Origin: Calditrichaceae bacterium
Lineage (GTDB): Bacteria; Calditrichota; Calditrichia; Calditrichales; JBFXGD01
DNA: 64,000 bases
Reading direction: 5' to 3'
NCBI GenBank assembly: GCA_050173015.1
Contig: JBFXLE010000012.1
Location: 1-64,000, forward strand
Both the position numbers and the translations under genes were made by a program. Shown piece after piece: positions 1 through 64,000 of the stretch; within the stretch, counting starts at the first letter, position 1; each line of letters opens with the position of its first letter. Below the pieces are notes generated by a model that saw nothing but the letters and a program-made list of their open reading frames with translations, was not told where the DNA came from and made no database searches.

Positions 1-4
1 AAAA

Positions 5-30
5 TTTCTCAAAGGGATCCCTTTGAGAAA
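5..30. repeat. 26-bp perfect palindrome TTTCTCAAAGGGATCCCTTTGAGAAA
   Basis: Sequence equals its own reverse complement. Could be a terminator hairpin or the end of a REP/MITE-like element at the window edge. Confidence 0.8.
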
Positions 31-97
31 GGAAAAACAAAAGATATTTGTCAAGAGAAATATACCAAAATCTGTAAACCTATTTCAGGACTTGACA

Positions 98-307
98 AAG
101 TGGGAAGTAAGAAGTAGGAAGTAAGAAGTAGGAAGTAAGAAGTAGGAAGTGGGAAGTAAGAAGTAGGAAGTAAGAAGTAGGAAGTGGGAAGTAAGAAGTA
201 GGAAGTAGGAAGTAGGAAGTAAGAAGTAGGAAGTAAGAAGTAGGAAGTAGGAAGTAAGAAGTAGGAAGTAAGAAGTAGGAAGTGGGAAGTAGGAAGTAAG
301 AAGTAAG
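98..307. repeat. Heptamer tandem repeat (AAGTRRG)x30, STRR-like
   Basis: 30 contiguous 7-mers counted by hand: 14 AAGTAGG, 12 AAGTAAG, 4 AAGTGGG. Produces the spurious LPTSYFL ORFs. Confidence 0.95.
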
Positions 308-606
308 AAGTTAAGATACATGAAAAAAGATAAAAGAAAAGAGTCAGATGATGGGGGGCTGGGCCTGGCCAACTCTCCCCAACCGTCATCCTGTAAAATT
401 CTTTTGCTGACTCCGTTGATTGCGTAGTAGAACAGAAATATAATCAGGCAATACTTTGATTAAAATTTTCCGTTTCGGCCACAGCGCTGACTATCCTCCT
501 CCCTGATGAAGAGGGGAAGCATGGTTTATCAGCCCCGGGGTGGGTTAGGGAAATTCGCATAATCATAGTCATTAAAGTATGTGTTTGAATTTTTTATGAG
601 GGTTTC

Positions 607-1452
607 ATGGCGGCAGGTATTAATAAATTGACAAAAAAGGGAAAAATATTTTCGTATGTGATATTAACTATTTTTTCCTTATTTTCTATTTATCCGATTT
701 TGGTGGTTTTTTCGATTTCTTTACGTCCGGGCGACAGATTGCTCAGTAAGTCTTTGGCGATTATACCTGATAATTTTACATTTCAGACTTATGCAGATTT
801 GTTTTTGCAGCAGCCATTTCTTAGATGGATGGCAAACAGCCTGCTTGTTTCCGTTCTGGTAACCATTTTTGCTGTCACTTTGTCCGCGACGGCGGGGTAT
901 GCCTTCTCCCGTTACAAATTTAAAGGGAGAGATTCATCAATGGTTGGCTTGATTACAACGCAAATGTTCCCGGTGACAATGCTATTGCTGCCATTGTTTA
1001 TCATGCTCATTAAGATAGGAGCATATGATAGCTATCTGGGGCTAATTATCGCGTATTCTGCCACGGCGCTTCCTTTTACCATTTGGCAAATGAAGGGATA
1101 TTATGATACAATACCATACAGCCTTGAAGAATCGGCCACTATTGACGGCGCAGGGCAGTTCCGGATATTTTATCAAATTGTTCTGCCGCTTGCTTTGCCG
1201 GCGCTGGCAATCACGTCTCTCTTTTCATTCATGACGGCTTGGTCAGAATATCTGGTAGCCGCTGTGTTGATACAGGATCAGGATTTGTTTACGCTGCCGA
1301 TGGGATTGAAATTGTTTTCGTCAAATATGGAAGTCGCCTGGGGATTGTATTCCGCGGGAGCGATAATTGTGAGTATTCCTGTTGTCGTTTTGTTTATGAG
1401 TTTAAGCCGTTGGCTGGTATCAGGACTCACGTTGGGGAGTGTAAAAGGATAA
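607..1452 (+). CDS. malG: Sugar (maltodextrin) ABC transporter permease, MalG/GanQ family
   Basis: Multiple TM segments, EAA loop (LEESATIDGAG), LSRWLVSGLTLGSVKG C-terminus, adjacent to GH13 genes. Confidence 0.88.
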   Translation: MAAGINKLTKKGKIFSYVILTIFSLFSIYPILVVFSISLRPGDRLLSKSLAIIPDNFTFQTYADLFLQQPFLRWMANSLLVSVLVTIFAVTLSATAGYAFSRYKFKGRDSSMVGLITTQMFPVTMLLLPLFIMLIKIGAYDSYLGLIIAYSATALPFTIWQMKGYYDTIPYSLEESATIDGAGQFRIFYQIVLPLALPALAITSLFSFMTAWSEYLVAAVLIQDQDLFTLPMGLKLFSSNMEVAWGLYSAGAIIVSIPVVVLFMSLSRWLVSGLTLGSVKG

Positions 1453-1459
1453 TCCAAAC

Positions 1460-2623
1460 ATGAAAAGAATTAGAAAAATCACGGTTTTTGCAATTACGGG
1501 ATTATTGCTGGCTTTCATTTTTACCGCATGTGACGCTGAGCCAAAAACGGTTGGCGAATTGCTTGAAATTATGGAAAAATCTCCGTCTGAAGAAAAGGCG
1601 GAGTTACTGATCAGACGAATCAACAAAAACGATTCTTTCCCGATTGTTGAAGATTCGGGAGTATTCTTCATTTATAGCGGTAAAAGCGATTCAGCGGTTT
1701 CACTAACGGGTGATATGAATAGCTGGGATAATGAAGGCATCAGAATGTCTAGAATCGAAGGAACGGATATTTACTTTACAAAACAGTCTTATATAGAGAA
1801 TGCCCGTTTGGAATACAAATTTATCATTGACGGAAAATATATAACTGATCCGCTAAATAAGGTCACGGACATTGGGGGCTATGGTGAAAATTCTGTTCTC
1901 ATGATGCCTCTTTATGTTTTTCCAAAGAGTATACTCTACAGACAATTAGCTGTATCCGGAAAGCTTGATACTGTCAACTTTAAGAGCGATATTCTGAATA
2001 ATACCAGAAATATTTACGTCTATTCCCATCCGAAATGCGTAAAAAGCTCACCTTTGATTGTTTTTCATGATGGAAGCGATTACCTTAAATTTGGCTATAC
2101 TAAAACAATCCTGGATAACTTGATTGATGAAGGTAAAATACCCCCGCTAAATGCGCTCTTTGTAGATCCGGCAAATAGGCAGAAGGAATATTGGATTAAT
2201 GATAACTATCTGAAAATGATTTTCAGGGAATTGCTGCCTTATGTGTTAAAAAAATATGACTTAAATCCATCACAGACAGGGATGGTTGGGGCCTCGCTCG
2301 GGGGATTGATATCTTTTTACGCGTTAAAAGATTATGGGCATAAATTAAATTTTGTTTATTCACAATCCGGCGCGTTTTGGGTTGAAGACGAGGCGATCCT
2401 GAAAGAAATCTCGGAATTTTCTGAAATTAACACAAAAATATATTTTGACTATGGAAGTTTTGAAAGGGTCGATGAGTCACATAAAAACATTTTCGATGCC
2501 TTAAACAAACATGGAATCCGATATTCTTCCAGAGTTTACAATGAAGGACACAATTGGGGTAACTGGAGAGCGCATCTCGGTTTAATCCTTCAGGATATCT
2601 TAAAGGAGGAAAGTAAAAATTGA
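1460..2623 (+). CDS. Lipoprotein with CBM48/E-set domain and Fes-like alpha/beta hydrolase (esterase)
   Basis: Lipobox AFIFTAC; VSLTGDMNSW...EYKFIIDG...DPLN E-set signature; GASLGG nucleophile elbow; GHNWGNW His motif. Confidence 0.8.
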   Translation: MKRIRKITVFAITGLLLAFIFTACDAEPKTVGELLEIMEKSPSEEKAELLIRRINKNDSFPIVEDSGVFFIYSGKSDSAVSLTGDMNSWDNEGIRMSRIEGTDIYFTKQSYIENARLEYKFIIDGKYITDPLNKVTDIGGYGENSVLMMPLYVFPKSILYRQLAVSGKLDTVNFKSDILNNTRNIYVYSHPKCVKSSPLIVFHDGSDYLKFGYTKTILDNLIDEGKIPPLNALFVDPANRQKEYWINDNYLKMIFRELLPYVLKKYDLNPSQTGMVGASLGGLISFYALKDYGHKLNFVYSQSGAFWVEDEAILKEISEFSEINTKIYFDYGSFERVDESHKNIFDALNKHGIRYSSRVYNEGHNWGNWRAHLGLILQDILKEESKN

Positions 2624-3480
2624 TGCAATTTGAAGACATGGCAAATCGAATTAAACGACTGGGATTTACAACTTATGAAGCAAAAGCTTATATTTCCCTT
2701 CTTCAGCAGAATCCCGTTACACGTTATGAATTAAGTAAAAATTCAGGTGTTCCCAGGTCAGCTATTTATGACGTCATCAGAAAGCTCGAGACACTTGGTG
2801 CGGTGAACGGTATGTACACGGAACCTGAAAAATACGTACCGCTTCCCCCGGATCAATTGTTTGATCTTCTTGAGCGTCAGTTCGTAGAAAAAGTAAATGA
2901 AGCAAAAGGCGCTTTAAAAAATTTTGACACCAGTATCGAGCCGGGACATTTATGGAATATCGTCGGGTATAAAAATATGCTCCACAAGGCGAGAGAAATG
3001 ATTACTCGCGCCGAGAGTTCAATCTATTTGTCTATTTGGAAAAGAGAATGCCGTCTGCTTGGACCTGATCTGAAAGAAGCCGCTAAACGGGGAGTAAAAA
3101 TCATCGCGTTTTCATTTACTCCATTGGAGTTGGATCTTGCAGAGGTATACAGCTATAATATTTCGGAAAAGGAACTGGAGAAAATCTGGGATCATAAGAT
3201 GATTCTGGTCGTCGATCAGGCAGAATTGTTGATGGGAGAAGCGGATAACCGCATTTCAAAAAAAACGGCATGGACGGGTAATACGGCGATTGTCGATATC
3301 GCCACTAATCATATTATTCTGGATATCACATTGTTCGGAATGAGACAAAGTGTGGACGTTGGCAATACGGTATCATCGATGCAGAAAGATAATTTTAACA
3401 ACCTGGATGAACTTCTGAAACAGATGGTACATAATCATCTGAGAATCCAGACGGGTAATATAAAGGAAAAAAGAAGTTAA
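2620..3480 (+). CDS. TrmB-family sugar-sensing transcriptional regulator
   Basis: LGFTTYEAKAYISLL...SGVPRSAIYDVIRKL N-terminal wHTH plus TrmB C-terminal domain. Confidence 0.88.
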   Translation: MMQFEDMANRIKRLGFTTYEAKAYISLLQQNPVTRYELSKNSGVPRSAIYDVIRKLETLGAVNGMYTEPEKYVPLPPDQLFDLLERQFVEKVNEAKGALKNFDTSIEPGHLWNIVGYKNMLHKAREMITRAESSIYLSIWKRECRLLGPDLKEAAKRGVKIIAFSFTPLELDLAEVYSYNISEKELEKIWDHKMILVVDQAELLMGEADNRISKKTAWTGNTAIVDIATNHIILDITLFGMRQSVDVGNTVSSMQKDNFNNLDELLKQMVHNHLRIQTGNIKEKRS

Positions 3481-3492
3481 AAAAGGATCATC

Positions 3493-4845
3493 ATGGATGA
3501 GATAATACGGGCTCAATTCACTTCTATCGTCGAAAAAATCGAAGACATTGGTATCGAGCGCCGGTTTATTAATTTATCCGGATATCCCGGCCCTGAATAC
3601 GCCGACTGGCTACAGGGTGAATCATTGTATGAAATATATCCCCGAGCTTTTTCAGAGTCCGGCACATTTAAAGATATCACCCAATCATTGCCTCGTTTAA
3701 AAGAATTCGGTCTGCAATTTTTATGGCTTATGCCCATTTATCCGATTGGATTAGAAAAAAGAAAAGGTTCCGCCGGTTCTCCTTACGCGGTTCGTGATTA
3801 TTTTACGGTAAATCCCGAATATGGTACAGAACAGGATTTCTCAAGCCTGGTACAGGCAGCGCACGCTCTTAACATGAAAATAATTATTGATATGGTACCC
3901 AATCATGTTGCTCCTGATTATAATGAATTGGATAAGAATTCTGATATTATAATAATGGATGCTGATGGAAAGCCAACCAGAAAACACGCCGCATGGACAG
4001 ATGTGGTTGATTTTAATTATGACAAGCCGGAAACGAGAAACCATGTTCTAAATATTATGCGTTTCTGGATTGAAAAATATGGTATAGACGGCTATCGTGT
4101 CGATGTGGCCGGAATGGTACCCTTGTCGTTCTGGGAATGGGCGGTGCCGCAATTAAAAGAGATTAAGCGGGATTTGTTTCTTCTTGCGGAATGGGAAAGT
4201 CCCTATCTTCATAAAACCGCGTTTAACAGCACTTACGACTGGACTCTTTACGAATGGATGATCAAGGTTCACAGCGAAAACGCGCCGGTCGAAACCTTGT
4301 TGGAATGGGTCCGGATAAAAGCCAAAACCTATCCTCAGAATAGCCTGCCGTTGCGTTTTATCGAAAATCATGATAAACCAAGAGCAGCAGTCCTTTTTAA
4401 AGATGAAGCAATTTTCGCGTATCTGACTTTCATTTTCGCGCTGGATGGCATTCCTCTGCTCTATAACGGACAAGAAATCGGCGCGGTAGCGTATTCGTCA
4501 CTCTTTGAAAAAGAGCCGGTAGATTGGAATTCCGTTCATGTTGAACTTAGGGATGTTTACAAAAAACTGATCACTCTCAGGAGGAAAGAAGCGGCGCTTT
4601 ATTCCAAACAATATTCATACCCGGAACATTCCGCAAAAAATGATGTTGTGGTATTTATGAAATCAGCCGGAGAAAACCTGATCGTTCTCATAAATTTCCG
4701 GAACACATTTAAAGAAATAAATCTTGATGTCGAATTTATAAAGAAAGTGTCTGACGGGAATATCATATTTAATACAAAAAACAAAATTACCGTAAATGAG
4801 AATAAATTAACCCTGGAGCCATACCAGGCGGTAATCATTAAATAA
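3493..4845 (+). CDS. Cytoplasmic GH13 alpha-amylase/cyclomaltodextrinase-like glycosidase
   Basis: GH13 regions DMVPNH, GYRVDVA, LLAEW, FIENHD; no signal peptide. Confidence 0.9.
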   Translation: MDEIIRAQFTSIVEKIEDIGIERRFINLSGYPGPEYADWLQGESLYEIYPRAFSESGTFKDITQSLPRLKEFGLQFLWLMPIYPIGLEKRKGSAGSPYAVRDYFTVNPEYGTEQDFSSLVQAAHALNMKIIIDMVPNHVAPDYNELDKNSDIIIMDADGKPTRKHAAWTDVVDFNYDKPETRNHVLNIMRFWIEKYGIDGYRVDVAGMVPLSFWEWAVPQLKEIKRDLFLLAEWESPYLHKTAFNSTYDWTLYEWMIKVHSENAPVETLLEWVRIKAKTYPQNSLPLRFIENHDKPRAAVLFKDEAIFAYLTFIFALDGIPLLYNGQEIGAVAYSSLFEKEPVDWNSVHVELRDVYKKLITLRRKEAALYSKQYSYPEHSAKNDVVVFMKSAGENLIVLINFRNTFKEINLDVEFIKKVSDGNIIFNTKNKITVNENKLTLEPYQAVIIK

Positions 4846-4906
4846 TAATATTTTAATAGCGCTGACTAAAAGAAAGTTAAATCAATTATGATAAGGACAT
4901 CATATA

Positions 4907-7786
4907 ATGCGTAAGATTTTATACATACTAACACTATTGGTAACGGTTTCGCCGGTATTTGGAGAAATCATCACGTCAACTCCCGCTTACCCGATGGCGA
5001 CCGATTCGATTGTCGTCATTTATAACGCGGCGGAAGGCAATCTTGGTCTTAAGGATTATACCGGAGATGTGTACGCGCACACCGGTTTGATTACTGAACT
5101 GAGTACAAGCCCGAGTGATTGGTTATATGTAAAAACCAATTGGGGGGAGAATACGTCGGAAACAAAAATGACGCCGCTGGGCAATAATTTATGGAAATTG
5201 ACTATTGGTCATATAGATCAGTATTACGGTGTCAATCTCGCGCAGGAGAAGGTGCTGCAACTGGCTTTTGTGTTCAGGAGCGCCTCATCACCCTATAAAG
5301 AGGGTAAAGATGTCGGGAACGCGGATATATTCCTTGATTTGTATGATAAGGGAATTACCGTCCAAATGCTTGAACCCGGTGTCAGTGTCATCTATGGTCT
5401 CCCGGAAAGGTCACCGGTTTTTCTGGAAGAAAATGAGTCGCTTCAGATAAATGCCACAGCCGCTACTATCGAGACACAACTTGCTGAACTGAGGTTATAT
5501 TCAAACGGTAGCTTGATGGATAGTACGCCAGATGATACGCTTAAATGCCCTATTCAGGGGAATCAATTGGCTACCGGAATGAATTATCTTTCGGTGGTTG
5601 CCGTTGACACATCCGGCATCATTGATTCACTTGCTTTCAGTGTAATGCTTAATCCTCCGGTTGCAGAGGCTATCCGTCCAGCCGGAATTAAAGAGGGCAT
5701 TAATTATATCGATGACAACACGGTATCGCTTTCCATTTTCGCGCCGTATAAGCAGTTTATTTATGTCGTCGGGGATTTTAATGACTGGAAAGTTGATGAA
5801 GCGTATATGATGAATCGGGAGACCGTTGATAACGATTCTGTTTATTATTGGCTGACACTGGACGGATTGACACCCGATCAGGAATACGCGTTTCAGTATC
5901 TGGTTGATGGTGAAATACGAATAGCTGATCCTTATACTGATAAAGTACTGGATCCATGGAATGATGGATATATCACAGATGAAACATATCCCGATTTGAA
6001 AGCCTACCCGGCAGGCAAGACAAGCGAAATTGTATCGGTTTTGCAGACAGGACAGAGTGAATATTCCTGGCAGGTAAATGATTTTCAAAGACCTGCGCCG
6101 GAAGGACTGATAATTTATGAATTACTGTTACGGGATTTTTTAGGAACGCACAACTATAAAACTCTTACCGATACGCTTGACTATCTTCAGCGGCTGGGAG
6201 TCAGTGCTGTTGAGCTGATGCCGGTATCAGAGTTTGAAAACAACGAAAGCTGGGGATACAATCCGTCGTTTTATTTCGCTCCCGATAAGTATTACGGTAC
6301 AAAAGACGATTTTAAGAGATTCATTGATGAATGCCATAGCCGGGGAATTGCTGTGATCATGGATATGGTATTGAATCATTCATATGGACAGTCACCGTTT
6401 GTCAGATTGTATAATGAGGGTAATTACGGGCAACCCACGCCGGAGAACCCATGGTACAATGTGACCTCACCTAACACAACATATTCCTGGGGATACGATT
6501 TTAATCATGAGAGTCCCGCTACGAAAAAACTTGTTGACAGAATAAATCGATACTGGCTGACGGAATATAATATCGACGGCTTTCGGTTCGATTTCACAAA
6601 AGGTTTCACCAACAAGTCCGGAGACGGCTGGTATTACGACGCATCGAGGATCAATATTCTGAAACGGATGGCCGATCAGATCTGGTTGGCTAAAAGTGAT
6701 GCCTATGTCATTCTGGAACATTTTGCGGAAAATTCGGAAGAGAAAGAATTATCCAATTACGGAATGATGATTTGGGGGAACAGCAATTATAATTATAATG
6801 AAGCTACGATGGGGTGGAACAGTAATTCGGATTTTAAGTGGGGATACTATGAAGAACGCGGATGGACCAATCCAACCCTCGTAACTTACATGGAAAGCCA
6901 TGATGAAGAACGGCTAATGTATAAAAATCTTGCATACGGCAATAGTTATGGAGATTATAATATTCAAGAATTGTCAACCGCGTTAAACAGAATCAAACTG
7001 GCCGCGGCATTTTTTATAACGTTACCCGGACCCAAAATGATCTGGCAGTTTGGCGAACTGGGATACGATTATTCCATTGATTTTAACGGCAGGGTAGGTA
7101 ATAAGCCGATTCGATGGGATTATTGTCAAGACCAGGATCGGGCAAATCTATATAAAACATATGCAGCCTTGATTAAACTCAGAAAGGAAAATGAAGTATT
7201 CACAAGCGCGAATACCTCTGCATCCTATCTGCTTTCCGGCGCGGGAAAAAGAATTAATCTGACTCACAGCACAATGAACGCGACGATTATTGGAAATTTT
7301 GGCGTCGCGCCGCTCACAGTGACACCAAGTTTTCAGACTACCGGCATATGGTATGATTATTTTTCAGGTGACAGCATTGATGTGCTGAGCACCTCCGCCG
7401 GAATCAGTTTGCAGCCGGGTGAATTTCGCATTTATACAACTAATAAAATTGAAACACCCGAGCAGGGGATTATTTCGGCTATCACGGACGACACACCTGT
7501 GTATCCGGTAAGTTTTTCACTTGAACAAAATTACCCAAATCCGTTTAATCCGGCGACAACCATTGAGTATCATATTGAGAGCGCCTCCGATGTCGCCATA
7601 GTGATTTATGATATTCTGGGAAGACGCGTTCAAACGCTGGTGAATGAGAAGAAAAATGCCGGTGTGTATAAAGTTGACTGGAACGGTCTGGATCAGGCGG
7701 GTAATAAGGTGGCCAGCGGTGTATATTTTTACAGATTGAATGCCGGTGATAAATCATTTGTCCGAAAAATGGTAATGATTGAATAA
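4907..7786 (+). CDS. Secreted GH13 alpha-amylase/branching-enzyme-like protein with CBM48 and C-terminal FlgD-Ig/T9SS-type sorting domain
   Basis: Signal peptide; DMVLNH, GFRFDF, ILEH, YMESHDE; C-terminal QNYPNPFNP...SGVYFYRL. Confidence 0.9.
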   Translation: MRKILYILTLLVTVSPVFGEIITSTPAYPMATDSIVVIYNAAEGNLGLKDYTGDVYAHTGLITELSTSPSDWLYVKTNWGENTSETKMTPLGNNLWKLTIGHIDQYYGVNLAQEKVLQLAFVFRSASSPYKEGKDVGNADIFLDLYDKGITVQMLEPGVSVIYGLPERSPVFLEENESLQINATAATIETQLAELRLYSNGSLMDSTPDDTLKCPIQGNQLATGMNYLSVVAVDTSGIIDSLAFSVMLNPPVAEAIRPAGIKEGINYIDDNTVSLSIFAPYKQFIYVVGDFNDWKVDEAYMMNRETVDNDSVYYWLTLDGLTPDQEYAFQYLVDGEIRIADPYTDKVLDPWNDGYITDETYPDLKAYPAGKTSEIVSVLQTGQSEYSWQVNDFQRPAPEGLIIYELLLRDFLGTHNYKTLTDTLDYLQRLGVSAVELMPVSEFENNESWGYNPSFYFAPDKYYGTKDDFKRFIDECHSRGIAVIMDMVLNHSYGQSPFVRLYNEGNYGQPTPENPWYNVTSPNTTYSWGYDFNHESPATKKLVDRINRYWLTEYNIDGFRFDFTKGFTNKSGDGWYYDASRINILKRMADQIWLAKSDAYVILEHFAENSEEKELSNYGMMIWGNSNYNYNEATMGWNSNSDFKWGYYEERGWTNPTLVTYMESHDEERLMYKNLAYGNSYGDYNIQELSTALNRIKLAAAFFITLPGPKMIWQFGELGYDYSIDFNGRVGNKPIRWDYCQDQDRANLYKTYAALIKLRKENEVFTSANTSASYLLSGAGKRINLTHSTMNATIIGNFGVAPLTVTPSFQTTGIWYDYFSGDSIDVLSTSAGISLQPGEFRIYTTNKIETPEQGIISAITDDTPVYPVSFSLEQNYPNPFNPATTIEYHIESASDVAIVIYDILGRRVQTLVNEKKNAGVYKVDWNGLDQAGNKVASGVYFYRLNAGDKSFVRKMVMIE

Positions 7787-7811
7787 GATAATAGTTTTCA
7801 ATAAAATTATT

Positions 7812-7845
7812 AAACGGAGTCTGTATCGCGGATTCCGTTTTTTTT
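7812..7845 (+). terminator. Intrinsic terminator after the maltodextrin locus
   Basis: Stem AAACGGAGTCTG/CGGATTCCGTTT followed by a T run. Confidence 0.75.
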
Positions 7846-7941
7846 ATTTAAATTCTTATAGAATCCTTTTCAGGTCAAATATTGCTATAAGTGATTGTTT
7901 TTTATATTATTCATGAACTGGAAATCAAAGGATCTTAATAC

Positions 7942-8343
7942 ATGTCTATAATCGGAAATTGGGAACTGAGAGAAGTTTTTGATGATATTATATTAGGCCG
8001 CGGAGTAAAACGCTACATACATGATCTCGAATACGATCATAATATCTACGCCGAGCTATTTATTGAGCGATTACAGGTGCATAGATTTCGTCCGGTACCA
8101 ATGAAGGATATCAGGATAGAAGTGGGTTTGCGTGTCCCGGGATTCTACATTCTGGGAAAAACCGCTATTTTCGGGCATGTGTTCTGGGAAGTGTTTTCTG
8201 ATCAAAAGAAACGCAAAATTTGGGGTTCTGTCGTCAGGAATGATAAAGGCGACTGGAAATATATCCTTCCGGGTATCAGCGCGAAAATTGTGTTTGTAAA
8301 TTTGAATCAGCGTGAAGAAATTGATATTTACCATCTCACCTAG
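7942..8343 (+). CDS. Hypothetical protein (133 aa)
   Basis: ORF with upstream AAGGA; no family recognised. Confidence 0.65.
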   Translation: MSIIGNWELREVFDDIILGRGVKRYIHDLEYDHNIYAELFIERLQVHRFRPVPMKDIRIEVGLRVPGFYILGKTAIFGHVFWEVFSDQKKRKIWGSVVRNDKGDWKYILPGISAKIVFVNLNQREEIDIYHLT

Positions 8344-8447
8344 CCCCCTCTAGATTTAATTGTTCGTAATAAATATTAATTCTTTAGAATAAAATACACC
8401 CGTTAGGTTGTTTTACATTGAAACAGTAATTCGCTAATGGATGATTT

Positions 8448-8897
8448 ATGAATATTTATCGATTATTCCGCGGTCAAATAACAAAAAATTTAATTCCCCT
8501 AATTATGGGTGTAGTGTCGATTTTCGTTTTCACCATGTCCTGCGCTGATCAGATTACAAGTGACTCTGCTGATGAAAATTTAATCGTAAACGCTTCATTT
8601 CCGGATATTCAGGATAAAGTATTTAGCCCGACATGCGCTGTCAGCGGATGCCACGTATCCGTGATGCATGAATCCGGTATGAACCTGAGCGCCGGGGCAG
8701 CCTATGAAAATCTTGTTGATGTGGTCAGCCGGGGTAATCCTCAGTTAAAGAGAGTGGAACCGGGTAACAGCCAGCAAAGCTATCTGATCAGAAAGCTGAC
8801 CGGGAACAATACTGCCGTGATGCCTCCGGCCGGTAAGTTAAACAGCTCGGTAATCGACTCCATTGCCGCATGGATCGATGCGGGAGCCCTGCCTTAA
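8448..8897 (+). CDS. Putative c-type-cytochrome-like lipoprotein (CxxxxCH, distal Met)
   Basis: Lipobox FTMSC; CAVSGCH; SYLIRKL...MPP...IAAWIDAGA. Start may be downstream. Confidence 0.7.
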   Translation: MNIYRLFRGQITKNLIPLIMGVVSIFVFTMSCADQITSDSADENLIVNASFPDIQDKVFSPTCAVSGCHVSVMHESGMNLSAGAAYENLVDVVSRGNPQLKRVEPGNSQQSYLIRKLTGNNTAVMPPAGKLNSSVIDSIAAWIDAGALP

Positions 8898-8924
8898 CGT
8901 TAACATCATCTATAGGAGACAGCA

Positions 8925-9500
8925 GTGAAGATATTAAATATTGTCGCGCTGATGTGCATTTTATCCACGGTAGCCTTTGCTGCCGAATTCCAGGTTGATA
9001 AGAGCAGCAAAAACCTCGTAAAGTTTATTTCAGACGCTCCTTTGGAAGACTTTGAAGGAAAAACTGATAAAATTGACGGATATATCTTTTGGGAGGGAGA
9101 TGATCTCACAAACAAAAGCGAAATCTATTTCGAAGTTGATCTGAAGTCCATTGATACCGGAATAGGACTTCGCAACCGTCACATGCGTGAGAATTATCTC
9201 CATACAGATAAATATCCCATCACACACTATAAAGGAATGATAACCCGCGCGGAGAAAACAGATGGTGAAAATTTTAATGTTGTAACAGAAGGAACCATAT
9301 TTATTCATGGCGTGGAACGCAAGTTAACCGCAAGCGGAGAAATCGTCAATACCGGTGAAAACGGGTATCAGATCATTACAAAATTTGAAGTAAAACTTCC
9401 TGATTTTAATATCGAAGTCCCGCAATTGATGTTTATGAAAATTAATGAAGTAATAAAGCTGGAACTGACTTTTTTTGTAAAATTAAATGATACAAACTAA
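8925..9500 (+). CDS. YceI-family lipid/polyisoprenoid-binding protein
   Basis: Signal peptide; VDLKSIDTGIGLRNRHM YceI motif. Confidence 0.85.
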   Translation: MKILNIVALMCILSTVAFAAEFQVDKSSKNLVKFISDAPLEDFEGKTDKIDGYIFWEGDDLTNKSEIYFEVDLKSIDTGIGLRNRHMRENYLHTDKYPITHYKGMITRAEKTDGENFNVVTEGTIFIHGVERKLTASGEIVNTGENGYQIITKFEVKLPDFNIEVPQLMFMKINEVIKLELTFFVKLNDTN

Positions 9501-10377
9501 ACCGGAGATCTGTATTATGTTATTAAAATACGCTTTAGCTTTGGCAGTTGTTTTTGGAATGGTTGTGATTTCGGAAGCGCAGGAAAAACAAATCCGCTGG
9601 CAGAGAAGCGGGGTATTAACTGAACCTGATCTTCAATTATTTCATTCCACACAGTCGGTTAATCTGCCTACCGCGGAGACGCTGCAAAAAGGTGATTTTG
9701 AATTTGAAATCTCCCATAGATTTGTTCCGACAATCAATGAAGGACCGGACGCCTTTTATGGTCTGGATGGTCCTGTAAATATGCGGCTCGCCCTTGGCTA
9801 CGCGATCGACAACAGGATGGTTGTCACCCTGGGCAGGAGCAATGTTACGGATAATGTCGATCTGCATTACAAATACAAATTTCTTCAAATTCGAGACAAA
9901 AATTTACCGGTGTTGGTTGCCGGAAGAGTCGGAGCCGCCTGGAATACCGAGGTGGATGGGCGGGATAAGGGCGATGCGGATAATTTTCAGTATTATGGAC
10001 AGATCATAATCAATACTCTTATAAAAAAGCGGCTGGGAATCGGTTTGGTGCCGTCATATCTGTACAATAGCTATATTTATGGTGAAGATGTACAGGATAC
10101 ATTTACGCTGGGATTGAACGGCCAGTATTATGTGTCTTCCGTTTGGAGTGTGCTCGCGGAGTGGAATCCCACTGTGACAGGATGGCGCAGCAGCCACAAC
10201 CCTTTATCCTTCGGGATTGAACTGGAAACGGGCGGGCACTTCTTCAAGATCATTCTCACCAACAGTTATCTGCTGAACCCTTCACAGTTTTTAACGGGAG
10301 CGGATATAGATTTTAACGACACAGAATGGCGAATCGGATTTAATATAACCCGTCTGCTAAAATTCAGCAAAAATTAA
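9487..10377 (+). CDS. Outer-membrane beta-barrel protein (DUF5777-like)
   Basis: FEISHRF, FYGLD, IELETGGHFF, IGFNITR motifs. Confidence 0.75.
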   Translation: MIQTKPEICIMLLKYALALAVVFGMVVISEAQEKQIRWQRSGVLTEPDLQLFHSTQSVNLPTAETLQKGDFEFEISHRFVPTINEGPDAFYGLDGPVNMRLALGYAIDNRMVVTLGRSNVTDNVDLHYKYKFLQIRDKNLPVLVAGRVGAAWNTEVDGRDKGDADNFQYYGQIIINTLIKKRLGIGLVPSYLYNSYIYGEDVQDTFTLGLNGQYYVSSVWSVLAEWNPTVTGWRSSHNPLSFGIELETGGHFFKIILTNSYLLNPSQFLTGADIDFNDTEWRIGFNITRLLKFSKN

Positions 10378-10382
10378 TGCAG

Positions 10383-11552
10383 CTAATATCCGATTTTTAT
10401 GACTTCGGTCTGCGAGAGATCACGTTGGACAAGCGCTTCGATATCCAAAGCTTTTTCCGATTCGTGAACACTTCGGATATTTGCCCGGATAGCAGGATTT
10501 TTGGGCATAAGCCGCGCGCAGGCGTCATCATGCGGCAATGCGGAAATATCGAAAGTGCCAATTTCCCTGGCGACACGCATGATATCATCCTTATCCATCC
10601 CAATAAGCGGACGCAGTACCGGAAGAACAGCGACTTCTTCAACCGCTCTCATATTTTGAAGAGTCTGGGAAGCCACCTGACCAAGTGAATCACCGGTGAC
10701 TATAGCTGGAATATTGAGTTGATTGGCGAGCGTCTCGGCGACTCTAAGCATAAAACGACGATACATGACGACTCTTAGGTTTTCCGGGCAATTGAGGACG
10801 ATTTCCTGTTGAGTTTCCGCGAAGGGGACCATAAAAAGTCTGGAATGAAACTGAAATTTATTAAGAACGGACGCGAGATCTTTTACTTTTTCCTGAGAGA
10901 CTTTTTTTGTGTAAGGGTAAGAGTGAAAATGAATAAAATCACACCTTGCTCCTCTTTTCATGACATAATACGCGGCAACCGGCGAGTCGATTCCACCGGA
11001 AAGCATCACCAGTGTCTTACCGCTTGAATCCATGGGCAGCCCGCCGGCGCCTTTCTGGCGGTCCGTGTAAAGCAGCGCCTGATCGTCCAGCACTTCTACA
11101 CGACAGGTTACTTCGGCGTCATGAAGCCGTACCCGTTTTCCGTATTTCTCAACCACGGCCGCGCCGAGAATCTGGCTGATTTCCATCGAAAGAAGAGGGA
11201 AGTCTTTTTTGACCCGTTTTGTGCGAATAACAAAGGATTCGAAGTTTTTATTTTCAAACAGAGACAGACAGACTCTGGTCATTTCATTTATATCTAAGCT
11301 GCTGGTCTTTATAGGGGAGAAATGAACAAGTCCGACAACATTCTTTAATGCTGATGTTACAGTAGGGTCATCCATATCATTATCAAAAGTAATTACAATT
11401 CGCTTACTCAGATGCTCAATTTTAAAGGTCGGTTTATCAAGTGCAGATTTTAGTGTTTTACGCAAATTGGTAATCAATAATTTTTCAAAATAGGATCGGT
11501 TTCTCCCCTTCAATCCAATTTCACCATAATGACATATATATATTCGGCTCAT
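10383..11552 (-). CDS. thiI: tRNA 4-thiouridine synthase ThiI (no rhodanese domain)
   Basis: HYGEIGLKGRNR, THUMP domain, MLSGGIDSPVA PP-loop, TGDSLGQVASQT. Confidence 0.93.
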   Translation of the reverse strand: MSRIYICHYGEIGLKGRNRSYFEKLLITNLRKTLKSALDKPTFKIEHLSKRIVITFDNDMDDPTVTSALKNVVGLVHFSPIKTSSLDINEMTRVCLSLFENKNFESFVIRTKRVKKDFPLLSMEISQILGAAVVEKYGKRVRLHDAEVTCRVEVLDDQALLYTDRQKGAGGLPMDSSGKTLVMLSGGIDSPVAAYYVMKRGARCDFIHFHSYPYTKKVSQEKVKDLASVLNKFQFHSRLFMVPFAETQQEIVLNCPENLRVVMYRRFMLRVAETLANQLNIPAIVTGDSLGQVASQTLQNMRAVEEVAVLPVLRPLIGMDKDDIMRVAREIGTFDISALPHDDACARLMPKNPAIRANIRSVHESEKALDIEALVQRDLSQTEVIKIGY

Positions 11553-12694
11553 GATATTTTTCTTACCTTTTCCACGATTTTTGGTAAAATTTCTATTAAA
11601 TAATCAACTTCACTTTCTTTTGTAAATCTTCCCATGCTGATCCTTATTGTACCTTTTGCCCAATTTTCCGGAATTTTGCAGGCGGAAAGGACATGTGAGC
11701 GGTTAATCTGCCCGGATGAACAGGAAGATCCGGTAGAAACAGCAATCCCGTCACGATCGAGTTGCATGGCAATCAGTTCGCCGTCAGTGTTTTTAAAAGA
11801 AATGTTCAGTATATGATTAGCACTACAGTCCGGAGAGCTGTTAATGAGAACCTCCGGTATATTATTTTGGGCGCTTTCGATGATTTTGTTTTTTAATTTG
11901 CCCAATAAGTTGTTTTCTTTTGTCCTTTCTTCAATCATCAGTTCCGACGCTTTTGTAAATCCCGCGATGGCCGCGACATTGACGGTGGAAGATCGCAGTC
12001 CGTTTTCCTGCATTCCGCCGTGCAGCAGTGGTTCCATTTTTGCGCCGGAGCGGATATAAAGCAAGCCGGCGCCGCCCGGACCGTAAATTTTATGTGAAGA
12101 GGCGCTTAACAGATCAATATGAAAATCATTTACGTTGATGTGGATTTTACCAAAGCCCTGTACCGCGTCGGTGTGGAATAAAACACCGGCTTTTTGACAG
12201 ATTTCGCCGATTTTTTCCACCGGTTCCAGGGTGCCGGTCTCATTATTTACAAGCATCACCGAAACCAGAATCGTATCTGAGCGAATCGCGCTCCGAATAT
12301 CATCCGGATTGACACACCCTGTTTTGTCCACCGGAATAGTAGTAATCTCATATCCCGATTTTTCAAGATACTTGCAGGTTTGAAGGACGGATGGATGCTC
12401 AATCGCGGAGATAAGGAGATGTCTCCCTCTGGATTGGGCAGCATTCGCGATTCCCTTAATAATCGTATTATTGCTTTCTGTGGCTGAACCGGTAAATATG
12501 ATTTCACTTTCTTTGGCGCCGAGCATTTCAGAGAAAATATTTCTGGATTCTTCCAGCGTGTCGCTCATCATTCGCGCGAAATGATGTGTACCTGTTGAAT
12601 TTCCCCATTTTTCCGTAAGATAGGGCATCATATATTCAACTACACGGGCATCGACAGGCGTAGTGGCCGCGTAATCAAGATAGATTTTTTTCAT
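11549..12694 (-). CDS. iscS: Cysteine desulfurase (IscS/NifS class I)
   Basis: YLDYAATTP, FHTDAVQ, SSHKIYGP (PLP Lys), STGSSCSS (catalytic Cys); overlaps the thiI start. Confidence 0.9.
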   Translation of the reverse strand: MKKIYLDYAATTPVDARVVEYMMPYLTEKWGNSTGTHHFARMMSDTLEESRNIFSEMLGAKESEIIFTGSATESNNTIIKGIANAAQSRGRHLLISAIEHPSVLQTCKYLEKSGYEITTIPVDKTGCVNPDDIRSAIRSDTILVSVMLVNNETGTLEPVEKIGEICQKAGVLFHTDAVQGFGKIHINVNDFHIDLLSASSHKIYGPGGAGLLYIRSGAKMEPLLHGGMQENGLRSSTVNVAAIAGFTKASELMIEERTKENNLLGKLKNKIIESAQNNIPEVLINSSPDCSANHILNISFKNTDGELIAMQLDRDGIAVSTGSSCSSGQINRSHVLSACKIPENWAKGTIRISMGRFTKESEVDYLIEILPKIVEKVRKIS

Positions 12695-12989
12695 GGCTAA
12701 AGGTAACTTATTTAATGGACATAATCAAAAGGGCAAAGTTTACAAAAATAACAGGCGGATATCCAAATAATTTCAGTATGAGATTTGAAGAATCGCAAAA
12801 TGACTAATTTGTAAAAGTACTTATAAGATGAAAATTGATTTAGGTTTAACGGAGATGATTAAAAGGTGTCGGCCAGGGTATCCCATCACCAAGAATGATT
12901 GGATGAACAAAAAGGATAAATTCTTCAATCAGATCAACATTCAGTAAGCGGGAGATTATCTCAGATCCGCCAAATTTCGTTAACTTTTT

Positions 12990-13904
12990 TTAAATACGCT
13001 CTGGTTCAATATGGATTGATACAAATGTATCTTCGCCATATTCTTCTTTTAGTCTTTGCTCGGCAAGCGTGGAAATATGATGCGCGTCGACGATATTTAA
13101 CGCGGGATCGACTTTAATATGCAAATCGATGGCAATATTATTACCGATTTTTCGGGTCTTCAGATTGTGCGGATTTATCGCTCCGGGCACGCTTTTTATA
13201 ATTTCAATAATCTCGGTGTTTGCGTCTTCGGAAAGTGAAGCCTCTGCCAGCTCATTTGCACTTTTCTTTAAAATAAGGATTGCTACTCTAAGAATTAGAA
13301 AACTTACTAAAACTGCCGCCAGCGGATCCAGGATACGCCATGAATCACCTAAAATAATGGCGCCACCGATACCGAGCGCGGCGGCGATGGAAGAAAAAGC
13401 ATCCGAACGGTGATGCCAGGCGTTTGCGATGATGGCGTCGCTTTGAATCTGTTTGCCGATCCTAAAGGTGTATTGATAAAGAAACTCTTTGACCAGGACA
13501 GAAACAACCGCGGCAATAAACGCAATCCAGCCGGGCCGCCTTAAAATCTCACCGTTAAGAGTGTCATAGATTTTACCGGCTCCGCTCCAAAAAATACCGA
13601 CAGCAGCGATTATAATCATGATGCTTATAAGTATGGTTGATAACGTTTCAAATTTACCGTGACCATAATTATGAGTTTTGTCTTTGGGTTTTTGAACGAT
13701 CTGAAAGCTGATAATGACAATAAAATCAGTGACCAGATCTGAGAGTGAATGGATCGCGTCGGCTATCATAGCCGCGCTGTGTCCTATGATGCCGGCGAAT
13801 AGTTTAAATACAACCAAAACGATTTCAAAAATGATACCAATCCATGTAGCTTTTTTAGCTTTCTGTGACCGCGCGGCTGTCTCTGTGTTCTGATGGCTTA
13901 TCAT
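12990..13904 (-). CDS. Cation diffusion facilitator transporter (FieF/CzcD-like)
   Basis: ADAIHSLSD, HNYGHGKFE, AWHHRSD, IHIEP. Confidence 0.9.
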   Translation of the reverse strand: MISHQNTETAARSQKAKKATWIGIIFEIVLVVFKLFAGIIGHSAAMIADAIHSLSDLVTDFIVIISFQIVQKPKDKTHNYGHGKFETLSTILISIMIIIAAVGIFWSGAGKIYDTLNGEILRRPGWIAFIAAVVSVLVKEFLYQYTFRIGKQIQSDAIIANAWHHRSDAFSSIAAALGIGGAIILGDSWRILDPLAAVLVSFLILRVAILILKKSANELAEASLSEDANTEIIEIIKSVPGAINPHNLKTRKIGNNIAIDLHIKVDPALNIVDAHHISTLAEQRLKEEYGEDTFVSIHIEPERI

Positions 13905-13935
13905 TTTAAAAACTTAATCCTGTTTTTTCTAATAA

Positions 13936-14520
13936 TTAACGTGTGCTGTTTGTGAAGTCGCTTTCCTTAAATATGACTGCTGAAAAGCGGTATATTTCTG
14001 TCTTCGAATCCTTCCAGGCGCTTTGATCGATATTTGCTTTGAGACATGTTTGGTTGAGAAGCATTTCTCGGTTCCAATTATATTCGGTAGCAACCTGCGG
14101 CAAGAGAAGCCCTTCATAAGGTGATTGTCTGATCAATAATCCGTCTCGTCCTATTTCAATTTCAGTCAGGTTTTTAACCCGGGTCATCGGGCTTAGAACA
14201 GATATCTCTATCTCGATGTCAGATAATTCTGATTCCGACAGGGGAGTGAACCGGGGATCTTGAAAAGCGGCGGAAACAGCCATTTTCCGAACAGCTTCCA
14301 CTAATGCCATATATCCTTTTATATAACCGATGCATCCTCTCAATTCTTCGCGAATCTTTAGTGTTACAAAAACACCGGTTTTTATATTAAGCCCGTCAGA
14401 ATAATGGGCCTCATGATCTGACTCCCGGCCCTTAAATTCGGATGAAATCACCTGCCTTGCCGTATTCAGCAGATATTTTTTTTCCTCATTCGATAAACTA
14501 AATGTATATGGTTTTTTCAT
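13936..14520 (-). CDS. amrA: AMMECR1 domain protein (AmmeMemoRadiSam protein A)
   Basis: GVFVTL...LRGCIG, AAFQDPRF, EISVLSP, GLLLPQV. Confidence 0.9.
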   Translation of the reverse strand: MKKPYTFSLSNEEKKYLLNTARQVISSEFKGRESDHEAHYSDGLNIKTGVFVTLKIREELRGCIGYIKGYMALVEAVRKMAVSAAFQDPRFTPLSESELSDIEIEISVLSPMTRVKNLTEIEIGRDGLLIRQSPYEGLLLPQVATEYNWNREMLLNQTCLKANIDQSAWKDSKTEIYRFSAVIFKESDFTNSTR

Positions 14521-14743
14521 TAAGGACTCCTGTTACCGGGAAATATAAGGAAAAAAAACAAGTGCGACAATTATTGACCGAAAACGTACCATAATATGCA
14601 TATAACATGTTTCTCCGGAAAATCACTTTGTCCGTCCGGTTAAATTACAAGATTTTTTCATTATCAGTCATAAAATTTGTAAACTTCAGTTACCTGAATT
14701 AAATGAATGGACGCAATATACTTTATTAGAATCGGACAAATAT

Positions 14744-16195
14744 ATGCAGATAGATAATTATTTAAAAAAATATTTTGGATTTGGTGAATTCCGGGGACAG
14801 CAGAAAACAATTATTGAACATCTTCTCAACCAAAAACATGCTCTGGTGATCATGCCTACCGGGTCAGGGAAATCAATACTTTATCAGTTGCCCGCTCTCA
14901 TGCTGCCCGGTTTAACGGTTGTGATTTCTCCGTTAATCGCTCTAATGAAAGATCAGGTTGACGGCCTGAAAAAGAAAAATATCGATGCCGCGTTTATAAA
15001 TTCATCATTAGGTAAGAAGGAGCGGGAGGAAAGGTACCGAAATATCGAAAAAGGGCTATATAAAATGATTTATGTGACCCCGGAAAGATTCAGAAAATCA
15101 GAATTTCTGGATGTGCTTTCCAGGAGGGAGATTAGTCTTCTGGCGGTCGATGAAGCCCACTGTATAAGTGAATGGGGACATGATTTCAGGCCGGACTACA
15201 CCCGCATCAGGGAATTTAGGGAACTTATGCATGATCCACTGACCATCGCCCTGACCGCTACGGCCACACCCGCGGTGCAGTCTGATATTATTAAACAATT
15301 GGGGCTTCAGAAGAAAGATATAACCTTGTTTCATGAGGGGATTGACCGTCCGAATCTATTCCTGGATTACAGGGAATTGTGGGGCGAAGATGAAAAATTA
15401 AAAGAGATTTTGGAGATTGTGGAAAACAATCCGGGCAGCGGAATAGTCTATTTTGTATTAATCAAAGACTTAATGCGAATGAGTGAGCTGCTGCATACTA
15501 AAAAACGGCCACATCTGGTTTATCATGGCGATTTGCCGGCGCCGGAAAGAAAGAGAATACAAAACGAATTTATGAGAAGAGATAACAATCTGATTCTTGC
15601 AACCAATGCCTTTGGAATGGGTATCGATAAAGAATCGATTCGATATGTGGTCCATGCGCAAATTCCCGGTTCATTGGAAGCGTATTATCAGGAAATTGGA
15701 AGAGCAGGGAGAGACGGTAAAAAATCGGTCTGCACGATGCTCTACGATGAGCAGGATCTTAATATCCAATTAGAATTTATGCGCTGGAACAATCCGACAG
15801 CCGAATTTTATGACCGCATATATCATTTGCTGGTTTCAGATATCGAGCGTGTGAATGGAGAAGGGATTGATTATCTAAAAGAACAGATGACCTATAAAAA
15901 CCGGCGGGATTATCGCTCGGAAACCGCTCTCGCGATTTTAGAGCGTTATGGTGTGATTGAAGGCAGTATTGATCAAAAAAATATAACAGTTGTTTCTGAT
16001 CTGCCTGAGGCTCTCAGTGAGCAGGAATTGCTTGATAATAAATTAAAAAATGAACAGGATAAATTATATAGGATGATGCTCTATACTAAGTTAAGTACCT
16101 GCCGTAAAGCCTATATTCATGAGTATTTCGGCCTGGAACATCCGGATGAATGTATGACCTGTGACAATGATTTAAAAATGACTAAGACCGATTAA
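14744..16195 (+). CDS. recQ: RecQ-family ATP-dependent DNA helicase (short form, no HRDC)
   Basis: MPTGSGKS, VDEAHCISEWGHDFRPDY, YYQEIGRAGRDG, C-terminal CR...C..CD Zn site. Confidence 0.9.
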   Translation: MQIDNYLKKYFGFGEFRGQQKTIIEHLLNQKHALVIMPTGSGKSILYQLPALMLPGLTVVISPLIALMKDQVDGLKKKNIDAAFINSSLGKKEREERYRNIEKGLYKMIYVTPERFRKSEFLDVLSRREISLLAVDEAHCISEWGHDFRPDYTRIREFRELMHDPLTIALTATATPAVQSDIIKQLGLQKKDITLFHEGIDRPNLFLDYRELWGEDEKLKEILEIVENNPGSGIVYFVLIKDLMRMSELLHTKKRPHLVYHGDLPAPERKRIQNEFMRRDNNLILATNAFGMGIDKESIRYVVHAQIPGSLEAYYQEIGRAGRDGKKSVCTMLYDEQDLNIQLEFMRWNNPTAEFYDRIYHLLVSDIERVNGEGIDYLKEQMTYKNRRDYRSETALAILERYGVIEGSIDQKNITVVSDLPEALSEQELLDNKLKNEQDKLYRMMLYTKLSTCRKAYIHEYFGLEHPDECMTCDNDLKMTKTD

Positions 16196-17051
16196 CAAAA
16201 AATACTGAAATTATGATAAGCCCCGCCCCCGTAATCGCAAGAGGATCAGGGAACTGATCCCAGATCAAAAGCCCCCATCCTATAGAAAAAAGGACGTTCA
16301 TATATCCGACATTGGTCGCTCTGGCGGCTGTTTCACGGTGAAGGCCCCGGGTCATAAATACCTGGGCTATCTGTGTGGCTATTCCGACGCCGAGCAGCGC
16401 AAGCCACTCAGGGATGGTCGGCCAGACAAAAGAATAAGTTGTCTCCGGTAATGAGGCAAGTGTCGCCAATCCTGAAAAATAAAGGATGATGGTGAATTCG
16501 TGATCAGATTTTCCGAGAATCCTCACTGTTACATAAGCGATTGAAGTACATACCGCGCCGCTTAAGCCGATTATAGTCGCGTATGGGTCAAGGGAAAATG
16601 TAGGCTTGATAATTAGTATAATTCCCAAAAAGCCCGCGAGATAGAGTCCCCATTGTTTATTTGTGTTTACCTCCTTCAGGATAAACGGGGCGATTAGCGC
16701 GGTAATCAACGGATTTGTATATAGCAAAAGCGTTGAATCGGCGATAGGCAAAACCGTTAAAGTGTAAAAGAAAGCCGATAGGCCGAAAAATCCAAAAATG
16801 GCCCTTAAAATCAGCAAACCACGCCGCTTGCCGGTAATTGAAATATTCCCTTTTTTGATGAGAAAGAATGTCATCAGGAAGGCCAAAAAAGACCGGACAA
16901 ACACGATTTCCTGGGAAGGCAGTCTGGAGCCGGCCAATTTGACAAAAACCGCCATTACGCTGTAAAAAAACGCCGCGGCGATCATAAACCGGATCCCGGG
17001 CGTGAAGGCTAAGTGCTTCCGCAGATTATCTGTGAGTTTAATTTTACGCAT
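16182..17051 (-). CDS. DMT/EamA family transporter
   Basis: About 10 TM segments with duplicated EamA pattern. Confidence 0.85.
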   Translation of the reverse strand: MRKIKLTDNLRKHLAFTPGIRFMIAAAFFYSVMAVFVKLAGSRLPSQEIVFVRSFLAFLMTFFLIKKGNISITGKRRGLLILRAIFGFFGLSAFFYTLTVLPIADSTLLLYTNPLITALIAPFILKEVNTNKQWGLYLAGFLGIILIIKPTFSLDPYATIIGLSGAVCTSIAYVTVRILGKSDHEFTIILYFSGLATLASLPETTYSFVWPTIPEWLALLGVGIATQIAQVFMTRGLHRETAARATNVGYMNVLFSIGWGLLIWDQFPDPLAITGAGLIIISVFFVNRS

Positions 17052-17189
17052 AAACTATGTTTTCTGTGAAAATCAAATCACAAATATACTCTCTTTTTTT
17101 TATCAAAACAGTAAAATAATATGAAATGATTATTTGTTGCCGGATGACGTTATGAATTGCAGCAGGATGACTTAGATAATGACTGTGTT

Positions 17190-18443
17190 TCAGGTCTTAA
17201 GGCTGAAATTTTTTACCGCCTTGTCCGCGATTATTTTACCAATACTGATAGATGCGGTTGCCGCCGGTGATGGGGCGTTAAGTACGTGTATCATTTGTTC
17301 GGCTTCAACGATACGGAAATCATCAACCAGGCTGCCGTCGGGTGTTAATGCCTGAGCCCGGACTCCGGCGCCGCCGGGAATAATATCTGATCCTGTTATT
17401 TCAGGGATGAGTTTTTGCAGCGCCTTCACAAAAGCATGCTTATTGAATGACCGGTAGAATTCACCAAGTCCGGTTTTCATATATCTGGCCGCGAGACGTA
17501 TAAATCCGGGGTAAGTGAAAGTATCAATAGAATCTTTTAAAGAGAAACTTGTCTTCTGGTACCCTTCCCGTTTGAAGGAGAGAACGGCATTGGGGCCGGC
17601 TTCAATGCCTCCGTGAATCATCCTTGTAAAGTGAACGCCCAGAAAAGGGAATGAAGGATCCGGAACGGGGTAAATCAGATTATTCACGAGCTTGTACTTT
17701 TCCGGTATCAACTTGTAGTACTCTCCGCGGAAAGGAACGATCATCAGGCCGGGGTCAATCCCGCAGATTTTTGCTATCCGGTCTGACTGTAATCCGCCGC
17801 AATTTATAAGATTTTTGGCCCGCACCTCGCCCTTTGAGGTTTGGATGATCAATTCACCGGAAGATCGGATAAGTCCCGTGAATTTTGTACGGGTGATAAT
17901 CTCATTTCCGGCATTTCGGATCACTTTCGCGAATGCCTCGCATACATCTTTATAATCAACAATTCCGGTTTCAGGGACAAGCAGACCGGCTATTCCCGCG
18001 ACATGGGGTTCATATTCTTTTAGTTCTTCGCGGGTTAATTTCCTTAGACCCATCAGGCCGTTGGCGAGACCTCGATTTTCCATATCCGTCAGAATGTCGA
18101 GTTCTTTTTCACTGGCGGCAACAACAACCTTGCCGCATTTTTCATGAGGAATTTCATGACGTTCGCAGAATTCATACATGGCCACCCGGCCGCTGACACA
18201 ATTTTTTGCCTTGAGTGAACCGGGTTTGTAATAAAGGCCCGAGTGAATGACACCGCTGTTATTGCCGGTCTGGTGACGGGCAATGTTTTGCTCGGCCTCG
18301 ATTACAATAATTCTCATATTGGGGATTTGGGATAATGCCATGGCCGAGGCAAGACCGACAATGCCGCCGCCAATGATCGCCACATCATATGTTCCGGTTG
18401 CGTCCAAACCCTTCTCCAGTTTCGTTTGAATATTATGCGACAC
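17190..18443 (-). CDS. lhgO: L-2-hydroxyglutarate oxidase
   Basis: IIGGGIVG FAD motif, HQTGNNSGVIHSGLYY, FPFLGVHFT, NAPSPAATAS. Confidence 0.9.
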   Translation of the reverse strand: MSHNIQTKLEKGLDATGTYDVAIIGGGIVGLASAMALSQIPNMRIIVIEAEQNIARHQTGNNSGVIHSGLYYKPGSLKAKNCVSGRVAMYEFCERHEIPHEKCGKVVVAASEKELDILTDMENRGLANGLMGLRKLTREELKEYEPHVAGIAGLLVPETGIVDYKDVCEAFAKVIRNAGNEIITRTKFTGLIRSSGELIIQTSKGEVRAKNLINCGGLQSDRIAKICGIDPGLMIVPFRGEYYKLIPEKYKLVNNLIYPVPDPSFPFLGVHFTRMIHGGIEAGPNAVLSFKREGYQKTSFSLKDSIDTFTYPGFIRLAARYMKTGLGEFYRSFNKHAFVKALQKLIPEITGSDIIPGGAGVRAQALTPDGSLVDDFRIVEAEQMIHVLNAPSPAATASISIGKIIADKAVKNFSLKT

Positions 18444-18465
18444 GGCGTTGCATAAGATGGAATAT

Positions 18466-19281
18466 TTAATTCTTGCTTATCAGTTTTTCGACATCCATAA
18501 GACAAACAGGTTCGATCGAATCTTCATCTTCGAATCGCAGATAGACAATGTCATTAAAAATATCGATCTTATCCACAAACGCTTTACCCCTTTTTGTCTT
18601 CACAATCGTTTCAAGGGGCGGGAATTTCTTAAGCGATGCTTCATAAAATCCCTTCTCAAATAACAGGCAGCATTTAAGTCTGCCGCAGACACCTGTAATT
18701 TTTGACGGATTTAGCGGGATATTTTGTTCCTTGGCATATTGAGTTGAGATCGGTTCAAAATCCTTTATAAATGAAGAACAACAGAGAGGTTTTCCGCATA
18801 CGCCAAGACCGCCTATCCGGCGGGCTTCATCCCGGACGCCGATCTGTCTCAGTTCAATCCTGGTGCGGTAATAGGCAGCGAGATCCTTCACCAGTTCTCG
18901 GAAATCAACCCGTTTGTCACTGGTAAAATAAAAAGTCAGCTTGTTATGATCATATTGATATTCCACATCAACAAGCTTCATGTTTAATCCGTGTTTTTTA
19001 ATTTTTTCACGGGCGACTACAAAACCCAGGGCTTCCTTTTTCCGGTTTTCAGCCATTTCTTTTAAGTCTTCCGGACCCGCTTTTCGGATCAGAACTTTTG
19101 GTTTACCCTTGATTTCGCTAAGAGTGACCAGTCGTCCAACCTTACTTATCGTTCCCATATCAATACCTTTATCCGCCTCAACGATGGCATAATCACCAGG
19201 TTTAAGCATTATTTCCTTGGGATTAAGGTAGGGGACACGTCTATTTCCTTTGAAAGATATTTCTACTAATTCCGGCGTCAT
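18466..19281 (-). CDS. ricT: PSP1 domain protein RicT/YaaT
   Basis: RVDFRELVKDLA, RIELRQIGVRDEA, CG..LCC, CGRLKCCL; follows holB as in many genomes. Confidence 0.88.
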   Translation of the reverse strand: MTPELVEISFKGNRRVPYLNPKEIMLKPGDYAIVEADKGIDMGTISKVGRLVTLSEIKGKPKVLIRKAGPEDLKEMAENRKKEALGFVVAREKIKKHGLNMKLVDVEYQYDHNKLTFYFTSDKRVDFRELVKDLAAYYRTRIELRQIGVRDEARRIGGLGVCGKPLCCSSFIKDFEPISTQYAKEQNIPLNPSKITGVCGRLKCCLLFEKGFYEASLKKFPPLETIVKTKRGKAFVDKIDIFNDIVYLRFEDEDSIEPVCLMDVEKLISKN

Positions 19282-20426
19282 ACCGTACTCTCCTTCATAC
19301 TAATCTTTGTTTGGATCAGATGATTCTTTATTCTGATTGCCAGGTTGAATAGAGTCAATGCCGGATGAGCATTACGTTCTATATCATTATATGCTTCTTC
19401 CGTTAAATCAATCATCAAATTAAAATCAGCATTTTGATAAATAGTTACAAATTTTTCTATCTTCTGAGTAAAATCGATATTTATAAAATCACTGTTTTCA
19501 TTGAGTATTGAATAATGCAGAGAATCTCTCAACCAGAGAATAAGCAAGCTTAATATTTCCAGAACAACATTCTTGTCCCGGCCCTTGACTATTTCATCAA
19601 CCGTATTTGATACCAGTAACATATTATTTGAGGCGATGGTCGCTAAAAACCGGTAAACCAATTCACGCTGGGAATCAGAATCCGAATGAATAAGTGAGAA
19701 GACCCTATTTATGTTGTTCTGAGCGATTCGGATCAGTGGAATTAAATCCATCTCGACTTTTTCGTATCGGTTGACAATCTTTACTATTTGGTCATCTGAA
19801 TATTTTGGGAAAAAAATCGGCTGACATCTGGACCGGATGGTCTCCAGTAAACTGTTTAGATCGTTGGTTGTGAGAATTATCAGCAGATTTTCAGGAGGCT
19901 CTTCCAACAGTTTCAGGAAGGAGTTGGAAGCTTCACGCTGCATATAATCAGCATCCGAAACAATAAATATTTTTTTAGACGCCTCATAGGGAGCGTATTT
20001 TGATTCGATCTTTAATTCACGGATAGCATCTATCGGTATATTTTTGTGGCCGGTGATTTCACTATCCCTGTATAGGTTTTTTCTTTTGTCTGCTGTAATT
20101 TTTGCAATCTGTTCATTGGTTTTCTCAGGGGTTTTCTGTTTTACCAGAGGAAATATGAACTTAATATCCGGGTGATTAAGGTGATTAATTTTGATACAGG
20201 ACGGACATTGGCCACAGGGTCGTGAGTCTTCGGAAGTACAGTTTAGCGCCCGGGCAAGCTCAAAGGCGAAAGCTTCCTTACCGGAACCATCCTCTCCATA
20301 AAATAAATAGGCGTGAGCAAGTCGGTTGCTGTTTATGCTGTTAATAAAAAAATTTTTTACTCTATCCTGAACGAATGAGTTCTCAAAATATTTCATCAAT
20401 ATATATAAATCCGGTGATTGCTTCAT
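19278..20426 (-). CDS. holB: DNA polymerase III delta' subunit
   Basis: RLAHAYLF.G..GSGK, C...CGQCPSC Zn, NSFLKLLEEPP, TIRSRCQ. Confidence 0.9.
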   Translation of the reverse strand: MKQSPDLYILMKYFENSFVQDRVKNFFINSINSNRLAHAYLFYGEDGSGKEAFAFELARALNCTSEDSRPCGQCPSCIKINHLNHPDIKFIFPLVKQKTPEKTNEQIAKITADKRKNLYRDSEITGHKNIPIDAIRELKIESKYAPYEASKKIFIVSDADYMQREASNSFLKLLEEPPENLLIILTTNDLNSLLETIRSRCQPIFFPKYSDDQIVKIVNRYEKVEMDLIPLIRIAQNNINRVFSLIHSDSDSQRELVYRFLATIASNNMLLVSNTVDEIVKGRDKNVVLEILSLLILWLRDSLHYSILNENSDFINIDFTQKIEKFVTIYQNADFNLMIDLTEEAYNDIERNAHPALTLFNLAIRIKNHLIQTKISMKESTV

Positions 20427-20516
20427 TATACTATGATAAAATATACATAAAATTCACGGGTTAAAAAAGCTGAATTGTTTGAAAATTAAATAATAGCAAA
20501 TATTGTCGGTTGAAAC

Positions 20517-20544
20517 GAAACTTTTCTGGCGAACAAAGAGTTAT
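20517..20544 (+). promoter_or_regulatory. Possible ECF sigma promoter GAAACTT-N16-GTTAT upstream of tonB-exbBD
   Basis: Same spacing as, and near-identical to, the motif upstream of the ECF sigma gene (33242-33270). Confidence 0.4.
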
Positions 20545-20698
20545 CCGTTATTTAATCCAAATCACACCATATTCTCTATAAATTTACGAACCTTGGTTTG
20601 ATATGGCTTCAATTCTGTGTATTGATAATTAGTAGCGGAAATGCTATCTTTAAGGAAACACGTTAATATTTTGTAATTGATAAAGGGACAGAGATTAG

Positions 20699-21577
20699 AT
20701 GGATCGGCGCCGAAGGATTTTGCTTTTTGCAATTCTCCTTTCACTCTTACTTCATATATTTATTTTTTTCATCCTGGACAAAGAAAAATGGCTGGTATTC
20801 AGTATGGAGAAAGAAAAGGAGACCTTTCCCCAGGAGTTAACATTTCTTTTTCCGGAAAATAAACCTGATGATGAGCCGAAACAGGTCGTGGAAAATATAA
20901 ATGAAAATGAATTAATGCCGGATAAATCAAATCTGTTATCTGATAAAAACTCGAGGGCGAGGAATCCGGTTAAAACTAATGAAATGAGTGATCTGCCAAG
21001 CAGCACAGGGAATACGCCATACCCTGATTTTTCCGCTCCGTCTTCACAGCCGAGTATGTCGCAGCCCGCGCCATACAGACGGTTTGACAGCAGGGCGCTG
21101 ACGAATAACACACCCGGGCAGGATAAGATCCGGACGGATTCTGAAAAAGAGAGAGAAGAACAGGATGAGGCGAAAAAAAGTTCGGTCGCAAGCAGCGGTG
21201 CAAACCAGATGCTTGACCAGAAAAAGTTCTCGGTCGAAGAGGTAGGAGCGCTTTCCCTCAGTACATACCAGTGGGAGTGGGCGCCGTATATTCACGCGCT
21301 CAAGGAAAAATTGGGACGAGTCTGGTACGCGCCAACGGCTTACTACAGGCTTGGATTAATACACGGATATTCGATAATCACATTTGAAATCGACCGAAAC
21401 GGGGAGATAATCAGAATGGAACTGCTGCAGCATGAAGGGCATGAATCACTGCAGACTTCCAGTACAGAAGCAATAAAAGCATTATTCCCATTTTTACCTC
21501 TTCCTGAAAATTTTCCGGAAAATACATTGACAATAACAGCAAAATTAGTATACCCAGATTTAAGAAGCAGGAGATAA
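20699..21577 (+). CDS. TonB/TolA-like energy transducer
   Basis: N-terminal TM with SLLLH, Pro/charged linker, C-terminal TonB-like domain (FEIDRNGEI...PFLPLPENF). Confidence 0.75.
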   Translation: MDRRRRILLFAILLSLLLHIFIFFILDKEKWLVFSMEKEKETFPQELTFLFPENKPDDEPKQVVENINENELMPDKSNLLSDKNSRARNPVKTNEMSDLPSSTGNTPYPDFSAPSSQPSMSQPAPYRRFDSRALTNNTPGQDKIRTDSEKEREEQDEAKKSSVASSGANQMLDQKKFSVEEVGALSLSTYQWEWAPYIHALKEKLGRVWYAPTAYYRLGLIHGYSIITFEIDRNGEIIRMELLQHEGHESLQTSSTEAIKALFPFLPLPENFPENTLTITAKLVYPDLRSRR

Positions 21578-21580
21578 ATT

Positions 21581-22225
21581 ATGATTGAATTATTCCAACG
21601 GGGCGGAATAATGATGTATCCGCTACTCTTGACGTCGCTTGTCGCTTTGGCTTTTGTCATTGAGCGGGCAATTCTTTTACGCAAGAAAAAAGTGCTTATT
21701 CCGGAGATTACATCAATCGTTAACAACTTTTCGACATTGAAAGACATCGATCTGGCCAGAACCATATGCGAAAAATACGAAGGCCCGCTTCCGAATATTA
21801 TAAAAATAGGCCTTAAAAATTATGATCTTCCGAAATCCGAAATAAAAGAGATTCTTGAGGATCAGGGCCGGCAGGAAATCAGGAAATTGGAAAAAGGACT
21901 TGTGGTGCTTGAAACATCGGCGGCAATCGCGCCCTTATTGGGATTGCTGGGAACAGTCATCGGAATGGTGGAAGTGTTCGCGGTTATAAAAGATCAGGGG
22001 ATAGGGCAAACAGCCGCGCTTTCAGGAGGTATATCACAGGCCTTGTTGACTACGGTCACCGGCTTGTTTATTGGTATCCCGGTCTTAATCGCCTATAATT
22101 TTTATACAAATAAAGCAGAAGGCCTGGTTCTTGATATTGAAAAATACACAAATGATCTTATTCAAAAAATTGTAAATATTAAAAAGAATGAAAAACAGGC
22201 TCAACCGGATCAATCGCAAAAATAA
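21581..22225 (+). CDS. exbB: MotA/TolQ/ExbB proton channel protein
   Basis: APLLGLLGTVIGM, GGISQALLTTVTGL. Confidence 0.88.
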   Translation: MIELFQRGGIMMYPLLLTSLVALAFVIERAILLRKKKVLIPEITSIVNNFSTLKDIDLARTICEKYEGPLPNIIKIGLKNYDLPKSEIKEILEDQGRQEIRKLEKGLVVLETSAAIAPLLGLLGTVIGMVEVFAVIKDQGIGQTAALSGGISQALLTTVTGLFIGIPVLIAYNFYTNKAEGLVLDIEKYTNDLIQKIVNIKKNEKQAQPDQSQK

Positions 22226-22243
22226 AATCAGAGAATAGGTAAG

Positions 22244-22642
22244 ATGAAGTTAGCAAATAAAAAAATACGGAAAATCTCAATCAACATGACATCACTGATT
22301 GATGTCCTGTTTATCCTGATCATCTTCTTTGCTGTATCGTCAACTTTTCTTGAACAGCCGGGTATTGAGCTGGAATTGCCTGAAGCGGTGAGTTCCGAAA
22401 CGCATACGACTCAGAAAATTATTATTTATGTGGATAAAGATCAAAATATATTTCTCAATGATGATTTAGTGTCCATGAATAATCTTTTGGATGAGGTGAA
22501 GAAGCTGGTAAAGGCAAAAGACGATAAAAGTATCGTGTTAAAAGCTGATTCACGGGTGACACACGGATGGATTATAAAAATCATGGATGCGCTGAGAAAA
22601 GAAGGTATTTATAAAATTGTAGTTTCAACGATAAAACCTTAG
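22244..22642 (+). CDS. exbD: ExbD/TolR biopolymer transporter
   Basis: INMTSLIDVLFILIIFF, LKAD. Confidence 0.88.
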   Translation: MKLANKKIRKISINMTSLIDVLFILIIFFAVSSTFLEQPGIELELPEAVSSETHTTQKIIIYVDKDQNIFLNDDLVSMNNLLDEVKKLVKAKDDKSIVLKADSRVTHGWIIKIMDALRKEGIYKIVVSTIKP

Positions 22643-22703
22643 GTGGACTTTTTAAATCTGAACCGCTTAATAGTTGCCCTTCAACCCGGAAACAGGTGAG
22701 GAT

Positions 22704-24011
22704 ATGTCTAAAAAAAAAGAAATTAATTTTGCTCTTTTAGGTTTCGGAAAACTGGGTACGGGATTTTTTGATATATGGATGAATAAAAAGGATAAGATTC
22801 AGGAACAAACAGGTTTTAATCTTGTTCTGAAGAAAATCCTAATCAAGAATAAGCATTTCAAGCGTCCGGTTAAAAATCTTGACAAAAATCTCATCACGAC
22901 TGATTTGGATGATATTCTTAACGACCCTGATATTCAAATTGTTATTGACGTGATGGGCGGAATAGAGCCAACGTTCACGATAATAAAAAAGATAATTAAC
23001 AGCAAAAAACATGTGATCTCCGCAAACAGAGCATTACTTGCCTCTAAAATGCATGAATTAGCTGAACTGGGCAATATAAATAAAACATACATATTTCCCG
23101 AACCATCACTTGGAGGCGGAATACCCATTATCAGCGCTTTGCAAAGGGATTTGATCGCCAACCGCATAACATCAGTGACGGGCATTCTAAGCGGCACATC
23201 AAATTTTATTCTCTCCGAAATGACAGAGAAGCAAATATCTCTGAAAGAAGCTTTGCAATCGCAGGAAATTATTAAAATAGGCGAATCACTCTCCATTATT
23301 GATTATGATGGTTCGGATGCCGCGCAAAAGGTTGCAATACTCGCTGCTGCCTCGTTCGGGGTTGAAGTAAATTTTCTTAGTATCTTCGCGGAGGGCATAT
23401 CCGACATTACGGAATTTGATATTCGCTGCGCGGAAGATTTTGGTTATAGATTTAAACTCCTTGCCATTCTGCGCGATCATCCCGATAGTTTTGAAATACG
23501 CGTACATCCCACGCTTGTGCCGAGAGATCATCCTCTGAACTCTGTTAAAGGCAGGTACAATGCCTATTATATCATGACCGATCTCCTTGGAGACTATATG
23601 ATTTACGGAAAAGGAGTAGGGATCGAATCCACCAGCAGTTTGCTTCTTCGTGATATTGTTGAAATAGGAACCCGGCTATATCATCGTCCGACAAAAGTCA
23701 ATTATCAGTTGTCATGGAATAATAAGCCGGTATTACCCATCAAAGAAATTCAGACATCTTATTACCTCCGGTTTCCATGTGTGGATAAGCCGGGTGTCAT
23801 AGGGCAAATTGCAAATATTTTGGGTCAGTATTCCATCAATATAGGATCAGCCCATGCGGAGGTGGATAAAAAAGCGAACAATGATAGCTTTGGCTTTGTG
23901 CATATTTTTGTGGATAACTCCAAAGAAAAAGATATTCATGAGGCGCTTGACAAGATAAGGGAACTGGATATAATTAAAGACAGAATTAAATTATTCAGAA
24001 TTCTGGATTGA
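22704..24011 (+). CDS. hom: Homoserine dehydrogenase-like protein with C-terminal ACT domain (divergent motifs)
   Basis: LLGFGKLG Rossmann, GGGIPII, DAAQK, DKPGVIGQI ACT. Start moved to ATG 22704 after an RBS-like GGTGAGG. Confidence 0.75.
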   Translation: MSKKKEINFALLGFGKLGTGFFDIWMNKKDKIQEQTGFNLVLKKILIKNKHFKRPVKNLDKNLITTDLDDILNDPDIQIVIDVMGGIEPTFTIIKKIINSKKHVISANRALLASKMHELAELGNINKTYIFPEPSLGGGIPIISALQRDLIANRITSVTGILSGTSNFILSEMTEKQISLKEALQSQEIIKIGESLSIIDYDGSDAAQKVAILAAASFGVEVNFLSIFAEGISDITEFDIRCAEDFGYRFKLLAILRDHPDSFEIRVHPTLVPRDHPLNSVKGRYNAYYIMTDLLGDYMIYGKGVGIESTSSLLLRDIVEIGTRLYHRPTKVNYQLSWNNKPVLPIKEIQTSYYLRFPCVDKPGVIGQIANILGQYSINIGSAHAEVDKKANNDSFGFVHIFVDNSKEKDIHEALDKIRELDIIKDRIKLFRILD

Positions 24012-24018
24012 GGAGATT

Positions 24019-24672
24019 ATGAAAAATATTACCTTTAAAAACGGGAAAATCTATAACCCTACAAAAATTATCGGAGTTGGCAGGAATTATTCGGAACACA
24101 TCAAGGAAATGCGGTCGGAAAAAACGACGGATCCGGTTCTGTTTATCAAGCCGGTAAGCGCTTTGTGCGATATGATGAGTCCGCTACTGCTTCCCAAAAA
24201 ATATGGCTCGGTTCATCATGAAATAGAGCTGGCGGTTTGCATCGGTAAGTCCGGGTCGGAAATCCGGATTGAAGATGCATTTGAATCTGTCGCGGGGTTC
24301 GGTCTCGCTTTAGATTTGACACTTCGTGACCTTCAGGCAGATGCAAAAAAAGCAGGTTTGCCGTGGGCAGTGGCAAAGGGATTCAATAATTCGTGTCCGG
24401 TCTCTGTGTTTGTGCCCGCGGAAGACATCGCGGATGTGAATAATCTGAATTTATTACTGAAAGTTAATGGAGAAGAGAGGCAGAAAGGCAATACGGGTCA
24501 GATGCTTTTTAAGCTAGACGTGTTGATTTCATATATCAGCCGTTTTTTCAGGCTTGAGGAAGGCGATATCATTTTAACCGGTACTCCTTCCGGGGTCGGT
24601 CCGCTTCAGGAAGGTGATAAAATTGAAGCGACCATTGATCAGATCGCTTCAATTCAGACATTCATATTATAA
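24019..24672 (+). CDS. Fumarylacetoacetate hydrolase family protein (FAHD1/YcgM-like)
   Basis: GVGRNYSEH, HHEIEL, LDLTLRDLQ, GDIILTGTPSGVG. Confidence 0.9.
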   Translation: MKNITFKNGKIYNPTKIIGVGRNYSEHIKEMRSEKTTDPVLFIKPVSALCDMMSPLLLPKKYGSVHHEIELAVCIGKSGSEIRIEDAFESVAGFGLALDLTLRDLQADAKKAGLPWAVAKGFNNSCPVSVFVPAEDIADVNNLNLLLKVNGEERQKGNTGQMLFKLDVLISYISRFFRLEEGDIILTGTPSGVGPLQEGDKIEATIDQIASIQTFIL

Positions 24673-24673
24673 T

Positions 24674-25639
24674 TTAGGCGAGAAGCTGCGCGAGACTAAA
24701 AAGATTCTTATCTATGTTTTTCTGTTTGGTCCATGAATCTTCCAGTGGCGTAAAAACAATTTTGCTGTTTGTTTCGCCAACCATCACATCAGTTCTGCCG
24801 TTAAGTAATCCTAATACCGCCTGACTCCCGAGAAGACTTCCCAGGAGACGGTCTCTCGATGTCGGGGACCCGCCTCTTTGTATATGCCCAAGCACGACCA
24901 CCCGGTATTCCATTCCGCTGACTCTTTTTATTCTATTGGCTATTGTGAAGGCATTGCCTTCCTCCTCTCCTTCCGCGACTACGATAATGCTGCTTGTTTT
25001 ACCCTTTTTGCGTCCCTCAAATATTCTCTCGGCCAATTCAGTGATATTTGTTTTTTCTTCAGGCACTAATATTTCTTCCGCTCCTCCGCCAATTCCAACT
25101 TCCAGAGCAATAAATCCCGAGTTTCTTCCCATCACTTCTATTATGAACATGCGTTCATGGGAATCTGCTGTATCGCGTATCTTATCAATAGCATCCAAAG
25201 CGATATTCACAGCCGTATCAAAGCCGATAGTATAGTCGGTGCCGTAAATATCATTATCAATGGTAGCGGGTACACCAATTATCGGTATCTGATGTTCCTC
25301 CGCAAAGGAGTGCGCCCCGTGAAAAGTGCCGTCACCACCTATGGCAACAATTCCTTCAACATCTAACTTCTGAAGCAATTTTGCGCCTGCCTCCCGGCCC
25401 TTCGGTACTTTCCATTCATCGCATCGGGAAGTTTTTAGTATTGTTCCTCCCCGTTGAATGATGTTGGACACGGAATGACGGGTGAGTTCCTGGTATTCTT
25501 TGTATATCAGTCCGGTAAATCCCCGTTCAATTCCATATACCTTTATATTATTGCTGATTGCGGTTCGAACGACGGCGCGAATGCTGGCGTTCATCCCGGG
25601 CGCGTCACCACCGCTTGTTAAAACTGCTATTGCTTTCAT
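24674..25639 (-). CDS. pfkA: ATP-dependent 6-phosphofructokinase
   Basis: VLTSGGDAPGMN, IGGDGT, TIDND, MGRNSG, GHIQRGG. Start ATG 25639 after AGGAG. Confidence 0.95.
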   Translation of the reverse strand: MKAIAVLTSGGDAPGMNASIRAVVRTAISNNIKVYGIERGFTGLIYKEYQELTRHSVSNIIQRGGTILKTSRCDEWKVPKGREAGAKLLQKLDVEGIVAIGGDGTFHGAHSFAEEHQIPIIGVPATIDNDIYGTDYTIGFDTAVNIALDAIDKIRDTADSHERMFIIEVMGRNSGFIALEVGIGGGAEEILVPEEKTNITELAERIFEGRKKGKTSSIIVVAEGEEEGNAFTIANRIKRVSGMEYRVVVLGHIQRGGSPTSRDRLLGSLLGSQAVLGLLNGRTDVMVGETNSKIVFTPLEDSWTKQKNIDKNLFSLAQLLA

Positions 25640-25838
25640 TATATTGTTCTCCTGATTTTCAGAATTCGAATGAATGAGAAAATTCACTTTTTACATTCAA
25701 TCGCAACGCTCTTGATCAAATTTTAAGCTCGTAAAGGTATAGTAAGGATTCGATTTTGTCAACTGATATATGAAAATATATTTTGTTTGGATGCCCGGAG
25801 AATCATTCTTAACTTGAATTGTAAAAAATACAAACATC

Positions 25839-26639
25839 ATGGATTTTATTATGAATAAAGATAAGACAAATATAGATAAATTAAAGGGTATGGATCGTTT
25901 GTTGTTCGTGATGAAACGGCTGCGCAAGGACTGTCCATGGGATGCCGCGCAAACGCATCATAGCCTAAAGCAATATCTACTTGAAGAGACTTATGAGGTA
26001 CTGGAAACAATAGATGATGAACGATGGGATCTGCTTAGTTCCGAATTGGGAGATATACTGCTTCAAATCGTATTTCATAGCGCCATAGCGGATGAAAAGG
26101 GAAATTTTCAGTTCGATGATGTGGTTGACAATATTACCGAAAAGATGATCGACAGGCATCCGCATGTTTTTGGAGACAAAAAATTAAAAAGTGCCACAGA
26201 GGTAAGCCAGAATTGGGAGCATTTGAAAGTAGTTAGTGAAAACAGGGAATCTATTCTCAGCGGAATTCCAAAAAACTCACCCGCGCTGCTTCAGGCTCAA
26301 CGATTACAGGAAAAAGCGGCAACGGTAGGTTTTGAATGGGATGAAGTGGAATCAGTGATAGAAAAAATTGATGAAGAACTGGATGAGTTCAAAACGGCGC
26401 TTCAAAAGCAAGATAGATCAAGCATTGAACACGAATTTGGAGATCTGCTTTTTAGCCTGGTTAATCTGAGCCGTTACATCAATATAAATTCTGAGGATGC
26501 ATTGCGCAAAACAAACGCGAAATTTGTAAACCGCTTTAAGCATATTGAAAAGCAGTATCAAAACGATCCACAGGCGATGAAGAATGCGCCTCTCGATGAG
26601 CTTGATCGTCATTGGGTGGATGCCAAAAAGAATGAATAG
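25839..26639 (+). CDS. mazG: Nucleoside triphosphate pyrophosphohydrolase MazG
   Basis: CPWD, EETYE, ELGDILLQ, RHPHVF, second EFGDLLF domain. Confidence 0.93.
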   Translation: MDFIMNKDKTNIDKLKGMDRLLFVMKRLRKDCPWDAAQTHHSLKQYLLEETYEVLETIDDERWDLLSSELGDILLQIVFHSAIADEKGNFQFDDVVDNITEKMIDRHPHVFGDKKLKSATEVSQNWEHLKVVSENRESILSGIPKNSPALLQAQRLQEKAATVGFEWDEVESVIEKIDEELDEFKTALQKQDRSSIEHEFGDLLFSLVNLSRYININSEDALRKTNAKFVNRFKHIEKQYQNDPQAMKNAPLDELDRHWVDAKKNE

Positions 26640-26650
26640 GCTGGTAGGGA

Positions 26651-27685
26651 ATGTGGAATAAATTTTTGATTTCCCTGGGGACGTTTGAAACACTCGGACA
26701 ACTCCAGCAAGAGACCGGAAAATTTCTTCGTGAACAAAAAGAGTTTCAGGATTTTGTTCTCTTAAAGCATTGTGTTCACCCCGATCCTTTTGTGTGTTTG
26801 GTGAATCATTTCGATGATTTTGACCTGTCATCGGCGCTAGATTCCCTTAAAAACCTGAAAATTGAGGTTCGTCCGTATCAACCTGTAAAATATCTGGGGA
26901 ATTACATTTGTTTCGGTGATGGGGATTTCACCCGGGATGAAGTCATTTTTATCATATCAAAAAATATAATTCCGGAAAGCGTTATCGATGTGATGCGTGC
27001 ACATGATGCATTGGGCCGACATTGCCGTAAAGTACATGATTCGGAAAAGATGAAAAATCAGGCCGAATATGCAAATATCATTTCACAACTTATGCATGAT
27101 GTTTCATCCATATTAAATCTGAGCAAAAATATTAAAAATTCAGAAGAATTGACCGATCGTGTCCTTTTTCAGGAGCTGACAAACAGGCGGTTGCTTTTGT
27201 ACCTCCGGGAGCCGGAATTATTTCTGACAGAAATCGGCATTAAAGAATTAGTTTTGGATTCACTTGCTCTTATGGAAATTTCAATAGATAAAGTGAATCT
27301 GAACATTAATTCCGACGGGGAAAAAATTCAGGTAGATGTGGAGCTTTTTTCAAAAGCTTTAATTGAAATTGTAAAAAATTCTATTGACGCGGTTCATAAT
27401 GATTTGTCCGGTATTTCAATCTCTGTTCGTAATATAGCATCATCATCCCCTTTTAATAAAAAATCCTGGATGCAGATTGAGATTCGTGACACCGGAGAGG
27501 GCATTTCTGAAGATTTTAAAGAATTTGTTGGATCGCCGTTTTTTACGACCGCGAAGAACAAAGGTCATACCGGTTTCGGCCTTCCGATAGCAGAGAAAAT
27601 TATTTCTGCCCATAAGGGCTACCTGGAAGTGAATTCAGTACATGGAAGTGGTACCGTTGTAACGATATATTTACCATCCGAATAA
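26651..27685 (+). CDS. Cytoplasmic sensor histidine kinase
   Basis: H-box LMHDV, N-box KNSIDA, DTGEG, PFFTT, GTG-like GHTGFGL G2 box; no TM segments. Confidence 0.82.
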   Translation: MWNKFLISLGTFETLGQLQQETGKFLREQKEFQDFVLLKHCVHPDPFVCLVNHFDDFDLSSALDSLKNLKIEVRPYQPVKYLGNYICFGDGDFTRDEVIFIISKNIIPESVIDVMRAHDALGRHCRKVHDSEKMKNQAEYANIISQLMHDVSSILNLSKNIKNSEELTDRVLFQELTNRRLLLYLREPELFLTEIGIKELVLDSLALMEISIDKVNLNINSDGEKIQVDVELFSKALIEIVKNSIDAVHNDLSGISISVRNIASSSPFNKKSWMQIEIRDTGEGISEDFKEFVGSPFFTTAKNKGHTGFGLPIAEKIISAHKGYLEVNSVHGSGTVVTIYLPSE

Positions 27686-27691
27686 GAAATT

Positions 27692-29041
27692 ATGAAAGAA
27701 TCAAAACACAAAATTCTTGTCATTGAAGATAATACGGTATGGCAGCAAAGTTACCGGAAATGGCTCGGAACCGATTATGTTTTTGAGTTTGCATCTGAGA
27801 TTTCCTCCGCAGAAGAAGCGTATATCAGCTTTCTTCCGGATATCGTCCTTCTGGATCTTAGCCTTCCACAAGCCAGGCAGGGACTGACAATACTTGATTT
27901 TATTATAGGACGAGGGCGGGATTCCAAAGTTATCGTTATTACCTCCTCGCAGGATCATCAGGACGCGCTAGAAGCCCAGAAAAGAGGCGCATATGCTTAT
28001 TTTTTTAAGGGGGAAAATATTGAAGACGAACTACCCTTTCTTGTCAAGCGCGCCACAAAAATGCAAATTCTGGAGCGAGAAAACAGAGAATTAAGGCGTA
28101 AATTGACAGGAACGCTTCATTATGATGGCATCGTGGCGGTCAGCAAACAAATGCAGAGCATACTGCAATTAGTCGAACAGATCAGAAATACCAATGAACC
28201 GGTGCTTATCACGGGGGAGTCCGGCGTTGGTAAGGAGATTATCGCGAAACATATTCATAAGCGTAGCCGAATATCAAGAAGACCTTTTATCGCGATTAAT
28301 TCAGCGGCCTTACCGGAGAACCTTCTTGAAAATGAATTATTCGGGCATGAAAAAGGTGCTTTCACCGGCGCAAACGAATTAAAAAAAGGTCAATTCGAAC
28401 TGTTAAACGGAGGAACCCTTTTTCTGGATGAGATAGGGGAACTTCCCCAGTCAATGCAGGCAAAGATACTTAGGGTCCTACAGGAGAAAACATTTTTTAG
28501 GTTAGGCGGTACAAGAGAAATGGTTGCCGATTTCCGCTTAATCGCGGCCACGAACAGTATTTTAAGTGAAGAAGTAAAAAGAAAAAATTTTCGCGAAGAT
28601 TTATATTACCGCCTGAATGTCATCCCTATTCATATTCCTCCCTTGCGTGAGAGACCGGATGATATACCGGCCCTGGTAAATTATTTCACCAGTCATTATT
28701 GTAAAATGAACAGACTGCCGTTGCCGAAATTAGATACAGCGCTCGTTGCATATCTGTCAAAATTGGAATGGAAAGGCAATATTCGTCAGCTGGAGAATAC
28801 ACTTATTCGTATGCTTGTTCTTAATCAGAAAGTTCTCGGGATAAAGGATATTCCGCAAGATATACAAAATGAAGTAAATCCCGTGATCCAGAATGCTCTG
28901 GTAAATAAATATACTATGGAACAATTGACCAATATGTATGCTAATCTGGTATACGAATATTTGGGAAAAAATAAAAAAGCCGCCTGCGAGTTTTTACAAA
29001 TAAACTACAGAACGCTGATGGCGCGTCTTCAAAAACCTTGA
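27692..29041 (+). CDS. Sigma54-dependent response regulator (NtrC/AtoC family bEBP)
   Basis: Receiver (IED, LLDL), GESGVGKE, GHEKGAFTGA, FLDEIGE, FREDLYYRL, C-terminal Fis HTH. Confidence 0.93.
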   Translation: MKESKHKILVIEDNTVWQQSYRKWLGTDYVFEFASEISSAEEAYISFLPDIVLLDLSLPQARQGLTILDFIIGRGRDSKVIVITSSQDHQDALEAQKRGAYAYFFKGENIEDELPFLVKRATKMQILERENRELRRKLTGTLHYDGIVAVSKQMQSILQLVEQIRNTNEPVLITGESGVGKEIIAKHIHKRSRISRRPFIAINSAALPENLLENELFGHEKGAFTGANELKKGQFELLNGGTLFLDEIGELPQSMQAKILRVLQEKTFFRLGGTREMVADFRLIAATNSILSEEVKRKNFREDLYYRLNVIPIHIPPLRERPDDIPALVNYFTSHYCKMNRLPLPKLDTALVAYLSKLEWKGNIRQLENTLIRMLVLNQKVLGIKDIPQDIQNEVNPVIQNALVNKYTMEQLTNMYANLVYEYLGKNKKAACEFLQINYRTLMARLQKP

Positions 29042-29089
29042 TTGTAGTTTTTACAATTTCCCCATATATCGCATTGTAGTCCCTGCAAT
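29041..29089. promoter_or_regulatory. Tandem palindromic enhancer-like sites ATTGTA-N5-TACAAT and ATTGTA-N5-TGCAAT
   Basis: 29041-29057 and 29073-29089, 32 bp apart, about 95-140 bp upstream of a sigma54-like promoter. Confidence 0.65.
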
Positions 29090-29181
29090 TTCCTGTCATC
29101 AACTTCGATGTAAGTCGTTGTATATTAAGTCTTTGTGTCGATAATGCATCTATGTCCTTTAAAAACAATACTTTGACCTGC

Positions 29182-29197
29182 TGGCACACTAATTGTA
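29182..29197 (+). promoter_or_regulatory. Sigma54-like -24/-12 promoter TGGCAC-ACTAA-TTGTA
   Basis: Matches TGGCAC-N5-TTGCW except for C->T in the -12 element. Confidence 0.6.
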
Positions 29198-29227
29198 GTT
29201 GTAAACATAAACCATGGAACGGAGTCA

Positions 29228-29443
29228 ATGAAGCCGGAAGATATCATCAACAGCAATCTGAAAATCAGCATCCAGGATGACGAAAGCGGGAGAAGATATT
29301 ACAGCGTACGCCTGGTTTTTTCTGATGAGGATATATTAACCGTTTATCGGGATAACATGAAGGATCTAATGACTGATTTACCTAATATCATTAGTTCGGC
29401 GATGCAAGCCCGAATAATTTCAGAAGGAATGTTAACTATTTAG
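29228..29443 (+). CDS. Hypothetical protein (71 aa)
   Basis: GGAG RBS; first gene after the sigma54-like promoter. Confidence 0.65.
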   Translation: MKPEDIINSNLKISIQDDESGRRYYSVRLVFSDEDILTVYRDNMKDLMTDLPNIISSAMQARIISEGMLTI

Positions 29444-29457
29444 CGCCAGGGGGGGGG

Positions 29458-29829
29458 ATGAAAGTATTTATTTGTGAGCAGGATCAGTCGAGAGCTAAAT
29501 CCATGCAGGATATACTCGGAGTTTATAACTATACTGTCGTCACGATTAATAAACAGACAGATCTCGTCAAAGAGGTGACGAGTCATAGACCTGCTGTGAT
29601 AATCATGAATGAATGTTTTGCAAAAAACTCCGGATCGGATACGCTGAATTCTTTAAGACGAGACCCGATTACCGCTGGAATACCGGTTATATTTATCGGT
29701 AAAGATCATGGATTTTTTGGTGATGCAGATGCATTGACAGAATATGTTGAGGAACCTATAAAGATAAAAAATCTACGCCATTATATCGACAGATGGACCA
29801 TATTCAAGAGTTTATATATAAAACATTAA
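29458..29829 (+). CDS. Stand-alone atypical (pseudo-)receiver domain protein
   Basis: CheY-like pattern MKVFICE...PAVIIMN...IPVIFI...EP; phospho-Asp, Thr/Ser and Lys positions substituted. Confidence 0.75.
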   Translation: MKVFICEQDQSRAKSMQDILGVYNYTVVTINKQTDLVKEVTSHRPAVIIMNECFAKNSGSDTLNSLRRDPITAGIPVIFIGKDHGFFGDADALTEYVEEPIKIKNLRHYIDRWTIFKSLYIKH

Positions 29830-29947
29830 AATGGAAATAAGTTACCTGATAATTCATACATTTGTAATATCTCTTTTGTTTGTTTTCAAGGGAATCAATA
29901 TCAAGGATGATGTTTTTCATTAAAAAACTGATTCAACGTAATCAGTA

Positions 29948-29988
29948 GGGCTTTAAGATGGTTATTCCATCTTAAAGCCTTTTTTTTT
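29948..29988 (+). terminator. Intrinsic terminator
   Basis: Stem GGCTTTAAGATGG/CCATCTTAAAGCC followed by T9. Confidence 0.85.
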
Positions 29989-30013
29989 ACCTGTTTTTTA
30001 ATTATCTTGACGC

Positions 30014-30481
30014 ATGGTTATAGGATTAATTTCAGACACACACAATACATTGCCAGAAAAAATTTTTAAAATATTTGAGAATGTGGATTATATCATCCAT
30101 GCGGGTGATGTCGGTTCTACTGATATATTAAATGAACTGGAAACGATCGCGCCGGTTAAGGCTGTTTACGGAAATATGGATTCTTTCCCTTTGGTTAGCG
30201 ATTATAATAGAATGGAGACATTTAGCCTGGGGGGGTGGTCATTCTGTTTGATTCACGCGATAAGCAGCACGAGATCATTCGCATACGAATTATTTAAAAT
30301 GCAGAAGAAAATTGATATTGTAATCTTTGGCCACACTCACCAGAAAGAACATACGGTTTTTAATGAAATACAATTTATCAATCCGGGAAGCGCTTCAAAG
30401 CCCAGACACTCGGTTAAGGGGTCTGTTGCCCTTCTGCACTTAAACAAAAATGAAATAGAAGTTAGATTTGTTCATATATAA
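30014..30481 (+). CDS. Metallophosphoesterase (YfcE/MJ0936 family)
   Basis: SDTH, HAGD, GNMD, FGHTH, INPGS. Confidence 0.9.
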   Translation: MVIGLISDTHNTLPEKIFKIFENVDYIIHAGDVGSTDILNELETIAPVKAVYGNMDSFPLVSDYNRMETFSLGGWSFCLIHAISSTRSFAYELFKMQKKIDIVIFGHTHQKEHTVFNEIQFINPGSASKPRHSVKGSVALLHLNKNEIEVRFVHI

Positions 30482-30518
30482 AAAAAAGAGTCAATTCGAT
30501 TTTGAATTGACTCTTTTT
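30481..30518. terminator. Bidirectional terminator
   Basis: AAAAAGAGTCAATTC...GAATTGACTCTTTTT between convergent genes. Confidence 0.85.
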
Positions 30519-30521
30519 GAT

Positions 30522-30716
30522 TTATCCGTAAACCTCTTTCTCATTGCATTTGCAGACACCGATGTTTTGTTCATGAAAACGGTATGCGCCTTCTTTTTTG
30601 GAAGGGACAACCTTGACCGTTAACGCGTGTGAATAAAATTCTCCGCATACGGGGCAGGATTTTCCATGTCTTGCCATTTTCATCGTCTTGCTGACGAAAT
30701 CCTGTTTCTTGGCCAT
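30522..30716 (-). CDS. Small basic Zn-ribbon-like protein (possible DUF4295/bL38 relative)
   Basis: GGAGG RBS; MAKK start, CPVC and CKC pairs, GAYRF motif. Confidence 0.7.
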   Translation of the reverse strand: MAKKQDFVSKTMKMARHGKSCPVCGEFYSHALTVKVVPSKKEGAYRFHEQNIGVCKCNEKEVYG

Positions 30717-30748
30717 TTTTTATCCTCCGGATGATTGTTAATCAAATT

Positions 30749-32008
30749 TTAATTTTTAAAAAACCGTTCAATTGTATGTGAAAAAAGATTGCTGTATTCA
30801 GCTAATAAATTTTTGTGTTCATCTTTATACTTCCCCGCAATTTCGTGTTCGAGAGTGATCATACCGATGGCCTCTGAGCCGAGGCGAATAGGTACAGACA
30901 GAAAGGATCGCAAACCATGATTTGACTTTTCCTGCTTTGAGAATCGCGGTATAAAGTAATCTCCTTTGTCAATATTATCGATTAAATAAGATTTGTTCTT
31001 TAGTATTACCCACCCGTTTAAACCATCTTCAAGAAGAAATTGATATCCTCTTCTGAATGGATCATCAATGCCAACAGCTTTGTTAATTACAGCTCTGTCT
31101 GTCTGGCCGCCTTCAATGTCCCTTGTGGCGATGGTCAATTTGGATGCTTCAAACTCAGTTGCCAGGAAATCAACGAAAAAATCAATGCATTCATTGAAAT
31201 TTTTTCCGGTATTCAGATGCTTTGCAAGCTTGAGATTGCGCCCATCAAGATCATTTCTGAGAAGAGTGCTTTTGTACTGAAGCTTTGTTGTCACCGCAGA
31301 TCTGGTGTTTTGATTAATTTGCCGTAGTACCGGAATATCTTCCAGATTAAAAAAACTGGAAGAATCTGCATCAAAAATCCAATACAGCTTTTCGTTCGTG
31401 TCTAAATCTGTTCGCAGAGCAAGCAGAGAGCGTGGTTTATAATTCTGTCCATTATAGAATGGCAACAAATTTGACGATGGTTCAAGATGGTTTTCAACTA
31501 ACAATCCGTCTTTGTTGTCAATTAATGGAAGAATTCCGGGGGAATCAAATTCTGAATTCCAGACTAATTTACCACTCATTTTTTTATTTATCAGAGTCAG
31601 CTTGTCCGTGTCAGATTTTAGAAAAAGATAACCGTTACCGGGAAGAAGAAAATTCCAGATAATCAAAAACTGGCCGATCAAAAAATCATGTAATTCATTT
31701 TCTTCTAATAAATCTTTTAATTTAACGGGTTTAATTTCAAAGAACAGATCATTGTACTCGTTATTTCCATGATCAATCTCATAATCTTCAGTGTCTGTGT
31801 CAGCTTTATCCTGTAATTCAACGAATTCTGTGCTGAAACTTTCTCTCCAAAGATCATATAAAAAATAGCTGAAGCAAAAAAAGACAACTATTTTTATCAC
31901 GATATTCCCGATAGACCCGAGAGTATCGAAATTCAGAAACATCCCGATTAATGCAAGCAAAAACAAAATAACGTATTTGTACACGGACAGAACATCCTTA
32001 AAAAACAT
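30749..32008 (-). CDS. Membrane-anchored GAF domain protein
   Basis: Two N-terminal TM helices; C-terminal GAF (GLNGWV...RSFLSVPI...IGMITL); no output domain seen. Confidence 0.75.
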   Translation of the reverse strand: MFFKDVLSVYKYVILFLLALIGMFLNFDTLGSIGNIVIKIVVFFCFSYFLYDLWRESFSTEFVELQDKADTDTEDYEIDHGNNEYNDLFFEIKPVKLKDLLEENELHDFLIGQFLIIWNFLLPGNGYLFLKSDTDKLTLINKKMSGKLVWNSEFDSPGILPLIDNKDGLLVENHLEPSSNLLPFYNGQNYKPRSLLALRTDLDTNEKLYWIFDADSSSFFNLEDIPVLRQINQNTRSAVTTKLQYKSTLLRNDLDGRNLKLAKHLNTGKNFNECIDFFVDFLATEFEASKLTIATRDIEGGQTDRAVINKAVGIDDPFRRGYQFLLEDGLNGWVILKNKSYLIDNIDKGDYFIPRFSKQEKSNHGLRSFLSVPIRLGSEAIGMITLEHEIAGKYKDEHKNLLAEYSNLFSHTIERFFKN

Positions 32009-32054
32009 GGAATTTAAGGATAAATTGAGGAAAAAACAATCCTTATTATTAGAT

Positions 32055-32600
32055 CTATTTCTCCTGGCCTACAAGGTTAATCCGATTCTGATCAACAACA
32101 GCCGGTTCATGGATAAGGCTGTCCTTCTTACCGGACGCATTTATCTTGGTTGCTTCACTCGCGATACTTGTTTCTTGAGTTACTTTGTAGACGGGGGCAT
32201 CGCTTCTTGATATCGTCGAAGAATGCTGTAAAGCTGAGGGTGGAGCAGCCGTGTTTGTTGATGTGAAGTCAGTAGCTATGAAAAAGTACATTGCTGCTGC
32301 AAGGGCTATTCCTGAAAAACCAACTGACAATCGTCGGATTGAAAACATAGGTGATTTTTCGGTAATTGGATCCATGTTGATAATTTGCTGGCGGAGTCTG
32401 GAATCGAAATCATCCGAAATATTTACTTTCGGCATCACGCTGAGTTTTTGCGTCAGGAGCTTGACCTGCGAAAAAACTTCATTGCAGTTCTGACAAGCAC
32501 GAATGTGGTCATCAATCGTTTTCCGTGTATCAGACGACAATGTATTGCTCAGATATTCAGACAATAAGCTTTTAGTCCTGTCGCAAGAAATCATATGCAT
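32055..32600 (-). CDS. Zinc-finger (zf-HC2) anti-sigma factor
   Basis: C...LLSEYL...HIRACQNC (HxxxCxxC) plus one TM helix; directly downstream of the ECF sigma. Confidence 0.85.
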   Translation of the reverse strand: MHMISCDRTKSLLSEYLSNTLSSDTRKTIDDHIRACQNCNEVFSQVKLLTQKLSVMPKVNISDDFDSRLRQQIINMDPITEKSPMFSIRRLSVGFSGIALAAAMYFFIATDFTSTNTAAPPSALQHSSTISRSDAPVYKVTQETSIASEATKINASGKKDSLIHEPAVVDQNRINLVGQEK

Positions 32601-32611
32601 CTCCTCAAAAT

Positions 32612-33226
32612 TTACACATCATTCATTAAATCTTTCAAATCTTCCTGGAGCTTCAGCCTCGCGCGGTTAACACGTGATTTTACAGTTCCTAAAGGAATAC
32701 CAACAATCTCAGCGATTTCTTCGTAGGAAAATCCCTGGATGTCTCTTAATATGATCACCTGTTTAAACTTTGGTGACAATTTATTGATCGCTTTTTGAAT
32801 TATCTGATCAGTTATAACAGAATTGACATCAATTTCAGGATTTGTCTCATAATCCGGAATGTCATAATCCTTCTCCGTCGACATATAATAACTAATAGAG
32901 TAAAGGTTACGCCGTTTCCGCTTTCTAAGTTCCGTTTTAGCTAAATTACTTGCAATCGTATAAATCCAGGTTGAGAATTTTGCAATTTCTTTGTAATAAT
33001 GCTTGTTTTTAAATAATCTTAAAAACGTTTCCTGAACGATATCTTCCGCTTCATTTTTTTCACCTAAAAAGCGGTACACAAAGTTAAGCAACGGTTCTTT
33101 GTATCTTTTAACAAGCAGATCAAACGCATAGTTATCTCCCTGCTGAAAACGGGAGATTAATATTTCATCCGACAGATCGGTGCCTTTTTGAATCTGCGCG
33201 TTGGTCTGGTTTTCTATCTTAACCAT
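32612..33226 (-). CDS. ECF RNA polymerase sigma factor (SigE/SigW-like)
   Basis: AEDIVQETF, FSTWIYTIA, SYEEIAEIVGIPLGTVKSRVNRAR. Confidence 0.93.
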   Translation of the reverse strand: MVKIENQTNAQIQKGTDLSDEILISRFQQGDNYAFDLLVKRYKEPLLNFVYRFLGEKNEAEDIVQETFLRLFKNKHYYKEIAKFSTWIYTIASNLAKTELRKRKRRNLYSISYYMSTEKDYDIPDYETNPEIDVNSVITDQIIQKAINKLSPKFKQVIILRDIQGFSYEEIAEIVGIPLGTVKSRVNRARLKLQEDLKDLMNDV

Positions 33227-33241
33227 ATTTTTTAACGTTTC

Positions 33242-33270
33242 TTTAACATTGATAAATTTTTGTAAGTTCC
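33242..33270 (-). promoter_or_regulatory. Putative autoregulatory ECF promoter GGAACTT-N16-GTTAAA
   Basis: The -35 matches the canonical AAC-type ECF element; lies immediately upstream of the ECF sigma gene. Confidence 0.6.
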
Positions 33271-33304
33271 ATTTTTTTTTCTATTTTCAAAATAAGATAA
33301 ATTC

Positions 33305-34306
33305 TCAGATCCTGCAAATTTTATAACATAACATCTGCATAGCGGCGTCGTCTTTCAATGGGGATGATTTCAATGCTATATCCATCTCATGGAGTAGCCC
33401 GAGAATTGAATCAATTTGTGGTTCCGAAAAATGAGTCAGAGAGTCAAATGCATCCTTTAGTTGAAATTCATTTTTATTCATTTCAGTCAAGATTTGAGAC
33501 CGGGATTTCCCCATTTTTCTTAGTGAAGCGGCAATCAATGCTCTTCTGAAAAAGCCAAATAAAAATGCACAGATTATATTGGCATTTTCACCCGATTCCA
33601 GAAGTTTTTTACTTACCTGAATACTCAGGGATAATTGCCTGTGGGCAAGAGCCGACTGCAGAGCAAAAACATTGGTTTCTTTTGAAATTCCGGTTGTCAC
33701 AGAGAGATCATCCACTGTGATCAAAGACTGATCGCCTTTAAAATTGCGCGCTTTTTCCAATTCCAGGTCCAGATTCAACAGATTTGTACCGATATGATCG
33801 ACGAGAAACTGGAGTGCCGGGACTTCTATTTTGATCTCATTCTGTTTGCATCGTTCCTTTAGAAAATCCAAAATATGGTAATCTTTAATCGGATTGCATT
33901 CAACCGATAGGGCAATCTTCTTGATGGATTGAAAAATTTTTGTTCTGCCGTGTTCTTCCGTGCTTAGCACAAGGCAGGTGCTGTCCTGAGGATGAGTAAG
34001 ATATTTTTCGAATGATTCGGGATCCGATATATTCATCCGGTTCAAATCTCTGACAATTACAAGTTTCTTGTCAGAAAGCATGGGATAGGCAAGGCAGGCG
34101 GATATGACTTCGCTCAACGTTCCTTCCGTTCCATAGACGAGTGAAAGATTTAAACTTTTTGCCGATGGATCCGGAAAAATGGCCTGATCAAGAGTCCGTA
34201 TGATCAAATCATGGAAATATTTTTCTTTACCCACAAGATAATATACCGGAGCAATCTGACCGCTTTGAATAGATTTTACAATATTGTTTACAGATGTTTT
34301 TGACAT
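33305..34306 (-). CDS. holA: DNA polymerase III delta subunit
   Basis: PVYYLVGKEKY, PMLSDKKLVIV, ELEK pattern. Confidence 0.85.
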   Translation of the reverse strand: MSKTSVNNIVKSIQSGQIAPVYYLVGKEKYFHDLIIRTLDQAIFPDPSAKSLNLSLVYGTEGTLSEVISACLAYPMLSDKKLVIVRDLNRMNISDPESFEKYLTHPQDSTCLVLSTEEHGRTKIFQSIKKIALSVECNPIKDYHILDFLKERCKQNEIKIEVPALQFLVDHIGTNLLNLDLELEKARNFKGDQSLITVDDLSVTTGISKETNVFALQSALAHRQLSLSIQVSKKLLESGENANIICAFLFGFFRRALIAASLRKMGKSRSQILTEMNKNEFQLKDAFDSLTHFSEPQIDSILGLLHEMDIALKSSPLKDDAAMQMLCYKICRI

Positions 34307-34312
34307 ATTGAT

Positions 34313-35776
34313 CTAAATTTTGTTATTGGTTCTCAGGGTGTTTGTTAGTTTTTTATTGAACAGTATCCCTGCAATTAGGACAATCGCCCATTGCAAAACA
34401 GATGTGCCCGGACTGAATGTTTCCAGCGGATTCCACCATGTTTCGGGATACCAGAGAACAGATTGATAAAGCCACCAGGATAGCATAACAATAAATTCAA
34501 GTGGAAGAACAAAATAGAACAGTATCCTGAATATCTTGATATACGCGGCATGTTGACGCGTTGGAGAAAGCCAGTTCTCAATAAATTTCTTAGCGCCTAT
34601 TTTTATCACTGCGAGTGTAAAGAAAAAACCACTGAGCATCAACCCCAACCCCCAAACCCAATCCTGATTATTGAAAAAGGAGAGTGAAATTGCCGATGGC
34701 ATACCGACGACCGAAGTCAAAACAGCAATCAAAATCACGGATTTCTTCCTTCTGAATCCAAAATCCATTAACATTCTTACCGCCAGTTCAATCATCGAAA
34801 TCAAGCTGCTCATTGCCGCAAAAAACAATGCCAGAAAAAAAATAGTCGTAAATATTTCTGAGCCGGGCATTTTTGCAAATAGTTGGGGAATCACTATAAA
34901 TGCCAAACCCTGATTTCCCGCGGACAGCGCGTCATTTGCCGCCTGCGAATTCACACTAAGCGCGAATACTGTCGGAATGACAACCAATCCGGCGAGGATT
35001 GAAGCGAAATTGTTCCCAACACCGGCTAAAAACGAATTCTGCACTATTTTTTCGTCCTTTTTTGCATAAATAGCATAAGTCAGTAATAAGCCCCAACCCG
35101 CTCCGGTTGACCAGGCGGATTGCGATAATCCTTCCAGCCAGACTTTGTAGTTTGAAAGCGTCTCCAGGTCAATGCTAAAAAAATAAGCCAATCCTTTAGA
35201 TGATCCGGGCAGGGTTATCGCTTTGACCGCGGCTGTGATTAGTAAAACGTATAAAAGCGGTACAATAATCTTTGAAAATTTTTCTATACCATTGACAATG
35301 CCTCGGTAAATGATAAACGCGCCCGCCAAAATGGATACAAGATGAAAAAGAACAGGTTCGTACACCGATGCCGTATATTCCTGCCAATAGACAGCATGAT
35401 TGAGTGTCGCTAGTTTTCCGGTCAGCGCGAGTACAAAATATTTAAGGCTCCATCCACACACAACGGAATAATAAAACAATATGGCGGTTGTGCAGAAACC
35501 GACAAACAAGCCCATCCACGCGAATTCTTTCCCCATTGCTTCTTTAAAAGATCCAATGGTACCCATTTTAACTCTTTTGCCTATGGAAAATTCTACAATT
35601 AAAAGAGGAATAGACCAAAGAAAAAGAAACAAAAACCAGGGAATTAAAAATGATCCCCCGTATTGTCCGGCAAGCCGGGGAAAACGCCATATGTTACCGG
35701 CCCCTATCGCCATACCCAGTGTGGCGGCGATAAGTCCAAACCGGGATGAGAACAGTTCCTTGTTTAACTCGGACAT
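34313..35776 (-). CDS. Sodium-dependent transporter (NSS/SNF family)
   Basis: FSSRFG, GMAIGAGNIWRFP, many TM segments. Confidence 0.9.
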   Translation of the reverse strand: MSELNKELFSSRFGLIAATLGMAIGAGNIWRFPRLAGQYGGSFLIPWFLFLFLWSIPLLIVEFSIGKRVKMGTIGSFKEAMGKEFAWMGLFVGFCTTAILFYYSVVCGWSLKYFVLALTGKLATLNHAVYWQEYTASVYEPVLFHLVSILAGAFIIYRGIVNGIEKFSKIIVPLLYVLLITAAVKAITLPGSSKGLAYFFSIDLETLSNYKVWLEGLSQSAWSTGAGWGLLLTYAIYAKKDEKIVQNSFLAGVGNNFASILAGLVVIPTVFALSVNSQAANDALSAGNQGLAFIVIPQLFAKMPGSEIFTTIFFLALFFAAMSSLISMIELAVRMLMDFGFRRKKSVILIAVLTSVVGMPSAISLSFFNNQDWVWGLGLMLSGFFFTLAVIKIGAKKFIENWLSPTRQHAAYIKIFRILFYFVLPLEFIVMLSWWLYQSVLWYPETWWNPLETFSPGTSVLQWAIVLIAGILFNKKLTNTLRTNNKI

Positions 35777-35780
35777 AATA

Positions 35781-36590
35781 TTATCTCAGATAAAACCAGG
35801 TTATTCCGGTGATTGATACGGCCATGCAATAATAACCAAACCACTGTAATTTGCCTCTTTTTACGACATCGAGCAGAAGGATTATCGCAAAGTAGCCTGA
35901 TATGAAAGATACGAGTGCTCCGGCAAGAAGATTCATGATCTCATCGGAAGTTGGCGGAACTTTTATCAGATCATTTAATTTTAATACAACAGCTCCGAGA
36001 ATCGCGGGAATGGACATGATGAAGGAAAATTTTGCGACTTTCTCCCGGTCCAAACCGAATGCCATGCCGGTGAAAATAGTGCTCCCGCTGCGTGAAATTC
36101 CCGGCAAAATAGCAATAGACTGGGCAATTCCGATAATCAGGGAATTGACATAATTGAACTCAGTGTTTTTTTGTTTTAAAAATTGTGAACTCCACATGAG
36201 GATAGCGGTGATCATCAGCATGAAGAATACTAACAGGATGTTTGAGAACAGAGCTTCTATTGGATCTTTTAATGTAAGGCCAATGATTACAGCGGGGATG
36301 GTAGCGACAATTATGTAATAATCCCATTTTAAGAATTCGGCTAACTCAGAATCTGATTCTTTGAGTACCAAAACTTTGTAAGGGGCTATCACCATTTTAG
36401 AAAGTTCATAACGAAACGCTAACAGTACGGAGAGAAGCGTTCCGAAGTGAACAAAGACCTCAAAAGCAATTCCCGGTTGGTGAAAATTTAAGAGTTCTCC
36501 AAAGATGACCAGATGTCCGGAACTCGAAATCGGCAGAAACTCAGACAGTCCCTGAATCAGCCCAAGTATAATAGCTTTAATTAATTCCAC
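35781..36590 (-). CDS. uppP: Undecaprenyl-diphosphate phosphatase
   Basis: QGLSEFLPISSSGHL, PGISRSGST. Start taken as GTG 36590 after TGGAG. Confidence 0.93.
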   Translation of the reverse strand: MELIKAIILGLIQGLSEFLPISSSGHLVIFGELLNFHQPGIAFEVFVHFGTLLSVLLAFRYELSKMVIAPYKVLVLKESDSELAEFLKWDYYIIVATIPAVIIGLTLKDPIEALFSNILLVFFMLMITAILMWSSQFLKQKNTEFNYVNSLIIGIAQSIAILPGISRSGSTIFTGMAFGLDREKVAKFSFIMSIPAILGAVVLKLNDLIKVPPTSDEIMNLLAGALVSFISGYFAIILLLDVVKRGKLQWFGYYCMAVSITGITWFYLR

Positions 36591-36761
36591 AATAACTCCA
36601 ATGCAGGTATCATTATGCGCATAATAAAAAATCAATACGGGTATTCATTTTAAATACTAAATTTATTTAATTTTATTATATTAAACAACATCAAATAGAA
36701 TCGCCTTGTTTATGTATTCATTGTTGAATTCAGATTTTATGGAAATTAAAATGGAGGAAAT

Positions 36762-37235
36762 TTGAAAAAGACTGTCTTACCCCTTGACAAGCATCAAACA
36801 GAAGCTGACTGGAAAGAATTTGAGAAAATCTGGAATGAGAGTGAACAATTAAAGTATTTTGGTTTTAAAGTTGATTTGAGTGATCCGGAGCATCCTGTGG
36901 CCCTGATTCCCGACATAGAGCCGCATCACCTTGGAGGACTCGGGTCAGGTTTTGTAAACGGGGCCATTGTTGCCGCGTTATGTGATCTGGCTGTGGGGCT
37001 TACCGGATCGATTCAGTTGGGGTGTCGTATCAAGGGGACAGCTGAACTCAATATTCGTTATCTGTATCCGCTTGTGTCAAAAAGCGTTAAAGCGGTGGGA
37101 AAGGTCGAGCGGGTTTCAAAAAATCTGGCGTTTACGTCGGCAGATGTTTATGATGACAGCGGGAAAATTTGCGCGATTGCCCAGGGAATTGTCGCTTGTA
37201 GTTCACGTTTAAACGGTTTACCTGATGAAGAATAA
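36762..37235 (+). CDS. PaaI-family hotdog thioesterase
   Basis: VNGAIVAALCD, TAELNIRYL.P; GGAGG RBS with TTG start. Confidence 0.82.
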   Translation: MKKTVLPLDKHQTEADWKEFEKIWNESEQLKYFGFKVDLSDPEHPVALIPDIEPHHLGGLGSGFVNGAIVAALCDLAVGLTGSIQLGCRIKGTAELNIRYLYPLVSKSVKAVGKVERVSKNLAFTSADVYDDSGKICAIAQGIVACSSRLNGLPDEE

Positions 37236-37257
37236 TATCTAATAAAGCTATAAAAAG

Positions 37258-37288
37258 AAAAACGGGGCATCAGAAGGCCCCGTTTTTT
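37258..37288. terminator. Bidirectional terminator after groEL
   Basis: AAAAACGGGGC...GCCCCGTTTTT. Confidence 0.85.
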
Positions 37289-37304
37289 ATATAAGATAGC
37301 ATCG

Positions 37305-38930
37305 TTAATACATACCACCCATACCGCCTGGAGGCATATCAGGAGGAGCAGGATTCTCCTCGGGTTTGTCTGTGATCAATGCTTCGGTCATGAGGAGCAG
37401 GCCGGCGACAGATGACGCGTTTTCGAGCGCGCTCCTTGTCACTTTTGTCGGGTCAATCACCCCTGCTTCAAGAAGATCCTCATAGATTTCAGTCGCGGCA
37501 TTAAATCCGTATGCATCTTTGCCTTCTTTTACTTTTTGAACAACTACGGATCCTTCCAGGCCCGCGTTGTTAACGATCTGCCGAATTGGCTCCTCAAGGG
37601 CGCGTCTTACAATATCAATACCGATTTTTTGATCACCCTTTGCTTTTAAAGAATCAAGAGCGCCAATGGAACGAAGGAGAGCGACACCGCCACCCGGAAC
37701 AATGCCTTCATCAACAGCGGCGCGTGTCGCATGAAGCGCGTCCTCAACCCGGGCTTTCTTTTCTTTCATCTCGATTTCTGTCGCAGCGCCGATCTTTATC
37801 ACGGCGACACCACCCGCGAGTTTAGCCAGTCGTTCCTGTAATTTCTCCCGGTCATAATCGCTCGTTGTGTTTTCGATCTGAGCGCGGATTTGAGAAACCC
37901 GTCCCTTGATATCACTGCTTTTGCCGGCCCCTTCGACGATCGTAGTGTTTTCCTTGTCAATGTTAATTTTTTTAGCTTTTCCGAGATCCTCTAAAGTCGC
38001 GTTTTCCAGTTTAAACCCTGTTTCTTCGCTGATAACTTTTCCGCCGGTCAAAATAGCGATATCATCAAGCATGGCCTTCCGGCGATCGCCAAATCCCGGT
38101 GCTTTTACTGCTGCTACTTTAAGGGTGCCTCTAAGTTTATTAACCACTAAAGTGGCCAGCGCTTCCCCCTCAACATCCTCAGCGATAATCAGTAAAGGTT
38201 TCCCGGTCTGCGCGGCTTTTTCAAGCACCGGCAGGAGATCTTTCATTGTACTGATTTTTTTATCGTAAATCAGAATCAGCGCGTCTTCGAGATGTGCCTC
38301 CATTGTTTCGGAATCAGTGACGAAGTAAGGTGAACTATAACCACGGTCAAATTGCATACCTTCAACAACATCCAGAGAAGTTTCTATAGATTTTGCTTCT
38401 TCGACCGTTATCACACCATCCTTGCCTACTTTGTCCATCGCGTCCGCGATAAGGTCACCAATGGTGGGATCATTATTGGCGGAAATTGTGCCAACCTGGG
38501 CAACTTCTTTTTTTCCGGAAACATCTCTGGACATCGTTTTCAAATGCTCGATCACTTTTTTGACAGCGAGATCGATTCCGCGTTTCAATTCCGCGGGATT
38601 GGCCCCCGCGGTTACATTTTTTAGACCTTCATTAAAAATGGCCTGTGCCAGAACCGTCGCTGTGGTTGTGCCGTCACCAGCGACATCGCTGGTTTTTGAT
38701 GCCACTTCTTTAACCATTTGAGCGCCCATGTTTTCAAAAGGATCAGCAAGTTCGATTTCTTTAGCAACGGTTACACCATCCTTTGTAATGGTTGGGGCGC
38801 CAAATTTTTTGTCTATTACGACATTACGGCCTTTTGGTCCCAACGTGATTTTTACCGCCTTGGCCAGGGTATCCACGCCACGCTTGAGTTTTACCCGCGC
38901 TTCAACATCATATTCAATTAATTTAGACAT
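37305..38930 (-). CDS. groL: Chaperonin GroEL
   Basis: [29 protein letters not shown]-terminal tail. Confidence 0.98.
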
Positions 38931-38956
38931 AAATCAACCTCTTATTTATGAAGTTA

Positions 38957-39244
38957 CTATTTTAAAATTGCCAATAAATCATTTTCGTTCAAAATCAGAT
39001 AATCCTGCTTGTCCATTTTGAAGTCGGTTCCTGAATATTTACCGTATAAAACTATATCTCCCTTTTGGACATCCATGGGAATTCGTTTTCCGTCATCTGT
39101 CACGCGACCGGGACCAGCGGCAATGACTTCGCCGCGCATTGGTTTTTGCTTTGCGGTGTCCGGAACAATAATTCCTGTGGCGGTTTTTTCCTCTTCAGGA
39201 AGCGGTTTAACCAGGACTCTGTCAGACAGGGGTTTTAAATTCAT
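38957..39244 (-). CDS. groS: Co-chaperonin GroES
   Basis: [27 protein letters not shown]. Confidence 0.97.
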
Positions 39245-39326
39245 TTGTTCCTCCTAAATTGGTGATTTAATATATTTGATCTATAAGACTTATTTAGTTA
39301 TCGAGCTCAGGAATATCCCGAAAGAT

Positions 39327-39767
39327 TTAAGTGATTTTTATTTCAATTTCCTTTGATCTTGATTTTGATGATTTTGGTATTGTGATAGTCAAAATACCAT
39401 TTTCAAAATCAGCGCTGATTTTATCAGCGTTGACTTCATCGGGAATCTCAATAGATCGGTAAAATTTTCCGTAAGCGCATTCATAGCGAAGAAATACCGC
39501 TGATTTAATATCTTTTCCTGTTTTTTCACCGCTGATAATAAGCATGTTTTTCTGGAATGTGATTCTTACGTCATTTTTACTGACGCCGGGGAGTTCCGCG
39601 GAGACGATGAAACTGTGATCGCTTTCCTCCAAATTGATTCTGGGATTGACATCTGACCGTGCTTCATGTCTTTCAGACTCAGTGCCTGCAAGATCATTAA
39701 AAAGGCGGTCCAGATCATCTTTTAAAGAAAAAATGCTTCTGCCGGGTGTCCATCGTGCGAATGCCAT
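39327..39767 (-). CDS. Hsp20/alpha-crystallin small heat-shock protein
   Basis: AELPGV, YGKFYRSI, ADFENGILTITIPK. Confidence 0.92.
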   Translation of the reverse strand: MAFARWTPGRSIFSLKDDLDRLFNDLAGTESERHEARSDVNPRINLEESDHSFIVSAELPGVSKNDVRITFQKNMLIISGEKTGKDIKSAVFLRYECAYGKFYRSIEIPDEVNADKISADFENGILTITIPKSSKSRSKEIEIKIT

Positions 39768-39806
39768 AAGACCTCCAATTATTTTAATTACAATACAGTG
39801 CTAAAT

Positions 39807-39822
39807 AGCAATGTTTGTGCCA
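39807..39822 (-). promoter_or_regulatory. Sigma54 promoter TGGCAC-AAACA-TTGCT upstream of hsp20-groES-groEL
   Basis: Perfect TGGCAC-N5-TTGCW match about 40 bp upstream of the hsp20 start. Confidence 0.8.
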
Positions 39823-40084
39823 GTGTTGATTGACAAGTTAAGTGTTTAATAATACAATAGATATGAATAGAGCGAAATGGTTGAATTGTTTTAGGCTTTT
39901 TGGGTCTGATGGTTAATATGGCGTATAAGTAGTACAAAATGGCTGACAAGTGCAATTTTGGCATATAATAGACCGGGCGAGCTGAATTTTGCAAAAAGGG
40001 AAGGTAGTGGACAATCGACATTGATTGTAGACGCTGTTCTGCATAGATTACTTTTCAAAATGCAATGATTAATGAGGATTAAAA

Positions 40085-40387
40085 ATGGTAAAGCATATTG
40101 TTTTATGGAGATTTAAAACGGAAGGGGACACGGATAATAAATTAAGAAAAATGCAAAAACTGAAAATTATGATAGAAGCGTTAAGGGAAAACATTGATGG
40201 TATCCTGGAGCTTGAAGTGGGTATAGATATCAACAACTCCGAATCCAGCGCGGATATGGTTTTGTATTCCGTTTTTGAGAGCAGACAGGCATATGATTTT
40301 TACCAGGCCCATCCGGAGCACCAAAAGGTCGCTTCCAAGCTTAAAGAAATAACGCTTGAGCGAAGGGTGGCTGATTATGAAATATGA
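40085..40387 (+). CDS. Dabb family stress-responsive A/B barrel protein
   Basis: MVKHIVLWRF, YQAHPEH, DYE. Confidence 0.88.
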   Translation: MVKHIVLWRFKTEGDTDNKLRKMQKLKIMIEALRENIDGILELEVGIDINNSESSADMVLYSVFESRQAYDFYQAHPEHQKVASKLKEITLERRVADYEI

Positions 40388-40427
40388 TTGTAATTTAGAG
40401 TAACTTCAAGGGCGGGAAAAATTAGAT

Positions 40428-40994
40428 ATGTCAGAACAAATTGATCGAATCTATAAACAATTTTATTCACAACTTTTACTTTATATAAAGAAACGTATTC
40501 CGGATTCCGATGATGCCGAGGATATCCTTCAAAGTGTTTATTTAAAACTATTGACAAGCGCTGATCAATTGAGAGAAAAAGATAAACTTGCAGGCTGGAT
40601 TTACGCGGTCGCTCATAATGCTGTAACGGATTATTATCGAAAAAAACGTGTCTCATTCGAAAATATTGAACCTGATGAATTAGCGGAGATTGATGAATCT
40701 GATGATCATAGCAGAACTAATGATATCTATCAATGCGTGCTCCCGTTTATTTATCAACTGCCTGAAAAATACAGAGGAGCAATTTTGCTGGCTGATGTGG
40801 AAAACAAATCAATGCGCGACATTGCCAGAGAAATGGGAATTTCGGTAACAGCCGCAAAATCAAGGGTACAAAGAGCCCGGAAAATGGCGCGTGAACTGTT
40901 CCTTGCCTGCTGTAAAATCACCTATGATTCCAAAGGAAAATTTATCGATTACATACCGCTTGGAAGTCAGGATGAAGAATGTAATAATTGCTGA
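40428..40994 (+). CDS. sigZ: ECF sigma factor, SigZ-like
   Basis: AEDILQ, WIYAVAHN, KSRVQRAR, C-terminal ACC...CNNC extension. Confidence 0.8.
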   Translation: MSEQIDRIYKQFYSQLLLYIKKRIPDSDDAEDILQSVYLKLLTSADQLREKDKLAGWIYAVAHNAVTDYYRKKRVSFENIEPDELAEIDESDDHSRTNDIYQCVLPFIYQLPEKYRGAILLADVENKSMRDIAREMGISVTAAKSRVQRARKMARELFLACCKITYDSKGKFIDYIPLGSQDEECNNC

Positions 40995-41029
40995 AAACAA
41001 AAAATGAAACTCAGGAAATATAAGGTATT

Positions 41030-41488
41030 ATGAGTAGCTCATCGGTGAATAGCGGTTTTAGTTTTGATATTCCTGAAAGTTTCGAGGAACAAGGATGTTA
41101 TCGCGTGCTTTATGTTCATCAGGGAACTGCCGGGGCGCTGGAAATTCTGAGCAGGTGTTACAATAATCAGCCGGATTTGAGCGACATTTTAATACTTAGA
41201 GAGACAGATACTCCCGAAACAAATTCAAGATCCTGGCGAGATATAAAGACATCCTATGCGGATTATATTGTCATTTACACAAAAGAGCAAATTGGATTGT
41301 CTGAAATCCGCGAGATCAGACGCGGCCTGAATACAAATGGTTTGGTTGTTTTTACAAAGACGCCACCTGAAATTGAAAACGTATCTAAGTTGTTTATTTC
41401 CAATGGTTTTAAGAGTGTGGGGCCGGCGCATGCCACTATTATAATATTTAAAATGACACAAATTGCCTGTTGCGGAAATATCAGATAA
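41030..41488 (+). CDS. Hypothetical protein, possibly a degenerate class I methyltransferase fold
   Basis: LSEIREIRRGLNTNG resembles the EixRvLkpgG motif; glycine motif degenerate; ends in CCG. Confidence 0.5.
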   Translation: MSSSSVNSGFSFDIPESFEEQGCYRVLYVHQGTAGALEILSRCYNNQPDLSDILILRETDTPETNSRSWRDIKTSYADYIVIYTKEQIGLSEIREIRRGLNTNGLVVFTKTPPEIENVSKLFISNGFKSVGPAHATIIIFKMTQIACCGNIR

Positions 41489-41738
41489 TTATCAGGTCAC
41501 CATAGGTAAATTAACTGAAAAACGATTGGTCAGGACCAGGACACAGAGACAATATGATATCTGCTTGATTTTTAGCTGTAAAGAATTTAAATTATGCCGC
41601 TAAAGTAAAACACTGAGAGTTATTAATTTATGTAACTTTTGGCGAAACGGGACATCAAAAAAAGCGCTGAATCAGAAAAATGTGATGTTGAAAAGGTAAG
41701 ATTCGGGCGTTTAAATTTTAGATGGAGGTTTTAGCGAT

Positions 41739-41984
41739 ATGTCCACTCAGCCAAAAGTTATTGTTTTTTCTACGCCGACATGTTCATTTTGCAACACGGC
41801 CAAAAGATATTTCAGGGAAAAAAATATAAAATTCAGAGATGTTGACGTCTCAAAAGATGCCCGGGCCGCCGCGGATATGCAGCGCAGGACCGGACAGACC
41901 GGAGTACCGGTCATTTTAATTAATAACCGGCCAATAATTGGATTTGATAAACAAAAAATTAATCAAATGTTAGGTATAAAGTAA
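41739..41984 (+). CDS. Glutaredoxin/NrdH-like protein
   Basis: [20 protein letters not shown]. Confidence 0.9.
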
Positions 41985-41994
41985 GGAGATTAAC

Positions 41995-42264
41995 GTGAAT
42001 ATTAAGCCATTGGATGATCGTATTCTGATCGAACAGGTAGAAGAAGAAGTTCAAAAAGTAGGTTCAATTATCATACCTGACTCTGCCAAAGAAAAACCGC
42101 GTATGGGCAAAGTTGTCGCTGTAGGAACTGATGAAGATTTAAAGGAACTTGTAAAAGTAGGTGATACGGTTCTTTACTCAAAATATTCCGGTGATGAGAT
42201 AAAAGTAGAAAACAGAGAGTACTTAATTGTACAACGCAGTGATGTGTTAGCTATCGTCGGATAA
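41995..42264 (+). CDS. groS: Second co-chaperonin GroES (no adjacent GroEL)
   Basis: [33 protein letters not shown] with GTG start. Confidence 0.92.
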
Positions 42265-42295
42265 AAAAATAGGGCTTTTATAGCCCTTTTTTTTA
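42265..42295 (+). terminator. Intrinsic terminator
   Basis: AGGGCT...AGCCCT hairpin followed by a T run. Confidence 0.7.
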
Positions 42296-42433
42296 TTTCT
42301 TTTTTTACTTCCCGCTAATCCCTTTTCACTACTTTCAAGTACTTCAGTCAAACAGTTCATGTAATTGGTTTTATTAAAAAAATAGATTATATTTAATGTT
42401 AAAATAAATAAATACATAATTTAGAGATAATAA

Positions 42434-44185
42434 GTGGATTCAAAAAAATCAGAGAAGAATCTAATCCTTGATGGCATCGCTGTGTCGAACGGGATAGGTA
42501 TCGGCGAAATAAATATTTATCATACTGATTTTGACGATATCTCTGAATACACGCTGGAAACAACTAAAATTGTTGACGAACTGGAACGTTATCTGGCAGC
42601 TGTGAATGAGGTTAACCTCATCTTTCTCAATAATAAACAACGTGTAGCAAGAGATTTAGGCACAAAGCACGCGGAAATCTATGACACTTATCATATGATT
42701 ATCGAAGATCCGTTTTTTCAGGAAGAAATACCTGACACGATAAAGTCTGAAGCTAAAAATGCGGAAGCGATCATCCACAAAAAATTATCTCTGTATGAAA
42801 AGCACTTTGCGAACGTAAAAGATGAATATCTCCGTGAAAGAATATTTGACATACGCGGAGTGAGCAGACGGCTGATTTTTCATTTGCTACAACATGGCGT
42901 CGCTGATGAACTTAACAATAACAAGTCAAACCTGATTTTTGCCAGAGAATTGACTCCCGCTGATTCGATTCATTTTCATCATCGATTACTTAAGGGCATT
43001 GTTACAGAGTTTGGCGGAAAAACAAGTCACGCAGCGATTCTTGCCAGATCAATAGAGGTGCCGGCGATAGTAGGAGTGTCCAGTCTCCTGAAACAGGTTA
43101 ACTCTGGAGATACAGCCATTGTTGATGCCATAAACGGAAAATTAATCATTAGACCCGATAAAGAGGTGCTTTCTGAATACCGTGATAAACACAGGAAATT
43201 TCTTGCCCGACGTAACAAGCTAAAAAAGTTTGTCAAACAACCCCTGACAATGCTAGGGGATAGAAAAATTCAGCTTCAGGCAAATATTAACGAACCTTCG
43301 GAAATAGATCTTGCCCATAAATATAACGCCGGAGGGGTCGGTTTATTCAGAACGGAATTAAGCTTCATCGCGAAGGAATCTTTTTTAAGTGAAAACGAAC
43401 AATTCAGAATATACAGGAATGTTCTTGAAAAATTCCCGGAACAGGAAGTTGTAATTCGCGTCCTTGATCTCGGAGGCGATAAATTTTTACCGTTCACTGA
43501 ACTGCATAGAGAATTAAATCCGTTTCTTGGGTGGCGATCCATCCGAATTCTCTTAAGTGAAGTGGAAATTTTCAAAACACAGTTAAGAGCGATCATAAAA
43601 GCTTCCCATTACGGTCATGCAAAAATCATGATTCCTATGATTTCCAGCCTGGAAGAAATAATCGCCGCAAAGAAAATTATCAATGGCGTTAAAGATGATC
43701 TACGCAGGGAAAATGTTCCTTTTAACGAAAACATCCCTGTGGGAATCATGGTTGAAATTCCGTCGGCCGCGCTTTTAATTGATTCGCTAATCAATGAAAT
43801 TGACTTTGTCAGCATCGGCACGAATGACCTGATTCAATACACATTGGCGGTTGACCGCAACAATGAAAAAGTGGCGGAATTCTATCAGCCCTTAAATCCG
43901 GCTATTCTACATCTTATCCATACCGTGGCTAAAACAGGCGCGCGATCTGACAAACCTGTTTCTGTCTGCGGGGAAATGGCGGGGGACCCGCTCTATACTC
44001 AATTGTTGCTGAGTCTGGGGGTTAACACTTTAAGCATGCAGCCTTCATCCATTCCAATGATAAAAAATATTCTGCTCCATACTCAGCCGGAAGTGCTTGC
44101 TGAAATTGCTGAACGGGCGTTTACATTTAGCGAAGTAAAAAATCTACGTGAATATTTATACTCACATATAGAGAGTTTGCTTTGA
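42434..44185 (+). CDS. ptsI: Phosphoenolpyruvate-protein phosphotransferase (PTS enzyme I)
   Basis: GGKTSHAAILARS (phospho-His), GVGLFRTE, ELNPFLGWRSIR, SIGTNDLIQY, VCGEMA. Confidence 0.95.
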   Translation: MDSKKSEKNLILDGIAVSNGIGIGEINIYHTDFDDISEYTLETTKIVDELERYLAAVNEVNLIFLNNKQRVARDLGTKHAEIYDTYHMIIEDPFFQEEIPDTIKSEAKNAEAIIHKKLSLYEKHFANVKDEYLRERIFDIRGVSRRLIFHLLQHGVADELNNNKSNLIFARELTPADSIHFHHRLLKGIVTEFGGKTSHAAILARSIEVPAIVGVSSLLKQVNSGDTAIVDAINGKLIIRPDKEVLSEYRDKHRKFLARRNKLKKFVKQPLTMLGDRKIQLQANINEPSEIDLAHKYNAGGVGLFRTELSFIAKESFLSENEQFRIYRNVLEKFPEQEVVIRVLDLGGDKFLPFTELHRELNPFLGWRSIRILLSEVEIFKTQLRAIIKASHYGHAKIMIPMISSLEEIIAAKKIINGVKDDLRRENVPFNENIPVGIMVEIPSAALLIDSLINEIDFVSIGTNDLIQYTLAVDRNNEKVAEFYQPLNPAILHLIHTVAKTGARSDKPVSVCGEMAGDPLYTQLLLSLGVNTLSMQPSSIPMIKNILLHTQPEVLAEIAERAFTFSEVKNLREYLYSHIESLL

Positions 44186-44214
44186 TGGGAATATTTTAAG
44201 AAAAGAGAGGAACT

Positions 44215-44568
44215 ATGTTACGAAACGCGGTTATCCGCTGGCTTATTAATTCAGCGGCATTGTGGGTGGTTGATGTTATGTTTGACGGGATTTGGTTTGA
44301 CAGCACGGGAGCACTGCTTATCGCGGCGCTGATTTTGGGACTTTTAAATACCTTGCTCAAGCCAGTACTGATTTTATTCACCCTGCCGATAAATTTTATG
44401 ACACTGGGACTTTTCACCATTGTTATTAACGCTATTATTTTGGAATTAACCAATTTTTGGCTTGATAGTTTTCATATTTCAGGTTTCGGAGTGGCTTTAT
44501 TAGCGGCGATTCTCATCAGTATTGTCAGCATTCTTCTGCAAAACCTGCTCAAGGACGATCGCTCCTAA
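44215..44568 (+). CDS. 4-TM membrane protein (YvlD/DUF360, 'phage holin 4_2' family)
   Basis: ALILGLLNTLLKPVL..LTLP..TLGLF pattern. Confidence 0.85.
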   Translation: MLRNAVIRWLINSAALWVVDVMFDGIWFDSTGALLIAALILGLLNTLLKPVLILFTLPINFMTLGLFTIVINAIILELTNFWLDSFHISGFGVALLAAILISIVSILLQNLLKDDRS

Positions 44569-44585
44569 TAACATCACAGAACGGT

Positions 44586-45812
44586 CTATCTCGTCAGAGC
44601 CGGATTGTGAAGGATATAGCCGTTTGAATCCATCCGGTATTTTCTCTTCAGTTCCAGCGTATCGGCCGGAAGAAGCGCCATAAATCCGAATCTCTCCCTG
44701 ATATCGTCAATTGCTGTATTAAGAGCCTCCATGCGCGTTTTTTCATCAAACAGATAAGACTGAAATCCACAAGGCTCGACTTGTCCCGCGGTGACTCCCA
44801 CATGGCGTATGCGTATCCTGCGAAAGCGGATTTCTTCAAAAATACGGCTGACGGCGATGAACAGATCCTTTCCGTCATCTGATGGATGAGTCAGGCTCAG
44901 GCTCCGGGCATGGCGGGTGAAATCGGAATAGCCGATTTTTACCGTCAACATTCGGCAAACCAGATCCTGTTCCCGTAATTTTTTCGCGATCCGTTCCGTA
45001 AGATATTGAAGAGTTCCCTTTACAATTGACATATCAGATGTGTCTTCTTCAAAACTTGTTTCCCTGCTCAATTGTCGCGGAATTATACGAATTTTTACTT
45101 CCCGGTCATCGATGCCGTTCGCGAGCTCCCACATTTTGATGCCGTTTTTTCCGAATAGTTGCTCAAGGATTAGTTTTGACAGGCGCGCCAAGCTTCCAAC
45201 GGTAAAAATGTGTAAATCGGTCAGTTTCTCTTTGGTCATCCTGCCGATGCCGGGTAAAACATCAACAGGCAGACCGTTTAAAAATTCATTCTCCTTATCA
45301 AAAGGAATTTGCGCGATCCCCCGTGGTTTATTCAGGCCGGATGCAATACGCGCAATGGTTTTCGTGCTGCCGATACCTACGGACAGGCCCACTCCCACTT
45401 TTTGCCAGACTTCTTCGGTAATATTTTTGGCTATTTGTATCGGCGCCGGATGCAGATGCAATGTCCCCGTTAAGTCAAGATACGCGTCATCCAGAGATGT
45501 AAATTCAACTAAGGGTGTGTATTTTAGATAGACATTATGAAAAACTTCAGAAACAGCGCGGTAGTGGTCATAATTGCCTTTCAGAAATACGGCATTCGGG
45601 CAGATGCCTTTTGCTCGCGTAAGTGGCATACCGGTGCGGATACCGTGGGCGCGGGCTTCGTAGCTGGCAGTATGCACGACGCCGCGTTGATCTGCCCTTC
45701 CGCCGACAATAACGGGTCTGTCGCGTAAAAGTGGATTAAATCCCTGTTCGACCGACGCGAAAAAGGCGTCCGCGTCAATATGCATTATGGTGCGATGCTG
45801 TCTTTTTATCAT
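44586..45812 (-). CDS. dinB: Y-family DNA polymerase (DinB/Pol IV-like)
   Basis: HIDADAFFASVE, ASYEAR..G, SLDDAYLD, LPGIG HhH, little-finger domain, QSYLF clamp-like motif, DDIRERFG. Confidence 0.92.
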   Translation of the reverse strand: MIKRQHRTIMHIDADAFFASVEQGFNPLLRDRPVIVGGRADQRGVVHTASYEARAHGIRTGMPLTRAKGICPNAVFLKGNYDHYRAVSEVFHNVYLKYTPLVEFTSLDDAYLDLTGTLHLHPAPIQIAKNITEEVWQKVGVGLSVGIGSTKTIARIASGLNKPRGIAQIPFDKENEFLNGLPVDVLPGIGRMTKEKLTDLHIFTVGSLARLSKLILEQLFGKNGIKMWELANGIDDREVKIRIIPRQLSRETSFEEDTSDMSIVKGTLQYLTERIAKKLREQDLVCRMLTVKIGYSDFTRHARSLSLTHPSDDGKDLFIAVSRIFEEIRFRRIRIRHVGVTAGQVEPCGFQSYLFDEKTRMEALNTAIDDIRERFGFMALLPADTLELKRKYRMDSNGYILHNPALTR

Positions 45813-45849
45813 AATTAAAAAGTACGAAAATTTTTAACCGGCATTAAAT

Positions 45850-46104
45850 TCACCCCTGTAAACAGACGCGGGCAATTTGCCATTCAAGGCTGGAATCTTC
45901 AAAAAGTAATTCAAAATAGTCGGAACTGTCGGCGATAATGGAAAAATGGTATTGTTTGTTGTGCCCCTGGTGACTGACCCAATGACCATTGAGTTGATTG
46001 ATTTTGTAAACCCGGCCATTCCATTTGAAGCGCAGCGGTTTCATCTGTCCTTCCTTAAAATAGCCTATTACCTCAATGGGCTCGAAAATATCCTCAAAAA
46101 TCAT
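45850..46104 (-). CDS. Small beta-rich protein, DUF6504-like
   Basis: EPIEV...PLRFKWNGRVYKI...HW...FELLF...W pattern; co-oriented directly upstream of dinB. Confidence 0.72.
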   Translation of the reverse strand: MIFEDIFEPIEVIGYFKEGQMKPLRFKWNGRVYKINQLNGHWVSHQGHNKQYHFSIIADSSDYFELLFEDSSLEWQIARVCLQG

Positions 46105-46138
46105 CTTAATCCCGCGACTAAATTTTATTTCATTAAAA

Positions 46139-46152
46139 TGTACAAACGTACA
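46139..46152. promoter_or_regulatory. Candidate SOS box TGTAC-AAAC-GTACA
   Basis: Palindrome shared with the lexA upstream region; just downstream of a minus-strand TTGCAT-N17-TATATT promoter (46185-46157). Confidence 0.78.
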
Positions 46153-46306
46153 CCAGAATATATAAAGTCATCTTTAAAAATGCAATCAAAAAACGAAAAA
46201 AAGAGATCCAGGGATGTAAAAAAACTCAGCTTGTATAAACTGATGAGGATGATGATAAAGAATTTAGATAGCTGTCAGGACGAAAAAATGTAACGAATAG
46301 AAACTT

Positions 46307-46759
46307 TCAAAGTTCTCTGATGACAGTGACAACTTTGCCGATAAGTTCAAAGTCAGGAGTGCGCGGATCGACAATGAGAGGAGATACGGAGGCATCGGCT
46401 GTTTCAAGCCGGATGAGATGCTTGTCATAATATATTTTCCGGACGTAAATGCGGTGTCCCAGCTTGATGACGCCGATATCGCCATTGTGAAGCTGAGGAG
46501 TCAGGTTGACCGTAAGAAAATCACCGGAAAGAATGCCCGCATTGGAAAGTCCGTTGTCAATGGCTTTAAGCGTGATGGATCTTGTATCGTTTTCCTTAAA
46601 ATTACTGATGATCTCACCAATATTATAATTCCCGTTGGTATGAAAGTTATTCTCCATGCGAACTTCGCCAAGAAGCGGGATATTATAAAATTCAGAGTTA
46701 AGACCGGAATCTTCGGCCCGATATACACCTTTCAAGATAAATAAATCCCTTTTGTTCAT
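46307..46759 (-). CDS. HTH-less LexA/UmuD C-terminal (peptidase S24-like) domain protein, predicted catalytically inactive
   Basis: Aligns by eye to the LexA CTD (IPLLGEV, NAGILSGD, NGDI, IGKVVTVIRE), but the A-G site and Ser/Lys dyad are substituted. Confidence 0.8.
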   Translation of the reverse strand: MNKRDLFILKGVYRAEDSGLNSEFYNIPLLGEVRMENNFHTNGNYNIGEIISNFKENDTRSITLKAIDNGLSNAGILSGDFLTVNLTPQLHNGDIGVIKLGHRIYVRKIYYDKHLIRLETADASVSPLIVDPRTPDFELIGKVVTVIREL

Positions 46760-46810
46760 GATAACTAAGAGTAAATTTAATATCAGATAAAATTAAAATA
46801 CAAACTCCTG

Positions 46811-47428
46811 TTAATGTACCATCTCCCGGATGAGACCGATGACCCGACCTTGAATTGACCAGTCGCTCTGCGGGTATATATCACTGTATCCGGGATTTTC
46901 AGCCTTCAGAAATGGCTTCCCCGTATCGGTGATCAGCCTTTTTACCGTGACTTCATCTTCAATAAGGGCCACTACGATATCTTTGTTGGCGGCTGTATTG
47001 CATGACTGCACCACAACCAGATCATCTTCCAAAATTCCGGCGTTTATCATACTGTCGCCGCGCACTTTTAAGGCAAAATACCGGCCTTCCAGTTTGATCA
47101 TCGCTCTTGGGATGGGTATATAACGCTCGACATTTTCCTGGGCAAGAATCGGGAAACCCGCCGCAACACGGCCAATCAGTGGCACATCCACATCGGTACC
47201 GGAATTCGGAGCATATTCCGGATCAATAATTTTCAAAGTGCGCGCGGATGAATCCTTTTCCAGGTAACCCTTAGCGATGAGCGCGTCAATATGCTTCAAG
47301 ATGGCGTATTTTGATTTGATCTTAAGGGTATCCGCCAGCTCCTGATAAGTGGGCGCGTATCCTTTTTCTTCAATATGGCGGGCAATTAACCGCAGAATTT
47401 CTTTCTGCCTGTCAGTAAGTCCTTTCAT
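46811..47428 (-). CDS. lexA: SOS repressor LexA
   Basis: LTDRQKEIL wHTH, VAAG cleavage site, GDSM Ser, TVKRL Lys. Start ATG 47428 after AAGGGGG. Confidence 0.96.
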   Translation of the reverse strand: MKGLTDRQKEILRLIARHIEEKGYAPTYQELADTLKIKSKYAILKHIDALIAKGYLEKDSSARTLKIIDPEYAPNSGTDVDVPLIGRVAAGFPILAQENVERYIPIPRAMIKLEGRYFALKVRGDSMINAGILEDDLVVVQSCNTAANKDIVVALIEDEVTVKRLITDTGKPFLKAENPGYSDIYPQSDWSIQGRVIGLIREMVH

Positions 47429-47446
47429 GGAAACCCCCTTGTTAAA

Positions 47447-47460
47447 TGTACTAAAGTACA
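47447..47460. promoter_or_regulatory. Candidate SOS box TGTAC-TAAA-GTACA (lexA autoregulation)
   Basis: Palindrome between a minus-strand TTGATT-N17-TATTTT promoter (47492-47464) and the lexA RBS. Confidence 0.8.
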
Positions 47461-47532
47461 CCAAAAATAAATATTAACAGAGGGGAAATCAAGAAAAAAA
47501 TTTAATTAAATCAATTTAGTTAAAAAGAGGAC

Positions 47533-48243
47533 TCATCCGGATACTAATTTGATAAAATATGATTCAAAAGATTGATTTTGTTCAATTTCGGAAATCTCTT
47601 GGGCGTTAAAAATTTTCGCCACCCGGCCATTATTCAAAATAATAACAGGATCGCACCATTGCTGAATAAGAGACAGGATATGTGATGATATTATGACGAT
47701 TTTATTCAAGGCGGCTTGCTCCATAAGGTAATTTTTTAATTTATACAGAGAAACCGGGTCCAGTCCGTTCAGCGCTTCGTCAAGGATTAAAAAATCCGGT
47801 TTACCGATTAGCGCGGCGGCAATAGACAGTTTTTGCTTCATTCCGTGTGAATAATTTATGACAAGCTCATCCGCTTTGTCGTTGATGCCGTGTAGATTAA
47901 GTAAAAAATCTATCTCTTTTTGAGTATCAGTTGATTTTCTTATTTTCGCGATTAATTCCAAAAATTCACGGCCGGTAAGATACGGAAGCAATTCGGCATC
48001 TTCGGGAGCATAACCACAGTTTTGTTTAATCCGGAAGCGATTCTTGTTTAACTCCTTTCCGCGAAATTCGATCGTGCCGGAATACCCGCTGATCAACCCG
48101 ACCGCGGCTTTCAGAAGTGAACTTTTTCCCGCCCCGTTCCGGCCGATGAGTCCTGTCAATTTTCCTGGCGGAAAATCCAGACTAAGATCTTTTACGGCCT
48201 CCCGTGTTTCATAGGTGATGGTTACATTCTTAATCGATAACAT
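47533..48243 (-). CDS. ABC transporter ATP-binding protein
   Basis: GRNGAGKS, YSHGMKQK, ILDE, SSH. Start taken as ATG 48243. Confidence 0.92.
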   Translation of the reverse strand: MLSIKNVTITYETREAVKDLSLDFPPGKLTGLIGRNGAGKSSLLKAAVGLISGYSGTIEFRGKELNKNRFRIKQNCGYAPEDAELLPYLTGREFLELIAKIRKSTDTQKEIDFLLNLHGINDKADELVINYSHGMKQKLSIAAALIGKPDFLILDEALNGLDPVSLYKLKNYLMEQAALNKIVIISSHILSLIQQWCDPVIILNNGRVAKIFNAQEISEIEQNQSFESYFIKLVSG

Positions 48244-48250
48244 TATTGCC

Positions 48251-49585
48251 TCACGAGTTAAAAAAGCGCCGGCTTTTATAAAAATAGAAAAACAAAAGCC
48301 CCATGCCGATAACCGGTCCAATAAACCGGTCATTAAGGGATAAAATTACAATAAAAATGACGGTAAAATGATATGCAAAACCCGCCAGCCTTGGTTCATT
48401 ATAAAACATGATCTGAAAATTAAGCATGGCTGATAAAATCATCGCTGAAAAAATCAACACTACGCCTATCAGATTCAGCTGACCGGGTAAAGGCGTGTTA
48501 ACTATGATTAAAAATGCCCAATAGGTGAATAGGATGAGTATGATGAAAATAAATTCTACCATAAATTTAGCCAGCCAGATTTGATAAAATCTAAAAGGGA
48601 GTGTACTGAAATACCAATCAGGGTCAGGAAGAACATATTTATCATTGAAACTGTTGCTGTAATGCAGCCAGATAACGGTTAACACCCATATGGTCAACCA
48701 CATATCGGCGTTTTCCATTTCTAAATTGTACATAATAATCAGGACAGCGGTGTAGCTGATATAGGTAAAAAATTTAAGTCGGCGGTATTTAGGGTTTCGC
48801 CAGAGGCTGAGTAGTTCTTTGTTAAAAAGCGCCTGAATCAGATCGGGGAATATTTTTGGAATATTCATAAAAGTGAACGTACCGGCTTCTTTTCTCCGGA
48901 AGGAAAGCGCCGTCACAGGGAAAATTAATTCAAGATCCACAGATTTATTTGCGGAGTGGATCCTTAATATGGCTATCGTGAGTAAAAGCAGGAATATAAT
49001 ATCTACGACAAAAGCATAAAAGCTAAAATAATATGCCACTATATAAACAGCTGTGTAACCCGTCGTAACGAAAGTTGTGATGGTCAGGTATATTTTTTGC
49101 GCTTTTAACCTGAAAAGCAATTCGAGATGAAAAATATAAAATAGTGCGTAAAATATTACAAAAAGCGCGGCAGCATAGGATGAAAGAAGGAAGCCGGATG
49201 AAAAAATCAGCGATGTTACCACCGGTAAGAAAAGAATCACAAAAATTATCTGATATTTTTGTGAAAAATAGAGAATGACTGCTGAAATTTCATTTGCAGA
49301 AAGCGGTTTCCCGTAAAACGGCTTCAGGCCCTTTTGTCGGGGTACCAGATACATCATTATAAATGGACCGCTTATAATGGCCAAAATAATAAACAAATGG
49401 GTCAAAAGATCAGTCAACGCAAAGGGTGATATTTCCGATTCTGCGATCAGGGAACCGAAATATTGACGGAGCCGATCGGATAAATAAATATACACAAGGC
49501 CTGAAAGTAAGATCATCTCAATCTTTTGGCGCCGTCCAAGAGTACGCCAGATATGGATGGGTTGTTTTAATAAAAAACGAAGCAT
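48251..49585 (-). CDS. Putative ABC exporter permease
   Basis: Many TM segments, LFNKELLSLWR motif, upstream of the ATPase. Confidence 0.7.
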   Translation of the reverse strand: MLRFLLKQPIHIWRTLGRRQKIEMILLSGLVYIYLSDRLRQYFGSLIAESEISPFALTDLLTHLFIILAIISGPFIMMYLVPRQKGLKPFYGKPLSANEISAVILYFSQKYQIIFVILFLPVVTSLIFSSGFLLSSYAAALFVIFYALFYIFHLELLFRLKAQKIYLTITTFVTTGYTAVYIVAYYFSFYAFVVDIIFLLLLTIAILRIHSANKSVDLELIFPVTALSFRRKEAGTFTFMNIPKIFPDLIQALFNKELLSLWRNPKYRRLKFFTYISYTAVLIIMYNLEMENADMWLTIWVLTVIWLHYSNSFNDKYVLPDPDWYFSTLPFRFYQIWLAKFMVEFIFIILILFTYWAFLIIVNTPLPGQLNLIGVVLIFSAMILSAMLNFQIMFYNEPRLAGFAYHFTVIFIVILSLNDRFIGPVIGMGLLFFYFYKSRRFFNS

Positions 49586-49717
49586 GTTTGAAAATTACTC
49601 AATTTTAGACGATCACGTAACCATTATTTTTTAAAGATTGCAAGAAATTTTGCCAGTTGCTATTTTATGTTTGTTTACTAATGGTATTGAAAAAAACATG
49701 CCGTTAATATATGGACG

Positions 49718-50260
49718 GTGGAATATTCCAATCAAATTTCTTTGATGAAAAGAGTTAAAATGAATTTATTGAGAAGAATAAATGACGCCGTCGCAAAAGT
49801 TGAATTAGGGCTGTTGATATTTATCGTTTTGACAATGGTCATCTTAGCATTCATACAGGTACTTTTACGGAATGTTTTTGATCAGGGGATTCTTTGGGGA
49901 GATACCTTTCTCAGACATCTTGTGCTCTGGGTAGGTTTTATCGGGGCATCGCTGGCAACCAGGGACGAAAAACATATTGATATCGACATATTAACACGAT
50001 TCTTGCCCGTCAGAGCAAAATCGGTTGTCCGGATTATTACAAATGTGTTTGCCGGAATAATCTGTTTCATTTTAGGCAAAGCCGGCTTGACCTTTGTGTT
50101 GCAGGAAATAGAGTTCGGCACCATATTATTCAATGATATTCCCGCGTGGTATTTTGAAATTATAATTCCCGTTGGTTTTGCGCTGATGGGTATCCGTTTT
50201 TTTTGTCTTTCCCTGGAGTTAACAATTAAATGGGTTCGGCCTGAGGGAGGGAAGAAATGA
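49718..50260 (+). CDS. dctQ: TRAP transporter small permease
   Basis: 4 TM; QVLLRN, LWVGFIGASLATR..KHI.ID. Start may be 49745 or 49760. Confidence 0.87.
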   Translation: MEYSNQISLMKRVKMNLLRRINDAVAKVELGLLIFIVLTMVILAFIQVLLRNVFDQGILWGDTFLRHLVLWVGFIGASLATRDEKHIDIDILTRFLPVRAKSVVRIITNVFAGIICFILGKAGLTFVLQEIEFGTILFNDIPAWYFEIIIPVGFALMGIRFFCLSLELTIKWVRPEGGKK

Positions 50261-51540
50261 CAGGCATTTTCATCGGTCTGGCGCTGCTTCTGCTCGCTTT
50301 GTTTGGAACGTCCCTTTTTGTGATCATCTCGGCCATTGCGTTGATCGCCTTTTACTTTGCCGGAATTGATTCGACCGCGGTAATTATAGAATTATATCGT
50401 CTTGCCAGTCAACCGGTTTTGCTTGCTATTCCCTTATTTACCTTCGCCGGGTATCTCCTCGCCGAAAGCAATACACCCAAGCGTCTTTTTAATCTGTCAC
50501 GCGCTTTGTTGGGCTGGCTGCCGGGAGGACTGGCTATAGTAACGCTTGTCTCATGCGCCATATTCACCGCGTTTACCGGCGCATCGGGAGTCACAATTGT
50601 AGCGCTGGGCGGATTGCTTTTTCCACTGCTTATCCAGGAAAATTATTCCGAAAAATTCAGTCTGGGGATTCTTACTGCATCGGGAAATCTTGGTCTGCTG
50701 TTTCCACCCAGCCTGCCGATTATTCTGTATGGCCTCGTTTCGGAAACCAGCATCGATAAACTTTTTCTCGCGGGAATTATTCCGGGCGCCCTCATGGTTA
50801 TTCTGCTCTCTGTCTATAGTATCGTTTACATCAAAAAAACTTCTCATGGGCTGAAAAAAACAAAGGTTTCACTCAGGGAATTACTCAAGACCGCCAGGGA
50901 GGCTATCTGGGAAATTCCTTTGCCGGTGATTATCCTGGGCGGTATTTACACCGGTTTTTTTACAGCCACAGAGGCGGCGGCCGTAACCGCGTTTTATGTT
51001 CTTTTCATTGAAGTTGTTATTTACAAGGATATTTCGATTAAAAAAGGTTTGCCCGCGGTCATAAAGGAAAGCATGGTGATGGTCGGCGGGATTCTGGTCA
51101 TTCTCTCGGCAGCGCTGGGACTTGCGAATTATCTGATAGATGCTGAGATACCTATGAGAATATTAGAGGGAATGAAGGGCGTTATCAGTACAAAAATCGG
51201 ATTTTTACTGGTTCTTAATATCTTTTTACTGATTGTAGGGGCGATGATGGATATTTTTTCCGCCATCATGGTTGTGGCGCCGTTAATTATACCGATCGCT
51301 ACAAATTTTGGGGTGGATCCGGTGCACCTGGGTATCATATTTCTCGCCAACCTGGGGATCGGATATTCGACTCCACCGGTAGGGATGAATCTTTTTATCG
51401 CGTCATTCCGATTTGAACAGCCAATAATAAAACTTTACCGGGCGACGATTCCGTTTTTAGTGATACTACTGCTTGCCCTCATTCTTATTACCTATATCCC
51501 GGAGCTAAGTTTGTGGCTTGTGGGAGTTTTTGGAGTATAA
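50257..51540 (+). CDS. dctM: TRAP transporter large permease
   Basis: LLAIPLF, GLLFPPSLP, GVDPVHLG, TPPVGMNLF. Confidence 0.92.
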   Translation: MTGIFIGLALLLLALFGTSLFVIISAIALIAFYFAGIDSTAVIIELYRLASQPVLLAIPLFTFAGYLLAESNTPKRLFNLSRALLGWLPGGLAIVTLVSCAIFTAFTGASGVTIVALGGLLFPLLIQENYSEKFSLGILTASGNLGLLFPPSLPIILYGLVSETSIDKLFLAGIIPGALMVILLSVYSIVYIKKTSHGLKKTKVSLRELLKTAREAIWEIPLPVIILGGIYTGFFTATEAAAVTAFYVLFIEVVIYKDISIKKGLPAVIKESMVMVGGILVILSAALGLANYLIDAEIPMRILEGMKGVISTKIGFLLVLNIFLLIVGAMMDIFSAIMVVAPLIIPIATNFGVDPVHLGIIFLANLGIGYSTPPVGMNLFIASFRFEQPIIKLYRATIPFLVILLLALILITYIPELSLWLVGVFGV

Positions 51541-51576
51541 AAAAAAGACGCGAACCCGAATGTGTCCGCGTCTTTT
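51541..51576. terminator. Bidirectional terminator
   Basis: AAAAGACGCG...CGCGTCTTTT between convergent genes. Confidence 0.8.
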
Positions 51577-51579
51577 AAA

Positions 51580-52482
51580 TTATGACAGGTGAAAAATTTT
51601 CTTTATGACGTATCCGGCCATTTTCGGGTTTTCCTTTAGCCGTCGTGTTGAATATGCATACCAGTCTTTTCCGTAGGGAACGTAAACACGCAGCCTGTGA
51701 CCGGCATTTACAATAATGTCGCGCAATTGTTCATCAACTCCCAGGAGCATTTGAAATTCATACTCATCTTTTTTCAGGCCCAGATCTTCAACAGTTTTTA
51801 TCCCGTGCCAGACAAGTTTTTCATCATGAGTGGCGATTCCTACGTAGCACTTATTTTTCAAAAGCTGTTCTAAATTATATTTATAACTTTCATTGATAAT
51901 CGCCATGTCTTTGTAAGCGTCCTCCCGGGGCTCCACATAAATTCCCTTGCAAAGCCGCAGATTTGCTTTGTGAGAAATAAGTTTCCGCACATCATCGGCT
52001 GTGCGTCGTAAATATGCCTGAATGACAAGTCCCACGTGGCCTTCAAATTCTTCCTTGAGTCGCAAATATAAATCGATTGTGCTGCCTGTTGTGTGGCGGT
52101 CTTCCATATCGATTCGGACAAAATTATTATATTTTTTTGCTATTTCAATGATGCCGCGAATATTATTATAACAGAATTCTGTATCGAGATTAAGTCCCAT
52201 GTGCGTGGGTTTCACGGAAACATTGGCGTTCAGTTTGTGAAGATCGATGGCTTTCAAAATCTCCTTGTATTCATCCGCTGCCGCTGCCGCCTGTTCTTTT
52301 TTTGTGACTTCCTCGCCAAGCAGATCCATAGTTGCCATAATCCCTTTGGCATTCAATTCCCTTACAACCGAAATGGCCTCATTTAGAGTTGATCCGGCTA
52401 TATAATTCCGCGAAAAATATCTGACAATCGGTTTTGGAACAACAGGAAGTGTCAAAACAACTAATTTATCCAATAAGCTCAT
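51580..52482 (-). CDS. Monofunctional proline dehydrogenase
   Basis: YIAG, DLLGE, VRIDME, RLCKGIY, IATHD, EFQML.G, RVYVPYG..WY.YS.RRL.ENP. Confidence 0.93.
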   Translation of the reverse strand: MSLLDKLVVLTLPVVPKPIVRYFSRNYIAGSTLNEAISVVRELNAKGIMATMDLLGEEVTKKEQAAAAADEYKEILKAIDLHKLNANVSVKPTHMGLNLDTEFCYNNIRGIIEIAKKYNNFVRIDMEDRHTTGSTIDLYLRLKEEFEGHVGLVIQAYLRRTADDVRKLISHKANLRLCKGIYVEPREDAYKDMAIINESYKYNLEQLLKNKCYVGIATHDEKLVWHGIKTVEDLGLKKDEYEFQMLLGVDEQLRDIIVNAGHRLRVYVPYGKDWYAYSTRRLKENPKMAGYVIKKIFHLS

Positions 52483-52748
52483 ACCTACTCCATGTTTCGT
52501 ACAATATTCTTGCCGAAATCCGGCTTTATAATCTATTAAACATCAAATTCTAAGTTAGTGAATAATTTATCAGAATGAAAATTTCTAATCAATACATTTT
52601 TAAGTTTTTTAACACGAGGAAAAAAGTGGATGGCGGGATTTTATTATACTCCCTGGACATACAAGGGACCGATAAATATGTCTTCTAAAGGATCACTTTG
52701 CCGAGGATCATAATACTATAATTGAATGGTTATTAAAACCGCTTGAAA

Positions 52749-52979
52749 TTACCGATAGGAATCAGCTGAATTGATATTCTGATCGGAGTGGATAGATTTC
52801 TCAAAATTGCCATTGTGATCATATACTTGAATGACAGCGCCCGGTTTTTCTTTGATCATCTCATTTGCGGCGCTAAGCGCGTTGCCTTTTGAGAAATACA
52901 TACTTAGTCCGATGTCGTCATTTTCAATGGCCCAGTGAACGCCGAAAGGCGCAATTCGATAGATATTTTTGTGCTTCAT
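52749..52979 (-). CDS. DUF2188-like small protein
   Basis: YRIAP....WAI...F.K..A...A....IQVYDHNGNFE pattern. Confidence 0.6.
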   Translation of the reverse strand: MKHKNIYRIAPFGVHWAIENDDIGLSMYFSKGNALSAANEMIKEKPGAVIQVYDHNGNFEKSIHSDQNINSADSYR

Positions 52980-53147
52980 TCCAATATCCCCGTTTTATAG
53001 AATTTTTTGTGATGCATAGATATTGGGGATTCAATCGAACTGAGATCCTGCAACGGATAAAGGATGCAGAATATAAATTTATTGATGAGAAAAAGGAGGA
53101 AGAAGTCTATTAAAAGCCGAATCCCTTTTTATTATAACGTAGTTACC

Positions 53148-54212
53148 CTACGATTTATTCTTTTTTGTTTTAAATTCAGGTATAAAACTGCCAAATCCCT
53201 GATTGCAGTTCCGACACATATCAATACTTTTGCGATCTTTGATTAATTGATCGCGAAATTCAAAAAATTGCCCGCTCAGCCAGATCTCTTCGAATTGTTT
53301 GGTAAGATTTATATTTCCCATATTATAGTGACCGTTTTTATCGAAACAGCATGGCACCACTGAACCATCCCAGTTTATCAGCGTCGACATCCAGGGACGG
53401 GGACAGGATTTTTTATGATTGTTTTTTACGCTTAATGTCTGGCCGCTAAAATCATACCGTCTGAACTTTTCGTTTTCCGGCAGCCAGGTTTTTGCTTCAT
53501 CCAACGAACGCACTTCAATGTTTTTGATCAGGATACGGTCCACACCAATCTCTTTACCCAATTTTTTAATAGCCGTAAGTTCATGTTCATTATGCTTCAT
53601 CACAAGAAACTGAAGCGCGATCAGCGGTGTTTTACTTTTTCGCTGACGTTTAATCTCCATAAATCGGCGTAATCCATCGGTAACTTTAGTAAAATCACCT
53701 TTTATCCGGTAAGTTTCGTAGGTTTCCTGTGTTATTCCATCGAGAGAAACAATCATGCTGTCAAGCCCCGAATCAATTGTTGCATTAATTGATTCATCTG
53801 TGAAATAATGGGCATTTGTGCTGGTAGTGCAATATATGTTTTTTTCTTTTGCCAATCTTACAAATTCAAGAAAATGTTTATTGATGTATGGTTCACCCTG
53901 ATGATAGAGAAGCAGAAAGAAAACATCGTTACCTAACTGACTCAGAATGGATCTAAACGTGTGAAGAGACATTTTTCCAACAGGCCTTTCCATCTCTCCG
54001 GCCCCGGTTGTACATAGTGGGCATTTGAGATTGCAGACATTGGTGGGTTCTATTGTAAGAACGGGAGGGACGCCCCAAAGGATATTCTTATTTAGAACCG
54101 CGGAAAGAATAAATGAGACTCCGGTTTTCATAAGATTTATAAATCGGCGGAACGTCAGGGACCGAATCAGGTTAGGAAGTAAAAGTTCGTTCAAGAGCAT
54201 TCTCTCAATCAT
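53148..54212 (-). CDS. Radical SAM/SPASM(twitch) protein, paralog 1
   Basis: EPTNVCNLKCPLC, QGEP, CPRPW...PCCFD...CRNC. Confidence 0.9.
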   Translation of the reverse strand: MIERMLLNELLLPNLIRSLTFRRFINLMKTGVSFILSAVLNKNILWGVPPVLTIEPTNVCNLKCPLCTTGAGEMERPVGKMSLHTFRSILSQLGNDVFFLLLYHQGEPYINKHFLEFVRLAKEKNIYCTTSTNAHYFTDESINATIDSGLDSMIVSLDGITQETYETYRIKGDFTKVTDGLRRFMEIKRQRKSKTPLIALQFLVMKHNEHELTAIKKLGKEIGVDRILIKNIEVRSLDEAKTWLPENEKFRRYDFSGQTLSVKNNHKKSCPRPWMSTLINWDGSVVPCCFDKNGHYNMGNINLTKQFEEIWLSGQFFEFRDQLIKDRKSIDMCRNCNQGFGSFIPEFKTKKNKS

Positions 54213-54400
54213 GGATTTTTATGCGTTTAACTGTCAAAAAAGTTAATTGATTTCCGGGTGGATTGCAAAAAGCATTATTGAAAAGATTAATTCCATGGCT
54301 CGATATGTGATATCCCATTTGTATTATGGCGGACCGGTTGTAATTATGGTATAAACCTGCTAAATTTCTTTTGAGATTTATTTAGAATGGATTAATTCAG

Positions 54401-55498
54401 ATGGACTTGATTTACTGGTTTTTTCTTATTTCCAATGGTTTCTACATTTTTTTACTTCTGCTCGTCTTTGCCGGACTGAGTATGTTGAAAATAAAAAACA
54501 AGACAAATTATCCGAAAATTTCCATCGTAATCGCGGCGCGAAATGAAGAGAAAAGGATAACTCCGGCCATTCATTCCATGTTGAAATTAAATTATCCGAT
54601 TGACAATTTTGAAGTGATCTGGGTGGATGACGCGTCGACAGATGATACCGCTAAAATAATAGAACAACACGCGAAGGAACAAAAAAACTGGAAACTGATA
54701 CGGATTGACGAAAAAAGTACAAGTCTGCGCGGGAAAAAGAAAGCGTTGAAATCAGGAATAGATCAGGCTACGGGTGAATTGATATTCACTACCGACGCGG
54801 ATTGTGAGGTGCCACAGGACTGGCTGATGATAATGAGTTCATATTTTGACGATCATACGAGCATGGTACTGGGACATTCACCTTTAACAGGGCTGAAGGG
54901 CTTCCTGGGGCGTATCTTACAATTTGATAATCTGTTTTCCGCAGTGGTAACGGCAGCGCCCACGAAATTAGGTTTTCCAATGAGTAGTATCGGACGCAAT
55001 CTGTCGTATAAAAAAAAGGTCTATGCGGATGTCGGGGGATATGACTCTTTGAAAAAATTCCGAAGCGGAGATGATGTTCACCTGACGGAACGCTTCAGAA
55101 GAGAAGATGGGGGGAAAATTGACTATTGCATCCATCCGGCAACGTTTGTATCAACAAAACCGCCTCTTACCGGTAAGGAGATATTTCATCAACAGGTTAG
55201 GAAAAACAGCAAAACATTGAATAAATCACTGCCGTCGGTTCTGCTTTCAATAGTTTTGTTCCTTTATTTCATCATCCTTATTATTTTTCCTTTTTTAAAC
55301 TCAAAATGGCTGGGATTGTGGTTGGCGTTACTGGCAATTAAATTTAGCGCCGAGCTGATTACTTTGATTAAAGCCTGTTTTATATTCAAAAAAAAAGAAT
55401 TGGTACCGTATCTTCCTCTGATGCAGATCATTTATCCGGGATATGTCATTTTCTTCAGCCTGCTTGGAGTCCTGCAAATTTATGAATGGAAAAAGTAG
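54401..55498 (+). CDS. Membrane-bound GT2 glycosyltransferase
   Basis: IAARNEE, DDASTD, GKK.AL, TDADC, SGDD, QQVRK, flanking TM helices. Confidence 0.9.
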   Translation: MDLIYWFFLISNGFYIFLLLLVFAGLSMLKIKNKTNYPKISIVIAARNEEKRITPAIHSMLKLNYPIDNFEVIWVDDASTDDTAKIIEQHAKEQKNWKLIRIDEKSTSLRGKKKALKSGIDQATGELIFTTDADCEVPQDWLMIMSSYFDDHTSMVLGHSPLTGLKGFLGRILQFDNLFSAVVTAAPTKLGFPMSSIGRNLSYKKKVYADVGGYDSLKKFRSGDDVHLTERFRREDGGKIDYCIHPATFVSTKPPLTGKEIFHQQVRKNSKTLNKSLPSVLLSIVLFLYFIILIIFPFLNSKWLGLWLALLAIKFSAELITLIKACFIFKKKELVPYLPLMQIIYPGYVIFFSLLGVLQIYEWKK

Positions 55499-55569
55499 GC
55501 CGGATTAACTAAATTGACACACCTTAACAACATCTGGAACAAGAGACTTATTAAAAGCTTACACAACAT

Positions 55570-56547
55570 ATGAGAGAAAGATTAAAACAACGAATCTTAT
55601 TCGCGCTAAAGTACCTTGTGGGATTTCTACTTCTCGCGTGGATATTGGCGTATATTGACCGGGAACAGATGTTCGCAACAATAATGAACTTAGAACTCTC
55701 GGTGATTGTATTTGTCATTGTCCTGGCTGTTCTGAGCTTGACTGCCCAGTTTTATCGCTGGAAATATCTTGTGGAAAGTAATTCCATCCATTTCAGGGCG
55801 GTAGATCTAATACCTTCATTTTTCGCGGGATTTGCTTTCCGCATGATGCTGCCCGGGGGACACGCGGAAATCACCAAAATATTCTTACTCCCCGGGAAAA
55901 AGGGAGGAAAAGTTGTTGCCTTTGGAATCGAAAAATTTTTTCAGACATACATTAAAATATTCATGGTATCTTTAGCTTTTCCTCTTATGTTTCCTAAGTA
56001 TCGTTTTGTATTGTGGGGATTGAGTGGATTGTTATTGTTGGTTTATTTTTTTCTTCCGCTCATGATGCAAAGAGCGTTTCTTAAAAAGTATCAGGAACGG
56101 GAAGTCAATTATCACAGCTTATTTTTTAGAACACTCATTTTCTCGGTAGCAATATTCGGCGGGCTGATTTTGCAGTATTATTATTTGCTCAATTCAGTTC
56201 ATGATATTGGGTTTTATGAAACATCACTATCTGTAATTTTCATCTGGGGAGCCGGATTACTGCCGATTTCCGTATCGGGACTGGGAGTCAGGGAAGCGCT
56301 ATCGGTTTTTTTCTTTGGCAAATTCGGCATACCGGGCTCATCGGCGGTCGGACTGTCACTTTTTCTGTTTTTTATTAACGCCATTCTGCCGGCTTTGGCG
56401 GGTGTGTACTATATAATAAAGAGAAGAAACGATCTCCGGGATGCCGGTGGGATATTCAAATCTGCCGCAAAAAAAGCTATTGGAACCGGGAAAAATAGAA
56501 TGGTGTTCAAAAAATACCGTTCCGTCTTAGATAAAAAGTCAGAGTAA
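55570..56547 (+). CDS. Lysylphosphatidylglycerol-synthase TM / flippase-like membrane protein (UPF0104)
   Basis: RWKYL, MLPGG, LPISVSGLGVRE; multi-TM. Confidence 0.82.
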   Translation: MRERLKQRILFALKYLVGFLLLAWILAYIDREQMFATIMNLELSVIVFVIVLAVLSLTAQFYRWKYLVESNSIHFRAVDLIPSFFAGFAFRMMLPGGHAEITKIFLLPGKKGGKVVAFGIEKFFQTYIKIFMVSLAFPLMFPKYRFVLWGLSGLLLLVYFFLPLMMQRAFLKKYQEREVNYHSLFFRTLIFSVAIFGGLILQYYYLLNSVHDIGFYETSLSVIFIWGAGLLPISVSGLGVREALSVFFFGKFGIPGSSAVGLSLFLFFINAILPALAGVYYIIKRRNDLRDAGGIFKSAAKKAIGTGKNRMVFKKYRSVLDKKSE

Positions 56548-56675
56548 TTTTTTTCAGGCAGTATAAAAATAAATAAACAGAATTACGGGTTCAGCCAAAT
56601 TCGTTGTCATTTTAAATCGGAACATCGGTGGAAAAATCATCTAACTTTTCCGGATAAATAAGCATTGGACTAAAG

Positions 56676-57773
56676 ATGTCATTTTTAGATAAATTAACGC
56701 TTTCATTTTTGCCTTTTAAATCGGCAATACGCCTTCTGCGCGCATCAAAAGTTAGTTATACCCCGCGCCGTCTTTTAAACTTCTTCAAAATCTGGCTGTC
56801 AATGAACATCTCAAAATTGTCGCGGAAACCTGTTGTCTGGGGATACGCGCCGGTTCTGATGGTGGAGCCTACTAATATCTGTAATCTTAAATGCCCCATG
56901 TGCCCATCGGGAAACGGAGATATGGCGCGCCCTAAGGGGAAGCTTGATCTGGATAATTTCAGACGATTAATGGATGACGTGGGAGATTATATATTTTTGG
57001 TACAATTCTGGAATCAGGGTGAACCTTTCATTAACAAATCGTTTATCGATTTTGTGAAGTACGCTAAATCGAAGGGTGTTATGACGCAGACCTCGACCAA
57101 CGGACATTTTGTGCGGGATGATGAGGCAGCGGACGAAGTTATTCTTTCAGGGCTTGATCAGATTATTTTTTCTATGGATGGAACGAATCAGCAAACATAC
57201 GAGCAATACAGAGTCGGAGGCAATTATAATCTGGTTCTTGAGACTCTCGGCCGGTTATCGGAAGCGAAAAAACGGCATAACAGTAAAACACCGTTTATTG
57301 AATTGCAGTTTATCGTTTTTAAACATAATCAGAATGAGATTGATGAGATCATCCGGCTCGCGAAGCGGTTTAAGGTGGATCATCTCTCATTTAAAACCGC
57401 GCAGGTTTATTCCGCTGATCAGGCGGAAGAATTTTTGCCCGATGATACTGATATGAGGCGATATTCTTTTGATGGCGATCATTTACAGCTAAAAGATGAT
57501 GTTCCGAACTGGTGTAAGCGGTTATGGATGAATTCCACGGTAAACTGGGACGGATCCGTAAGTCCCTGCTGTTTTGACAAAGACGCGGATCATGCTTTTG
57601 CCAATATATTTACGGATGGTGTTTCATTCAGAGAAACCTGGACAAATAATAAGTACATGAACTTCCGCAGATCGGTATTAAAAAATCGCAAGGCGATCGA
57701 CATGTGCAGGAATTGTACCGAAGGATTAAAAGAGCCATACGCGCGGGTCGTAAATCTTGATGAAGTTTCATAG
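56676..57773 (+). CDS. Radical SAM/SPASM(twitch) protein, paralog 2
   Basis: EPTNICNLKCPMC, QGEP, CKRLW...PCCFD...CRNC. Confidence 0.9.
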   Translation: MSFLDKLTLSFLPFKSAIRLLRASKVSYTPRRLLNFFKIWLSMNISKLSRKPVVWGYAPVLMVEPTNICNLKCPMCPSGNGDMARPKGKLDLDNFRRLMDDVGDYIFLVQFWNQGEPFINKSFIDFVKYAKSKGVMTQTSTNGHFVRDDEAADEVILSGLDQIIFSMDGTNQQTYEQYRVGGNYNLVLETLGRLSEAKKRHNSKTPFIELQFIVFKHNQNEIDEIIRLAKRFKVDHLSFKTAQVYSADQAEEFLPDDTDMRRYSFDGDHLQLKDDVPNWCKRLWMNSTVNWDGSVSPCCFDKDADHAFANIFTDGVSFRETWTNNKYMNFRRSVLKNRKAIDMCRNCTEGLKEPYARVVNLDEVS

Positions 57774-57777
57774 CCTT

Positions 57778-58413
57778 TTAGATTTCATACCATTTCAGGT
57801 AGTCTTCCTCATAAATTTGAATATCATCAAACCAGACTTTTCCTCCACTGTTGCCGATGGTGTCAAGACCGGTTTTTATCAAAACACGTCGGGTGCCGGG
57901 CGGAATGGTGAAAAGCAATATGATTTCTTTCCAGTCACTGGTGCCGGTTAATCGGGATGACTCTATCGTGCTGGCGCTGAGGACGAAGCTGTGGTGGAAT
58001 TTGTCGGGGAACATGATCTTTATCCATGCGCTTCGCGAGAGATTTTTTGTTTTTACCCAGGCTCTTAGTTTGTAAGTGTGTCCCGCTTGAAAATTATTTA
58101 GCGTTTGTGTCCAGTAAAAAGACGCGGGGATTTCCTGGTGGTTCGAAGGGATTTCAATAGAGACGGAATGATCACCACTGTGAAATATATCGTTATCCCA
58201 CCTGTAAATCTCATGATCCAGAAGTGTATTGGAATGAGGTTTGAACCATCTTGCGGGTATTTGTTTCCTCAGGCTGTGTTCTTCAAACCCACCATTATAG
58301 ACCAATTGAAACGGAAGAACTTCGTCCGACACCTTTCTACTTATGTTCTCATCACTGCAGGTAAACGGCATAAACGCGGCAAACAGCCAGATTAAAATAA
58401 TCGGGAGTTTCAT
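57778..58413 (-). CDS. Exported CBM4/9-like carbohydrate-binding domain protein
   Basis: Signal/lipoprotein-like N-terminus; LVYNGGFE, YKLRAWVKT, GTSDW, VWFDDI. Confidence 0.7.
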   Translation of the reverse strand: MKLPIILIWLFAAFMPFTCSDENISRKVSDEVLPFQLVYNGGFEEHSLRKQIPARWFKPHSNTLLDHEIYRWDNDIFHSGDHSVSIEIPSNHQEIPASFYWTQTLNNFQAGHTYKLRAWVKTKNLSRSAWIKIMFPDKFHHSFVLSASTIESSRLTGTSDWKEIILLFTIPPGTRRVLIKTGLDTIGNSGGKVWFDDIQIYEEDYLKWYEI

Positions 58414-58494
58414 AAGAATCCCTTTTAGTCAGAACACTATCTATATATCCTAACTAAAAGAGGGCGAAAATTATTTTCGTGTTTAGGAAATAAA

Positions 58495-58517
58495 CAGCGG
58501 CAGAAAATCTGCCGCTG
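58495..58517 (-). terminator. Hairpin downstream of acs
   Basis: CAGCGGCAGA-AAA-TCTGCCGCTG. Confidence 0.65.
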
Positions 58518-58526
58518 ACAAATATT

Positions 58527-60440
58527 TTATTGCTCAAGTGTGCTTAAATCACCTTCATCCTGACCGAGGGCGCGGGCTTTCAGAACCCGACGCATGATTT
58601 TTCCGCTTCTGGTTTTTGGAAGTGTCTCAACAAAATGAACTGTTTCCGGTTTGGCGATTGGTCCGATCTCACGGCTGACATGTTCTTTCAGTTCATTTTC
58701 CAGCGCTTTGCTCCCGGTAAGACCGGCTCTCAGGATCACAAAAGTATGAATCGCGTTCCCTTTAAGTTCATGGGGCAGAGCAATTGCCGCTGCTTCAGAA
58801 ACGGCGGAATGGCTGACCAGAGCACTTTCAATTTCCGCTGTCCCAAGCCGGTATCCGCTCACTTTTATGACATCATCGATGCGGCCGATAACCCAAAGGT
58901 ATCCGTCTTTGTCGATCCTGGCCGAGTCACCGGCTTTATACCAACCCTGTTTTTCATAATCCTTCCAGTAGGTTTCAACATAGCGTTCGGGATCGCGGTA
59001 GATTGTTCTCGCCATCCCGGGCCAAGGAGCTTTGATTACAAGTTTTCCCTCTTCGCCGGGTTTAACTTCTTTACCTTTTTCATCCACAACCCCCACTTCA
59101 TTACCGAAGAATGGACGACTGGCGGAACCCGGTTTCAGGGGCATCACAGGAATGGGAGTAATCATAAAACCACCGGTCTCGGTTTGCCACCATGTATCCA
59201 TAATCGGGCATTTTTCCCGGCCGATTACGCGGTGATACCAAAGCCAGGCCTCAGGATTTATGGGTTCGCCAACCGATCCGAGAAGCCGCAGGGTGGATAA
59301 ATCGTGTCTTTCCGGCCAGGCGTCACCAAACCGCATAAGACCTCTTATCGCCGTCGGCGAAGTATATAAAATAGTGATTCCGTATTTTTCAACAATCTGC
59401 CACCACCGGTTTGGATAGGGATGATTAGGAGCTCCTTCGTACATCATGATCGTGGCGCCATTGATCAGCGGTCCGTAAACAATATAGCTATGACCAGTGA
59501 TCCAGCCGGGATCGGCAGCGCACCACCAGCGGTCATCATCCTTAATGTCAAACACGTAATGATGAGTTGAGGCCGTGTAAACACTGTAACCTCCATGTGT
59601 ATGGACCACACCTTTGGGTCTGCCTGTGGTTCCGGAGGTGTACAGAATAAATAGCATATCTTCAGAATCCATGACTTCCGTTTCACATTTCGGGCTTGCT
59701 ATAGGCAGAGTCATCAGATCATGCCACCAGAAGTCACGGTCATTTTCCATATAAACGTCTTCACCGGTGCGTTTTACGGTGATGCAAACTTCGATAGTCG
59801 GGGATCTTTTAATCGCCTCATTTGCAATTTCTTTCAACTTAGTAGGTTGTCCTCTACGGTAGCCACCGTCCGCGGTAACCAGTACACGGCTTCTCGCGTC
59901 TTCAATCCGTTCGGCGAGCGCTTCTACGCTGAAACCGCCGTAAACGACGCTGTGAGCGGCGCCGATTTTAGCGCAGGCCAGCATGGCAAATGCAAGTTCG
60001 GGTATCTGTGGCATATATATAGTTACGATGTCGCCTTTTCTGACACCCATGCTTTTCAGTACATTGGCAAACTTAGAAACTTCTCTGTTCAGCGCGTGAT
60101 AAGAGTATGTGCGAACGTCACCCGGTTCTCCCTCCCAGATAAGCGCCAGCTTATTTCTGCGCCAATTTTTCAGATGCCGATCAATCGCGTTGTGGATTAT
60201 GTTGGTCTTGCCGCCTGTAAACCATTTATAGAAAGGTTTTTCGGAATCATCCAGCACTTTGTTCCATTTTTCGTACCAGCCGAGTTTTTCGGCTTCTTCG
60301 GCCCAAAAACCCTCTCTGTCTTCTATGGAACGTTTGTAAATTGATTCATAATCTTTGATGTGGGCTTGTTCAATGGTTTCCGGAGAGGGGTGAAAAAATC
60401 CATCATTTGAGTTATTTTTATTCTTCTGGTCATTACTCAT
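58527..60440 (-). CDS. acs: Acetyl-CoA synthetase (AMP-forming)
   Basis: YTSGTTGRPKG, VGEPINP, DTWWQTETG, LPKTRSGKIMRR. Confidence 0.96.
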   Translation of the reverse strand: MSNDQKNKNNSNDGFFHPSPETIEQAHIKDYESIYKRSIEDREGFWAEEAEKLGWYEKWNKVLDDSEKPFYKWFTGGKTNIIHNAIDRHLKNWRRNKLALIWEGEPGDVRTYSYHALNREVSKFANVLKSMGVRKGDIVTIYMPQIPELAFAMLACAKIGAAHSVVYGGFSVEALAERIEDARSRVLVTADGGYRRGQPTKLKEIANEAIKRSPTIEVCITVKRTGEDVYMENDRDFWWHDLMTLPIASPKCETEVMDSEDMLFILYTSGTTGRPKGVVHTHGGYSVYTASTHHYVFDIKDDDRWWCAADPGWITGHSYIVYGPLINGATIMMYEGAPNHPYPNRWWQIVEKYGITILYTSPTAIRGLMRFGDAWPERHDLSTLRLLGSVGEPINPEAWLWYHRVIGREKCPIMDTWWQTETGGFMITPIPVMPLKPGSASRPFFGNEVGVVDEKGKEVKPGEEGKLVIKAPWPGMARTIYRDPERYVETYWKDYEKQGWYKAGDSARIDKDGYLWVIGRIDDVIKVSGYRLGTAEIESALVSHSAVSEAAAIALPHELKGNAIHTFVILRAGLTGSKALENELKEHVSREIGPIAKPETVHFVETLPKTRSGKIMRRVLKARALGQDEGDLSTLEQ

Positions 60441-60771
60441 ACGGACATCCTCCTTAATATAGTATATATGATCTTAGGCCGATATATATAAAAACAATCT
60501 CAGAATTTTCGGATGTTCATTAATATCCAGACAAGTTAAAAAAACAGCATTTTTAATGATTAATGGGATAAACAAAGGAACATCATCTGCCTTGACTTAT
60601 TGAATCCTGCAATGATAAATTTGTATCATAACAAACAATCTAAGCAGGGTGAATATTCCAAGTCAATCCGGGTGTTGTACGAATGAGATACTGCTTTAAT
60701 TCTATTTAAAAGCTACTGATACTGATTACTGCAATGGGCACTAATGATAATAAATCTTTTTTCCGGAACAA

Positions 60772-62196
60772 TCAATAAAAGATGCTTTTTAAAATATAGA
60801 AGAATAAAATTGCTCCAAGCGCTCCGACGGGAATGGTGATTATCCATGAAAGGATAATATCACGGATAGATCTCATGTTCAACGCGCCAATCCCGCGCGC
60901 CAGGCCGACGCCTAAAATGGCGCCCACGAGAGCGTGTGTAGTTGATATTGGTAGTCCCAATTTTGACGCGAAAACAATAGTGATTGCAGCGCCAAATTCA
61001 GCTGAAAATCCTCGGGTCGGAGTCAGTTCGGTGATTTTTTTACCGATAGTTTCGATGACACGCCATCCCCATGTCGCAAGACCGACAACAATGCCGACGC
61101 CGCCAAGCATTAGCACCCACGTAGGCACTGCAGACTGTGTCGTTATCGACCCGTTTATCAGCACATTGATAACAGCGCTCAGGGGACCCACGGCATTGGC
61201 GACATCGTTAGCGCCATGCGCAAACGCGACAAAGGCCGCGCTCATGATCTGCAGATAAACAAAGATGCGTTCGACTGTCCGGTATTCAGTGCTCCCCCGC
61301 TCGATGGTAACACCTGTTCTGACCCTGCTTCTTATTGCCTTCAAATCGGAGAGTAACTTTGAAAGCATTTCATTTATATCACCGCTTGAATCAAGTTTTG
61401 CCGCCTGTAGGAACCTTGAAGCTTTTTTTATATTATCTGCGACAGAAACGGGTTGAAATAAACGGACACGATCCGGTTCAGGAGTCTCCTTGATACGTTT
61501 TACAAGAAAAAAACTTATAATGGAAGCAATTATTCCGACTGCTGCGGCAATTAACAATGCCGAGCCAAGAGGAAGATCCAGGTGCAAATTTTTGAGGCCC
61601 TTAAAAACCAGGACAAGCGTCATAACAAAAAAAACTAAAAACACGAGGAAGGGGGTAATTCTTTTTGCCGCGGACACGGGATCCGCGTTATAATATATTT
61701 GCTTTCGAAGAATGCTGAATATTACAAATGCTATTGTTCCACTCAGTACGGGAGATATCACCCAGCTTCCGACAATAGACCCAACTTTCTGCCAGTGAAT
61801 TGCATCAACCCCACCGATTAAAATTCCAAAGCCAATGATCGATCCAACAATTGAGTGTGTCGTTGAGACCGGCCAGCCAAAGTAAGATGCCACCTGAAGC
61901 CAGATGGCTGCGGACAGAAGCGCGGCCAGCATACCATAAACAAAAAAAACAGGATTTGAAGAAAAAATCTCAGGTGAGACGATTCCTTTTTGTACCGTTT
62001 CAGAAACATGGGAACCGACAAAGAATGCTCCCGAAAATTCCATTATAGCAGCAAGAATAACAGCTCTTTTTATTGTCAGAGCCTTCGAGCCTACCGAAGT
62101 ACCCATCGCATTTGCAACATCATTGGCTCCGATAGACCAGGCCATGTAGAAACCAAAAATAATCGCAAGTACAAAAAGTATTGAACCAAATTCCAT
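60772..62196 (-). CDS. pit: Inorganic phosphate transporter (PiT family)
   Basis: Two GANDVAN motifs, PVSTTH/PISTTH. Confidence 0.93.
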   Translation of the reverse strand: MEFGSILFVLAIIFGFYMAWSIGANDVANAMGTSVGSKALTIKRAVILAAIMEFSGAFFVGSHVSETVQKGIVSPEIFSSNPVFFVYGMLAALLSAAIWLQVASYFGWPVSTTHSIVGSIIGFGILIGGVDAIHWQKVGSIVGSWVISPVLSGTIAFVIFSILRKQIYYNADPVSAAKRITPFLVFLVFFVMTLVLVFKGLKNLHLDLPLGSALLIAAAVGIIASIISFFLVKRIKETPEPDRVRLFQPVSVADNIKKASRFLQAAKLDSSGDINEMLSKLLSDLKAIRSRVRTGVTIERGSTEYRTVERIFVYLQIMSAAFVAFAHGANDVANAVGPLSAVINVLINGSITTQSAVPTWVLMLGGVGIVVGLATWGWRVIETIGKKITELTPTRGFSAEFGAAITIVFASKLGLPISTTHALVGAILGVGLARGIGALNMRSIRDIILSWIITIPVGALGAILFFYILKSIFY

Positions 62197-62231
62197 CTAT
62201 TCTCCAGTGGTCATTCGCGTCAAATTAAAAA

Positions 62232-62906
62232 TTACTTTATTTCCAGAATCATTCGCACTCTGTTCGCCAGTTTTTCTGCGGAGTTTGACAGACGGGCCAG
62301 TGTCCTGAGAATACCCATCCATAAAATAAATTCACCATGTGTAAACTCATGCTCATTCGCGAAAAGGGATTGAAGTAATTTTTGCTGGACCAAATCGGCT
62401 TCATGCTCCGCGTAAGCCACTTGTTCCACAAGCTGCATAACCCGTTCCGCTTCTTTACCTCCAAATGATGACTGAATGAGTTCATCCATTTCCTGCATGA
62501 CTTTGGACGCCTTGTCAATTGTTTCAAGATTCTTGTCCAGGAATACCCAAAAGTGCATATCCATACATTTCGGGATTTTGCACTCTTTATATGTCAGGAG
62601 CATACCGATATCCTCACAGGTATCGGCAAGTGAATCCTGAATACCAAGCATTTCTAAGATATCGTTCCGGTCAACAGGCATGAAAAGTCCTTGTCTCAAG
62701 CTGTTTCTGATATCATTCTTAATTAAATCAGCTGAATGCTCGAGGCGCGAGATTTCTTTTGCAAGCGGCTGAATTTTTTCCTGTTCACCCTTTTTGACCG
62801 CTTCAAATAATTCAGGCACTTTGACAACACATTCCATTACAGTGGACATGTGAGCTTGTAAGGGGCCAAAAGGAGAAGCTGCGAAAATTTTTGAAAATAC
62901 GCCCAT
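62232..62906 (-). CDS. DUF47/TIGR00153 PhoU-like phosphate transport regulator
   Basis: SPF.PLQ.HM, LEH.AD..K..IR, LFMPVDR; upstream of pit. Confidence 0.88.
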   Translation of the reverse strand: MGVFSKIFAASPFGPLQAHMSTVMECVVKVPELFEAVKKGEQEKIQPLAKEISRLEHSADLIKNDIRNSLRQGLFMPVDRNDILEMLGIQDSLADTCEDIGMLLTYKECKIPKCMDMHFWVFLDKNLETIDKASKVMQEMDELIQSSFGGKEAERVMQLVEQVAYAEHEADLVQQKLLQSLFANEHEFTHGEFILWMGILRTLARLSNSAEKLANRVRMILEIK

Positions 62907-63107
62907 CGATTATGCTCTCTTAGTTAATTTGAGTCAATTCAAAATTATGGCAAATATTAAATTTTAATACCAAGTGTAATCATACAAAATTCTGACTTTT
63001 ACATCAACAATTTTGAATCAAAATAATTATCAATTTTTGGATGTGGTTAATCACTTTAAAAACAAATAATTATGTCAAGTTCTTTTGATTTTGGGATGTA
63101 TAATGGT

Positions 63108-63141
63108 AAAAAAAAAAGGATCTCCGCGCGGAGATCCTTTT
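63108..63141 (-). terminator. Intrinsic terminator after the subtilase gene
   Basis: Palindrome AAAAGGATCTCCGCGCGGAGATCCTTTT with an A10 run (T run on the minus strand). Confidence 0.85.
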
Positions 63142-63157
63142 ATGATTCATAAAGTGA

Positions 63158-64000
63158 TTACTTATGCGCAATAGGATCTGCATTGCCGTCAGGATCACCG
63201 GTAACATAGCCATCTGTTTTAATATTACCGTTGGTTACGAGAAGTAGTCCCGCGACATGTGGGGTAGCCATTGAAGTTCCACTAATAGTATTCGTTCCGC
63301 CGTCTTTCCACAAAGACAGAATGCTTACTCCGGGGGCGGAATAATCCACGGGCGGATTGCCATAATTTGAAAAATAAGCGAATACATCATTAATATCGAA
63401 AGCAGATACAGTATAAACATAAGGTCCATTGACCCGCGCAGGTGAATGATTGTTCGCATCATCCGATTCGTTGCCTGCTGCCAAGGCAAAATAAATCCCG
63501 TTATTCGAGGCGTTCAAAACAGCCTGATCAAGGGCGTCCGAAATGCCGCCGCCAAGACTCATATTGGCAACATCACCGGCCGCGCCGTTTGCGGCAACAT
63601 AATCAACACCGGCGATTACCCCAGTGGTGGATCCGCTGCCTCTGCGGTCAAGTACCTTAACGGCCACAACAGTTGCTCCGGCCGCGACACCAACAACGCC
63701 TTCGGTGTTGTCAATAGCTGCGATCGTTCCGGCAACGTGTGAGCCATGACCATTGTCGTCATCACCCGTTGTGGTTCTTGCTATAAAGGTAACACTTCTT
63801 GCTATATCAACATTTAAGTCGGGGTGTTCAAAATCGACACCCGTATCAATAATCCAGGCCACTTTGCCCGCTGACGCTGTTGCTCCGCCAACCCGTGTAA
63901 TTCCCCATGGTGTGGTTTGCGCAACCGGTGGTGCCGGCGGTTTTTTTGCAAAAATCGATGGACCTAAAGTGATTACCCGGTCCTGCTCAATAAATGATAC
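63158..64000 (-). CDS. Subtilisin-like serine protease (S8), 5'-truncated by the window edge
   Basis: IIDTG (Asp), HGSHVAG (His), AAGN, GTSMATPHVAG (Ser). The frame continues upstream through TTPWGITRVG to the window end. Confidence 0.93.
   Translation of the reverse strand, partial: VSFIEQDRVITLGPSIFAKKPPAPPVAQTTPWGITRVGGATASAGKVAWIIDTGVDFEHPDLNVDIARSVTFIARTTTGDDDNGHGSHVAGTIAAIDNTEGVVGVAAGATVVAVKVLDRRGSGSTTGVIAGVDYVAANGAAGDVANMSLGGGISDALDQAVLNASNNGIYFALAAGNESDDANNHSPARVNGPYVYTVSAFDINDVFAYFSNYGNPPVDYSAPGVSILSLWKDGGTNTISGTSMATPHVAGLLLVTNGNIKTDGYVTGDPDGNADPIAHK

What the first reader, a model, noticed from the sequence alone, without database searches (positions are those of the whole stretch)
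46307..46759. Non-cleavable, catalytically dead LexA C-terminal-domain paralog directly behind lexA
Seen, by alignment to the neighbouring LexA: VPLIGRVAAG -> IPLLGEVRME (Ala-Gly scissile bond lost); KVRGDSMINAGILEDD -> KAIDNGLSNAGILSGD (Ser nucleophile lost); VTVKRL -> IYVRKI (Lys base shifted or replaced); GRVIGLIRE -> GKVVTVIRE (dimerisation strand kept). There is no DNA-binding domain. Established: LexA dimerises through this domain and UmuD' is a CTD-only polymerase subunit. Inference: it could heterodimerise with LexA (anti-repressor or cleavage damper), act as a RecA* decoy, or be a constitutive UmuD'-like partner of DinB.
Basis: partly seen in the sequence, partly recalled or inferred. 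Interest (0 to 1): 0.75.

Follow-up and report, generated by a model that had tools for sequence, protein, structure and literature searches.

The report
Dead LexA-like partner gene behind lexA
Right after the DNA-damage repressor gene lexA, this bacterium and almost all of its phylum keep a small gene for a copy of LexA's self-cutting domain that can no longer cut and cannot bind DNA, most likely a built-in partner that tunes the repressor.

Summary
Window 46307-46759(-) encodes a 150-aa protein with only a Peptidase_S24/LexA C-terminal fold. It has no DNA-binding domain. The LexA nucleophile Ser is Gly, the general-base Lys is Arg, and the Ala-Gly site is gone.

It is not a decaying duplicate. 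A family copy was found in 71 of 86 Calditrichota reference genomes, and in 69 of those 71 it lies directly downstream of lexA on the same strand. dN/dS is 0.06-0.11. Lys->Arg holds in 66 of 66 family members, and the Ser position is non-Ser in 61 of 66.

The gene appears co-transcribed with lexA behind a TGTAC-N4-GTACA box. The 84-aa ORF and dinB downstream have their own box and often sit elsewhere in relatives. The family follows lexA, not Y-family polymerases, in presence and absence. It has also reversed the charge of a residue that LexA uses to dock on RecA filaments.

Best reading (about 0.4): a RecA-insensitive partner that heterodimerises with LexA and yields one-headed, weakly repressing dimers. 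Complex prediction gives only weak support. Rivals are a UmuD-like polymerase manager and a RecA* decoy, which is disfavoured. I rate it a new variant of a known kind, not found in the literature searched.

The parts
47447..47460 (.). Putative LexA operator 1 (TGTACTTTAGTACA read on the minus strand), 19 nt upstream of the likely lexA start
   Evidence: Palindrome TGTAC-N4-GTACA. There are 6 exact sites in the 4.34-Mb genome against 2 for the backwards control. The same motif lies before lexA in 6 of 20 related loci, all in families f1-f5. Within the window alone 2 sites are not significant: 13 of 100 shuffles give 2 or more.
46811..47428 (-). lexA (canonical; likely start ATG 47428, MKGLT...; the ORF listing gave TTG 47464)
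   Evidence: TIGR00498 lexA 203 bits (cut-off 110.95). LexA_DNA_bind plus Peptidase_S24. Ala-Gly, Ser and Lys are invariant in 16 Calditrichota LexA sequences, and M13 is the conserved start.
46307..46759 (-). The finding: 150-aa S24-domain-only, non-catalytic LexA paralog ('S24p')
46661..46693 (-). Conserved N-terminal motif E23-FYNIPLLGE-V33 (remnant of the LexA cleavage-site region, without Ala-Gly)
   Evidence: F24 is nearly invariant and P28 invariant across 63 family members. It aligns with LexA 'VPLIGRVAAG'. It lies in a segment with pLDDT below 50 in both models.
46550..46558 (-). D68-N69-G70, replacing LexA G-D/M-S (nucleophile Ser119 position = Gly70)
   Evidence: Profile alignment to E. 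coli LexA. The position is G 48, A 5, S 5, R 5, E 2, T 1 in 66 members, against Ser in 95 of 95 LexA-like rows.
46451..46459 (-). G101-H102-R103, replacing the LexA acidic patch D150-D151-E152 that contacts RecA*
   Evidence: The E152 position is R/K in 63 of 66 members, against E/D in 78 of 95 LexA-like rows. The role of the patch is taken from PMC9926225, section 6.
46436..46441 (-). R107-K108, replacing LexA K156-R157 (general base Lys -> Arg)
   Evidence: Arg in 66 of 66 members and Lys in 95 of 95 LexA-like rows.
46310..46339 (-). C-terminal strand G141-KVVTVIRE-L150, shared with LexA (GRVIGLIREM)
   Evidence: G141 is invariant and V143 is invariant or nearly so. The strand E137-147 has pLDDT above 90.
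46139..46152 (.). Putative LexA operator 2 (TGTACGTTTGTACA on the minus strand), 35 nt upstream of the 84-aa ORF
   Evidence: The same motif lies before the 84-aa ORF in L021, L026, L029 and L030.
45850..46104 (-). 84-aa conserved ORF (DUF6504-like), first gene of a second SOS unit
   Evidence: 54-98% identity in 14 of 20 fetched loci. DUF6504 scores 21.5 bits, below the 24.2 cut-off. Present in 63 of 86 genomes.
44586..45812 (-). dinB (DNA polymerase IV)
   Evidence: NF002677 313.9 bits (cut-off 256). IMS, IMS_C and IMS_HHH domains.

Best explanation
S24p is an old, selectively maintained pseudo-protease: a LexA C-terminal (dimerisation/autocleavage) domain with no DNA-binding domain. Its scissile bond, Ser-Lys dyad and RecA*-docking charge have all been lost.

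It is made from the same LexA-repressed transcript as LexA. Most likely it pairs with LexA monomers through the conserved C-terminal-domain interface. The result is a one-headed LexA:S24p dimer that binds the palindromic operator poorly, a genetically encoded, RecA-insensitive mimic of the LexA:LexA-CTD cleavage intermediate known from E. coli.

Because S24p cannot be cleaved, it would persist through an SOS episode and titrate newly made LexA. That would set the threshold and the timing of re-repression.

Shown: the fold, the lost residues, conservation, synteny and phyletic coupling to lexA. Inferred: co-transcription, heterodimerisation and the regulatory consequence.
For: (1) Synteny. Of 71 genomes with the gene, 69 have lexA directly upstream on the same strand, 64 of them with 300 nt or less between the matches. 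The other 2 have lexA on another contig. Two further lexA-positive genomes carry it in the same slot: one partly withheld as N, one frameshifted.

(2) Co-loss. The 11 genomes without a lexA match also lack it, apart from a 23-aa fragment in G034. Seven of these 11 (G001, G025, G034, G043, G055, G057, G082, G085 among those with matches) still have Y-family polymerases; overall 82 of 86 genomes have them.

(3) Operator layout. The TGTAC-N4-GTACA box lies before lexA and again before the 84-aa ORF, and never between lexA and S24p in 20 loci.

(4) The C-terminal strand and the core fold of LexA are kept.

(5) Purifying selection. dN/dS is 0.061-0.114 in 5 congeneric pairs; LexA gives 0.018-0.060.

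(6) Published precedent. A LexA:LexA-CTD heterodimer forms in E. coli and is an inactive intermediate with weaker DNA binding (PMC3159453, passages).

(7) Complex prediction of LexA 85-217 with S24p: verdict 'weak support'. Score 0.51 (runs 0.49-0.54), best of 3 controls 0.00. The mark was reached by 116 of 157 solved complexes and 2 of 215 mismatched pairs. At 0.60 or under it was reached by only 18 of those 157 and by both mismatches that passed. The runs agree in at least 67% of contacts and the partner's pLDDT is at least 59.
Against: No binding has been measured. The complex score is weak and may reflect memory of solved LexA dimers, and no contacts were released.

S24p could equally homodimerise, which was not tested. 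The N-terminal 57 residues carry invariant positions (P28, N53) but are modelled without confidence even with 63 rows. An unmodelled partner-binding arm may therefore be the real business end.

The exact operator motif is absent from all 10 fetched loci of families f6-f8 and from 4 of 10 loci of f1-f5. SOS control is thus inferred only for part of the phylum.

Adjacency in related genomes is not independent evidence. Co-transcription is not shown: the promoter/terminator scan was uninformative.

The tree does not place S24p as sister to the phylum's own LexA.
Confidence: 0.4

Rival explanations
1. UmuD-like polymerase manager. S24p forms homodimers that bind Pol IV (DinB), the 84-aa protein or the beta clamp through its N-terminal arm. 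It would work like full-length UmuD2 or a born-processed UmuD'/HumD, without needing cleavage.
For: In the window and in families f1-f5 the gene lies within about 2 kb upstream of dinB. The genome has no other S24 gene, so there is no umuD. Both units appear SOS-controlled. The N-terminal arm is conserved yet predicted flexible, as UmuD arms are described (PMC5342242, abstract in a search listing only). PHROGs' best match is 'UmuD-like protein' at E 2.8e-07.
Against: S24p always stays with lexA. The 84-aa-ORF/dinB unit has its own operator, is within 1 kb in only 38 of 71 genomes, is elsewhere in 21 and was not found in 12. Where it is elsewhere, it remains next to a Y-family polymerase in 17 of 22 cases (my reading).

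Genomes with Y-family polymerases but no lexA lack S24p. In family f7 the genes after S24p are DNA glycosylases, not a polymerase. Profile scores favour LexA over UmuD: 51.3 against 23.1 bits in NCBIfam, and about 45 against 22 bits against solved structures.
Confidence: 0.2
2. RecA* decoy or damper. S24p homodimers occupy the RecA-filament groove without being cleaved, like DinI or a non-cleavable LexA. They would slow LexA cleavage and help switch SOS off.
For: The fold is the one that docks in the RecA groove (PMC9926225). The hydrophobic pocket positions F111/L113/V153 stay hydrophobic, mostly I/L/I. The gene is likely SOS-induced, which would suit a feedback damper.
Against: The LexA acidic patch D150-D151-E152 contacts RecA K232/R243/K245, and charge-reversal substitutions of it strongly reduce RecA-mediated cleavage (PMC9926225, section 6, read). 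In S24p the E152 position is Arg/Lys in 63 of 66 members and the D151 position is acidic in only 18 of 66. The cleavage-site region that RecA stabilises is rewritten. The retained hydrophobic residues are core strand positions and would be kept anyway.
Confidence: 0.07
3. A scaffold with a new, unrelated partner. The old active-site cleft, with invariant Arg107 and near-invariant Asp68, and the conserved N-terminal segment bind some other SOS-related protein or ligand. Linkage to lexA would then serve only co-regulation.
For: New invariant residues sit exactly at the former catalytic positions: D68 in 63 of 66 members and R107 in 66 of 66. N53 and P28 are invariant within a region modelled as disordered. 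Earlier notes of this scan describe other dead S24 domains in unrelated contexts (unchecked AI notes).
Against: No candidate partner is conserved next to it other than lexA. Nothing was tested.
Confidence: 0.2
4. A decaying tandem duplicate of the lexA 3' half, without function.
For: Loss of all catalytic features and of the DNA-binding domain is what decay could produce. One copy, in a 62%-complete genome, is frameshifted.
Against: The frame is intact in 71 genomes with no internal stops. dN/dS is 0.06-0.11. The family has its own invariant residues. All 63 members scanned match Peptidase_S24.
Confidence: 0.01

Closest known systems
LexA C-terminal domain and the LexA:LexA-CTD heterodimer (E. 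coli SOS cleavage intermediate)
   Same: Same fold: Foldseek top hits are 6a2s, 1jhc, 1jhf and 3k2z. Same C-terminal strand. A DBD-less CTD paired with full-length LexA is described as inactive with weaker DNA binding (PMC3159453, passages).
   Different: Here the CTD is a separate gene, not a cleavage product. It lacks Ser, Lys, Ala-Gly and the RecA-docking acidic residue, and it is about 26% identical to its own LexA. Heterodimerisation is predicted only weakly.
UmuD / UmuD' (Pol V subunit, polymerase manager)
   Same: An S24 domain without a DNA-binding domain, of about 140 aa, SOS-regulated, with a flexible N-terminal arm. Profile matches to UmuD' structures have E 6e-4 to 9e-4.
   Different: UmuD has the Ser-Lys dyad and a Cys-Gly site and is activated by RecA*-mediated cleavage (PMC9926225). 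It is encoded with umuC. S24p has none of these, scores 23.1 bits against a cut-off of 110 for NF007621, and is encoded with lexA.
HumD of phage P1 (born-truncated UmuD' homolog; function recalled, name from NCBIfam NF051876)
   Same: An S24 C-terminal-domain-only protein that needs no processing.
   Different: S24p gives no match to NF051876 at E 0.1 or better, while the neighbouring LexA does. HumD acts with a UmuC-type polymerase (recalled, not tested here).
Non-cleavable LexA mutants (S119A, K156A, K156R)
   Same: The same substitutions at the catalytic positions. K156R LexA is described as uncleavable and SOS-deficient (PMC5760743, passage).
   Different: Those are full-length laboratory mutants that still bind DNA and RecA*. 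S24p is a natural, DBD-less family.
SinI-SinR type antagonists, and Id-type HLH proteins or microProteins (recalled analogy, no call)
   Same: A working analogy only: a small protein made of the repressor's own oligomerisation module, encoded beside it, that forms DNA-binding-defective hetero-oligomers.
   Different: Unrelated folds. For LexA no such natural antagonist turned up in my literature searches.

Membership tests
Peptidase S24 domain (Pfam PF00717; LexA/UmuD/CI C-terminal fold) | Sequence match above the curated cut-off | tested here: met
   41.5 bits against a cut-off of 23.3. All 63 of 63 family members match.
Peptidase S24 domain (Pfam PF00717; LexA/UmuD/CI C-terminal fold) | Beta-rich LexA-CTD fold | tested here: met
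   The AF2 core (residues 58-150) has pLDDT above 90. There are 39 PDB matches at E 0.001 or better, and the top ones are LexA CTDs with rmsd 1.7-2.4 A.
Autoproteolytic S24 peptidases (MEROPS S24, functional sense) | Ser nucleophile (E. coli LexA S119) | tested here: not met
   Gly70 in the window. The position is non-Ser in 61 of 66 family members.
Autoproteolytic S24 peptidases (MEROPS S24, functional sense) | Lys general base (LexA K156) | tested here: not met
   Arg in 66 of 66 members. K156R LexA is reported as uncleavable (PMC5760743, passage).
Autoproteolytic S24 peptidases (MEROPS S24, functional sense) | Ala-Gly (or Cys-Gly) scissile bond in the cleavage-site region | tested here: not met
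   'GEVRME' aligns with LexA 'GRVAAG'. No conserved A-G or C-G in the family; only a remnant 'RAG' in one f5 member.
Autoproteolytic S24 peptidases (MEROPS S24, functional sense) | Self-cleavage at alkaline pH or with RecA* | not testable with these tools
   Needs a biochemical assay.
LexA repressor (TIGR00498) | Equivalog score above the cut-off | tested here: not met
   51.3 bits against a cut-off of 110.95. Only profile positions 78-201 are matched.
LexA repressor (TIGR00498) | N-terminal winged-helix DNA-binding domain (PF01726) | tested here: not met
   No match in S24p or in any of 63 members at E 0.01 or better. The open frame leaves at most 11 extra codons. No longer fused form appears among the family hits of the representative search.
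UmuD (NF007621) / HumD (NF051876) | Family score above the cut-off | tested here: not met
   NF007621 scores 23.1 bits against a cut-off of 110. NF051876 gives no match at E 0.1 or better.
UmuD (NF007621) / HumD (NF051876) | Operon with a umuC-type polymerase | tested here: not met
   The upstream partner is lexA. The nearest polymerase is a Pol IV equivalog behind a separate operator and an intervening ORF.
SOS regulon member (LexA-controlled gene) | LexA operator in front of its transcription unit | tested here: inconclusive
   The palindrome lies 19 nt before the likely lexA start. There are 6 genome sites against 2 for the control, others being before a DnaE-type polymerase and a metallophosphoesterase. 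It is conserved before lexA in 6 of 20 loci. No binding data exist, and the motif is absent in f6-f8 loci.

The most novel reading that the evidence does not exclude
S24p is a natural, dedicated LexA antagonist. It would be a RecA-blind 'half-LexA' that captures LexA monomers as they are translated from the same mRNA. This would give the SOS switch of a whole phylum a protein-titration threshold and a memory of past damage. It would be the first SinI- or microProtein-like regulator described for LexA.
Probability: 0.3. Interest if true: 0.75.

Novelty: new variant of a known kind. Interest (0 to 1): 0.6.

Why it matters
LexA autocleavage is the textbook SOS switch, and its known modulators act on RecA (DinI, RecX) or are phage proteins. 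A phylum-wide, operon-encoded, non-cleavable copy of LexA's own dimerisation domain would add a new layer: regulation of the repressor by a pseudo-enzyme paralog.

It also provides a natural experiment on which S24 residues matter for catalysis, RecA docking and dimerisation. The first two sets have been rewritten and the C-terminal strand kept.

It is directly testable with two small recombinant proteins and one operator. If it instead manages Pol IV, it would be a UmuD analog that has dispensed with proteolytic activation.

Tried and rejected
- Decaying duplicate: rejected.
- Shifted catalytic Lys at +1: rejected, because the position is K 45, R 20, Q 1 and corresponds to LexA R157.
- Alternative Ser in 'GLS': not conserved.
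- Trans-cleavage of S24p by LexA: no conserved A-G or C-G site.
- Prophage repressor module: PHROGs gives only generic UmuD-like and repressor matches, and the context is chromosomal SOS genes.
- Promoter/terminator scan of 44400-47700: 11 promoter-like sites against 7.3 expected and 4 terminator-like against 3.7 expected, so uninformative.
- Range outside the phylum: the search for related loci could not use alignments A3 or A5 because neither has a conserved stretch. The listing of cluster members gave no organism names for 10 divergent members. Whether the family exists outside Calditrichota is left open.
- Representative search: 23 clusters at E 1e-30 or better among 1.84 billion proteins.
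- Origin of the duplication: a quick tree of 160 rows and 137 columns was built. Domains under 80 aa and 'other' hits outside 100-260 aa were left out. It makes the family one clade (SH-aLRT 89, with P0093 and P0107 inside) but does not join it to the phylum's LexA clade. The sister rows are long branches, so the origin is unresolved.
- N-terminal arm: a deeper alignment of 63 rows did not raise confidence in the N-terminal 57 residues.
- Literature: 'DUF6504' returned 0 papers and 'Caldithrix' with 'LexA' returned 0. 'LexA/S24/pseudoprotease' and 'LexA/heterodimer/C-terminal domain/dominant negative/anti-repressor' returned no paper on such a paralog among the 15 listed each. The Bacteroidetes LexA paper (PMC8565304, passages) does not mention Calditrichota or DBD-less forms.
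- Earlier notes of this scan: none for this place or sequence.

Full report
**1. What is there**

The minus strand of window 44586-47464 carries four ORFs in a row:
- lexA, 46811-47464. Its likely true start is ATG 47428.
- The 150-aa ORF of the finding, 46307-46759, called S24p here.
- An 84-aa ORF, 45850-46104.
- dinB, 44586-45812.

Pfam and NCBIfam identify the first as a canonical LexA: LexA_DNA_bind plus Peptidase_S24, and TIGR00498 at 203 bits. They identify the last as DNA polymerase IV. S24p matches only Peptidase_S24 (E 1.3e-10, above the cut-off). The LexA equivalog model matches it over its C-terminal part alone, at 51 bits, far below the cut-off. BLASTP to the neighbouring LexA gives 26% identity, E 4e-07.

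**2. The catalytic apparatus is gone**

A family profile aligned to E. coli LexA chains puts Gly70 on Ser119 and Arg107 on Lys156. 'GEVRME' stands where LexA has 'GRVAAG'.

I collected 66 family members from two searches and aligned them to one profile.
- The Lys position is Arg in 66 of 66.
- The Ser position is G 48, A 5, S 5, R 5, E 2, T 1.
- 95 LexA-like rows in the same alignment all have Ser and Lys.
- The Lys that follows Arg107 sits on LexA R157 and is not conserved (K 45, R 20, Q 1). The base is therefore replaced, not shifted.
- A paper describes LexA K156R as uncleavable and SOS-deficient (PMC5760743, one passage).
- New family-specific residues occupy the old site: Asp68 in 63 of 66 and Arg107.

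**3. Fold**

AlphaFold2 was run with 25 and with 63 aligned relatives. Both runs give a confident beta core for residues 58-150 (pLDDT above 90) and an unconfident N-terminal 57 residues. Foldseek finds LexA C-terminal domains first (rmsd 1.7-2.4 A over 87-94 columns), then UmuD' and lambda CI. The N-terminal segment nevertheless holds invariant positions (P28, N53). It may therefore fold only on a partner.

**4. It is conserved and under selection**

Homolog search found 42 proteins of 139-157 aa at 44-100% identity. Those that carry a name are called Calditrichaceae or Calditrichaeota.

- In 86 reference genomes of the phylum, 74 gave a match. 71 of these are family-level matches at E 1.3e-9 or better. 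The other three are a 23-aa fragment and two hits on the LexA CTD itself.
- dN/dS in five congeneric pairs is 0.114, 0.070, 0.110, 0.061 and 0.072. LexA gives 0.018-0.060 in the four pairs where both copies were present. Frames were taken stop to stop, so a few upstream codons are included.
- The exhaustive representative search returned 23 clusters at E 1e-30 or better, then a sharp fall to ordinary LexA proteins near 80 bits.
- No organism names were available for the divergent members. Two attempts to scan named genomes failed for technical reasons. The range outside the phylum is therefore unknown.

**5. Whom it travels with**

LexA was found in 75 of 86 genomes.
- In 69 of the 71 S24p genomes lexA is directly upstream on the same strand. 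The match-to-match gap is 300 nt or less in 64 and 327-1612 nt in 5.
- In the other 2, lexA is on another contig.
- Four lexA-positive genomes gave no S24p hit. One has the gene in place but partly withheld as N. One has it split by a frameshift. Two have lexA cut by a contig end.
- The 11 genomes without lexA also lack S24p, apart from the fragment in G034.

Y-family polymerases are present in 82 of 86 genomes. These include lexA-less genomes such as G001 (96% complete) and G082 (one contig, 92% complete).

The 84-aa ORF behaves differently. It is within 1 kb downstream of S24p in 38 of 71 genomes, elsewhere in 21 and not found in 12. Where it is away from S24p it still lies 900 nt or less upstream of a Y-family polymerase in 17 of 22 genomes (my reading of the coordinates). 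In family f7 the genes after S24p are an HhH-GPD glycosylase and Tag.

S24p is therefore a lexA companion, and the 84-aa ORF is a dinB companion. Related genomes are not independent samples, so these counts describe a pattern rather than test it.

**6. Regulation**

The palindrome TGTAC-N4-GTACA lies 19 nt before the likely lexA start and 35 nt before the 84-aa ORF. The genome has 6 exact sites against 2 for a backwards control. Two of the others precede a DnaE-type polymerase and a metallophosphoesterase.

The motif recurs before lexA in 6 of 20 related loci and before the 84-aa ORF in 4 of 20. It never lies between lexA and S24p.

Against this reading:
- In the window alone two sites are not significant; 13 of 100 shuffles give 2 or more.
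- The exact motif is missing from all ten f6-f8 loci.
- No transcript data exist.

lexA-S24p as one SOS-controlled unit is thus an inference.

**7. Mechanism**

*RecA\* decoy.* The cryo-EM study of LexA on RecA filaments (PMC9926225, section 6 read) names a hydrophobic pocket (F111, L113, V153) and an acidic patch (D150, D151, E152). Charge reversal of the patch strongly reduces RecA-mediated cleavage. In S24p the pocket positions stay hydrophobic. The E152 position, however, is Arg/Lys in 63 of 66 members, against Glu/Asp in 78 of 95 LexA-like rows. The D151 position is acidic in only 18 of 66. Together with the rewritten cleavage-site region, this argues that the family has been uncoupled from RecA*.

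*LexA partner.* What is retained is the core and the C-terminal strand shared with LexA. In E. coli a LexA:LexA-CTD heterodimer is a real intermediate, described as inactive with weaker DNA binding (PMC3159453, passages). A gene that supplies such a CTD constitutively, from the same mRNA as LexA, would produce the same species without RecA.

The one complex prediction allowed paired LexA 85-217 with S24p and gave 'weak support':
- Score 0.51 (runs 0.49-0.54), best of 3 controls 0.00.
- The mark was reached by 116 of 157 solved complexes and 2 of 215 mismatches. At 0.60 or under it was reached by only 18 of the 157 and by both mismatches that passed.
- The runs agree in at least 67% of contacts, and the partner's pLDDT is at least 59.
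- Solved LexA dimers may explain the pass.

I therefore put the heterodimer/antagonist model at about 0.4.

*UmuD-like rival.* The genome has only two S24 genes, lexA and S24p, and two Y-family polymerases. It therefore has no umuD, which leaves room for a UmuD-like role. The synteny and co-loss patterns in part 5 speak against S24p being a polymerase subunit. I put this at about 0.2.

*Other partner.* A different, unknown partner for the conserved N-terminal arm and the Asp68/Arg107 site remains possible, at about 0.2.

**8. Comparison and novelty**

S24p has the S24 fold but fails every defining feature of an autoproteolytic S24 peptidase, of LexA (no DNA-binding domain) and of UmuD/HumD (scores, dyad, operon partner).

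A quick tree makes the family one clade (SH-aLRT 89) but cannot say which LexA lineage it came from.

My literature searches found no description of such a protein. Subscription journals are not covered. Earlier notes of this scan list other dead S24 domains in other contexts (unchecked). Loss of catalysis in this fold is therefore a recurring theme, while this lexA-linked, DBD-less family was not among them.

I rate it a new variant of a known kind, with moderate to high interest for SOS biology.

Noticed in passing
window 45850-46104 (-), with box at 46139-46152: The 84-aa ORF is more conserved than S24p: 54-98% identity across the phylum. It has its own putative LexA box. It is weakly DUF6504-like (21.5 bits, below the cut-off). 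Atlas look-alike clusters are commonest in Bacillota and Nitrospirota. It tracks the dinB-type polymerase rather than lexA. It may be an uncharacterised Pol IV accessory protein. No paper mentions DUF6504.
   Followed up: partly
window 47428-47464: The lexA start is probably ATG 47428 (MKGLT...), not the TTG at 47464 given by the ORF list. M13 is invariant in 16 LexA sequences, and the operator at 47447-47460 would otherwise lie inside the gene.
   Followed up: partly
G000:C16:57934-57947 (L043) and G000:C4:99404-99417 (L042): The same TGTAC-N4-GTACA palindrome sits at the start of a DnaE-type polymerase gene (PHP plus DNA_pol3_alpha) and just before a metallophosphoesterase gene. These are candidates for the rest of the SOS regulon. 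Two further sites are one inside an ORF (C1:104626) and one between an AAA_25 gene and a 107-aa ORF (C16:81435).
   Followed up: partly
L033:2186-3082 and L033:3580-4188 (likewise L034-L037): In one family of the phylum (f7), lexA-S24p is followed by an HhH-GPD glycosylase and a 3-methyladenine glycosylase I (Tag) instead of the 84-aa ORF and dinB.
   Followed up: partly
L040:2975-3283 (also L031, L032, L038, L039; longer forms in L028-L030): A conserved ORF of about 100 aa ending '...FRRFHYLKTRLVG' follows the 84-aa ORF in several families. It has no Pfam match.
   Followed up: no
proteins P0067 (453 aa), P0069 (979 aa), P0074 (1064 aa): Large proteins from the representative search carry tandem S24 domains that keep the 'GDSM' Ser but have Arg at the Lys position. 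Their architecture and origin are unknown.
   Followed up: no
proteins P0104, P0108, P0109, P0114, P0119, P0126, P0173: LexA-length proteins (202-252 aa) with Arg at the general-base position, some also without Ser. They may be non-cleavable full-length LexA relatives from other lineages.
   Followed up: no
L046:1081-1509 (G069): The S24p copy in this 62%-complete genome is split into two frames. This is either a sequencing or assembly error or a real pseudogene.
   Followed up: no
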